A stretch of DNA of 47,126 nt from Pseudomonadota bacterium (lineage in GTDB: Bacteria; Pseudomonadota; Alphaproteobacteria; Geminicoccales; Geminicoccaceae): contig JBCCIN010000001.1 of assembly GCA_039028235.1 (NCBI GenBank), forward strand, positions 1 to 47,126, in the 5' to 3' direction. Made by a program: the position numbers and the translations under genes. The notes under the pieces were generated by a model, which saw only the letters and a program-made list of their open reading frames with translations, did no database searches and was not told the DNA's origin. Below are positions 1 to 47,126 of the stretch, in pieces (the stretch's first letter is position 1; the number at the start of each line of letters is the position of its first letter).

Positions 1-94
1 CGATCAGCCCGGAAACGAGGAAAGCAGCAGTGAGGTTGAGAAGAGGGATGAGGCCGAGATTGACCCAGGTCGGCAGTTCACCCCGCGCCGCCAT
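1..94 (-). CDS. ABC transporter permease, N-terminal fragment running off the window
   Basis: The minus-strand ATG at 94-92 overlaps the upstream ATPase stop (ATGA). My translation is MAARGELPTWVNLGLIPLLNLTAAFLVSGLI, hydrophobic and typical of a permease N-terminus in a BMP-type ABC operon. Confidence 0.55.
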   Translation of the reverse strand, partial: MAARGELPTWVNLGLIPLLNLTAAFLVSGLI

Positions 95-1659
95 CAGGCC
101 GCCTCATCCGTGACACCGGCCATCAGGAGACCGATCTTGCGCTCATCAGCCTCAGCGGCATCGAGCTCGCCGGTGAAATGGCCGTCGAACATTACCAGGA
201 TGCGATCCGCCAGCGACAGGATCTCGTCCAGCTCGACCGACACCAATAGCACCGCCTTGCCGGCATCACGCATGGCGATCAGGCGTTTGTGGATGAATTC
301 GATCGCCCCGATATCGACGCCGCGGGTCGGCTGCCCGACCACCAGGAGCGCCGGGTCATGCTCCATCTCGCGCGCCAGCACCAGCTTCTGCTGATTACCG
401 CCGGAGAAGGAGGCCGCTTTCAAGTCGGGGTTGTCGGGTCTGACATCGTAGGATGTCATCCACTGCTTGGTAGTCCGGATGATACCAAGCCGTTCGAGAA
501 AGCCGTTCTTGCTGTAGGCTTCCTCTTCCTGATAGCCGAGAATGGCGTTCTCATGGGCGGGAAAACCGCGGATCAGCCCCATGCGCAGCCGATCCTCCGG
601 CACATGCCCCAGCCCCTCCGGGCGGCTACGAGCCGCAGCGGCCAGACTATGGCCGGAGATAGTCACACTGCCCTGCTCGAACGACCGAATGCCGGTGAGT
701 GCTTCGAGAAGGAAGGACTGGCCATTGCCTGCGACACCGGCGATGCCGACGATTTCGCCCGCACGCACATCGAAACTGACACCCTTGACCCTCTGCACGC
801 CTGCCTGGTCGCGAACCGAAAGATCACGCACGGTCAAGATGTCCGCGCCGGGCCGCGCCGGCCCCTTGTCGACGCGGAGGAGGACCTTTCTGCCAACCAT
901 GAGCTCGGCGAGTTCTTCGGTCGAGGTCTCGGATGTCTTCCGATGCGCCACCATCTGGCCCTGGCGCATGATCGAGACATTGTCGGTCGCCGCCATGATC
1001 TCGCGTAGTTTGTGGGTGATCAGGACGACGGTGCGGCCCTGGGCCTTCAGATTGTCCAGAATGCGGAAGAGATCGTCCGCCTCCTGTGGCGTGAGCACCC
1101 CAGTCGGCTCGTCGAGGATGAGAATGCGCGCCCCGCGAAAAAGCGCCTTAAGAATCTCGACCCGCTGCTGCACGCCCACTGGCAGGTCCTGGACCTTGGC
1201 ATCGAGATCCACTTCCAATCCATAGTCCCGCTCAAGCGCGATGATCTCCTGGCGCGCCTTCTCGGTACCGGCCTCCAGCGTAAAGCCGCCTTCGGCGCCA
1301 AGCAGCAGATTTTCCAGCGCGGTGAACGGCTCCACCAGCATGAAATGCTGATGCACCATGCCGATGCCGGCTTCGATTGCATCCTCCGGCGTCCGGATTT
1401 TTTTGGACTCACCGTCGACCAAGATGCTTCCACTATCGGCCTGATAGAAGCCGTAGAGGATATTCATCAGGGTCGATTTGCCGGCGCCGTTCTCGCCGAT
1501 GATCCCGTGGATCGAGCCTTGGGGGATGGCGAGATCGATGTCCCGATTCGCGTGAACCGGCCCAAAGCTCTTGTTCACCCCCTTTAACTCAATAGCGGGC
1601 GGGGCAGCAGCGCTGCCGGGCTTGATTTGATCTCGCCCGGCTGGTGCAGCATCCGTCAT
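94..1659 (-). CDS. ABC transporter ATP-binding protein with two fused ATPase cassettes (BMP/nucleoside-sugar importer type)
   Basis: 521 aa. Walker A GENGAGKST, Walker B ILILDEPT, second-cassette signature SGGNQQK and LLVVGQPTRGVDIG. Operon position is downstream of the BMP binding protein. Confidence 0.9.
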   Translation of the reverse strand: MTDAAPAGRDQIKPGSAAAPPAIELKGVNKSFGPVHANRDIDLAIPQGSIHGIIGENGAGKSTLMNILYGFYQADSGSILVDGESKKIRTPEDAIEAGIGMVHQHFMLVEPFTALENLLLGAEGGFTLEAGTEKARQEIIALERDYGLEVDLDAKVQDLPVGVQQRVEILKALFRGARILILDEPTGVLTPQEADDLFRILDNLKAQGRTVVLITHKLREIMAATDNVSIMRQGQMVAHRKTSETSTEELAELMVGRKVLLRVDKGPARPGADILTVRDLSVRDQAGVQRVKGVSFDVRAGEIVGIAGVAGNGQSFLLEALTGIRSFEQGSVTISGHSLAAAARSRPEGLGHVPEDRLRMGLIRGFPAHENAILGYQEEEAYSKNGFLERLGIIRTTKQWMTSYDVRPDNPDLKAASFSGGNQQKLVLAREMEHDPALLVVGQPTRGVDIGAIEFIHKRLIAMRDAGKAVLLVSVELDEILSLADRILVMFDGHFTGELDAAEADERKIGLLMAGVTDEAA

Positions 1660-1683
1660 AGTCGGGCCGGCCCGCCTCGGACC

Positions 1684-2673
1684 CTATTGGGTGGAGTAGT
1701 AGTCGGTAACCTTCAGCTCACCGGCCACGATCTTGGCCTTGGCGTCTTCGAGCTGGGCTTTCATGTCATCGCTGATCAATGCGCCATTGTGCTCGTCGAG
1801 CGCGTAGCCCACACCTTCCTCGGCAAGTCCGAGGCTCTGAGCGCCTGCTTCCCAGCTTCCGTCCTGGGCACCCTTGAAGGCGTTGTAGACGGCGACATCG
1901 ACACGCTTCAGCATCGAGGTCAGCACGCTGCCCGGATGCAGGTAATTCTGGTTGCTGTCGACGCCGATCGAAAGCTTGCCGCTGTCGGCTGCGGTCTGCA
2001 GCACGCCGAGCCCGGTGCCGCCAGCAGCGGCGTAGACGACGTCGGCACCCCGGTCGAACTGGCTTTGCGCGAGCTCGGCCCCCTTGGCCGGATCGTTCCA
2101 GGCAGCGGGCGTGGTGCCAGTCATGTTGACGAAGACTTCGGCGCCCTCATTCACATATTTCACACCCTGCTGGTACCCATGGGCGAAGTTTCTGATCAGC
2201 GGGATGTCCATCCCCCCGACGAAGCCGACCTTGCCGGTCTCCGAAGCCAAGGCCGCGGCCATGCCGACAAGGAAGGAACCCTCATGCTCTTTGAACACCA
2301 CGGACTGCACATTGTCCTTCTCGACCACTGAATCGATGATGGTGAACTGGGTGTCCGGGAATTCATCGGCGATGGTGTCGAGCGGCGTCGAATAGGAGAA
2401 ACCGACGGCAACGACAATGGTCGCCCCGCGGCGCGCCATGCGTCGAAGCGCCTGATCACGCTGGCTTTCGTTTGTGACCTCGAACTCCATATACTCGACG
2501 CCGGATTCCTCCTTGAAGCGCTCCGCCCCGTTATAGGCGGCCTCGTTGAAGGATTTGTCGAACTTGCCGCCAAGGTCGTAGATGATCGCCGGCTGGAAGT
2601 CCTGCGCCTGCGATGCGCCTGCACCGATTGCCAATGCCGCAGCGGCCATGGCGCCGAGAAGTGCCTTTTTCAT
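1684..2673 (-). CDS. BMP-family (Med/PnrA-like) ABC substrate-binding protein
   Basis: 329 aa with N-terminal signal peptide MKKALLGAMAAAALAIGAGASQA. The body is BMP-like (DKSFNEAAYNG, GFVGGMDIPLI). Sits 24 nt upstream of the ABC ATPase. Confidence 0.85.
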   Translation of the reverse strand: MKKALLGAMAAAALAIGAGASQAQDFQPAIIYDLGGKFDKSFNEAAYNGAERFKEESGVEYMEFEVTNESQRDQALRRMARRGATIVVAVGFSYSTPLDTIADEFPDTQFTIIDSVVEKDNVQSVVFKEHEGSFLVGMAAALASETGKVGFVGGMDIPLIRNFAHGYQQGVKYVNEGAEVFVNMTGTTPAAWNDPAKGAELAQSQFDRGADVVYAAAGGTGLGVLQTAADSGKLSIGVDSNQNYLHPGSVLTSMLKRVDVAVYNAFKGAQDGSWEAGAQSLGLAEEGVGYALDEHNGALISDDMKAQLEDAKAKIVAGELKVTDYYSTQ

Positions 2674-2823
2674 CCCTGTCTCCTAGAAAGAAGCTTCTGC
2701 CGATCAGCCTAGGCGACACGCATCGAAATGCAACAGGAACGCGTGGAAAATCAACGGGATTGCCGCGATCGGTCGTGACAGCTATGGATCGAAACAAGTT
2801 TCAAGTCATCGGAAGGGACAATC

Positions 2824-3069
2824 ATGGCCGAGCAACTGCTCCATCTGGTCTTCGGCGGCGAGCTGACCGAACTGGACGGTGTCGAGTTCAAGGACACCGA
2901 AAAACTGGATGTCGTCGGCATCTATCCGAACTACAAGGAGGCCGCCGAGGCGTGGCGTGGGGCGGCGCAGCGCACGGTGGACAATGCCCATATGCGCTAT
3001 TTCGTCGTCCATCTGCACCGCCTGCTCGATCCCGATCACGACGATGAGCCGACGGCTGCTGACGACTGA
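2824..3069 (+). CDS. small conserved alphaproteobacterial protein (DUF4170-like)
   Basis: 81 aa. SD GGAAGGGA precedes the ATG. The sequence LVFGGEL...VGIYPNYKEA...RYFVVHLHRLL resembles what I recall of the DUF4170 family. Confidence 0.6.
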   Translation: MAEQLLHLVFGGELTELDGVEFKDTEKLDVVGIYPNYKEAAEAWRGAAQRTVDNAHMRYFVVHLHRLLDPDHDDEPTAADD

Positions 3070-3101
3070 AGCGATCAAAACCGCCATTCAGGAAGGCCGA
3101 T

Positions 3102-3308
3102 ATGACGACGCTGTCGACGGACACGCTGAAGCAGGAAGTGAAAGCCGTTTTCGGACAAACACTCACCGACGAACGGATCGAAGCGGGCAAAGGCCGTCTG
3201 CCGACCATGCTCGACAATGCTCGCCTGCTAAGCGGCTGGGCCGGCAGGCTGGGCGAGACAGGGCCGGCCCAGGTGCAGCGGCCGATCGAGACGCCGTCCG
3301 ATGGCTGA
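3102..3308 (+). CDS. AtzG-like / GatC-like small partner protein of the downstream amidase (DUF4089-type)
   Basis: 68 aa. SD AGGAAGG precedes the ATG. The stop overlaps the amidase start by 8 nt (ATGGCTGA at 3301-3308). Size and position match AtzG-like proteins. Confidence 0.5.
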   Translation: MTTLSTDTLKQEVKAVFGQTLTDERIEAGKGRLPTMLDNARLLSGWAGRLGETGPAQVQRPIETPSDG

Positions 3309-4695
3309 CGACGACCTCGCCTTCACCACCATCTCGGACCTGGCCCCGGACCTGAAGTCAAAAAAGATCTCGCCGGTGGAGCTGACCGAACGCGCGCTCG
3401 CCCGGATCGAGCGCCATGACGGCCTGCTGAACAGCTTCATCACCCCGATGGCGGACAGTGCCAGGGCGGAAGCGAAGGCAGCGGAGACAGCCATCACCGC
3501 TGGGAATTATCTCGGACCGCTGCACGGCATCCCCGTCGCGGTCAAAGACCTCTATGCGACCAAAGGCACGCGCACCACGTTCGGCTCGCTCCTGTTCGCC
3601 GATTGGGTACCGGATCACGACGCCGCCCTGGTCGAGCGACTGAAGGCAGCGGGCGCCGTCATCATAGGCAAGACCAACCTCCACGAACTCGCCTACGGCA
3701 CCACCTCGGCCAATCAGCATTTCGGCCAGGTCTACAATCCGTGGAAGGAGGGCTATCACCCCGGCGGCTCCAGCGGTGGATCGGCATCCGCCCTCGCCGC
3801 CGGCTTCTGCTGGATGGCGCTCGGCAGCGACACGGGCGCTTCGATCCGCCAGCCCGCCGCCTGCTGCGGCGTGGTCGGCATCAAGCCGACCTTCGGGCGC
3901 GTCTCCAAACATGGCTGCCTGCCGCTCGCCTGGTCGATGGACCATGCCGGCCCGCTGACCAGGGGCGTCAGGGATGCTGCCCTAACCTTGAACCTGCTCG
4001 CCGGCCATGACCCACGCGATCCCTGCTCGATCGATCGTCCCGTGCCGGACTTCACCGCCGGCTTTGATCAAGGCATCGCCGGCAAGCGCATCGCCATCGT
4101 CCGAACATTCTGCATGGAGGAGGGCGACCCCGAGGTCATGGCGGCGGTCGAGGCGACCCTGCCGGTGCTCGATGATCTGGGGGCGGTGATCGAAGAGATC
4201 GAGCTTCCCTATCTCGAGGACGCGTTCAAGGCGGGCACGCTCACCATCACCTGCGAAGGGGCGACCTATCATGCCGATCACCTAAAGACCCGGCCCGACG
4301 CGTTCAGCCCGCAATGCCGCGCCGACCTGGAGCTCGGCCAGCTCTACAAGGCGACCGACTACATCCAGGCACAGCGCCTGCGCCGCCACCTGATGGAGGA
4401 GACGGCCAAGGTCATGGCTCCGTTCGACGCCCTCCTCATGCCCACCTGCCCGATCACCGCAACCCCAGCCGAAGGCAACCCGCCGAACCACCCCGTCTAC
4501 CGCGTGCGCAACACCATCCCCTTCAATTTCCTGAGCCTGCCCGCGATCTCCATCCCCTGCGGCTTTTCCACCGAAGGCCTGCCCATCGGCCTCCAGATCG
4601 TCGGCAAAGCCTTCGACGAAGCTGGTATTCTCCAAATTGCCCACGCCTACGAGCAGGCGACCGACTGGGATGCGCGGCATCCAGCGTTGACCTAG
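3301..4695 (+). CDS. amidase-signature family amidohydrolase (AtzE-like)
   Basis: 464 aa. Contains the amidase signature GGSSGGSA, GSDTGASIRQPA and the catalytic-Lys context VAVKDLY. Confidence 0.9.
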   Translation: MADDDLAFTTISDLAPDLKSKKISPVELTERALARIERHDGLLNSFITPMADSARAEAKAAETAITAGNYLGPLHGIPVAVKDLYATKGTRTTFGSLLFADWVPDHDAALVERLKAAGAVIIGKTNLHELAYGTTSANQHFGQVYNPWKEGYHPGGSSGGSASALAAGFCWMALGSDTGASIRQPAACCGVVGIKPTFGRVSKHGCLPLAWSMDHAGPLTRGVRDAALTLNLLAGHDPRDPCSIDRPVPDFTAGFDQGIAGKRIAIVRTFCMEEGDPEVMAAVEATLPVLDDLGAVIEEIELPYLEDAFKAGTLTITCEGATYHADHLKTRPDAFSPQCRADLELGQLYKATDYIQAQRLRRHLMEETAKVMAPFDALLMPTCPITATPAEGNPPNHPVYRVRNTIPFNFLSLPAISIPCGFSTEGLPIGLQIVGKAFDEAGILQIAHAYEQATDWDARHPALT

Positions 4696-4999
4696 GTCTT
4701 AGACATCTGCAAACGGCTGAATACGCTCCGGAAGAAGACGTGCAGGAAGAGCGGCCAAGAGCTTATCGTGACCCACACTCGTCACAATGTGGAGGACAGC
4801 TGGCGGCTGGAATGAGCACAACGCAGACACTCAGGCCCTGATCAAGCGCTGCCATGTAACGAGTGACCGTTCCGAACCCTTGTTCTCAGTTCAACGCCCT
4901 TTGCAGCGTGAACCGTCGCCACTTCATGATATCCGATGCTTGAAGGACATTAGACGGGCTGCAAAGATCGATGCTGACCAAGCAAGGGAGATTGCGTCG

Positions 5000-5374
5000 A
5001 TGCTGAGAAGCTACGTACTGGCCGCTTTGACGTTGATGTGGGGTTTGGCCGCGTGGGCAGACAGTCATGCTAAGGACGCCACGACGGCCGAAGACGCCGA
5101 TATGAACACGATGGCGCAGGAGGTCGACCTGGAAGCGGCCGAGAAGATCTTCAAGAAGTCCTGTCGGGCCTGCCACGGCAACAAAGGACAAGGCGCTGCC
5201 AGCTATCCCAAGATCTCCGACAAAGAGCCCGAACACATTACGGAAATGCTTGAGCGCTATCGGTCCGGCGAGAAGATCGGACCCAACTCGATCCTGATGA
5301 TCCAGCACGCCAAGAAGCTGTCCGACGAGGACATCGCCAACCTCTCGGTCTACGTTGCGACAGCTTTCGATTGA
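5000..5374 (+). CDS. class I c-type cytochrome, secreted
   Basis: I trimmed the track ORF 4787-5374 to the ATG at 5000, which follows SD AAGGGAG. Signal peptide MLRSYVLAALTLMWGLAAWA. Single haem motif CRACH. Confidence 0.8.
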   Translation: MLRSYVLAALTLMWGLAAWADSHAKDATTAEDADMNTMAQEVDLEAAEKIFKKSCRACHGNKGQGAASYPKISDKEPEHITEMLERYRSGEKIGPNSILMIQHAKKLSDEDIANLSVYVATAFD

Positions 5375-5544
5375 TCCCGCGAACGAACGATCACGAAAAC
5401 CCACAACACCGGGCTGATCCTAGACGGGAATCGCGTTGACCGGTCTTGGACACCGGATTACCGTGAAATTCGTTGCCAGACCGGTCGAGCAAGGGTGAAG
5501 AACACCTCCCGGTTGGCGGAAAACAAAACCGATGAGGGGATACT

Positions 5545-6837
5545 ATGTTTCGCTTAACGACTCGTTCGAAGCTGCCGATCGCTGCATCACTTCTTGCCGG
5601 AACGGCGATAGTGTCTTCGCCGGCGCTTGCCCAGAGCGGCATGAACACCACCAGCCTCGAGTCCGAGGCCGTCCTCGAAGGATTGGAAAACCCCTGGGAC
5701 ATGGCTTTCCTCGACGACGGCACGATGCTGTTCACAGAAAAGTGCAAGGGTCTTTCGGTGCGCATGCCTGATGGAACCGTCAACGCTCTTTATGGTGTCG
5801 GTGAAACCGAGGGCTATGCGTCGAGCGGCTCGGATCTTTTCTGCGAAGGTCAGGCTGGCATGATGGGTGTCGCGTTCGATCCCGGCTTCGCCGACAATCG
5901 GCGCATCTACGTCTATTCAACATCGAACATGTCGGACCCGCATACGAACCGGCTGATGCGGTTCACGCTTAGCGAGGATTTCACCGGCGTCTCTGATCGC
6001 ACCGACATCGTCGATGACGTGCCCTACAAGATGGCGGCGTCCGACCATCCGTTCGGCGGGCCCGGCGCTCATAATGGCGGGCGGGTGCGCTTCGGTCCGG
6101 AAGGTGCTCTTTGGCTGACCACCGGCGACACCCATAATGGCGAGGTGCCGCAAAGCCCGACGATGATGGGCTCCAAGGTGATCCGGATCGACACCGACGG
6201 CAACGCGCATCCCGACAACAATCCGCCCGAGGGCTTCGATCAGCGGACCTATACCTACGGGCATCGGAACGTTCAGGGCATCGCCTTCCATCCCGAGACC
6301 GGCCAGGCGATCGCCGCAGAACACGGGCCGTGGCATTCGGATGAGATCACGATCCTCGAGAATGGCGGCAATGCCGGCTGGGATCCGCGGCCGAATATGG
6401 CCGGGCGTGAAGGCTGTCCTGGCGACTATTGCGGTTACAGCCCGAATCAGGAAGAGGGCATGAACCGTTACGAGCGTGCGGCCTACATGCCAATGACGGA
6501 TTTCGACACCTATCCCGATGCCATGGCGCCGATCTGGAACAACAATGGATGGTCGCAGGGCACGTCGTCGGCAGCGTTCCTCGAGGGCGAAGCCTGGGGC
6601 GATTGGGATGGTGCGATGGTCGTCGGCATCATGGGGATCGGCTTCGGCGGGACACCGATCGGTCAGCGCATCGACGTCATCCACTTCAATGAGGACAACA
6701 CCGACCTCGAAGACGTCACGGAGATGACCTTGCCGATGGAGCCCGGGCGGTTCCGCTCGGTCGTCATGGGGCCGGATGGAAGCCTCTACACGGCCATCGA
6801 CGAGGGCACGATCTACAAGCTGACACCTGGCGGCTGA
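5545..6837 (+). CDS. PQQ-dependent soluble sugar (glucose/sorbosone) dehydrogenase, beta-propeller
   Basis: 430 aa. SD GAGGGG. Signal peptide ends ALAQS. Family-type motifs GHRNVQGIAFHP, DEITILENGGNAGW and PWDMAFL. Confidence 0.8.
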   Translation: MFRLTTRSKLPIAASLLAGTAIVSSPALAQSGMNTTSLESEAVLEGLENPWDMAFLDDGTMLFTEKCKGLSVRMPDGTVNALYGVGETEGYASSGSDLFCEGQAGMMGVAFDPGFADNRRIYVYSTSNMSDPHTNRLMRFTLSEDFTGVSDRTDIVDDVPYKMAASDHPFGGPGAHNGGRVRFGPEGALWLTTGDTHNGEVPQSPTMMGSKVIRIDTDGNAHPDNNPPEGFDQRTYTYGHRNVQGIAFHPETGQAIAAEHGPWHSDEITILENGGNAGWDPRPNMAGREGCPGDYCGYSPNQEEGMNRYERAAYMPMTDFDTYPDAMAPIWNNNGWSQGTSSAAFLEGEAWGDWDGAMVVGIMGIGFGGTPIGQRIDVIHFNEDNTDLEDVTEMTLPMEPGRFRSVVMGPDGSLYTAIDEGTIYKLTPGG

Positions 6838-6843
6838 TCCGCT

Positions 6844-7230
6844 CTACTCTCCGAAGACCAGCGTTTCAGGAAGTTCGAAGCGCTGGTCATCGACCCTGAC
6901 GTTGAAAAAGCCGCCGTCCAGGCGCCAGTCGGTATCCGTACCGACTCCCGACATTGTGGCGTTGCCGCGAAGGAATTTCCCGTCAGAGAACGTCAGTGTC
7001 CGCGAAAAGCCATTCGGGAAAGTCACGACGACGGCGGCTGATCCGCTGGCGCGTGCAACCTTCGCACCGCATGTGCCCAGCGACTGCCCTACCTCCTGCG
7101 CGCAGCGGACCTCGCCCGCTGCCTCGAATTCACCCGACTTTGCATGCTTGGCTGCCGCCGATACGTCGGCTCCGGCAGCGCTCGGCAAAGCCGCAATGAA
7201 GATCAATACAAGCGGTGCCGCATTACGCAT
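6844..7230 (-). CDS. secreted hypothetical protein
   Basis: 128 aa with signal peptide MRNAAPLVLIFIAALPSAAGA. Codon usage matches the genome. I recognise no family. Confidence 0.6.
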   Translation of the reverse strand: MRNAAPLVLIFIAALPSAAGADVSAAAKHAKSGEFEAAGEVRCAQEVGQSLGTCGAKVARASGSAAVVVTFPNGFSRTLTFSDGKFLRGNATMSGVGTDTDWRLDGGFFNVRVDDQRFELPETLVFGE

Positions 7231-7391
7231 CGCTTCACTCCTCGGTTAACTTCGCCATGATCGCCGCATATCGATCTTGCGGCAAGAACGTGGACCAGCG
7301 CCTAACGACCGTCGGGTCCCGTTATGCAGGCCCAAAAAATGGCCGGACCAAATGTCCGCTTGCTCCGCATACCTGCCGTTCGGGTGTTCCT

Positions 7392-7426
7392 GCCGGGGGC
7401 ATGCGTTGGCATACCCTGCCCCCGGC
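7392..7426. repeat. perfect 10-bp GC-rich inverted repeat (GCCGGGGGCA / TGCCCCCGGC) with a 15-nt loop, intergenic
   Basis: Read directly: 7392-7401 is the exact reverse complement of 7417-7426. No U-tract follows on either strand. Confidence 0.7.
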
Positions 7427-7490
7427 CTTAAGTCTGCCTACCAGCGCTTAGCTGCCATGCAGGAGATCAGCCTTTCGCACAGGCGCACTC

Positions 7491-7946
7491 TCACCTGCCG
7501 GTACGTTTGACCGCCTGAATGGCGGTGTCGAGCGCCTGGAGAAAGCGCGAGCGATCCTGTTTCGTGAAAGCGCTGCCGCCACCCCGGATCTCGCCGGTTT
7601 CGCGAAGCTCGGTCATCAGGTTGCGTGTGGCGAGCACGTCGCCGATGCTGTCCTCGGTGAAGGGCCTGCCGGTTGGACCGATCGCCCGCGCCCCATTCTT
7701 GATGCAGCGTGCCGCCAGCGGGATGTCTGCGGTGATGACGATATCACCCACGCTGGCGCGTTCAGCGATCCAATCATCCGCGACGTCCAGCCCGTCGTCC
7801 ACAGTCACCAGCCTGATGCGCGGATCATCGGGCACACGCATCCAGTTATTGGCGACGACAAGGACCTGGAGGCCATAGCGTTCGGCCACACGGTAGATCT
7901 CGGCTTTGACCGGGCAGGCATCGGCGTCGACATAGAGGTCGAGCAT
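7491..7946 (-). CDS. YaiI/YqxD family protein (UPF0178/DUF188)
   Basis: 151 aa. The N-terminus MLDLYVDADACPVK is characteristic of the family. Confidence 0.8.
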   Translation of the reverse strand: MLDLYVDADACPVKAEIYRVAERYGLQVLVVANNWMRVPDDPRIRLVTVDDGLDVADDWIAERASVGDIVITADIPLAARCIKNGARAIGPTGRPFTEDSIGDVLATRNLMTELRETGEIRGGGSAFTKQDRSRFLQALDTAIQAVKRTGR

Positions 7947-7987
7947 CGGGGGTCTCTCTCAACAGGCGGGCGGGGCTATTCGCTTGG

Positions 7988-9169
7988 TCATTCCTCGAGC
8001 GCAGGCTTGAAGCTCGGACGAACATAGCGGCTCACTGGCACGGATGCATCCTCGCTCAGCCTGGGCGGCTCGTTCTGCAGCTCCAGTGCCACCGCTTCGA
8101 GCGTCTCCTCGCCGGCCTCGCCCGCCAGAAAAAACACGTGGCGTTCCTCCCGCCAATGCAGAAGATCGAGCCCGCCGTCCTTCTCCGTTTCGAGTGCCCG
8201 CTCGCCCTCACCATCCCTGGCAATGGTAAGGCTGACCGGTCGATTTTCGCCATCGGCATACAGCAGCATCGCCATGGGCGGTCCGTCATCCAGCCCGAGC
8301 AGCCTCGCTCCCTCGTAGGACCAGCCATGGGCGGCAAGATCCGGCACCGCCATCGGCCGCCCGAGCTGAAGGGCGAGCCAGCCTTCGATGACGGTCCAGT
8401 CTTCCGGCCCGACCGCCGCGATATAGGGTTTCACCTCACCAAGGCTGGCGCGATGGCCGCGGATGATCTGGCGGCGGCGCGCCGTCGCCTGGCGTTCGGC
8501 GATTTGCCGATCAAGCCGCTCCTTGTCCTTCTCCAGCGCTGACGCGGCCGCGTCCAGATCGGCGCGCTCGGCCTGCAGGCGCTCGAGTTCCGCCTCTCGC
8601 GTCTCGATGATGCCGCCGCGCTCGGCAAGCGCTTTCTCACTTTCGGACAACGCCGTTTCCAGCCATTCGATCTCGGCTCGCCGTTCGGCGAGTTCTTGTT
8701 CCAGCCGATCGCGCTCACCTCTGAGGCGTTCCATCACCAACGGATCGGCGCGCTCGGCGGCACCGTTCGGCTGCCGCTCACTCTTGGCCAACGCTTGGGT
8801 CAGGCGCAGCACGTCGCCCTGCAGGCGGCTGCGCTGGGTCTCCAGGTTCTCGAGACGTCGCCTGTCCTGCGCCCGTGCCGCCTCCAGGGTCGAGAGTGTC
8901 ACCTCCTGATCCCGCGCTTTTTGCAAGATCTCGTCCCGATCGGCGCGCAACAATTCCTGGCCGATTTCAAACTGATCCGCAGCGCTGCGCCACGTCTCGA
9001 CCTCCTGATGCAGGAGAAAGGCGTAGATCCCGGTGGCGATTAGAAGAACGGCGCCGATCAGAGTCGCGTACCAGATCCCCAGCGACCCCTCCCCGCCATC
9101 GCGATCGGCTACCGGTCGACGCTGTGCGGATGACGAATCAGGCCGGGTATGGGGACGCCGTCTGGTCAT
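7988..9169 (-). CDS. single-pass membrane coiled-coil protein with an anti-sigma-factor-type C-terminal domain but no sigma-binding domain
   Basis: The track ORF starts at TTG 9184; the first ATG is 9169. One TM segment (IWYATLIGAVLLIATGIYAFLL). About 190 aa of E/R/L/A-rich heptad-like sequence follows. The C-terminal part aligns with the C-terminus of the anti-sigma factor at 10627-12261 (VPDLAAHGWSYEGARLLGL versus VPDLTAYGVTFAGARLLGI). Confidence 0.75.
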   Translation of the reverse strand: MTRRRPHTRPDSSSAQRRPVADRDGGEGSLGIWYATLIGAVLLIATGIYAFLLHQEVETWRSAADQFEIGQELLRADRDEILQKARDQEVTLSTLEAARAQDRRRLENLETQRSRLQGDVLRLTQALAKSERQPNGAAERADPLVMERLRGERDRLEQELAERRAEIEWLETALSESEKALAERGGIIETREAELERLQAERADLDAAASALEKDKERLDRQIAERQATARRRQIIRGHRASLGEVKPYIAAVGPEDWTVIEGWLALQLGRPMAVPDLAAHGWSYEGARLLGLDDGPPMAMLLYADGENRPVSLTIARDGEGERALETEKDGGLDLLHWREERHVFFLAGEAGEETLEAVALELQNEPPRLSEDASVPVSRYVRPSFKPALEE

Positions 9170-9355
9170 GTGGTCGGATGCCAATGACGGTCAAGGTCGG
9201 ACATGCGGCGGAGATAGCGAAGAAGCCGCCGGCCATCATGATCCAAGACGGCCATTGATTGCTCGATCCTTTTTCTAATTATTTCTTTGTAAAGTCTTTT
9301 CCAGCCTAGACAAAACTGTGCCAAAGAGCAATGCGCCGGCATGGTTGGGTGCCCG

Positions 9356-9613
9356 TCAGCGGCTGCCGCCGAAATCCGTGCAAGCCATCGGCTGGCCCTG
9401 ATGCGCCGTCATCCCCTGATGCCAGAAAGGCGCCACGGACAGGATCGCCACCAGCCCGATATAGCCGAGCGCCATGCCGACCATGGAGAGCGGCCTCGAC
9501 ACGCGCTGCCGATCCGCCGAAGCCAGAATGGGCCGTCGACCGGATGCACCGCCTCGAACCCCATTTCGCCCGATGTCATCCCGCGTCGCGATTCTGCCAA
9601 GATGTTCGGTCAT
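9356..9613 (-). CDS. small hypothetical membrane protein
   Basis: 85 aa. ATG is preceded by SD GGAGGA at 8 nt. One hydrophobic span (MVGMALGYIGLVAILSVAPFW). GC-rich third codon positions. No family recognised. Confidence 0.45.
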   Translation of the reverse strand: MTEHLGRIATRDDIGRNGVRGGASGRRPILASADRQRVSRPLSMVGMALGYIGLVAILSVAPFWHQGMTAHQGQPMACTDFGGSR

Positions 9614-10096
9614 GCCCTATCCTCCAGCGCTCTGCCGATGGCGGACCCGCACATCGATTGGCGAACGCATGACCTACCAGGACACCTCAAGGTTCATGTT
9701 TATTGCGATAAATTTAATTTTTTTTGATGAAACTTTCCCAAAGCGAACCTCGAACGCGAAACGCGGCAAGCGGCCGCCGACCCTCGTTGCCGCTGTGTAG
9801 CCTGGTTTTCTTGGGGTTTTCGAAAAGAAGTTGATGATTGCCGCAATAATTTCGACGGGTTGGGTGTTCATCAGGTCATGGCACATCGATTTCGACAATT
9901 TGCGACAAATACGCTATGATCATGTGGTTTGATATCTGTCATTCGAAGTCGGAAGGTGGCGCTGGTTCGAGGCAGATGATGGCATTGCCTGGCGATGGCG
10001 GGCGGCCGTCAACGTTCGAGACCGCATTTTCGTCTGGCTCGACATTTCACCTCCCCCCGCCGCTCCAGGAACCGGACGGCGATTGTCATAAGCGTG

Positions 10097-10624
10097 ATGC
10101 AGAGCTCGACCAACGGCCAATCCACGGGAATCGAAGACCAGCTGGTCGGCCTCCTGCCGAAGCTCAAGGCGCATGCGCTCTATCTGACCAGGTCGGGCGA
10201 TCGGGCGGACGACCTCCTTCAGCGCACCTGCCTGCGCGCGCTTTCTCGTTCTCATCAATGGCAGGCCGGCACGCGGCTCGATCGCTGGGTTTCGACGATC
10301 ATGAACAGCATCTGGTTCAACGAGCTTCGCCAGAAGCGCCAGCGCCAGGAACAGGAGCTGCCGGAACCCGATATGGTCGCGGATCGCGGCTTCGAGAGCC
10401 AAGTGGAGGCCCAGATCATGATCTCCGACCTCCGGCGCGCCTGCGCCAAGCTCAGCGATGAGGATTTCGCGCTCGTGACCAAGATCCACAGCTATGGTTA
10501 TACTTATAAGGAAGTCGCGGATGAGCTTGGTGTGCCCATCGGCACCGTGCTTTCGCGCGTCTCGCGGGCGAAGGCGATGATCAAGCGTGCCGCGGATGAG
10601 CTCAAACAGGGAGGCGGATCCTGA
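10097..10624 (+). CDS. ECF-type RNA polymerase sigma factor (sigma-70 family, regions 2 and 4)
   Basis: I trimmed the track ORF 9995-10624 to the ATG at 10097 (MQSSTNG...). Region 2-like DDLLQRTCLRAL...WVSTIMNSIWFNELR. Region 4 HTH YKEVADELGVPIGTVLSRVSRAK. Confidence 0.9.
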   Translation: MQSSTNGQSTGIEDQLVGLLPKLKAHALYLTRSGDRADDLLQRTCLRALSRSHQWQAGTRLDRWVSTIMNSIWFNELRQKRQRQEQELPEPDMVADRGFESQVEAQIMISDLRRACAKLSDEDFALVTKIHSYGYTYKEVADELGVPIGTVLSRVSRAKAMIKRAADELKQGGGS

Positions 10625-10626
10625 CG

Positions 10627-12261
10627 ATGTTCGCCGATAGCGGTCTCTCCGACGAGATGGTCGAGAAGATCGTCGCCTTCGTCGATCGCGAAGCAGGGCG
10701 CGATGCGCCGCTGACCGCAGACGACGAGGCGATGGTGCGTCGTCTGATCGCTGATGATCCCGCCGCGCGTGCGCTGGCCGACGAGCTCAGAGCCACCAAT
10801 GCCGGCCTGGACACACTCCTCGACGATGTCGCCGCGGTGGACGTGCCGGAAAATCTGGTCGCGCTGATCCAGGGACATGCCGCAAAGGAGATCGCGGCAC
10901 CGGCGTTCGGCCGGGCGGAGAGCGACGGGGCGGCCGGTCCCGAAGGCCACGTCGTCGACATGCAGCCGCCTGCTGTGCGCCGGCGCAGCTATGGCCCGCT
11001 TGCGGCTGCGGCCTCGATTGCGATGATGATTGCCAGTGGCGCACTTTATCAAGTTTACACCACGTCCGAAGAGGAACGCGCACGTCTGCAGGCGGAGCTG
11101 GCCGCCGCAACCAACGAGACCGACGCCAGCAGCCGGGCACTCGCCGATGCCGAAGCCGAAATCAGGCGCCTTGCCGGCCTAGCCGACCAGGCCTCGACCC
11201 AGCGTCGGGAGACCGCCGATCGGCTCGCCGCCAATGAGGAAGCGATCCAGCAGCTCGAAGTCGAGCGCGCGACCCTCGAAGGTCGTTACGCGGCTCTCGA
11301 AGGCGACCATCAGGCGCTGAACGAGCAGCTGGAGCGTCAGCGCACGTTGATCGCCGATAGCGAAGCCGCGCGCGATCGCGTCGCCGCTGACCTCGCTGAG
11401 GCGCGAGAAACGCTGGCTCTCGCCGAAAGCAGCACCACCGAGGTCGAAACGACACTGACTGCCGAAGTCGAGGATCTCACCGCCAGACTCGATCGGCGCG
11501 AGCAGGAATTGGCAGCGCTGGCCGTCGAGCTCGAGGCAGGCAAGGAGCAATCGAAGAGCGCACGGGCCGGCCTCGCCGAAGCCCAGGGTGAGAAAGAGGC
11601 GCTCGAGCGCCAGCTCACGACTGCCGAAAGCGACAGACAGCAATTGCTGGCCGAGCGCGAGGTGGCAGAACAGGCCGCGTCCTTAGCCGAACAACAGCTC
11701 GCCTCCCTCGAAGCGGCGGTTCAGAATGCGGAATCCCGTCTAGCCACGGTCGCCGCCGGCCTCGCCAGCGCCGAAGCCGGGCGTCGCGAGGCGGTGCAGC
11801 AGGTCGTTGGGCTGGAAGCGGATCTCGCCGCAAGCAGGAGCTGGCTCGGACAGATCGCGCAATATCACCGGGTCTATGCGTCGACCGCCAGGCGCCATTT
11901 GGTCGAGGTCGGCGCCGATGAGCTCGATCATATCCAGAACTGGCTGACCAACATGCTCGAACGCCAGATCCTGGTGCCCGATCTCACGGCATACGGCGTG
12001 ACCTTCGCCGGTGCCCGTCTTCTCGGCATCAATGAAAAGCCCGTTGCCCAGCTCGTCTATCTCGATGCCAACGATCAGCCACTGGCGCTCTGCATCATCC
12101 CGTCGACCGGTGCGGCCAAGAACCCGACAGCCTCCACCAACGGCGAGCTCAACCTGATCGACTGGCGGGATGGACGTCACGGTTACGCCGTGGTCGGCTG
12201 GTCCGACCCCGATCTCCTCGCATCCCTCACCCAGGCGATCCAGCCCGTCTACGACCTATAG
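10627..12261 (+). CDS. membrane anti-sigma factor with a long coiled-coil spacer
   Basis: Starts 2 nt after the sigma factor stop. The N-terminal anti-sigma-like segment is IVAFVD...DDPAARALADELRA...VPENLVALI. TM at about aa 123-143. Heptad-like E/A/L/R-rich stretch at about aa 147-405. The C-terminal domain HRVYAS...HLVEV...WLTNMLERQILVPDL...GARLL is typical of proteobacterial anti-sigma periplasmic domains. Confidence 0.8.
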   Translation: MFADSGLSDEMVEKIVAFVDREAGRDAPLTADDEAMVRRLIADDPAARALADELRATNAGLDTLLDDVAAVDVPENLVALIQGHAAKEIAAPAFGRAESDGAAGPEGHVVDMQPPAVRRRSYGPLAAAASIAMMIASGALYQVYTTSEEERARLQAELAAATNETDASSRALADAEAEIRRLAGLADQASTQRRETADRLAANEEAIQQLEVERATLEGRYAALEGDHQALNEQLERQRTLIADSEAARDRVAADLAEARETLALAESSTTEVETTLTAEVEDLTARLDRREQELAALAVELEAGKEQSKSARAGLAEAQGEKEALERQLTTAESDRQQLLAEREVAEQAASLAEQQLASLEAAVQNAESRLATVAAGLASAEAGRREAVQQVVGLEADLAASRSWLGQIAQYHRVYASTARRHLVEVGADELDHIQNWLTNMLERQILVPDLTAYGVTFAGARLLGINEKPVAQLVYLDANDQPLALCIIPSTGAAKNPTASTNGELNLIDWRDGRHGYAVVGWSDPDLLASLTQAIQPVYDL

Positions 12262-12390
12262 TGGCGTCGTCGTATCATGGGCTTGGAATGGTCCTGCTCG
12301 CGTTCGACATGGCAAACCGTGACCTATCGTTCGCGGGGGTCGCTAGAGCATTTCCGTAGCAGTTGTATGCGGCACCAGCCCGAAAAAGCT

Positions 12391-13227
12391 CTAGACCTGA
12401 TCGACCGCTTTGGGCGGAGCATCATGCGCTGACTGCAGGACCTCAAGCGCCTCGCGAAGAGCCTGATCATAGTCCGGCAGACCGTGCACGTCGCCATGGC
12501 CGGCGCCGGCGATGGTTCGATCGAAGACCAGCTTCTCCAGGCGTTGCCGCAGCGCCTCGGTTCTTGCCGGACGGATCACCCGATCAAGTTCCGATGCGAT
12601 GATCGCCGTCGGCGTCCGGTTGTCGGCCATGAAGTCGACAGTCGGAAAGCGGTGTTTCAGCAAGAGGCCGACCGGCAGCCACGGATAGGCTTGTTTAGCC
12701 ACGGCCTCGATCGAATCATAAGGCGTCACCAGGATGATGCCGTCGAGCGTCCGCTGTTTCGAAAGATAGCCGGCGATCCCGGAACCGAGCGAAATCCCAA
12801 TCGCGTGAACCGATCGCGGCGCCAGATCCCGAACCAGGCGGTCGTGGATCACGAGCGCATCCGCCAGAAGGGCCACCTCGCTCGGCTTGCCCGAACTTGG
12901 CCCGTAGCCGCGATAATGAAAAACCGCGACATGCCGATCGGCGAAGCTCGCCGCCAGCTCCTGACCCAGCATGTCGGCATCCTGTGCATTGCCGCCGAAC
13001 CCGATCACGAGTCCCTCGGAGGCAGCTTTGCCATCCGGCGCGAACAGGATGCCGCTTAGCCTGACGCCATCGTCCCGCTCGATCTCCAGGCGCGTTGGCA
13101 TGAAAGGGTGATCGAGCGGACGGCTGGGCAGCTTCGTGCCGGGGAAGATCAGCGAGGTCTGGGCGCTATACATCAGCGCGACCAAACAGCCGTAGCCAAG
13201 AGCCAGAACAAGGAGCAGTTTCATCAT
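12391..13227 (-). CDS. alpha/beta hydrolase fold protein
   Basis: I trimmed to the internal ATG (MMKLLLVLALGYG, membrane anchor or signal). Nucleophile elbow GISLGSG; C-terminal GAGHGD histidine motif. Confidence 0.8.
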   Translation of the reverse strand: MMKLLLVLALGYGCLVALMYSAQTSLIFPGTKLPSRPLDHPFMPTRLEIERDDGVRLSGILFAPDGKAASEGLVIGFGGNAQDADMLGQELAASFADRHVAVFHYRGYGPSSGKPSEVALLADALVIHDRLVRDLAPRSVHAIGISLGSGIAGYLSKQRTLDGIILVTPYDSIEAVAKQAYPWLPVGLLLKHRFPTVDFMADNRTPTAIIASELDRVIRPARTEALRQRLEKLVFDRTIAGAGHGDVHGLPDYDQALREALEVLQSAHDAPPKAVDQV

Positions 13228-13400
13228 ATCAGAACGTCGAGAGCATGCCTCACCCACGATCCCTGTCTGACGACAGCGTCCCAGCCGTCCTGCTCCCGAG
13301 CGTAAGCAATCGAGGTAAAAAGAACGTTAACCATGGACAGAAAACGAGCATCTGCCGGAAGCGCGCGGGCCTGCCGTTGAACTGACGCTGGCCACAGTCC

Positions 13401-13928
13401 TCATTGAAGATCCTTCGGTCGGACAAAAGCGTGAAGATAGCCTGAGCCAGGAGCAATGGCCGCCCACCTGTCCATCTCGAAATCGAGCACGGCCAGCGCC
13501 GCGGTCGGATATTTCGCCGCCATGATCACCATGTTCTGCGGATCCCCCTTTGCGGCCAGCCGCATCGCCAGCGTGGCCATGCCGGGGTTGTGACCGATGA
13601 TCATCAGCCGCTCGACGGCATCATCGATCCGCCTGATCGCGGCCAGCATCTCTCCGGGCTGTGCCAGATAGAGCGACGAGCGCATCTCGACCTTGGCCCT
13701 GTCCACAGCCGGCCGCTCCCACTCGGCGATCACAAGCTCCAGCGTCTGGCGCGCCCGTTCGGCCGTCGAGCAGAGCACCAGATCAGGCACCAGACCATGC
13801 CGGCTGATATGGCGGCCGATCAGCGGCGCCGCGCGCCGGCCCCTGGGTGCCAGTGGCCGTGAAGCGTCGTCGAGATCGCCCTGATCCCAGCTCGACTTCG
13901 CATGGCGCAGCAGCAAAAGCCTGCGCAT
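13401..13928 (-). CDS. SixA-type histidine phosphatase family protein
   Basis: I trimmed to the ATG at 13928 (MRRLLLLRHAKSSW, the RHG/RHA phosphatase motif). IGHNPG lies near the C-terminal half. Divergent from ppk. Confidence 0.8.
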   Translation of the reverse strand: MRRLLLLRHAKSSWDQGDLDDASRPLAPRGRRAAPLIGRHISRHGLVPDLVLCSTAERARQTLELVIAEWERPAVDRAKVEMRSSLYLAQPGEMLAAIRRIDDAVERLMIIGHNPGMATLAMRLAAKGDPQNMVIMAAKYPTAALAVLDFEMDRWAAIAPGSGYLHAFVRPKDLQ

Positions 13929-14004
13929 TCCGCTACGTCTCCTCCTCGATCGGCGACCGCCCCTTAATGATCCGTGGTAATCTCCTTGACCCCAAGCGTA
14001 GCCC

Positions 14005-16257
14005 ATGGTGCGATTGAGGGCCATTCCAAGTCTGAAAGGAAAACGTTCGGTGTCAGGGACCGGGACCCTTACGGTAGATCAGGACATCGATCGGAATCCA
14101 TCAAGCAAGGCAAAAGCGTCCATCGAAGGCGAAGTGCCTGTCCTGATCCACTCGCCGAAGCGTTTCTTCAATCGCGAAGCCTCATGGCTTGCCTTCAACG
14201 AACGCGTGTTCGAAGAAGCGAACAACCGCCAATATCCGCTGCTCGAACGCCTGCGCTTCCTTGGCATCTCAGCCGCAATCCTCGATGAATTCACCATGGT
14301 GCGCGTCGCCGGTCTGATGGGACAAGTCTGGGCCGGCGTGAGCACGATCAGTCCCGATGGGCTCAGCCCCGCCGAGCAGCTCAGATTGATCGACGGCCAG
14401 GTCAGCCGGCTCACGGACGAGCAGCAGCGCTGCTGGCAAGCCCTTCGTGCCGAGTTGCGCAACGCCGGGGTCGCGGTGCTCGCCGCCGATGAGCTGACCG
14501 CCAAGGAACGCCGCTGGCTGGAGCGCCACTTCAACGAGCACCTCTTTCCAGTCCTAACACCGATCGCCGTGGAACCGCCGAACCCCTTCCCCTTCATCCC
14601 CAATCTCGGCCTCAGCATGGTGCTCGACCTCTGGCGCGAGCGTGACGACAAGCGGATACACGGCCTGGTGCCGATCCCAGCACCGATCGACCGCTTCGTC
14701 CGCCTGCCCGGCGCAGCGCTTCGCTTCATCGCGATCGAGGACGTCGTGCCTCTCTTCCTGGATCGCCTGTTCCCCGGATTCAACGCCGAGGGGCATGGTG
14801 TCTTCCGTGTGATCCGCGACAGTGACCTCGAAGTCGAGGAAGAGGCCGAGGACCTGGTGCGCCAGTTCGAAAGCGCCATTAAACGCCGGAAACGCGGCTC
14901 CGTCGTCCGCCTCGCCATCGCCGGCCGCATGCCGGGTGATCTCGAAAGCTTCCTGGTGCGCCAGCTTCGGGCAGCACCCGAGAACGTCCACCACATGCAA
15001 GGCATGATCGGGCTTGCCGACGTGCAAACCCTGATCGACGAGCAGCGTCCCGATCTGCAGTTTCCGCCATTCAGCGCGCGCTTTCCGGAGCGCATCCGGG
15101 ACTTCGGAGGCGACTGCTTCGCCGCCATCCGCAACAAGGACATCGTGGTCCACCACCCCTATGAGAGCTTCGACGTGGTGGTGCAGTTCCTGCGCCAGGC
15201 GGCTCACGACGACGACGTGGTGGCGATCAAGCAGACGCTCTACCGCACCAGCAACAACTCGCCGATCATCCAGGCGCTTTGCCAGGCAGCCGAGGCCGGA
15301 AAATCGGTGACCGCCCTCGTTGAGATCAAGGCGCGGTTCGATGAGGAGGCGAACCTTCGCTGGGCCCGTGATCTCGAGCGAAGCGGCGCCCAGGTCGCCT
15401 ATGGCTTCGCCGATCTCAAGACCCACGCCAAGATTTCGCTGGTGGTCAGGCGCGAAAACCAGACCTTGCGCACCTATGTCCACTACGGCACCGGCAACTA
15501 TCACCCGATCACCGCCAAGATCTACACGGACCTCTCGTTTTTCACCTGCAATCAGGCCCTTTGCCAAGACGCGGCGCGCGCCTTCAACTACATGACCGGC
15601 TTCGCCCCGCCGGATCGTCTGGAAGCCCTGGCGCTTGCCCCGGTGACCCTTCGGGACAAGCTCCTGTCGCTGATCGACGACGAAATCGCCCATGCCGAGG
15701 CGGGCCGCCCCGCTGCGATCTGGGCGAAAATGAACTCGCTGCTCGATCCCGACATCATCGACGCGCTCTACAGGGCCTCCGAAGCGGGTGTGGACGTCGA
15801 GCTGATCATCCGCGGCATCTGCTGCCTTCGTCCCCAGGTTCCGGGCCTGTCCGAGCGCATCTGGGTCAAGAGCATCGTCGGACGCTTTTTGGAGCACAGC
15901 CGCATCGTCTGCTTCGGCGCCGGCCACGGCCTGCCCTCGCGCGATGCCAAGATGTTCATCTCGTCAGCGGACTGGATGACCCGGAATTTCGACCGGCGGA
16001 TCGAGACCCTGGTGCCGATCGAGAACCCGACGGTGCATCGCCAGGTGCTCGACCAGATCATGATCGCCAATCTGAAGGACCAGACCAACAGCTGGGAGCT
16101 GATGCCCGACGGCAGCTACCGCCGGCTTGCTGCTGACGCCGAGGCGTTCAGCGCCCATGCCTATTTCATGACAAATCCCAGCCTTTCCGGCCGCGGCAGC
16201 GCCATGAAACGCACCCCGATGCCGCCGATGCTGACCGTCGACGACACCGACATCTAA
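14005..16257 (+). CDS. ppk: polyphosphate kinase 1
   Basis: 750 aa. [16 protein letters not shown]-terminus. Two HKD-like PLD motifs ([13 protein letters not shown] and [10 protein letters not shown]). Confidence 0.95.
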
Positions 16258-16602
16258 CCGCCAGACCACGCCGCCAGCGGGGGATTTTCGTCCAAGTTCA
16301 GGTTTTCTTTAGCGACTCCGTTAGGTCTTCGCTGAAGCTCGGACGTCATATTGCTTCATGATCCATGCGATCCTGAGAATCCGCCCGCCCGTCGAGAGAG
16401 CTCGAGCGAAGCGCAGACTCCCAAGATCACATGGACCGACAAGAAAGGCCGAAAGTTGGCCATGGCGGGTTGAGAAAAAACAAAAAGCGATCTTGATTCT
16501 CAATACATAGGCAGAGACTTTGCCCGGCCGATCTGACAGACCGCGAAGGGCCCGATCAGCCGACAGGGTCCCGACCAGGCAGGCCTCGGTCGGACATGCG
16601 GT

Positions 16603-16634
16603 TAAAAAAAACGCCCGGCGGGTGGGCCGGGCGT
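16603..16634 (-). terminator. intrinsic terminator of the NPC-repeat/P460 gene
   Basis: 9-bp perfect GC stem (16611-16619 ACGCCCGGC with 16626-16634 GCCGGGCGT) and a 6-nt loop. On the minus strand a run of 8 T follows (A-run 16604-16611). It begins 28 nt past the stop at 16663. Confidence 0.75.
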
Positions 16635-16662
16635 TCGAAGTCGGGTTTTTGCGAGTGGATCG

Positions 16663-17841
16663 TCAGTTCGAGGCGCGATATTCCTCGGGCAGGAAGAACA
16701 GATAGTCCTGATCCTCGGCGACCGCAGCGTGACACTCGTTGCAGAATTCGACGGATGCATCGCCAGCACCACCGGTCGCGCCGAACGTGCTGCCGTCGGG
16801 CATGATCATGGTGTATTTCCAGTCACCGCTGGCCTCATTGAAGCCGGGTTCCATCTTCTCCATGAGGAAAAGCGGTCCCAGCGTGACCTTGCCGTTGGCG
16901 CCGACAGAGAAGCTGTCCTTGGCAATCGCCGATCCCACCGGCAGGACGCCCGCCTCCTCATAGTTGATATAGTCAGCGCCGGCACGGTTGCCCCAGTTCA
17001 TGACGTAGCGGCCACCATGGGTGCCCGATGGATAGGGTCCGGTGCTGTAGCGCCACCAGCCCAGATACTTGCCGGCATTGGGATCGTCAGCGACGCCATA
17101 GGCTTCCTGCATGTAGCCCTTGACGCAATCATAGACCTCCAGCGCCTCTGCATCGGTGATCTCGACCGCGCCGCCCGCCGCGCAGGGATTGCACGGGTTG
17201 CAAGGATTGCAGGGGTTGGCGGCACACGGGTTGCAGGGATTCGCGGCGCAGGGATTGCACGGGTTCGCCGCACAAGGGTTGCAGGGATTCGCCGCGCAAG
17301 GATTGCACGGGTTGCAAGGATTACAGGGGCTGCACGGATTCGACGCCGCACAAGGGTTGCACGGGTTCGCCGCACAAGGATTGCAGGGATTCGCGGCGCA
17401 GGGGTTGCACGGGTTGCAAGGATTACAGGGGTTGCACGGATTCGACGCCGCACAGGGGTTGCAAGGATTCGCTGCCGCCAGTCGTGGTATGACACATTCG
17501 GTGGCGCCGGCGGACCCTCCGGCCGCACAAGGATTGCAAGGGTTCGCCGCACACGGGTTGCAGGGGTTCGCGGCGCAGGGATTGCAAGGATTGGGTGCGC
17601 AGGGATTGCAAGGGTTACAGGCGATCGTTCGGACCCCATCAGGAAGCGCGTCCCGGCTGATCGCCTCGGGAAGAACGGTGGAGGCTGCCGGCGCCGCTTT
17701 TGCAGGCCGCACGCTACAAAGGCTAAGGCCCACACCAGTCGCGGCCACGCCAAGTCCCATCACGGCAGACAATACAGTGGTCGATCGGAGCTGCCGCTTC
17801 AAAAGTCGACAGGATGTCTTGAGCTTGGTCGTTGTCATCAT
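16663..17841 (-). CDS. secreted Asn-Pro-Cys repeat protein with a C-terminal cytochrome-P460-like mono-haem domain
   Basis: 392 aa. SD GGGAGGG. N-terminal basic and hydrophobic signal-like region ends AKA-AP. aa 75-222 hold two blocks of NPC triplets. aa about 225-392 are non-repetitive with a single CNECH haem motif about 20 residues from the C-terminus and the motif GDWKY, as in the P460 / cytochrome c-prime-beta family. Confidence 0.85.
17176..17619 (-). repeat. coding tandem repeats: 9-bp (Asn-Pro-Cys) units arranged as NPCNPCAA, in two blocks (17521-17619 and 17176-17478), including a 102-bp tandem duplication (17266-17367 / 17368-17469)
   Basis: Counted by eye in the translation: 8 triplets in block 1 and 26 in block 2 (33 NPC plus 1 SPC). 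The repeats also create long spurious ORFs in other frames and on the opposite strand (for example 17156-17887 +). Confidence 0.9.
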
Positions 17842-18055
17842 TCGCCCTCCCTATCTGAGCGCCTTCCTGATTCTACAATCGGCTTAGTTCGTTACCCGGC
17901 TCCATGGGAGCCGAATCCGCCGACATCGCACACATCTAACAGGCGCCTTGAGGCAATCACGGTCAAATGACCGGCTTTCACAAATTGGTGATGGGCATCA
18001 GGACGGGTTGACCCAAGGGGGGCTATTGCCGGCCGATATGTCCGGCCGTAACGGC

Positions 18056-19447
<1,392 letters not shown>

Positions 19448-19660
19448 CTGAGCACCCGTCAGCTCCGCCGGCCGGTCCGACCGGCTGATCACGTCAGCAC
19501 TTTAGCCCCGAATCTCGATCAGACTGTCCAGAATCCGGCATCGGCGATCCGATGCGCGCTGACTTCAGTCACGTCGAAGACGGCATCTGTCCAACTGAGC
19601 ATGCGCTTTTCTGGCATTGTCCAGGGTCGTCCGCTCAAGCGGCCTCGACCGCCGCCGACA

Positions 19661-21904
19661 TCAATGGCTGGGATAGCCGCCATAGACATATTCTTCCGGC
19701 ACCGTGCCGCGCACCCTCGAGAGAACGACGCCGGCAATCGGCCGGCCGGCCACCGAAATACGCTTCAGCGCCTCTTGAATCATCTTGGCGCGCGTCACCC
19801 GCCAAGCAGCAAGAAAAACAATGGCATCGCTGGTATCAGCGAGATTGATCGCGTCGGGCACGCGCAGCACCGGCGGTGAATCGACAATCACCAAGTCGTA
19901 ATGTTCTCGCGCTTCGGCGATGAGGACTCGCAATCGGGTCGAAGACACGAACTCACGCATCTCAGAATGGGTGGCCTTGGACATCAGCATATCCATGCCC
20001 GAGACCGGATCCTTGACCACGGCATCCTGGCCCCAGTCGAGGGCACCGCTCAAAAAGTCGTTCAAGCTGGCTTCCGGATGAAGCTGCGTCTGGGTCGGGA
20101 AGGAAGGCCGCCTGAAGTCGCAATCGACCACGAGGCAACGAAGTCCGTCTTGTGCCGCCGTCCGCCCGAGCGCGATGCAAAAGCTGGTCTTGCCTTCTGC
20201 CGGTTCCGACGACGTCACCAGAATGACCTTCTTCGGATCTTCGACAGCGCTGAGATTGAGCCGCAAGAGAATGCCGCGCAGCGTCTCAGTAATCCCGCTA
20301 TTGGGATAGTCGGCGACATAGCTCGCCAGATTTTGCTTCGGCTTCAGCCAGCTCGCGACCGACGGAATTGCGCCGATCCCTGGGAGCCCTGTGACCTGCG
20401 ACAGCTGATCGAGGGTCTCGACACCGGAACTCAGATACCGCCGCCCGACGATCGAGCCGGCCGAGATCAGAAAGCCGGCGAACATGCCAACCACGGTTAA
20501 GAGCCCTGCGCCCGGGCTTGACGGCTTGATCGGAGGAACAGCGACCGAAGCGATGCGCACATCGGCACCGTTCATGTCGATGTTGGTGAGGGTCGACAGG
20601 GTCTGCTCGTAAAAGCCGCGATAACGGGTATAGAGTTCCTGCTTGACTTCCACCTCATCCTGAAGCTGCGCCAGCCTTGTGCGTTCTTTGGCAACCTCGG
20701 CCGCATCCCCCTGCCCCGCTTCGATCTGCAGCCGCAGCTGCCGATCCTGGCTATCGAGGCTGGCGATGCGCTGCTCCAGACTCTTGGCAATACCAGCAGC
20801 TTCGCGCTGGATCTGCTCCTGGGTGCTCTGCAATTCGCGCTGCAGGGCGATGCGCCGCGGATGCCGTTCGCCCAAATCCAGAGATGCTTCCGAAAGGCGC
20901 CGGCGCGCGGCCGCCTCGTCCTCCCAAAGCCCTTCGAGCCTCGGAGTCACCAGATCCGCATCCAGCGCCGTGAGCGCTCCGCCTGCAATCGCCCCCACCA
21001 GCTGCCCGAGATCGGCCGCAAGCTGATCCCGCTGGGCGCGGAGCGTCCTTCGTTGACTCACCAGATCGGCAAGATCTCTCGAGACAATCGTACCCTCAGG
21101 AGTGTTAAGCAGGCTGGCATTGCCTTCCTCCTCCCGCACCCTGGCCTGAGCGGCTGCAAGCTCTTCCTGGAGTTCAGCGAGCTTCACCTTCAACCCTTCG
21201 CTGGACTGCAGGGTCGCCGCTCGTTTGTCGTCGACCTGGCGCTCGATGTAGAGCTCCATCAGCGTATTGACCAACCGAGCGCTCTTGTCGGGATCACGAC
21301 CGCTGAATTCAAGCTCGATGGCATAGCTCCGCTCTTCGCTGAACGCGCTGAGCGACTCGCCAATGTCACGCACGATCTCACGCTCGATCTCGCGGTCATA
21401 ACGAGGCTCGACAGGCTCGCCAAAACTTGCAAGCCATCGTCCCACGGGCTTCGGCAGCCAGGATACGTCGGCGAGCGCCCGAAGGCCCGTCGGCATCAGC
21501 GTCGCGTTGAATTCCGGATCCCGGACGAGTTCCATGTCCTTGACGAGCAGATCGATCATCTGCTGGGAAGTCAGAACCCGCGCTTCGCTCCTACCACCCC
21601 AGGGCTCTACGGTCCGGTCAGAGGTCAGCGTCTCGAGTTCGGGAATGTTGGATCTCAGCGTATCGACCACCAACAGACCATTCGCCGTGTACCAGGGCGG
21701 CAGGGCCTTGGAAGCGTGATAGGCGATCAGACCACCGACAATCATGGCTAGAAGAATGAAACCTTTGCGCCTGAGCAGACCGTCCAACAGTTCCTGAGAG
21801 GTCACTCCAGATGTCGGTTGTGCTCGGCCGGGAAGCTGACCGATAAAGGGGCGCGGTGGCGTTCGCGGTCCGCTACCGAAATTCGAATGAGTGAGATCGG
21901 TCAT
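19661..21904 (-). CDS. polysaccharide co-polymerase with C-terminal tyrosine autokinase (PCP-2a, ExoP/Wzc/GumC-like)
   Basis: 747 aa. N-terminal Wzz-like region with a TM (FILLAMIVGGLIAY), a long coiled coil and a second TM. C-terminal P-loop SSEPAEGKTS, Walker A' VVDCDFRRP, Walker B LVIVDSPP. Tyr-containing tail EEYVYGGYPSH. Confidence 0.9.
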   Translation of the reverse strand: MTDLTHSNFGSGPRTPPRPFIGQLPGRAQPTSGVTSQELLDGLLRRKGFILLAMIVGGLIAYHASKALPPWYTANGLLVVDTLRSNIPELETLTSDRTVEPWGGRSEARVLTSQQMIDLLVKDMELVRDPEFNATLMPTGLRALADVSWLPKPVGRWLASFGEPVEPRYDREIEREIVRDIGESLSAFSEERSYAIELEFSGRDPDKSARLVNTLMELYIERQVDDKRAATLQSSEGLKVKLAELQEELAAAQARVREEEGNASLLNTPEGTIVSRDLADLVSQRRTLRAQRDQLAADLGQLVGAIAGGALTALDADLVTPRLEGLWEDEAAARRRLSEASLDLGERHPRRIALQRELQSTQEQIQREAAGIAKSLEQRIASLDSQDRQLRLQIEAGQGDAAEVAKERTRLAQLQDEVEVKQELYTRYRGFYEQTLSTLTNIDMNGADVRIASVAVPPIKPSSPGAGLLTVVGMFAGFLISAGSIVGRRYLSSGVETLDQLSQVTGLPGIGAIPSVASWLKPKQNLASYVADYPNSGITETLRGILLRLNLSAVEDPKKVILVTSSEPAEGKTSFCIALGRTAAQDGLRCLVVDCDFRRPSFPTQTQLHPEASLNDFLSGALDWGQDAVVKDPVSGMDMLMSKATHSEMREFVSSTRLRVLIAEAREHYDLVIVDSPPVLRVPDAINLADTSDAIVFLAAWRVTRAKMIQEALKRISVAGRPIAGVVLSRVRGTVPEEYVYGGYPSH

Positions 21905-22335
21905 GGTTGCACCAATGTCATGTCGCCAAACGGTATCATTGTCATGACGCCAAAATAGCCAGCTGCTCCCAGCCGAGTGGAATCAGCATTAACGTAGTGT
22001 CGATCAGCGCGTTGCACAGAGGACGACGATTGGCTGTCCGTCATTTGCTCGTTACCATGTATCATTAGCCAATCTTTGCTCTGACCGTGCAACATTCTCG
22101 CGAAGCTACCACAGATTTCGTTAACGTCATCATAAGACGGCCGCAGGATCTCAGCCAGGAACGTTCTCCCGACGACAACCGTGTTCCCTTCAGATAGCGT
22201 AACGTGCCCGTCCATGTTCACACGGCGCCGGCGGCAACGTTGCGAACGCGATAACACCGAGGGGCGTCCGGCACGGAAGAAAACGTTCAAAAACCGCCAG
22301 CGCCGGACGAATCCCTTGAGATACCAGGTTAGCAT
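21901..22335 (-). CDS. hypothetical protein (orphan, atypical composition)
   Basis: 144-codon ORF whose TGA overlaps the PCP gene ATG (ATGA at 21901-21904). No SD, visibly AT-richer than its neighbours, no recognisable motif. Coding status is uncertain. Confidence 0.4.
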   Translation of the reverse strand: MLTWYLKGFVRRWRFLNVFFRAGRPSVLSRSQRCRRRRVNMDGHVTLSEGNTVVVGRTFLAEILRPSYDDVNEICGSFARMLHGQSKDWLMIHGNEQMTDSQSSSSVQRADRHYVNADSTRLGAAGYFGVMTMIPFGDMTLVQP

Positions 22336-22563
22336 GATGGCCGAGCCGACGTTAAACCTGAACCATGACTCCGGTGAAATAAGGCCTGAGCTGTTGCCCT
22401 CGTGTCAAAACGACAAGCAATAGACGCCCAAGAAGACGCTGGCTGCCTCGTCGTGACCGACAACATCGGACAAGCGGCGATATCGATCTCGACCGCCGGC
22501 AGAAGATCGGCGCTCTCGAGGCATCCTGCGCGTCGCCTCGCGGCAAGGTGCATCATCGCCTTC

Positions 22564-23508
22564 TCAGCTCGCCAGCGTCACCGCTGCCAGGCTGGCCACT
22601 GGCGACCTAGGGGATCCAGAGGCTTGACTGTCACCATGACCGATGTCGCCGCCTGGATAGCGAAGGCTCATGGTCATGACTCCACCGCTCTTCTGCTCGA
22701 TCTCGTACTGCCGCGTCTTCGCGGGTCCGGCCAGATGCAGAACCGACAAAGGACGATATGGCGCCTCAGGCCGGCAGAAAAGACCGGTATCCGCGTCCCA
22801 TATCGGCGGTCGGCGGTCACAAATCCAGTTATCGCTCGACGACAGCTCAGCCGTCGGAATGCCGTCGATATGAATCACCTCGTTGAAGGCGAACTGCTCA
22901 TAAGGGGTCACGCGTTTGGTCCGTTTGAGCGCCGTTTCGAAACGCTCGCGCCATGGAATCCAATGGGGCGCGTCGGCTCTCATCGCATAGAGACCGAGAT
23001 TGTACGACGGACGGGCCATCAAAATGAGGCCATTCTTCAAGCCGGCTCCAACGATCTTGTGCTTGAGATTCCAAGCCCAAAGCCATCCTTGAAAACGGTA
23101 GAGACGATCGCTTTCGTGAGCGACCGCGGCACCGGTCCGATCCGCACCATCGAGCATGCGATCAAGGACACCATCGTCCTGAAGCCAGAGATCCGGATCG
23201 AGCCACAGCGAATAGCTGTAATCCGGCAGGTAGTCATGGATGAAGAACCGGACCAGCGCAGCCCGCTCGTGGCTCTTGGCTGTGTTTTCGGATAAGCCGA
23301 AATGCCAGCCAGGCTGGACCAGGCGAACACCATCCCGTTCAAGCACCGAGCGATGCTCAGGCTCAAGACCGACGTCGAAAACCACGATCGCCACCTGTCG
23401 CCAGCGCTCAAATCGGCGTAGCGAATGGATCATGCCATTCAGAAGGTCGACATAACCACTGTCAGCTGCCGTGACGATCACGGTCTGCCGAAGACGCTCG
23501 GTCATCAT
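22564..23508 (-). CDS. GT8-like nucleotide-sugar glycosyltransferase (GT-A fold)
   Basis: 314 aa. IVTAADSGY N-terminus, DxD-like LWLDPDLW, EQFAFNEV (compare the GT8 DQD..N motif), HLAGPAK (compare GT8 H..G..KPW). Confidence 0.65.
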   Translation of the reverse strand: MMTERLRQTVIVTAADSGYVDLLNGMIHSLRRFERWRQVAIVVFDVGLEPEHRSVLERDGVRLVQPGWHFGLSENTAKSHERAALVRFFIHDYLPDYSYSLWLDPDLWLQDDGVLDRMLDGADRTGAAVAHESDRLYRFQGWLWAWNLKHKIVGAGLKNGLILMARPSYNLGLYAMRADAPHWIPWRERFETALKRTKRVTPYEQFAFNEVIHIDGIPTAELSSSDNWICDRRPPIWDADTGLFCRPEAPYRPLSVLHLAGPAKTRQYEIEQKSGGVMTMSLRYPGGDIGHGDSQASGSPRSPVASLAAVTLAS

Positions 23509-23620
23509 GTCCCCTTTCGGGTGAACTCTGTCTCGAACGCACCGGTTCTCATGACGATCGACGGCTTGAGATCACCAAAGCCCAGAGACAAGGACGCGAC
23601 TTTGGTCAGGCATCGATCGC

Positions 23621-24799
23621 TCACGTATGGACGCCGATCGCTTTTTGCGTAGGAGACGTTTGCGCAGATTCATAGACCTGCGTCGTCGACTCCGCAATGC
23701 GCCGCCAGCTGGGAACTCGCTGCTTCAGCGCGGCCATCTGGCCGCGCATGGCTTGCACCTTCGCCGGATTGTCGATCAGATCGATGATGGCAGCCGCAAG
23801 TGCTTTCGGATCATCAGGCGACACCAGCCTGCCCTCCCTGCCATCGACCAGCATCTCGGAGAAGCATCCTATCTTCGACGCCACAACGGGTATGGCGCGG
23901 GCTATGGCCGCCATCAGAACGCCGCTGGTGTCGATGCCCCGATATGGGAAGACCAAAACATCGGCATCATCGAAGAGTGCCGACATCTCAGCGTCGCTTA
24001 CGAAGTCGAGCCTGAGGTCGACGAAGGTGTGCAGTTGATGACGCTCCATCAAATCGAGGAGCGGCTGCGTTTCGACATAGGGACGACCGACGATCGACAC
24101 GCGGCAACGTTCCCGTTGCGCCGCCGTGAGGGAGCCAAGTGCCTTGAGCAGAACATCGACGCCCTTATAGTCCTTGAGCTTTCCGAATTGCAGAAAGCGA
24201 ATCCTTCCTTCGGTTCTCTCTAGGTTCATGTCGGGTGCCTGGTCGGACTGTCCCAGCAGTCCGTGAGCGATGCGATGCAGGCGGCCTGCCGGCAAGCCAC
24301 GCTCGACGAGCTGACGCTCGGAGAGCTCGTTGTGAACGATCCAACGATCGAAACGACGGGTTGCAAGCGTATGGCCGAAACGCAACAGCAGCGGCCCAGC
24401 ACCATTATACGGGTTGCTATCATGAACCGTCAGAACCACCGGAGCGACTCGCCGCAGCATCGGAACGAAGAACGCGTCGATAAGAGGCAGCGGCAACCAT
24501 TGAATGTGGATAATGTCCGGCTGCCAGCGACGAAGCACGCGAAGACACCTCAACAGCCCTTGCACATGTCGAACGCCCTTCGCCATCAGCGTAAGGAAAC
24601 GCGGCATCCCCGCCGCTGGTGCGACGAACAAGCCGAGCTTGGCGAAGCTGGGGCTGGATTGACCGTCGCTACCATTGCTATCGGCGCCCCTCTGCCCGAT
24701 CAATGTGACCTCGTGGCCGATGGAGGCAAGCCCCTTGCAGAGCTCATGATTATAGGGCGGGGTAAAGCACCAGGGATCGATGACCGCTATTTTCATCAC
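23621..24799 (-). CDS. GT4 (GT-B fold) glycosyltransferase
   Basis: 392 aa. The C-terminal half has the typical EX7E-region context (VLVFPYRGIDTSGVLMAAIARAIPVVASKIGCFSEML). Confidence 0.85.
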   Translation of the reverse strand: MMKIAVIDPWCFTPPYNHELCKGLASIGHEVTLIGQRGADSNGSDGQSSPSFAKLGLFVAPAAGMPRFLTLMAKGVRHVQGLLRCLRVLRRWQPDIIHIQWLPLPLIDAFFVPMLRRVAPVVLTVHDSNPYNGAGPLLLRFGHTLATRRFDRWIVHNELSERQLVERGLPAGRLHRIAHGLLGQSDQAPDMNLERTEGRIRFLQFGKLKDYKGVDVLLKALGSLTAAQRERCRVSIVGRPYVETQPLLDLMERHQLHTFVDLRLDFVSDAEMSALFDDADVLVFPYRGIDTSGVLMAAIARAIPVVASKIGCFSEMLVDGREGRLVSPDDPKALAAAIIDLIDNPAKVQAMRGQMAALKQRVPSWRRIAESTTQVYESAQTSPTQKAIGVHT

Positions 24800-24811
24800 C
24801 GGCTCCCCTTA

Positions 24812-26008
24812 TTAGCGGGTAGGCTGGTCACTGGGCATATCGTCTCTCGCCGAACCTGCAAGGTCCCAGGTGACCACGGGCTCGCCCCAATAGGCACGCC
24901 AAACCCCGAGCGTATTGCCAGCAAAGGCCAAAAGGATGTTGACCAGTTGCTCCACCAGCCTGACCTTTGCCAGCCATCCCAACGCCAGAGCTCCGATGGC
25001 GACGACAGCGATGCTGAATGTCGCCCAGAAGCCAACGCTCAACCAAAATGCGAGTACAAACAACAGGGCCGCCGCCATAAGAAAATAGCCGCCGACCCAA
25101 CGCACAAAACGATGCCCGAAATACTTGTAGAGGTTCCAGGCCGACATGGCCCTTAGTTCTGGCCATAAGGCCCGATGAACGCCCATGCACTGACAAGCGA
25201 TCCTGATCTTGCGCCTGAACTCGTCTTTGGCGACCGTGGTGTGGGATTCGTATGCGTTGACATCGGCGCCGCGAATAAGCCTGTAACCACCACAGAGAAT
25301 GCTCATCGAGACGAAAAGATCGTCGATCAGATGATCCGGCGTCGGCCGATGCAGCTCTCGACGAATGGCAAACAGCGATCCATCCGCCCCCATGGCCGAT
25401 CCCGTCTCGGTCTCGAGACCCTTTGTCCACTCGTCCAGGCGCCAGTAAAAGGATCCAACTTCCGATGTCGCCGTGTCGTCGGGGTTGGTGTAGGATAAGT
25501 GGCTGGTGACGCAGCCGACTTCGGGATCGGCGAAATAGCGACGAAGATTGGCGATCGCTTGTTCGTCCACCATGACGTTGGCATCAGTGAAGAGAACGAT
25601 GTCAGCGTCAGTCAATGTGACCAGACGGTTCATGCCCCAGGGTTTGCCATGCCGCTCCTTTGAGGCGAGCAGTTGCACGTCAGGCTCGAAGGACGCGATG
25701 ATCTCGGCCGTACGATCGCTTGCAGCATCGACATAGATCAAAATGTCCAGATCGCCCGCGGCCCTGCGAAGCGCGAGCATATTCTCGATCTTCTTCCGAA
25801 TCACCGCCTCTTCATTATAGGCACAGAGGCAGATCGCGAAGCGCAATCGATCTGCAGCAGCAGCCCTATCTGATCTGAGTGGCTTGCCCATGCCAATCTT
25901 CTTGGCGACCATCAGCGAGAGCTGATAGGGACCGAAAGGAAAGATCGCGACAAAAAGGCTGACAAACGCAATAACGAAAAGAAGAAGCGCCGAACTCGAG
26001 AGGATCAT
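24812..26008 (-). CDS. membrane-integrated GT2 glycosyltransferase
   Basis: 398 aa. N-terminal TM, GT2 core (CAYNEE, YVDAASD, FTDANVMVD, GADGSLFAIRR) and several C-terminal TM helices. The sequence is RRKIRI where processive synthases carry QxxRW. Confidence 0.85.
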   Translation of the reverse strand: MILSSSALLLFVIAFVSLFVAIFPFGPYQLSLMVAKKIGMGKPLRSDRAAAADRLRFAICLCAYNEEAVIRKKIENMLALRRAAGDLDILIYVDAASDRTAEIIASFEPDVQLLASKERHGKPWGMNRLVTLTDADIVLFTDANVMVDEQAIANLRRYFADPEVGCVTSHLSYTNPDDTATSEVGSFYWRLDEWTKGLETETGSAMGADGSLFAIRRELHRPTPDHLIDDLFVSMSILCGGYRLIRGADVNAYESHTTVAKDEFRRKIRIACQCMGVHRALWPELRAMSAWNLYKYFGHRFVRWVGGYFLMAAALLFVLAFWLSVGFWATFSIAVVAIGALALGWLAKVRLVEQLVNILLAFAGNTLGVWRAYWGEPVVTWDLAGSARDDMPSDQPTR

Positions 26009-26070
26009 GACAATCGGATTCTGTAGGGGTTCAAGCGAGCGAACCGGGTTTGACGGACCATCGAGAGGCG

Positions 26071-27540
26071 CTAGAAAGCATTTTCGCCCTCGAGGCTGGC
26101 GATTGGTGTCAGCAGCACGATCTTCAGATCGAGCCAGAATGACCAGTGCCGAATGTAGTAGAGATCGTACTCGACGCGGCGTACCAATTTTTCTTTAGTG
26201 TCGGTATTGCCGCGTAGGCCGTTGATCTGAGCCCAGCCAGTGATGCCCGGCAAAACCCGATAGCGCGTGTAGAAATTGTCGACAACGCGATCATAAAGTT
26301 CGCCACCGGCCTTGGCATTGAGTGGATTGGGACGCGGCCCGACCATCGACATCTCGCCGCGAAGAACGTTGAAAAGCTGTGGCAGTTCATCGATGCTGAA
26401 ACGACGGATAAAGGCGCCGATGCGAGTCACCCGCGGATCATCACGCTCCGTCAGCCGATCCGCCATATGATCACTCATGTTGTGATACATTGACCGGAAT
26501 TTATAGACCTCGATGATCTTCTTGCCGAAACCGTAGCGCTGCTGCTTGAAGAAAACCGGTCCAGGGCTTTCGAGTCTTATCAGTGCTGCTGTCAGCAGCA
26601 TGAGCGGCGCCAGAAAGATAAGCAGCAAGAGCGATGTCACAGCATCGAAGACGCGCTTGACGGCCTGTTCCGTCGCCGTCAAAGGCTGATCGATCAATGC
26701 AGCATAGACATAGCCAGGCTGGTTCGAATCCAGCGCCGGCCGCGGTATCGCCAAGCTGACCCGAACAGGTAGCACTTCAAGGGATCGAATCGCGTCGTGA
26801 ATCCATTCACGGTGATCATGAAGTGACGGAAGGATCACGATCTCTTCGACGCCGTCAGCATGAAGCCGCTCTATCCATTTCTCGCCGTCAGGGCTTTGGA
26901 TCTCTTCGGGAAAATCATAAACTCGGCAGATGCAATTTCTATCAAGGCGCGCCGAAAGATCACGATCGAGACCACTGAGATCGTCGCAGGCATCACTTCC
27001 CGTGCCGACAACCGCCACAAGTCTGTCAAAACCCTCCGAGGGCATGCAGGTCTTCAATGCGGGTACGACCGCCATTCGGCTCAAAAGGAGCGCGCACGCC
27101 GAACAAACGGCCCAGGCCATGGCCCAGGACCAATCAGGGCCGACGCTTAATGTCGTCACCGCGAGACCCGTGACGAACGAGATGGTGAATCCAATGCTGA
27201 CGACTCGAAGTGGCCAGTGACGGGGCAACGCCAATGATTTCGGCGTGTAGGTTTCGGCACTTTTGAGACAGGCGATCAGGGTGATGGTACCCAGCAAAGA
27301 CCCCAGAAACACGACATCGCGAACAGCAGGATCCAGCCTGGCGTCAGCAAATGCAAAAGCGGTAAGAACACCCGTGACCAGAATCGCCAACGCTTCCAGC
27401 ATTACAACAGCAGGGATAAGCAGGTCGCATGAAATCCCTTGCTTTCGTAAGGCCGTCAGCACGTCCGATCTACTCGCATCTGGAGGCAATACAACACAAC
27501 GGCACTGCTTGGCTCGACCATTTCGTACCAAGATCTGCAA
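26071..27540 (-). CDS. polyprenyl-phosphate glycosyl-1-phosphate transferase (large WbaP/ExoY-type priming enzyme)
   Basis: 489 aa. N-terminal TM bundle. The C-terminal sugar-transferase domain has [38 protein letters not shown] and VEYDLYYI. Confidence 0.9.
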
Positions 27541-27930
27541 CGAATTGCGTCATTCTGAATAGCGTTCTCAGTCATTTAACAAAAATTATCCACAATAGCA
27601 AAATCGTTTTGGAAGCCATCATCGATCGACGTGATGATTCGTTCGAATTGTTGCAGTGACGACAACAAACCACCTCCGAGCGATGATGACCCGACGGCGC
27701 CGACTTTCGACTGGCCCGCCCGAGCTTCAACACCAACCCAATCTACCAAGCATCCGTTTATTAACCGTTAACGCGGACGTAATCCGAGCATCCCGCGCGA
27801 CGCCCTCGCTCAGACGGTCGATTTCTATCTAGACGGGCACATTTGTTCGCTATGGCAACTTTTCGTTAACCAAAGAGCCTTACCTTGGCGGTCAGTTCGG
27901 TAAACCAAGGCCATGAGGATCTGACACGCC

Positions 27931-29250
27931 ATGCCGATGCTTGTCAGTAAGTTCATTCTTCTTGTTTTCCTTTGGGGCTTGCCACTCGGCGCATCACCCA
28001 TGGCGTCGGAGACATGGCAAGAGCTCAGCAAGGACGGGTTGCGCGCAGCCGACGAGGGTCGGTTCAGGGACGCCGAAATCCTGTTCCGTCGAGCGCATGA
28101 GAAGAGCTCGGTCTTCGACAGGGACGATCCGCGCCATGCAGCCGGCCTCAACAACCTGGCTTTCGCGCTTCATGCCAATGGCCAATATGCTGCGGCTGCC
28201 GATCTCTATCTTGAAGCGCTCACCATCCGCGAGACCATGCTCGGTCATCGTCATCCCGACGTCGCGATAAGCTGCAACAATCTCGGCGAGCTTTACCGTC
28301 TACTCGGTCGATACGAAGAAGCGGAGCGTTTTCATCGCCGCGCTCTCGACATCCGGACGGGGCTATTCGGCGAAGAGCATCCCGAGACAGCACAGTCAAT
28401 GAACAGCCTTGGCGTGCTGTACGCTCATCGCAGACTGTTCGATGAGGCCGAGGAACTCTATCGAGTTGCCCTCGAAGTTCGGAAAAGCTCCTATGGCGAC
28501 GATCATCCGGCGACGGCCGAAACGCGCAACAATCTGGCCACCCTTCATTACGCCGATGGCCGCTTCGCCGAAGCCGAAGCCCTTTATCTCCAGGCGATAG
28601 CGATCGAAGAGCGGACCCTCAACGGACAACATCCGGCCCTTGCGACAACGCTGTCGAATCTGGCCGAACTCTACCGCTCGCAAGGCAAGCTGGATCAGGC
28701 ACTTGAACTGCACCAGCGCGCCGTCGACATCAGAAAGCAGGGGCTCGGCATCGACCATCCGGTCACGGCGCAGAGCCTGAACAACATCGCCGTGACCGAG
28801 TTCGAGCGAGGCAATAGTGGGGACGCTGAAAGGCTATATAGAGAGAGCTTGCGCATTCAAGAGGCTATTCTTGGCAACGCCCATCCGGATCTCGCCTTGA
28901 CGCTGAACAATCTAGCCGAATTGCTACGCAGCGAGCGTCGATTCGACGAGGCTAAGCCGCTCTATCGACGGGCGCTTGCCATTGATGAAGCCATCTTTGG
29001 CGCCGAACATCCGGATCTCGCACTCGGCCTTAACAATCTGGCCCTGCTGCATTTCGATAAAGGTGCCTACCTCGAAGCGGAACAATTGCTGGATCGGGCT
29101 GTCGCCATCGAGGAAGACCGTGATAGAGGGGACAATACGGACCTGATCGTGACCCTTGAGAACCACGCCATCGTTCTTCGAGAACTTCGTCGTCATCGCG
29201 AGGCGGAAGAAGCCGAAGCCAAGGCAGAGAGCCTGCGCGCACAGCTTTGA
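27931..29250 (+). CDS. secreted tetratricopeptide-repeat protein (kinesin-light-chain-type 42-aa TPR units)
   Basis: 439 aa with signal peptide MPMLVSKFILLVFLWGLPLGASP. Eight to nine consecutive 42-residue units follow the pattern A..LNNLA.L....G.Y.EAE.LY.RAL.I.E...G..HPD. Confidence 0.85.
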   Translation: MPMLVSKFILLVFLWGLPLGASPMASETWQELSKDGLRAADEGRFRDAEILFRRAHEKSSVFDRDDPRHAAGLNNLAFALHANGQYAAAADLYLEALTIRETMLGHRHPDVAISCNNLGELYRLLGRYEEAERFHRRALDIRTGLFGEEHPETAQSMNSLGVLYAHRRLFDEAEELYRVALEVRKSSYGDDHPATAETRNNLATLHYADGRFAEAEALYLQAIAIEERTLNGQHPALATTLSNLAELYRSQGKLDQALELHQRAVDIRKQGLGIDHPVTAQSLNNIAVTEFERGNSGDAERLYRESLRIQEAILGNAHPDLALTLNNLAELLRSERRFDEAKPLYRRALAIDEAIFGAEHPDLALGLNNLALLHFDKGAYLEAEQLLDRAVAIEEDRDRGDNTDLIVTLENHAIVLRELRRHREAEEAEAKAESLRAQL

Positions 29251-29598
29251 ATCGATGGGCTTATCTTCGGGCAACCCATAGCAATCACCAGGGCATTTCC
29301 GTCGATACGGGACCTGCAATCTCACATCACGCTATCGTCGTCCGCTCTTGAGCGATAGAGCTTCCTCAGCCTCGGCTGCTGAGAGACTAGTCCTCGCGAT
29401 CCCTTCAGATGGTTCTGGCTTCAGGCCAATTGGAGTACGCGGACGGTCAATTGGTAACGGGAGCGACCAACCATAGAACCGCATCAGACTTCGATGCTTC
29501 TGATCGAATCATCGGGGAGGCTGGTGACACCGCAACCAACGACGTCGCCGCAAAACGAGGCCGTTGTGGAAGACGCTGCCTTTTGAAGCGCGACTCCC

Positions 29599-30057
29599 CT
29601 AAAGCGCGTAGTCGACTTCGCGCTGTGACGCCTCGCTGACCACCCCACGTTCTTTGGCACGACTGCAAAGGTCATCGATGGTCACGCGGTCGAGCCGGCT
29701 CATCAATTCATGCTCGGTGTTCGCCCAAAACGGGCCGACCACTTTTCTGCCGAGTTCGGACGCTGAGCCGAACTCTTCCTGCGCCGGCTGCTCTTCGATG
29801 CCGCGCACAACGCGAACCACGTCGCCGACACTCACACGATTACGCTCGCGTGCCAGCCGGTAGCCGCCACGCGGACCGCGCACACCGCGCAAAATCCCTG
29901 CTCTCACAAGCTGTTGCATCACCTGTTCTAGATAGCGTCTCGGCAAGATCAGACGTCGCGCGATATCCTGGCTTTGCACCGGCTCCGGGCCGCCGTGAAA
30001 CGCTATGTCAGTGACCGCCTCGAGCGCCAAAACCAGTTTCTTTGAAGGTCTTAGCAT
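29599..30057 (-). CDS. Rrf2 family transcriptional regulator
   Basis: 152 aa. N-terminal wHTH (LALEAVTDIAF...QSQDIARRLILPRRYLEQVMQQLVRAGILRGVRGPRGGYRLAR). No obvious three-Cys cluster-ligand motif in the C-terminal half. Confidence 0.9.
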   Translation of the reverse strand: MLRPSKKLVLALEAVTDIAFHGGPEPVQSQDIARRLILPRRYLEQVMQQLVRAGILRGVRGPRGGYRLARERNRVSVGDVVRVVRGIEEQPAQEEFGSASELGRKVVGPFWANTEHELMSRLDRVTIDDLCSRAKERGVVSEASQREVDYAL

Positions 30058-30169
30058 GGCAATCCATCCCGCATTTCGATTTTCCTAATTGAGGTCATCC
30101 TAATTTAGATGTGTCGCCTCCTTCAAATTGACAGGGGTCTTGCGTCTTTCTTCGCCTGATTCTTGATGG

Positions 30170-31396
30170 TCAGCCCCCGGTCGCGACATTCCGACGTTCA
30201 TCGACATGCTGGGCTATTCGCTGAACAAGTCGCTCTGCCACCGCCGCCTTGGTAAGCTTGGGCCACACTTCGGGCGGCCGGTCCCTTCGCAGCAACTGAA
30301 CAGTATTATGAACATCGCCGAAGGTGTTTTGTTCCGCCGATACGTTGTTGGCGATGATCCAATCACAACCTTTAGCTGCAAGCTTTCTCGAAGCGTTCTC
30401 CGCCATTTTTTCGGTCTCGGCGGCAAAGCCGATCACAAGCCGAGGCCGATTTTCGCTGTCATTGGCGAGCGTTTTCAGAATGTCCGGGTTTTCGACCAGG
30501 TCTATGTAAGGCGGTGCCTCGCCATGCTTTTTCTTGATTTTCTGCCCCCGAAGATCGGCCGGACGCCAGTCCGACACCGCGGCAACGCACACCGCGATAT
30601 CGACGGGAAGCGTCCGCTCACAGGCCTCCAGCATCTCGATTGCCGAGCGGACCCTGATCACCTCCGTTCCAGCCGGGTCCGGCTCAGCCACCGGGCCGGA
30701 GACCAGCATCACTTCGGCACCGGCTCGCGCCAGCGCATCGGCGATGGCGTGGCCCTGTTTGCCGGAAGAATGATTGCTGAGAAAGCGCACGGGATCGATC
30801 GCCTCGACCGTCGGCCCGCTGGTGACAAGCGCGCGTTTGCCTAAAAGCGGTCGATCGTTCGACAGCAGGAAAGCTACGATCGCTCCGACGATCTCATCGG
30901 GCTCCGCCATCCGGCCAAACCCGGTCTCGCCACAGGCCATGTCGCCCTGGTTCGGACCGATCAGCCGGATCCCGTCCGCCTTCAGCCGCTCGACATTGCG
31001 CCTGGTCGCCGGATGTTGCCACATCTCGGGGTTCATCGCAGGTGCGATCAATACCAGCTTATCCGTCGCCATCAATGCCGTCGAGGCGAGGTCGTTCGCG
31101 AGCCCGTTCGCCATCTTCCCGATCAGATCGGCGGTCGCCGGCGCCACCACCACCAGATCGGCATCCCGCGACAGCTGGATATGCCCCATCTCCGCCTCAT
31201 CGGTCAGCGAAAACAGGTCAGTGAAGACCTTGTCGCCGGTGAGGCTAGCGACCGAAAGCGGGGTGACGAAAGAAGCCCCCGCCTCGGTCAGAATGCAGCG
31301 AACGGCAATCCCTCGGTCTTTGAGCCTGCGGATCACTTCCAGGCTCTTATAGGCAGCAATGCCGCCGGCTATGATCAGGAGAACGCGACTGGACAC
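30170..31396 (-). CDS. coaBC: bifunctional phosphopantothenoylcysteine decarboxylase / phosphopantothenate-cysteine ligase
   Basis: The track ORF starts at GTG 31495. I prefer GTG 31396 after GGAAGGGA (VSSRVLLIIAGGIAAYK flavoprotein N-terminus). PAMNPEMW; C-terminal ligase domain SSGKQG, AAVSDWRP. Confidence 0.9.
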   Translation of the reverse strand: MSSRVLLIIAGGIAAYKSLEVIRRLKDRGIAVRCILTEAGASFVTPLSVASLTGDKVFTDLFSLTDEAEMGHIQLSRDADLVVVAPATADLIGKMANGLANDLASTALMATDKLVLIAPAMNPEMWQHPATRRNVERLKADGIRLIGPNQGDMACGETGFGRMAEPDEIVGAIVAFLLSNDRPLLGKRALVTSGPTVEAIDPVRFLSNHSSGKQGHAIADALARAGAEVMLVSGPVAEPDPAGTEVIRVRSAIEMLEACERTLPVDIAVCVAAVSDWRPADLRGQKIKKKHGEAPPYIDLVENPDILKTLANDSENRPRLVIGFAAETEKMAENASRKLAAKGCDWIIANNVSAEQNTFGDVHNTVQLLRRDRPPEVWPKLTKAAVAERLVQRIAQHVDERRNVATGG

Positions 31397-31539
31397 GACG
31401 CCAATTCCCTTCCTCTCAGAACATCGGGCGATGTGATCACTCAAGATGACAGATGGGCATGCCCTTGCAAATCGCCAGCCCGATCTCAACACCACGTGTC
31501 CTGCAATCCGAAATGGCTTCTTTCAGCGCGACGCGCCGG

Positions 31540-33063
31540 TCACAAAAGGGTGCCGATCACCACGCCCGCGGTGACCAGCAGCACCGCCCAGCCGATCGGT
31601 GCGAGGCTGTTCTGTCCGCCCTTCCAGGCCCCGGCATCGAGCTTGACACCGTCGTCAAGCGCCGATTCGAGCGCCCGCTCGGCCCGTTCGATCAATTGAG
31701 GAAGACGACGGAACGTGTCGATCCCATCGTCGACGACCGTGCGCAGCTGTGCCTGGGGTCCGAGATTGTCGATCATCCAGCTTTCGATCAGCGGCTGGGC
31801 AAGCTCCCACATATTGACGTCGGGGTTCAGCCTTCGCCCCACCCCCTCGGCCACCACCATGGTCTTTTGCAGCAGCAGGAGCTGCGGTTGGGTCTCCATG
31901 GCGAATGTCTCGGTGACCTCGAAGAGCTGGCCGAGCAGACGGCCTATCGATATCTCGGCGAGCGGACGATCGCGGATCGGCTCGGCGATCGAGCGGCAGG
32001 CCTGCATGAACGCCTGCTTGTCCTGACCCGCCGGCACATAACCCGCATCGAAGTGGACATCCGCGACGCGCTTGTAGTCGGCGGTGAGAAAGCCGAGCAG
32101 CATCTCGCCGAGAAAACGCCGGGTCGCCGGATCGAGGCGCCCCATGATGCCGAAATCCACCGGCACCATGTCGCCCTGCTCGTCGATGAACATGTTGCCG
32201 GGGTGCATATCGGCATGAAAGAAGCCGTCGCGGAACACCTGCTTGAAGGTGATCTCGGCTGCGCGCTGCAGAATGAGATCGGGATCGAAACCCGCCTCGA
32301 TCATGCCGTCACGATCATCGGAGGCGAGCCCTTTGACCCGCTCAAGGGTCAGCACCCGCCTTGCCGTTCGCTGCCAGTCGATCGCCGGCACGCGAAAGCC
32401 GGGATCATCCGCGCAGTTCTCCGAAAGCTCGGCTGCAGCCGCCGCCTCCAGGCGAAGATCCATCTCGATCCTCGTTGAAGCCGCATACGTCTCGACCGCC
32501 GCCGTCGGCTTTAGACGGCGGATGCCGGGCTGCAGCCGCTCGACCCAGGATGCGATCCAGGCGAAGAGGTCAAGATCTGCGGCCATCTGCCGCTCGATCC
32601 CTGGCCGCAGCACCTTGACCGCGACCTCGTCGCCCGCACTGGTCACGGCGAAGTGCACCTGCGCGATCGATGCCGCCGCCACCGGCTCTGGGTCGAAGGA
32701 TTGAAAAAGCTGGTCCAAAGGTTCGCCGAGCTCGCTCTCGATCAGCCGTCTCGCCGTTTCCCCATCAAAAGGCGGCAGGCGATCCTGCAGCTCGGAGAGG
32801 TCGGCAGCGAAGCGTTCGCCGAAGAGATCGGCGCGGGTTGCGAGGCTCTGCCCAAACTTGATGAAGCTAGGTCCCAACGCCTGGAGCGCTCTAGCCAGGC
32901 GCTGTCCGGGCCGCCCCGGCGCCGTCTGGTCGGAAAACCGACGGCAAAGCCGCGGGACAAGACCCGGAAGCGGCAGCCATTCGATGAAGAACAGCGCATT
33001 ATGCCGGGCAAGGCATCGGATGATCTGAATCAGCCTTATCAGATGCCGAAAGGACCGCCACAC
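31540..33063 (-). CDS. ubiB: ubiquinone biosynthesis regulatory kinase-like protein UbiB (ABC1/ADCK family)
   Basis: The track ORF extends to 33297 over ubiE. A GTG at 33063 lies 2 nt past the ubiE stop. Motifs FIKFGQSLATR, AAASIAQVH, HADMHPGN. C-terminal TM. Confidence 0.9.
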   Translation of the reverse strand: MWRSFRHLIRLIQIIRCLARHNALFFIEWLPLPGLVPRLCRRFSDQTAPGRPGQRLARALQALGPSFIKFGQSLATRADLFGERFAADLSELQDRLPPFDGETARRLIESELGEPLDQLFQSFDPEPVAAASIAQVHFAVTSAGDEVAVKVLRPGIERQMAADLDLFAWIASWVERLQPGIRRLKPTAAVETYAASTRIEMDLRLEAAAAAELSENCADDPGFRVPAIDWQRTARRVLTLERVKGLASDDRDGMIEAGFDPDLILQRAAEITFKQVFRDGFFHADMHPGNMFIDEQGDMVPVDFGIMGRLDPATRRFLGEMLLGFLTADYKRVADVHFDAGYVPAGQDKQAFMQACRSIAEPIRDRPLAEISIGRLLGQLFEVTETFAMETQPQLLLLQKTMVVAEGVGRRLNPDVNMWELAQPLIESWMIDNLGPQAQLRTVVDDGIDTFRRLPQLIERAERALESALDDGVKLDAGAWKGGQNSLAPIGWAVLLVTAGVVIGTLL

Positions 33064-33065
33064 GA

Positions 33066-33887
33066 TCAGATGCGCCAGGCGGTATGCAGCGCGGCGACGC
33101 CGCCTGTCATATTGCGGCAGCGGACGCGCGCAAGACCGGCCGCTTCGATCATCGCCGCAAACCTGTTCTGATCGGGAAAGCGCCGGATGCTTTCCACCAG
33201 ATATTGGTACGCCTCCCGATCGTCGGCGATGCGCTCGCCGAGCCAGGGAACGACGCTGAAGGAATAAGCGTCGTAGAGCGGCTGCAGGTCCTGCCATTGA
33301 AGCGACGAGAATTCGAGGCAGAGAAAACGGCCGCCCGGTTTCAGGACGCGGCAGGCTTCCTCGAGAGCGCGCTCGACATGGGTGACGTTACGGATGCCGA
33401 ACGCGATGGTGTAGGCGTCCATGCTGCCGCTCGCGATCGGCAGGCGCTCGGCGTCGGCCGCGATCCAGTCGATGCCGGAAAGCCTGTTCTGGTCGATCGC
33501 CCGGTCACGTCCGACCGCGAGCATCGCCGGGTTGATATCGGCGACCGTGATCGCCGCAGGCGGCCCTCCCCCCCCCTTCAGCCGATCGAGGACGCGAAAG
33601 GTGATGTCACCCGTGCCGCCGGCGACATCGACCAAGCGCATACCCGGCCGGGGCGCCAGGACGTCGACCATGGACGCCTTCCACAGCCGGTGGACGCCGC
33701 CGCTCATCACGTCGTTCATAAGGTCGTAACGATCCGCGACTCGGGCGAACAGGTCACCGACCATCGCCGCCTTTTCCTCGGCATGCACCTCCTTGAAGCC
33801 AAAGGAGGTCGAGAGCCGCTTCGCCGGCTCGTCGATAGCGGTCGTTCGGCGAGCGGCCTTGTCTGGAAGATCGGTCATGATGCCCAT
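33066..33887 (-). CDS. ubiE: demethylmenaquinone / 2-methoxy-6-polyprenyl-1,4-benzoquinol methyltransferase
   Basis: I trimmed to ATG 33887 (MGIMTD...). VADRYDLMNDVMSGGVHRLWK; SAM motif VDVAGGTGD; FGIRNV. Confidence 0.9.
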   Translation of the reverse strand: MGIMTDLPDKAARRTTAIDEPAKRLSTSFGFKEVHAEEKAAMVGDLFARVADRYDLMNDVMSGGVHRLWKASMVDVLAPRPGMRLVDVAGGTGDITFRVLDRLKGGGGPPAAITVADINPAMLAVGRDRAIDQNRLSGIDWIAADAERLPIASGSMDAYTIAFGIRNVTHVERALEEACRVLKPGGRFLCLEFSSLQWQDLQPLYDAYSFSVVPWLGERIADDREAYQYLVESIRRFPDQNRFAAMIEAAGLARVRCRNMTGGVAALHTAWRI

Positions 33888-33994
33888 ATGTCGACGATCC
33901 GGCGGTGCGCCGGCTGGTCGATGTTGTACGAAAGCCGCCGGCATGCGACAAGCGCCGCCATGGTCGGTCGGGAAAAGCGGGAGGTGGTAGCGCC

Positions 33995-34810
33995 ATGCCG
34001 GAACTGCCGGAAGTCGAGACCGCGATGCGCGGGCTTGAAGCCCGCTTGGTCGGCCGGACGATCGTCGACGTCGCCCAACATCGGGCCGATCTGCGCTTCC
34101 CGCTGCCGGAAGCCTTGGCCGAGCGACTCGCCGGCTGCCGCATCCTCGGCTTTCGCCGCCGCGCCAAATATATCCTCGCCGAACTCGACAACGCGCACCG
34201 CCTTCTTCTGCACCTCGGTATGTCCGGCCGGCTGCTGTTCGACGGCGATCCAGCGGGGCCTCATGAGCACCTGACCTTCGGCTTCGATGACGGCACCACG
34301 CTTCGCTATGTCGATCCGAGACGCTTCGGCATGCTCGATCTGGTGGCCGAGGCCAAGCTCGACGGCCACCCTCGCCTTGCCGGCCTCGGGCTGGAGCCCC
34401 TCGATCCCGGTTTCGACGGCAAGGCGCTAGGACGCGTGCTCCGAGGCCGCATCAGCCCGATCAAAACGGCGATCATGAACCAGAAGCTGGTGGTCGGGGT
34501 CGGCAATATCTATGCCTGCGAAAGCCTGTTCAAGGCGCGCATCTCCCCGCTTCGCCCGGCTGATCGCCTGAAGCCCGCCGAGTGCCGAAAGCTCGCAGAC
34601 GCCATCAGGAGCGTGCTCTCATCAGCCATCGAGGCCGGCGGCTCCTCCCTCCGCGACTATGTCCAGACCGACGGCGAGCTTGGCTATTTTCAGCACAGCT
34701 TCGAGGTCTATGGACGAGCCGAGCAACCCTGCCCGGCCTGCGAGCGGGCGGTGCGGACGACCGTTCAGGCCAACCGCACGACCTTTTATTGTAAGCACTG
34801 TCAGCGCTGA
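33995..34810 (+). CDS. mutM: formamidopyrimidine-DNA glycosylase
   Basis: I trimmed to ATG 33995 after GGGAGGTGG. Canonical MPELPEVET N-terminus and C-terminal zinc finger CPACERAV...FYCKHCQ. Confidence 0.95.
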   Translation: MPELPEVETAMRGLEARLVGRTIVDVAQHRADLRFPLPEALAERLAGCRILGFRRRAKYILAELDNAHRLLLHLGMSGRLLFDGDPAGPHEHLTFGFDDGTTLRYVDPRRFGMLDLVAEAKLDGHPRLAGLGLEPLDPGFDGKALGRVLRGRISPIKTAIMNQKLVVGVGNIYACESLFKARISPLRPADRLKPAECRKLADAIRSVLSSAIEAGGSSLRDYVQTDGELGYFQHSFEVYGRAEQPCPACERAVRTTVQANRTTFYCKHCQR

Positions 34811-34977
34811 GCGCGGCCGGTCTCAGAGAGCATGCTCCCTGAAGCAGTCGTGGCTCGAGAAGAGAACGTCCTGTCAAGTCTAGACGTCGGTGGTGCTCTT
34901 GTTGTTTATTCCGGCTCCGTTTTGGCGGGCGGATCGGGGACAAAAATTGTCCGAACGCCGAGCAGGGGGAGAAGAAC

Positions 34978-35748
34978 ATGGCTTATGACACTCTTTTGGT
35001 CGACAGCCGCGATCCGGTCGGGGTGATCACGCTCAACCGGCCGAAAGTGAATGCGCTGAACAGTCAGGTGATCGACGAGCTCAATCAGGCGCTCACAGCC
35101 TTCGATGCCGATCCCGACATCGCCGCCATCGTGCTCACCGGCTCAGACCGGGTGTTCGCGGCCGGTGCCGATATCGCGGAGATGGAGCAGAAGGACTTCG
35201 CGGACGTGCAGCAGAGCGACTTCATTCGCCCGTGGCAGCGTGTTACCGAAGTCAGGAAGCCGATCATCGCGGCGGTCGCCGGCCATGCGCTCGGCGGCGG
35301 CTGCGAGCTCGCCATGATGTGTGACATTATCATCGCTGCGGACAACGCCAAATTCGGTCAGCCGGAAATCAATCTCGGCACGATCCCGGGCGCCGGCGGC
35401 ACCCAGCGCCTGACCCGCGCCATCGGCAAATCGAAAGCGATGGAGATGGTGCTCACGGGCCATATGATGGACGCCGAGGCCGCGGAACGGGCCAATCTCG
35501 TCGCCCGGGTCGTGCCGGTCGCCAATCTCCTGGACGAGGCGATCAAGCTCGCCACGACCATTGCCGAGAAATCCCAGCCGATCGTCGCCATGGCCAAGGA
35601 TGCGGTGAATATCGCTTATGAAACATCGCTGAACGAGGGCATTCGAGCGGAACGCCGGCTATTCTATGCGACGTTTGCGACCGAGGATCGCAAGGAAGGG
35701 ATGCAGGCCTTCCTGGAAAAGCGCACGCCCAGCTTCAATCAGCGTTGA
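34978..35748 (+). CDS. enoyl-CoA hydratase (crotonase family)
   Basis: 256 aa. [35 protein letters not shown]. Confidence 0.9.
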
Positions 35749-35872
35749 ACGGCTGCCACCCGGGGCCCGGCTGATCTTTGAAAATATCAGGCGTGCCGCC
35801 GTGTTGACGCGTAGCGGCAGGGCCTTTATATGACCTGCTGCACGATTTCGTAATCGAGGTTCGAAAACGCAT

Positions 35873-36157
35873 ATGGCTCATCATCGTTCAGCCAAGAAAC
35901 GCATCCGGCAGACGGAGCGGCGCACCCTGGCCAACCGGGCGCGTACCAGCCGGATCAGAAGTTACATCAAGAAGGTGGAAGCGGCCGTCGCCGGCGGCGA
36001 TGCCGAAGCAGCGAAGAGTGCGCTGCGTGAAGCCGAGCCGGAGATCAGGCGCGGCGTCAGAAAGGGTGTTCTCAAGCTGAATACGGCTTCTCGTCGGATC
36101 TCACGGCTCACCCGTCGCGTGAACCAGCTTTCGACCGGCGAAGGGGCTTCAGCCTGA
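35873..36157 (+). CDS. rpsT: 30S ribosomal protein S20
   Basis: 94 aa. MAHHRSAKKRIRQTERR N-terminus. Confidence 0.95.
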   Translation: MAHHRSAKKRIRQTERRTLANRARTSRIRSYIKKVEAAVAGGDAEAAKSALREAEPEIRRGVRKGVLKLNTASRRISRLTRRVNQLSTGEGASA

Positions 36158-36195
36158 CGGCAACACTTTTCTACCTATGGATGTTCGGAGAAGAG

Positions 36196-36224
36196 GCCCC
36201 GTCATGTGACATGGGGCTTTTTTT
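36196..36224 (+). terminator. intrinsic terminator after rpsT
   Basis: Stem GCCCCGT (36196-36202) pairs with ATGGGGC (36211-36217; one G-U pair). 8-nt loop, then a run of 7 T at 36218-36224. Confidence 0.7.
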
Positions 36225-36526
36225 CTGAGAGAATCGAAGGAAATTTCAGGCAAATCTAAGCACATTGTAAGAAATTTTTTCATCAACTTTAGCGCGATAA
36301 TTGCTGTTCTCCTTTCGGTCACCTTGTCAGCCCTTTGGCGTGCAATTACCGTATTGTCACAGTTGAATGACAGTTTTCGCTGAGCTCGAAGCCTGTTCTC
36401 TGACGGCACGATTGCTTGCCGATCAACTTCGAGTTTTGCAATGAACGAACAGGCTGAGCGTCCTTTTTGCCGTCAGTGACTCTTAACTCGGGCTGATAAT
36501 GCCATGGCTGTAGCGCCGAAAAGACT

Positions 36527-37957
36527 ATGAACGCCCGTCCGCAAAGCGCGACCGTTCACCTCGAGCAGCAATGGTCCAGCATTAAGGATCAGTTGCGCGC
36601 CGACTATGGTGATGCCGCCTTCAAGACGTGGCTCGCTTCCCTGACGCTGGAGGGACTCGAAGGCGATCGCGTTCGCCTCGGCGTGCCCACCCGATTTCTT
36701 CGGGATTGGATCGCGTCGCATTATGCTGATCGTATCAAGATGCTATGGCGCCGCGCCAACCCGGTGATCGACGGCATCGCGCTGACGGTGGTTGCGGCTC
36801 CCGCCCACGTCAACAAGGCGAGCGCCCAGATGATGGCGCCCCGGCCGGCGACCGTCTCGATCGGCCAGCCCGCCGCCGACACGTCCGGCGGCAAGGCGTC
36901 GGTTGCCGAGATCGGTCCCAGCGCCGACATGTCAGCACCGCTCGACCCACGCTGCACCTTCGACAACTTTGTGGTCGGCAAACCCAACGAGCTGGCCTTC
37001 GCCGCGGCGAAACGTGTGGCCGAGCTCAATCAGCTGCCGTTCAATCCTCTGTTCATCTATGGCGGCGTCGGGCTCGGCAAGACCCACCTGATGCACGCGA
37101 TCGCCTGGGAAATCCAGCGCCAGGACCCGAACCGCAAGGTGGTCTATCTCTCCGCCGAAAAGTTCATGTATCAGTTCATCCGGGCGCTGCGCTTCAAGGA
37201 CACCATGCGCTTCAAGGAGCTGTTCCGCTCGGTCGACGTCCTGATGGTCGACGACGTGCAGTTCATCGGCGGCAAGGACAGCACCCAGGAAGAGTTCTTT
37301 CACACGTTCAACACGCTGATCGATCGCGGCTCGCAGATCGTCATTTCCTCCGATCGCAGCCCGGCCGAGCTTTCCGGCCTCGAAGAACGCATCCGGTCCC
37401 GCCTGGGCTGGGGCTTGGTGGTGGACATTCACCCCTCCACCTACGAATTGCGGCTGGGAATTCTACAGTCAAAAGCTGAGGGATTGGCAGCCCAGGTCCA
37501 GGTGCCGGATCGTGTGCTGGAGTTCCTGGCCCATCGCATCACCTCGAACATCCGCGAGCTCGAAGGGGCGCTCAACCGTATCGTCGCCCAGTCGACCCTG
37601 GTCGGCCGCGCGATCACCCTCGAGATGGCGCAGGAGGTGCTACAGGATCTGCTGCGCGCCCATGAGCGTAGGATCACCATCGAGGAGATTCAAAAGCGGG
37701 TCGCCGAACACTACGGCATCAAGCTCTCGGACATGCACTCCGCGCGCCGCGCACGCGTGGTCGCGAGGCCTCGTCAGGTGGCGATGTACCTGGCGAAGCA
37801 GCTCACCCCGCGTTCGCTTCCCGAGATCGGCAGGCGCTTCGGCGGGCGTGATCACACCACGGTGATGCACGCGATCCGCAAGATCGAGGAGCTGCGCACC
37901 CAGGATTCGGTGATCAGCGAGGACATCGAGCAGCTCCGCCGCCAGCTCCACGGCTGA
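36527..37957 (+). CDS. dnaA: chromosomal replication initiator protein DnaA
   Basis: 476 aa. AAA+ Walker A GGVGLGKTHL, Walker B VLMVDDVQF, sensor and box VII regions. C-terminal DNA-binding domain GGRDHTTVMHA. Confidence 0.97.
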   Translation: MNARPQSATVHLEQQWSSIKDQLRADYGDAAFKTWLASLTLEGLEGDRVRLGVPTRFLRDWIASHYADRIKMLWRRANPVIDGIALTVVAAPAHVNKASAQMMAPRPATVSIGQPAADTSGGKASVAEIGPSADMSAPLDPRCTFDNFVVGKPNELAFAAAKRVAELNQLPFNPLFIYGGVGLGKTHLMHAIAWEIQRQDPNRKVVYLSAEKFMYQFIRALRFKDTMRFKELFRSVDVLMVDDVQFIGGKDSTQEEFFHTFNTLIDRGSQIVISSDRSPAELSGLEERIRSRLGWGLVVDIHPSTYELRLGILQSKAEGLAAQVQVPDRVLEFLAHRITSNIRELEGALNRIVAQSTLVGRAITLEMAQEVLQDLLRAHERRITIEEIQKRVAEHYGIKLSDMHSARRARVVARPRQVAMYLAKQLTPRSLPEIGRRFGGRDHTTVMHAIRKIEELRTQDSVISEDIEQLRRQLHG

Positions 37958-38290
37958 CCGGTCGCGACGCGCGGCAGCGCGAACGGGAGCCTGTGTCGGG
38001 CGGCTTTGTCGCGTTCTGTCACTACTTGAGAAAACGGCCACAGCCCCTTGAAAAAGCGATGTTTTTCCGCGATGCGAAAGCCATTTCCCGCATAGCGGCA
38101 GGGAAAACGGCACAAACCGGCGCAAAACCGCGAAAAAATAACGATTTATCGGTCAAAAATACTGTTTTTTTTCCGTATTGGTGATATGGTCCGCTCCCGG
38201 CGGGAATCTGCTCGTGTATGATAGGCTTTTTGCCGTCCGCGCCGGCCGAAAACGATCGGTAACACCACCCTTGGATCAAATGGCGCGATC

Positions 38291-39414
38291 ATGAAGTTGG
38301 CTTTCGAGCGTGCGGCTCTCCTCAAATCCCTTGCCCATGTGCAGAGCGTAGTCGAGCGGCGCACCACCATCCCCATTCTCTCCAACGTCAAGCTCGAAGC
38401 CGGGGAGGCTGGTATCAGCCTGACAGCGACCGACATGGATCTTTCCGTGGTCGAAGCGACCGAGGCCGAGGTGATCCGTCCGGGCGCGATCACTGCACCC
38501 GCGCACACGCTCTACGACGTGGTTCGCAAGCTGCCGGAAAACAGCCAGATCGAGCTGGAGAAAAGCGAGCAGGGCGCTGAACTCAGCCTGCGCTCCGGAC
38601 GCACCGCCTTCGATCTCCCCTGTCTACCGGCCGCCGATTTCCCGGCGATGACCGATGATGGCCTGGATCACAGCTTCTCCCTGTCGGTCGACGATCTGAT
38701 CAGGCTGATCGACCGCACGCGCTTTGCGATCTCGACCGAAGAAACGCGCTACTATCTGAACGGTATCTTCATCCATGCGGTCGACGAGGGAGCGGCGAGC
38801 TGCCTTCGAAGCGTCGCCACCGATGGCCATCGCCTCGCCCGCGTCGAGGTCGGCCTGCCCGAGGGTGCGGCAGGCATGCCCGGTGTGATCGTGCCGAGAA
38901 AGACCGTGGGCGAGCTTAGAAAGCTGATCGACGAACTCGATCCCGACACCTCGGTCGAGTTGGCGCTTTCCCATGCGCGCATCCGCTTCAAGGTGGGCAC
39001 GGCCGTGCTGCGCTCCCGCCTGATCGACGGCACGTTTCCCGATTATGAGCGGGTGATTCCGAGCGACAACGACAAGCTCATGGTCATGCCCACCGCCGAG
39101 CTCGCCGAGGCGGTCGATCGCATTGCCACCATCTCCACGGACAAGTCGCGCGCGATAAAGCTCGCGCTTTCCGATGGCAAGCTGACTCTCACCGCGATCA
39201 GCCCGGATGCCGGACGCGGCGTCGAGGAAGTGGATGCCGACTACAAGAGCGATTCTATGGAAATCGGCTTCAACGCTCGCTATATCCTGGATATCACGTC
39301 ACAAATCGAGGGCAAGGACATCGAGCTCGCTTTGGCGGACGCCGGTGCACCCACGCTGGTGCGCGATCCCAAGGACAGCAGCACGCTCTATGTGCTGATG
39401 CCCATGCGCGTGTA

Positions 39415-39415
<1 letters not shown>
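38291..39415 (+). CDS. dnaN: DNA polymerase III beta sliding clamp
   Basis: 374 aa. MKLAFERAALLKSL...RRTTIPILSNV; ATDGHRLA; C-terminal YVLMPMRV. Confidence 0.97.
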
Positions 39416-43030
<3,615 letters not shown>

Positions 43031-43140
43031 TCGCCACGACACTCCTTTTCCGTGGGCATCGTCGGGTTCCATCAACCCCGCAGGTTTGGTGGGTTAGAAC
43101 TTTTTTAAGGAAGAATCCCTAAGCTCAGGTTCCGTGCGCC

Positions 43141-45534
43141 ATGGGGGCGCTTGGCCGGGCTTTCGCATTGACCTTCAAATCCGTTCGATATGCCGTTCAT
43201 GTCGCGCTGGCGATCGTGCTTCTGGTGGGCGTCGCGCTGGTCTGGATCATGCTGCAGGCGATCGACGGCAAGGCGGACGATCTCGTCCGCTATGCACGCG
43301 TCGACAGCTGGACCACACAGCAGACGGAGACGCGCAGCTACCAGTTCCTGCTGACGCTGAGCGAACATGTTGCGGGCGCGGATTCCGTCGACATCGGAAC
43401 CGTGAGGAAGCAGCTTGCCAACCTGGCCAGCACTGCCGATCTCCTCAATCTCGACGAACGCAGCCCGGTGGTGCAGGCCCTTCCCGGAAAGCTGGATCTC
43501 AGAGCCGATTTCGCCGCGGCCCTCAGCAAAGTCGACCGCCTCCTCGACGGCCGGGACGATCTTCGCGGCGACACGGAAACCCTGTCGCAGATCAAGGCGA
43601 TCCTCGATCCCTGGCTGAACAGCCTGCAGCGGCTGATGGTCAACCTCACCCATATCCGGCTGGAGCTGCAGAAACGGGATCTTGCCAATGCCTCCAGGCT
43701 GATCGGCATCAATCGCTATCTTCTGATCGGCATCATTGTCGTCGGTGCCCTGTTCGTCACCATGCTGATCGTCGAAGCGCGCGCTGCGCGTTCCGCGGAA
43801 AAGGAGGCCAGGGTCGATCGCGGACGATTTCAGGATTTCGCCGAGATTGCATCGGACTGGCTTTGGGAAACCGACGCGAAACTCATGCTGACCTTCGTTT
43901 CCGAGGACATCAAGACATTCTCGGGCCGGCCGGCCAAATCCTATATCGGACGGCCGGTCACTTATATTCTCGGCCAGCCGGGCGATAGGTTGGACGACCA
44001 AAGCTTCCAGGAAGCCATCGAACGCCAGAGCGCTTTTCGCGACCTGATCCTGTCCGTCGGTGAGGAGGAACAGAGCTTCCTCAAGATCTCCGGCAGCCCA
44101 ATTCTCGATCCGTCCGGAGAATTCCAAGGTTTCCGCGGCGTCTGCGCCGACATTTCCGAAAATGTGCAGCGCGAAGGCCGCATCCGGTTCCTCGCGGAGC
44201 ACGACACGCTGACCGGTCTCTGCAACCGCTCACGCCTGCAGTCGCAGATGCGTTCCATCCTCGAAGGCGGGCGCCTGGACGATCGGAGCGGCACCCTTTT
44301 GATGCTCGATCTGGATGGTTTCAAGGACATCAACGACACCTTCGGCCACGATGTCGGGGATTCCGTGCTGGTCGCAATCGCTGAACGTCTCAGCGAAGAC
44401 CTCCGTCGGGCCGACACGATCGCCCGGCTCGGCGGGGACGAGTTCGCGATCATCCGCGTATCGGGCGCCGCGGATGAGCCGGATATCATAGCGCTCGCCA
44501 AGCGTCTCCTCGCCAGCATACGCCGACCGCTCAAGGTGCAGGACTTCGAGTTCACCGTCGGCACCAGCATCGGCGTGGCCTGTTTCCCCAAAGACGGCAC
44601 CAGTGTCGAAGAACTCCTGAAAGCCGCGGATCTCGCCATGTACGCCGCCAAGTCCGCCGGCGGCAATGAGGCCGTGGTCTATCATCCGAATATGAGCCAG
44701 CGCCTCGCCCGCAAGCGCCGCCTGGAGCAGGATCTGAGGCGGGCCCTCGAGGAGGGCAGCCTCGACCTGCATGTCCAGCCGCAGGTCGATCTGGCTGACA
44801 GCCGCCTGATCGGTGGCGAAGCCCTGCTGCGCTGGCATCATCCCGAACTTGGCCCGATCAGTCCGGACGTGTTCATCAACATCGCCGAAGAAACAGGGCT
44901 CATTCTGCCGCTTGGACGCTGGGTCCTGGAGGAATCCTGCCGAATCGCGCAGCGGTGGTCGTCGATCATCGGTGACGGCCTTATCGCCGTGAATGTGTCG
45001 CCAGCCCAGTTCACCCACCAGAACCTGGTGCAGGAGGTCGCGGACGTTCTCGACCTGACAGGCCTGGCGCCCCAGCATCTTGAGCTTGAGATCACCGAAG
45101 GCCTTTTGATGCGCGATCAGGAACTCGCCATCAAGACGCTCGCCGAGCTGGATGCCATGGGCGTACGCCTCGCGATCGACGATTTCGGCACAGGCTATTC
45201 GTCACTCAGCTATCTGAAGCGCTTCAAGGTGCACAAGGTGAAGATCGACCGAACCTTCGTTCAGGATCTGGAACATGAGGAAAGTGACCACAGCATCGTG
45301 CGTGCCGTGGTCATGATGAGCCAGGCCTTCGGCTTCAGGACAATCGCCGAGGGGGTCGAAAACGAAGCCCAGCGGGACCGGCTGATCACGCTAGGCTGCA
45401 ACGAAGCTCAAGGTTACCTCTTTGGCCGGCCGGAGCCGATCGAGAGCCTGCTCTCTCACATTGCAGATCGCTCGCCTGCGATCGAGCAAACCGTAAACGT
45501 CGGCATATTGGCGCCGTCCTCTCCCCTCCCATGA
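43141..45534 (+). CDS. membrane sensor PAS-GGDEF-EAL protein (c-di-GMP cyclase/phosphodiesterase)
   Basis: 797 aa. Two TM segments bracket an extracytoplasmic region of about 150 aa. PAS-like segment. Intact GGDEF (RLGGDEFAII). EAL domain with GGEALLRW, EITEG, DDFGTGYSSL. Confidence 0.9.
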   Translation: MGALGRAFALTFKSVRYAVHVALAIVLLVGVALVWIMLQAIDGKADDLVRYARVDSWTTQQTETRSYQFLLTLSEHVAGADSVDIGTVRKQLANLASTADLLNLDERSPVVQALPGKLDLRADFAAALSKVDRLLDGRDDLRGDTETLSQIKAILDPWLNSLQRLMVNLTHIRLELQKRDLANASRLIGINRYLLIGIIVVGALFVTMLIVEARAARSAEKEARVDRGRFQDFAEIASDWLWETDAKLMLTFVSEDIKTFSGRPAKSYIGRPVTYILGQPGDRLDDQSFQEAIERQSAFRDLILSVGEEEQSFLKISGSPILDPSGEFQGFRGVCADISENVQREGRIRFLAEHDTLTGLCNRSRLQSQMRSILEGGRLDDRSGTLLMLDLDGFKDINDTFGHDVGDSVLVAIAERLSEDLRRADTIARLGGDEFAIIRVSGAADEPDIIALAKRLLASIRRPLKVQDFEFTVGTSIGVACFPKDGTSVEELLKAADLAMYAAKSAGGNEAVVYHPNMSQRLARKRRLEQDLRRALEEGSLDLHVQPQVDLADSRLIGGEALLRWHHPELGPISPDVFINIAEETGLILPLGRWVLEESCRIAQRWSSIIGDGLIAVNVSPAQFTHQNLVQEVADVLDLTGLAPQHLELEITEGLLMRDQELAIKTLAELDAMGVRLAIDDFGTGYSSLSYLKRFKVHKVKIDRTFVQDLEHEESDHSIVRAVVMMSQAFGFRTIAEGVENEAQRDRLITLGCNEAQGYLFGRPEPIESLLSHIADRSPAIEQTVNVGILAPSSPLP

Positions 45535-45663
45535 CTCCAAATCGACCAGGAGAGCGACGTTCGGATTTTTCCACGCATTTTAACGGTCTGTTTAGACAGT
45601 TTGCCTAAAATGCACATCGAACCTGGTGAAAATCCTGCCGACAGCTTGAGAGCGACGACCAAC

Positions 45664-46956
45664 ATGATCAGATCGATAGATCGTTCCATCTGGCGCCGCA
45701 TCCTTCGGGATGATCGGGGCGCAATCCTGCCGATCATGGCGGCCGCCGTCATTGTTGCCCTGTCCGGCGCCGCCCTGGCGGTCGATCTTGCCCGCGCTCA
45801 TGCCATCCGCCAGCAGCTGCAGCTGACCGCAGACGCTGCCGCCTTGGCTGCTGCGGTCAACCTTCCCGACGTGCAGGCTGCGCGCGAGGCTGCCTATCGC
45901 TATGCCCAGCGCAACATGCCCGGCCACAAAGATGTCATTACCGCCGAAGGCATCGAATTCGGGCAATGGAATCCTGAGACGCGCCGTGTCGAGAGCGACG
46001 ACCAGGCGCCGAGCGCTGTCCGGGTGACACCGGCGCTCAGCGACGAGAAAGGCAATGCGCTCAGTACGTTGTTTGCCGGCGTTATCGGCAGCAGCTTGCT
46101 CGACCTCAACGCCAGCGCTGTTGCCGGCAAACGCTCGGCAATGTGCATTCTCGCCCTGGAGCAAGAACAGCTTCACGGACTCCACCTGAACTGGAGTTCC
46201 AAGATCGAGGCGCCGAACTGCACCGTCCAAGTCAATTCCGAGCATAAATGGGCCTTTTCGGCATGGTCGGGGAGCGAACTTCTTGCTGGTGGTGTCTGCA
46301 TCACCGGTGGGGTCTATCTCAGCTTTTTCGGGCACAACGTCTCGCCAGAACCGACCACCGGCTGCCCGCCCCAACCTGACCCGCTGGCAGCCCTGGAGGC
46401 GCCTGAGATCGGGGGCTGCGACTTCAACGACACAGCCCTGTCCGAATATAACGGCACGCTCCACCCTGGCGTGTATTGCGGAGGTCTTGCTATCAGTGGA
46501 TCATCCGACGTCGACCTAGCAGCAGGCGTCTACGTGATCAAGGATGGCCCCCTGTCGATAGCCGACACAGCTAAGATGACAGGCGACGAAGTGACCTTCT
46601 TTCTTACCGGTGATACGGCGCTCGTTAACTTTTCCGACAACAGCGAACTTGCACTGACGGCGCCCGTCAACGGCGATCTGGCCGGCATCCTGGTCTATCA
46701 GGATCGTAAATTCGGCGGCAACCACATCTGGGACAGCGGTGCACCCAATACGCTACATGGCACGATCTATCTGCCGGAAGGTACGCTGAGATCGCAAAGC
46801 TCGAATGCGATCACACCAGTCAATTCCTGCAATGTTCTCATCGCCAAGCAGATTCATTTAGATCGCAATAGTTCAGTCTCGATCGATCTCAGCCAAGATC
46901 ACTGCAAGCAATATCTTCCATCGGCGGTGCTCGGCACCGTGGCCTTGCTGGACTAG
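45664..46956 (+). CDS. TadG/TadE-like Flp-pilus-associated pseudopilin-type protein
   Basis: The track ORF starts at TTG 45601. I prefer ATG 45664 (MIRSI...RRILRDDRGAILPIMAAAVIVALSGAALAVDLAR). This is the TadE/G N-terminal motif of a basic stretch, RG and a hydrophobic helix. The C-terminal part is Gly/Ser/Thr-rich. Confidence 0.7.
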   Translation: MIRSIDRSIWRRILRDDRGAILPIMAAAVIVALSGAALAVDLARAHAIRQQLQLTADAAALAAAVNLPDVQAAREAAYRYAQRNMPGHKDVITAEGIEFGQWNPETRRVESDDQAPSAVRVTPALSDEKGNALSTLFAGVIGSSLLDLNASAVAGKRSAMCILALEQEQLHGLHLNWSSKIEAPNCTVQVNSEHKWAFSAWSGSELLAGGVCITGGVYLSFFGHNVSPEPTTGCPPQPDPLAALEAPEIGGCDFNDTALSEYNGTLHPGVYCGGLAISGSSDVDLAAGVYVIKDGPLSIADTAKMTGDEVTFFLTGDTALVNFSDNSELALTAPVNGDLAGILVYQDRKFGGNHIWDSGAPNTLHGTIYLPEGTLRSQSSNAITPVNSCNVLIAKQIHLDRNSSVSIDLSQDHCKQYLPSAVLGTVALLD

Positions 46957-47126
46957 ACGTTCAACGTTTCTCCATCATCAATGCGCCGTCGCCAGGCCGA
47001 GGCGTAGTCAGGAAGGCCAGGAACATTGGCAGGCGCTACAGGCTCGAGGTCGAGCTTGACAGTCCTTGGCCAGCCCCAGAGCAAGGCAGCACCAAGCGCC
47101 GTGCCGTCCTTCGCTCTGGACACCAG
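46953..47126 (-). CDS. C-terminal fragment of an unidentified protein entering from the right edge
   Basis: 58 in-frame sense codons read from the window edge (LVSRAKDGTALGAALLWGWP...DDGETLNV) end at a TAG. That TAG overlaps the TadG-like TAG within the palindrome CTAG (46953-46956). No family recognised. Confidence 0.3.
   Translation of the reverse strand: MVSRAKDGTALGAALLWGWPRTVKLDLEPVAPANVPGLPDYASAWRRRIDDGETLNV

Follow-up and report, generated by a model that had tools for sequence, protein, structure and literature searches.

An exported cytochrome P460-family haem protein with an array of Asn-Pro-Cys triplets, and the occurrence of such arrays on other haem proteins

A c-type haem protein with a cysteine array

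A 47,126-nt stretch of DNA from a Geminicoccaceae bacterium (contig JBCCIN010000001.1), in the following called the window, was found to contain a gene whose product is one Sec-exported c-type haem protein with an N-terminal helix as export signal or anchor. The helix is followed by an array of Asn-Pro-Cys (NPC) triplets and by a mono-haem domain resembling cytochrome P460. We hold this architecture and the family assignment with high confidence: a preliminary description made from the letters of the sequence had proposed an NPC array behind an export signal and, C-terminal to it, a P460-like mono-haem domain with a single CXXCH near its end, and this is supported by Pfam, by fold search and by profile-to-PDB search. 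The same description treated the fusion as a singular oddity. This view had to be given up, as the fusion is the rule, though mis-annotated, in a large alphaproteobacterial clade, and the module occurs mostly on other c-type haem proteins.

The coding sequence, an ORF read from the sequence, is complete (16663..17841 (-), 392 amino acids plus stop codon). The Shine-Dalgarno sequence GGGAGGG is located at 17845..17851 (-), its GGAGG core lying 4 nt before ATG1 and 7 nt before ATG2. About 27 nt past the stop codon follows an intrinsic terminator (16600..16636 (-)) consisting of an 11-bp GC-rich stem (16636-16609) and T8. The claim of an own Shine-Dalgarno sequence and an intrinsic terminator therefore stands, with one terminator present. 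The flanking genes are convergent or separated, which makes the proposed monocistronic gene plausible.

The genomic context of the window and of five relatives revealed neither a conserved partner gene nor metal-resistance genes linked to the array gene; the genes around it have housekeeping functions and vary between genomes. A sox context was not seen either. A sulfide dehydrogenase gene lies close to the array gene of one relative (L001), with no counterpart in the window, and a YeeE-like sulfur transporter gene is found near that of another (L006). A redoxin gene and cytochrome c genes are found in the vicinity of one array protein.

At the N-terminus the export signal or possible signal-anchor (aa 1-49, 17695..17841 (-)) combines a basic n-region with a hydrophobic stretch some 22 residues long; AKA|AP may serve as cleavage site. 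The AlphaFold model of the full-length protein places a helix at aa 4-31. Among relatives the N-terminal motif (K/R)xxL(L/R)STTxxP is kept, and in many of them an AxA cleavage site directly precedes the first Cys of the array. The adjoining non-repetitive segment before the array (aa 50-74, 17620..17694 (-)) is conserved in the Geminicoccaceae-type relatives L001, L003-5, L011 and L012. We did not take up a reading as lipoprotein, since LSLC is no canonical lipobox, yet some relatives carry LSAC or LAAC directly before the array.

The haem domain belongs to the cytochrome P460/c'-beta fold

The C-terminal 170 amino acids (aa 223-392, 16666..17175 (-)) are a cytochrome P460/c'-beta fold domain with a single CNECH haem site, as identified by Pfam, AlphaFold, Foldseek and profile searches against the PDB. 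For the Pfam family PF16694 the window protein reaches 26.7 bits, just short of the cut-off at 27.0 (E 8e-6, covering positions 35-124 of the 125 in the profile), two relatives score above this cut-off (31.6 bits for P0069 and 32.4 bits for P0018), and for P0001, the public gene call in the window, the match is pre-computed in the database. AlphaFold models the haem domain with a pLDDT of 91.8. When this model was compared to the PDB with Foldseek, the top 8 matches were all P460 or c'-beta structures (E 8e-6 to 2.5e-3, probability 1.00), the next match having an E of 0.16; TM values against the P460 structures of Methylococcus capsulatus (Mc) and Nitrosomonas europaea (Ne) ranged from 0.47 to 0.65. 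A divergent family profile (A2) matched 7ead (4.2e-8), 7s5o (1.8e-7) and 9hrk/6hiu (3.5e-5 to 4.8e-5), and more weakly 8gar/2je2 (1.5e-3 to 2.6e-3) and 6hih (7.6e-3). Searching the PDB with the sequence of the single domain or with a profile of close homologues (A1) returned no P460 entry. The P460-like nature of the C-terminal domain claimed beforehand is thus supported by the fold search and the profile-to-PDB matches, with Pfam at 26.7 versus 27 bits.

The haem c attachment motif C367-N-E-C370-H371 was read from the sequence 21 residues from the C-terminal end (16729..16743 (-)), and the Cys and His residues of CXXCH are kept in 80 of the 80 closest loci. The preliminary description had left it to alignment whether the cross-linking position of P460 holds Lys or Phe/Arg; alignment to solved P460 proteins places Lys308 there (16918..16920 (-)). 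K308, within AKDSF, aligns with K78 of McP460, K70 of NeP460, F61 of the Thermus thermophilus (Tt) c'-beta protein TtCP-beta and the Met of NeCP-beta, the residue identities at the cross-link position being taken from Table 2 of PMC11928373 and the offset of the NeP460 numbering being checked via the R44A residue of 8gar. By this alignment K308 is the equivalent of the P460 cross-link Lys. Its column is Lys in all 80 closest loci and in 128 of 146 representatives; the remaining 18, which are more distant, show M, T, E, A or L at this place.

Other pocket positions match in part. K329 is conserved and corresponds to Mc K106 and Ne K100. The distal catalytic carboxylate that accepts protons (Ne Glu96, Mc Asp102) lies four residues before this conserved Lys in Ne, Mc and Tt; the same position in the window protein is the invariant Phe325, and HMMER pairs the near-invariant Glu328 with Ne Glu96 by opening a gap. 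The column of the distal capping residue, which is Arg50 in Mc and Phe in others, is Val280 at the site of Mc Arg50/Ne Arg44, with an invariant Arg278 two residues upstream. The first helix of the domain also contains a lone extra cysteine, Cys239 (17125..17127 (-)), which is Cys in 78 of the 80 closest loci. The two loci without it are the same two that are without array.

With the cytochromes P460 of M. capsulatus (6hiu, 9hrk) and N. europaea (2je2/2je3, 8gar) the window protein shares the beta-sheet mono-haem fold, the C-terminal CXXCH and a Lys at the cross-link position. It differs from them in that the domain is only 15-22% identical, possesses an extra N-terminal helix pair, has Phe325 at the Lys-minus-4 position with Glu328 close by, and is preceded by a 150-aa Cys array. 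The hosts differ as well, being a heterotrophic-type alphaproteobacterium in the one case and a methanotroph and a nitrifier in the other. The best fold and profile matches are cytochromes c'-beta (T. thermophilus 7ead, N. europaea 7s5o, M. capsulatus 6hih), led by 7ead with 7.9e-6 in Foldseek and 4.2e-8 in the profile search. These proteins have Phe or Met at the position of Lys308, which puts the window protein on the P460 side of the divide. If Phe325 fills the carboxylate site, it may be of the same type as the P460 of Nitrosomonas sp. AL212 (6amg), described as a 'halfway house'; 6amg, however, has no array and its sequence match is weak (E 0.45).

The array and its translation

Counting gave 33 NPC triplets and one SPC triplet in the 392-aa protein. 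The previously claimed total of 34 was therefore correct, the statement that all are NPC was not. The division into two blocks of 8 and 26 triplets was reproduced. Block 1 (aa 75-107, 17521..17619 (-)) contains 8 NPC triplets located at aa 76-105, and block 2 (aa 122-222, 17176..17478 (-)) contains 25 NPC and the one SPC at aa 125-220. Between them lies a linker of 14 aa (aa 108-121, 17479..17520 (-)) with the conserved motif C-[VIY]-[VI]-P-[RSG]-[LVI], which we found again in most array-bearing P460 relatives as well as in LysM-array proteins. Tandem Repeats Finder detected periods of 9, 24, 48 and 102 nt in the array DNA. Within block 2 a 102-nt internal duplication (aa 134-167 versus aa 168-201) differs at 12 of 102 nt.

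The region aa 75-222 is composed almost wholly of C (36), P (36), N (33) and A (30), far beyond chance, and is devoid of His, Met and aromatic residues. Its 36 cysteines, out of 41 in the whole protein, make up 24% of the 148 residues. No fold is predicted for the array: in the full-length AlphaFold model pLDDT is below 50 over aa 34-211 and the array has no secondary structure, so that the model cannot discriminate between mechanisms. The 33 NPC units are encoded by 10 different 9-mers in which all variation falls on codon position 3. Selection at the level of the protein sequence maintains the array.

The public gene call in the window comprises only the last 149 aa of the 392-aa ORF (P0001), and gene callers generally shorten array-bearing P460 genes to about 150-167 aa with loss of the signal peptide. 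We therefore considered whether the repeat region might be untranslated, i.e. an artefact or non-coding repeat, with the 149-aa domain as the true gene or an antisense ORF as the real one. Internal start codons chosen by gene callers (149 aa for P0001, 146-167 aa for P0002, P0006 and P0078), antisense ORFs called across the array and frameshifts within the array in some assemblies (P0007, P0121) would fit such a reading. It is effectively refuted by the repeat-unit variation, which is synonymous in the long frame only, by an uninterrupted, collinear long frame in dozens of independent genomes, isolates among them, and by the Shine-Dalgarno sequence preceding the ATG of the long ORF. The short form has no signal peptide, and haem c attachment would fail; as a c-type cytochrome needs a signal peptide and the long ORF alone supplies it, this too supports the long ORF. 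The two antisense ORFs of the window, 16729..17970 (+) and 17156..17887 (+), were ruled out by the codon-position-3 variation together with the open frame in relatives.

In-frame arrays are also present in the independent assemblies L001-L005. All but two of the 80 closest species genomes with complete upstream region have an array, of up to 56 NPC, before the P460-type domain, and the carriers include chromosome-level MAGs of complete sequence as well as cultured Sneathiella, Pelagibius and Rhodovibrionaceae strains. The preliminary description had named absence or frame disruption of the repeat in independent assemblies as a sign of an assembly artefact; an intact reading frame across the array in many such assemblies, and in isolate genomes, speaks against one. 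Any expression or modelling work on the annotated form of about 150-167 aa is a study of a truncated protein.

Distribution of NPC arrays

Relatives of the P460-family protein are encoded in 507 of the scanned species genomes and amount to 1081 cluster representatives at 50% identity. Between relatives the array is hypervariable in length, and its presence is the rule in this alphaproteobacterial clade. Arrays of this kind are attached to many other proteins of the periplasm, with c-type cytochromes foremost among them: 1180 proteins match the array at E<=1e-3, and among the matches listed (120 of the 1180) 67 carry PF21342, the SoxA/TsdA-type cytochrome c. CxxCH is present in 75 of the 118 array proteins that were newly found among these 120 best matches, and 96 of the 118 have arrays in both halves of the protein. 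The repeats in the C-terminal half are mostly free C-terminal tails of SoxA-like cytochromes. YceI, LysM and DM13 domains, a small beta domain and loops of membrane proteins also carry arrays. In P0247 arrays separate a LysM peptidoglycan-binding domain from the P460 domain, and in P0363 and P0247 arrays are inserted in loops of the P460 domain itself, adjoining the Lys strand.

Some repeat variants keep the Cys pairs and swap N and P (KCGAC in P0243, CAPC in L078, CGAC in L019 and L044), and across phyla the conservation of Asn and Pro comes close to that of Cys. The number of cysteines is odd in 33 proteins and even in 32, i.e. parity is random, which argues against an obligatory scaffold of fully paired disulfides.

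Searches of the literature and the PDB yielded no paper and no solved structure for an NPC array, in agreement with the earlier statement that no characterised function is known. Literature searches for periplasmic metallothioneins, for P460 with a cysteine-rich repeat and for the repeat strings found nothing biological. No PDB sequence similar to the array was obtained at E<=10, and in the window protein Pfam and NCBIfam gave no match other than P460 at E<=1, including none to a metallothionein or thioredoxin family. Read from the sequence, the repeat fits neither the formylglycine-enzyme motif CxPxR nor N-glycosylation sequons.

Possible functions of the array

The array probably works through its thiols. 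Cys is the one residue kept in every repeat variant (CNPC, CSPC, CGPC, CAPC, CGAC), and this, together with the frequent free tails, points to a thiol role. The preliminary description had put forward a metallothionein-like sponge, an NO buffer and an electron relay as hypothetical functions. Our best overall explanation, put forward tentatively, is that the array on this P460-type haem protein is a flexible, high-capacity thiolate tail that would catch soft ligands in the periplasm. Its CxxC pairs would bind soft metal ions such as Cu(I), Zn, Cd and Hg in the fashion of metallothioneins; specific binding of soft metals is the leading candidate function, to which we give slightly less credence than to the explanation as a whole. 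Because the tail leaves the translocon ahead of the C-terminal CXXCH, it could protect haem attachment against thiophilic metals, and at a later stage it could act as a metal buffer beside the open-pocket haem. In a copI mutant, c-type cytochrome assembly is impaired by periplasmic copper (PMC4600104). For the haem domain, binding or oxidation of small N-oxides (NH2OH, NO) is predicted by analogy with P460 proteins. The array shares with metallothioneins the trait of being Cys-rich without aromatic residues or His, and matches no described metallothionein family in Pfam or NCBIfam. Several points speak against the metal reading, among them the lack of linked metal-resistance genes noted above. 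The periplasm is oxidising, and DsbA is expected to close CxxC pairs into disulfides unless bound metal or active reduction prevents it; for Cu(I), sites in the periplasm usually employ Met and His in place of Cys. The conservation of Asn and Pro goes beyond the needs of plain thiolate chelation and hints at a defined local turn or at recognition by another protein. Finally, the long, conserved hydrophobic N-terminus could be an uncleaved anchor, in which case the array would be a tether.

Such a tether, a stiff and protease-resistant stalk stapled by disulfides of CxxC loops whose thiols have no ligand role, would hold the haem domain off the uncleaved membrane anchor or join domains. The hydrophobic stretch of about 22 residues or more is conserved (LLSTTxxP...G.G) and unlike ordinary signal peptides, arrays link LysM and P460 domains in P0247, a Pro/Ala-rich composition with rapid length change is typical of linkers, the AlphaFold model shows no array fold, and PT-repeat linkers between the haem domains of Geobacter PgcA provide an analogue (PMC10570954). 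We nevertheless regard a mere stalk as rather unlikely, given that in 96 of the 118 best array proteins repeats are also found in the C-terminal half, mostly as free SoxA-like tails that join nothing, that many relatives have an AxA cleavage site directly before the first array Cys, that the number of cysteines is odd in half of the proteins and that a spacer has no need of an invariant Cys. A role as redox reservoir, in which 17-18 CxxC pairs would cycle between dithiol and disulfide and feed a low-potential haem or scavenge H2O2, HOCl or HNO, appears very unlikely to us. CNPC does resemble the CxPC sites of thioredoxins, one array protein has redoxin and cytochrome c genes in its vicinity, and the haem potentials of P460 and c'-beta (-200 to -420 mV; PMC11928373, Table 3) are in the range of peptide disulfides. 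Against this, the array has no thioredoxin fold and no Pfam match, its pLDDT is below 50, and no linked reductase is present. We know of no precedent for exchange between a one-electron haem and a two-electron disulfide within one chain.

The array could also be a covalent carrier or nucleophile arm, a multiplied version of the SoxY type, with the haem domain oxidatively joining a small molecule to the cysteines. For P460, a thiolate would attack the electrophilic ferric-nitrosyl intermediate to give an S-nitrosothiol and then a disulfide plus N2O or HNO; on SoxA/TsdA-like partners, thiosulfate or sulfane sulfur would be joined as S-S. Most arrays sit on a SoxA/TsdA-type cytochrome c (67 of 120, among the matches listed) or on P460, both of them catalytic, open-pocket haems and not simple electron carriers. 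The {FeNO}6 intermediate of P460 is indeed attacked by a nucleophile, a second NH2OH (PMC11928373). Arrays in P460 loops beside the Lys strand (P0363, P0247), the co-occurrence of Cys239 with arrays, and the sulfide dehydrogenase and YeeE-like transporter genes near L001 and L006 likewise favour a carrier. The sulfur-gene neighbours, however, are not conserved and are absent from the window, and arrays on YceI, LysM, DM13, the small beta domain and membrane-protein loops have no haem chemistry at hand. To our knowledge a carrier with dozens of arms is without precedent. Altogether we consider this reading unlikely, and quite unlikely in its general form, in which NPC arrays would be multivalent swinging-arm Cys carriers on catalytic c-type haems, loaded oxidatively with substrate, either by NH2OH/NO to give S-nitroso adducts or by sulfur compounds to give thiosulfonate or persulfide.

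Comparison with known cysteine and repeat proteins

Among Cys-based metal proteins are the metallothioneins SmtA/BmtA and the periplasmic copper-storage protein Csp1, the latter being a folded four-helix bundle for Cys-based Cu(I) storage outside the cytoplasm. The array resembles metallothioneins in its 24% Cys, its CxxC spacing, the lack of aromatic residues and His, its disorder without ligand and its variable number of sites. It has no sequence relation to metallothioneins or Csp1, and differs from them by its strict Asn-Pro-Cys tripeptide, its export to an oxidising compartment and its fusion to an enzyme. SoxY bears a single flexible GGCGG cysteine on a folded carrier protein and works with SoxAX. 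The resemblance lies in the cysteine arm acting with a SoxA-type haem, as among the matches listed most NPC arrays are on SoxA/TsdA-like domains; unlike SoxY, the arrays have dozens of Cys and are fused to the haem protein itself. PgcA of Geobacter sulfurreducens, described as 'hemes on a string', likewise combines mono-haem c domains with Pro-rich low-complexity tandem repeats (PMC10570954). These repeats, in contrast to the array, are Pro-Thr, contain no Cys and are situated between haem domains, and PgcA is extracellular (PMC10570954).

Implications

More than 1000 protein clusters in several phyla carry the NPC array, which makes it a widespread, selected and uncharacterised periplasmic module with a strong association to covalently bound haem. 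At the same time a large, mostly marine clade of Lys-type P460-family proteins lies outside the nitrifiers and methanotrophs. Cultured carriers (Sneathiella chungangensis, S. litorea, S. sedimenti and Pelagibius sp. Alg239-R121) make direct testing possible. Metal binding by the array would make it a metallothionein located in the periplasm and fused to an enzyme. Were the carrier reading true, one polypeptide would be both enzyme and high-capacity covalent sink, and there would be an unrecognised periplasmic NO/HNO or sulfur route in marine Alphaproteobacteria, Nitrospinota, Methylomirabilales and others. An array carrying NO or sulfur adducts would represent a new way of combining enzyme and carrier, of relevance to the cycling of N2O/NO and of sulfur.

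Gene structure and coding evidence

The array gene lies at 16663..17841 on the minus strand and forms an ORF of 392 aa. Its translation shows 8 triplets over aa 75-107 (block 1) and 26 over aa 122-222 (block 2), with a 14-residue linker (aa 108-121) in between. The total of 34 Asn-Pro-Cys (NPC) triplets and the two blocks given in the preliminary description are thus correct, except that direct counting yields 33 NPC and one SPC. The region aa 75-222 consists of 36 Cys, 36 Pro, 33 Asn and 30 Ala with little besides, while the C-terminal 170 aa are free of repeats and carry CNECH at aa 367-371. A ribosome-binding site (GGGAGGG, 17845-17851, minus strand) and a terminator (11-bp GC-rich hairpin followed by T8, 16636-16609, minus strand) bracket the ORF, in agreement with its earlier description as a self-contained gene.

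All differences among the 33 NPC units fall on codon position 3: ten distinct 9-mers, using AAC/AAT for Asn, CCT/CCC/CCG for Pro and TGC/TGT for Cys, encode one tripeptide. This confinement to third positions means that selection acts on the peptide read in this frame; neither homogenisation at the DNA level nor a non-coding repeat accounts for it. A 102-nt duplication inside block 2 (aa 134-167 against aa 168-201, 12 of 102 nt differing) shows how the array grows.

The public gene call in the window (P0001) covers only the last 149 aa. In relatives, gene callers likewise pick internal start codons and call an antisense ORF over the array. Stop-free antisense ORFs over the GC-rich array are found in the window at 16729-17970 (+) and 17156-17887 (+), and in the related loci L003 (5262-5897, -), L004 (5247-5978, -) and L005 (3443-4123, -). 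Those annotated in relatives are 211-243 aa long, accompany a shortened true gene and have no Pfam match. The RefSeq protein of Sneathiella chungangensis (P0078) is a leaderless fragment of 164 aa. Haem is attached to c-type cytochromes in the periplasm, and therefore this form cannot mature as one.

The order P460 gene, ppk, histidine phosphatase and alpha/beta hydrolase (window 12391-16257) is shared with L001 (6576-10382), the locus of an 81%-identical relative in which ppk is called as two pieces; it was not found in the Geminicoccales MAGs L003-L005. An ECF-type sigma factor gene (9995-10624, +) is directly followed by a 544-aa ORF (10627-12261, +). This ORF matches no Pfam family; its one match, a weak one, is coiled-coil-like (myosin-tail), and it may encode an anti-sigma factor.

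Distribution of the array among close relatives

We re-read five close loci as DNA from ENA, Logan, JGI and NCBI. All five contain a single continuous frame with 24-27 NPC triplets and share one layout, in which leader and pre-array segment are followed by block 1, GATECVVPRL, block 2 and the haem domain. When one genome per species was scanned, relatives were detected in 507 genomes, the top match being a Geminicoccaceae MAG with 91% identity. For the best 80 of these loci the upstream frame was reconstructed. Among those with complete upstream sequence, arrays are missing only from Kiloniella laminariae and Pelagibius litoralis; most of the others contain 10-56 triplets. Carriers include chromosome-level (complete-sequence) MAGs and the cultured strains S. 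chungangensis (17 triplets), S. litorea (19), S. sedimenti (15), Pelagibius sp. Alg239-R121 (42) and Rhodovibrionaceae A322 (40). The 34 triplets of the window are therefore mid-range, and the fusion is no singular oddity but the rule in this clade. With synonymous-only unit variation and in-frame arrays in independent genomes, cultured strains included, we rejected an artefact; the array is neither absent nor frame-disrupted in the five close loci.

The longest array (56 NPC, upstream at L082) is broken three times by a second repeat, SGDSGMIQLA(SASALIQLA)Q, showing that some lineages have a higher-order repeat structure. Helix 1 of the haem domain has a single cysteine, Cys239 (17125-17127), which all 78 array-bearing close relatives keep and which is missing only in the two without array. 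It may provide a disulfide or metal link between array and haem domain.

The haem domain belongs to the P460 family

The window protein scores 26.7 bits against Pfam Cytochrome_P460, 0.3 under the cut-off, which the tested relatives clear. PDB searches with the single sequence or a close-homologue profile gave no match. The AlphaFold model of the domain (pLDDT 91.8) matches exclusively P460 or c'-beta structures among its eight best PDB hits (including 7ead, 9hrk, 6hiu, 7s5o, 2je2, 8gar and 6e0z), with probability 1.00 each and a clear gap before the next match. A divergent profile of 35 family members found the same proteins by sequence (7ead 4e-8 down to 6hih 8e-3). The proposed P460-like domain is hence borne out: it adds a divergent member to a known family. 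The family of its relatives is large, with 1081 cluster representatives at E<=1e-3.

In the divergent-profile alignments Lys308 (AKDSF) corresponds to Lys78 of Methylococcus capsulatus P460 and Lys70 of Nitrosomonas europaea P460 (offset verified via the R44A residue of 8gar), to Phe61 of Thermus thermophilus c'-beta and to Met of N. europaea c'-beta. The P460 lysines mark the haem cross-link position (2025 review, Table 2, PMC11928373). This column, singled out for inspection in the preliminary description, is Lys in 80/80 close loci and 128/146 representatives; by this residue the predicted protein is P460-type, not c'-beta-type. A second determinant, the proton-accepting carboxylate, sits in the Nitrosomonas, Methylococcus and Thermus proteins four residues ahead of a conserved Lys (K329 here), a position taken in the window protein by the invariant Phe325; HMMER pairs the near-invariant Glu328 with N. 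europaea Glu96 via an opened gap. Given this ambiguity, the protein may be an NH2OH oxidase or, alternatively, belong to the "halfway-house" P460 type, as the inactive AL212 protein does.

More distant family members have no array or different N-terminal domains. Judged by eye, the N-terminal regions of the array-less P0351 and P0346 (both TIR-like), P0313 (caspase-like) and P0261 (adenylate-cyclase-like) look like those of membrane-anchored sensory proteins. In two proteins the array is inserted within the P460 domain: in P0363 (710 aa; the gene may be chimeric or broken) it separates the AKDSF Lys strand from GPLFIMEKM, and in P0247 (481 aa, also with a LysM domain) it lies between the two N-terminal helices.

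The array is a module of several protein families

Searching with the array only, we obtained 1180 proteins at E<=1e-3. Among the best 120, 67 contain a SoxA/TsdA-type cytochrome c domain (NCBI name "cytochrome c peroxidase"), in most cases with an array at either end, and six are P460 proteins. Other partners in this set are YceI, LysM and DM13 domains, membrane-protein loops and a small unassigned beta domain (Nitrospinota, Methylomirabilales). Of the 118 newly found proteins in it, CxxCH occurs in 75, and in 96 the repeats extend to both halves. Among the phyla represented are Alpha- and Gammaproteobacteria, Myxococcota, Nitrospinota and Methylomirabilales. In P0122-P0238 and the loci L007 (7001-7783) and L009 (6001-6720), NPC/NPCAAK arrays flank a SoxA/TsdA-like mono-haem cytochrome c of ~250 aa or, in Nitrospinota-type genomes, the small beta domain (~240 aa); both gene types are close to other cytochrome c genes.

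Unit variants in the P460 clade (CNPC, CSPC, CGPC, CAPC in L078, CGAC/KCGAC in P0243, L019 and L044) all retain the cysteines. The leader (K/R)xxLLSTTxxP and the inter-block motif C-[VIY]-[VI]-P-[RSG]-[LVI] recur in LysM-array proteins, which suggests common descent of the N-terminal module and not convergence of low-complexity sequence. AlphaFold gave no structure for aa 34-211, a PDB sequence search with the array found nothing similar, and a search of the accessible literature for the repeat strings found no paper. The array is without characterised counterpart.

Possible function of the array

The array forms a tail that is exported, dense in Cys and without predicted fold; it varies in length, is under protein-level selection and is preferentially attached to c-type haem domains. 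We infer that it works via thiols. Our tentative first choice is capture of soft metals, because the array is metallothionein-like in composition, is dominated by CxxC pairs and varies in length like a capacity trait. Many arrays are moreover free tails linking nothing, a further reason for ranking it ahead of a disulfide-stapled tether from an uncleaved anchor, which we regard as unlikely; an obligatory disulfide ladder is also improbable since odd and even Cys counts are about equally frequent. Periplasmic copper impairs c-type cytochrome assembly (PMC4600104). An N-terminal chelating tail would exit the translocon ahead of the C-terminal CXXCH and could so protect the haem-attachment step from copper.

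Several points count against soft-metal capture. The conservation of Asn-Pro almost equals that of Cys, the periplasm is oxidising, and no metal genes are linked to the array gene in the neighbourhoods of the window and relatives; the neighbours (ppk, histidine phosphatase, hydrolase, serine dehydratase, polysaccharide genes) differ between relatives. Somewhat less probable still than the tether is an arm that serves as covalent carrier or nucleophile while the haem catalyses the formation of S-N or S-S bonds, and least of all we favour a dithiol/disulfide reservoir. Metallothioneins and Csp1, the SoxY arm and the Pro-Thr linkers of PgcA (PMC10570954) come nearest to it, as functional analogies only; when tested, the array belonged to neither the metallothionein nor a thioredoxin-like family.

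The array represents a module that is widespread, unstudied and mis-annotated and that sits on an enzyme family of biogeochemical relevance; its cultured hosts make direct tests possible.
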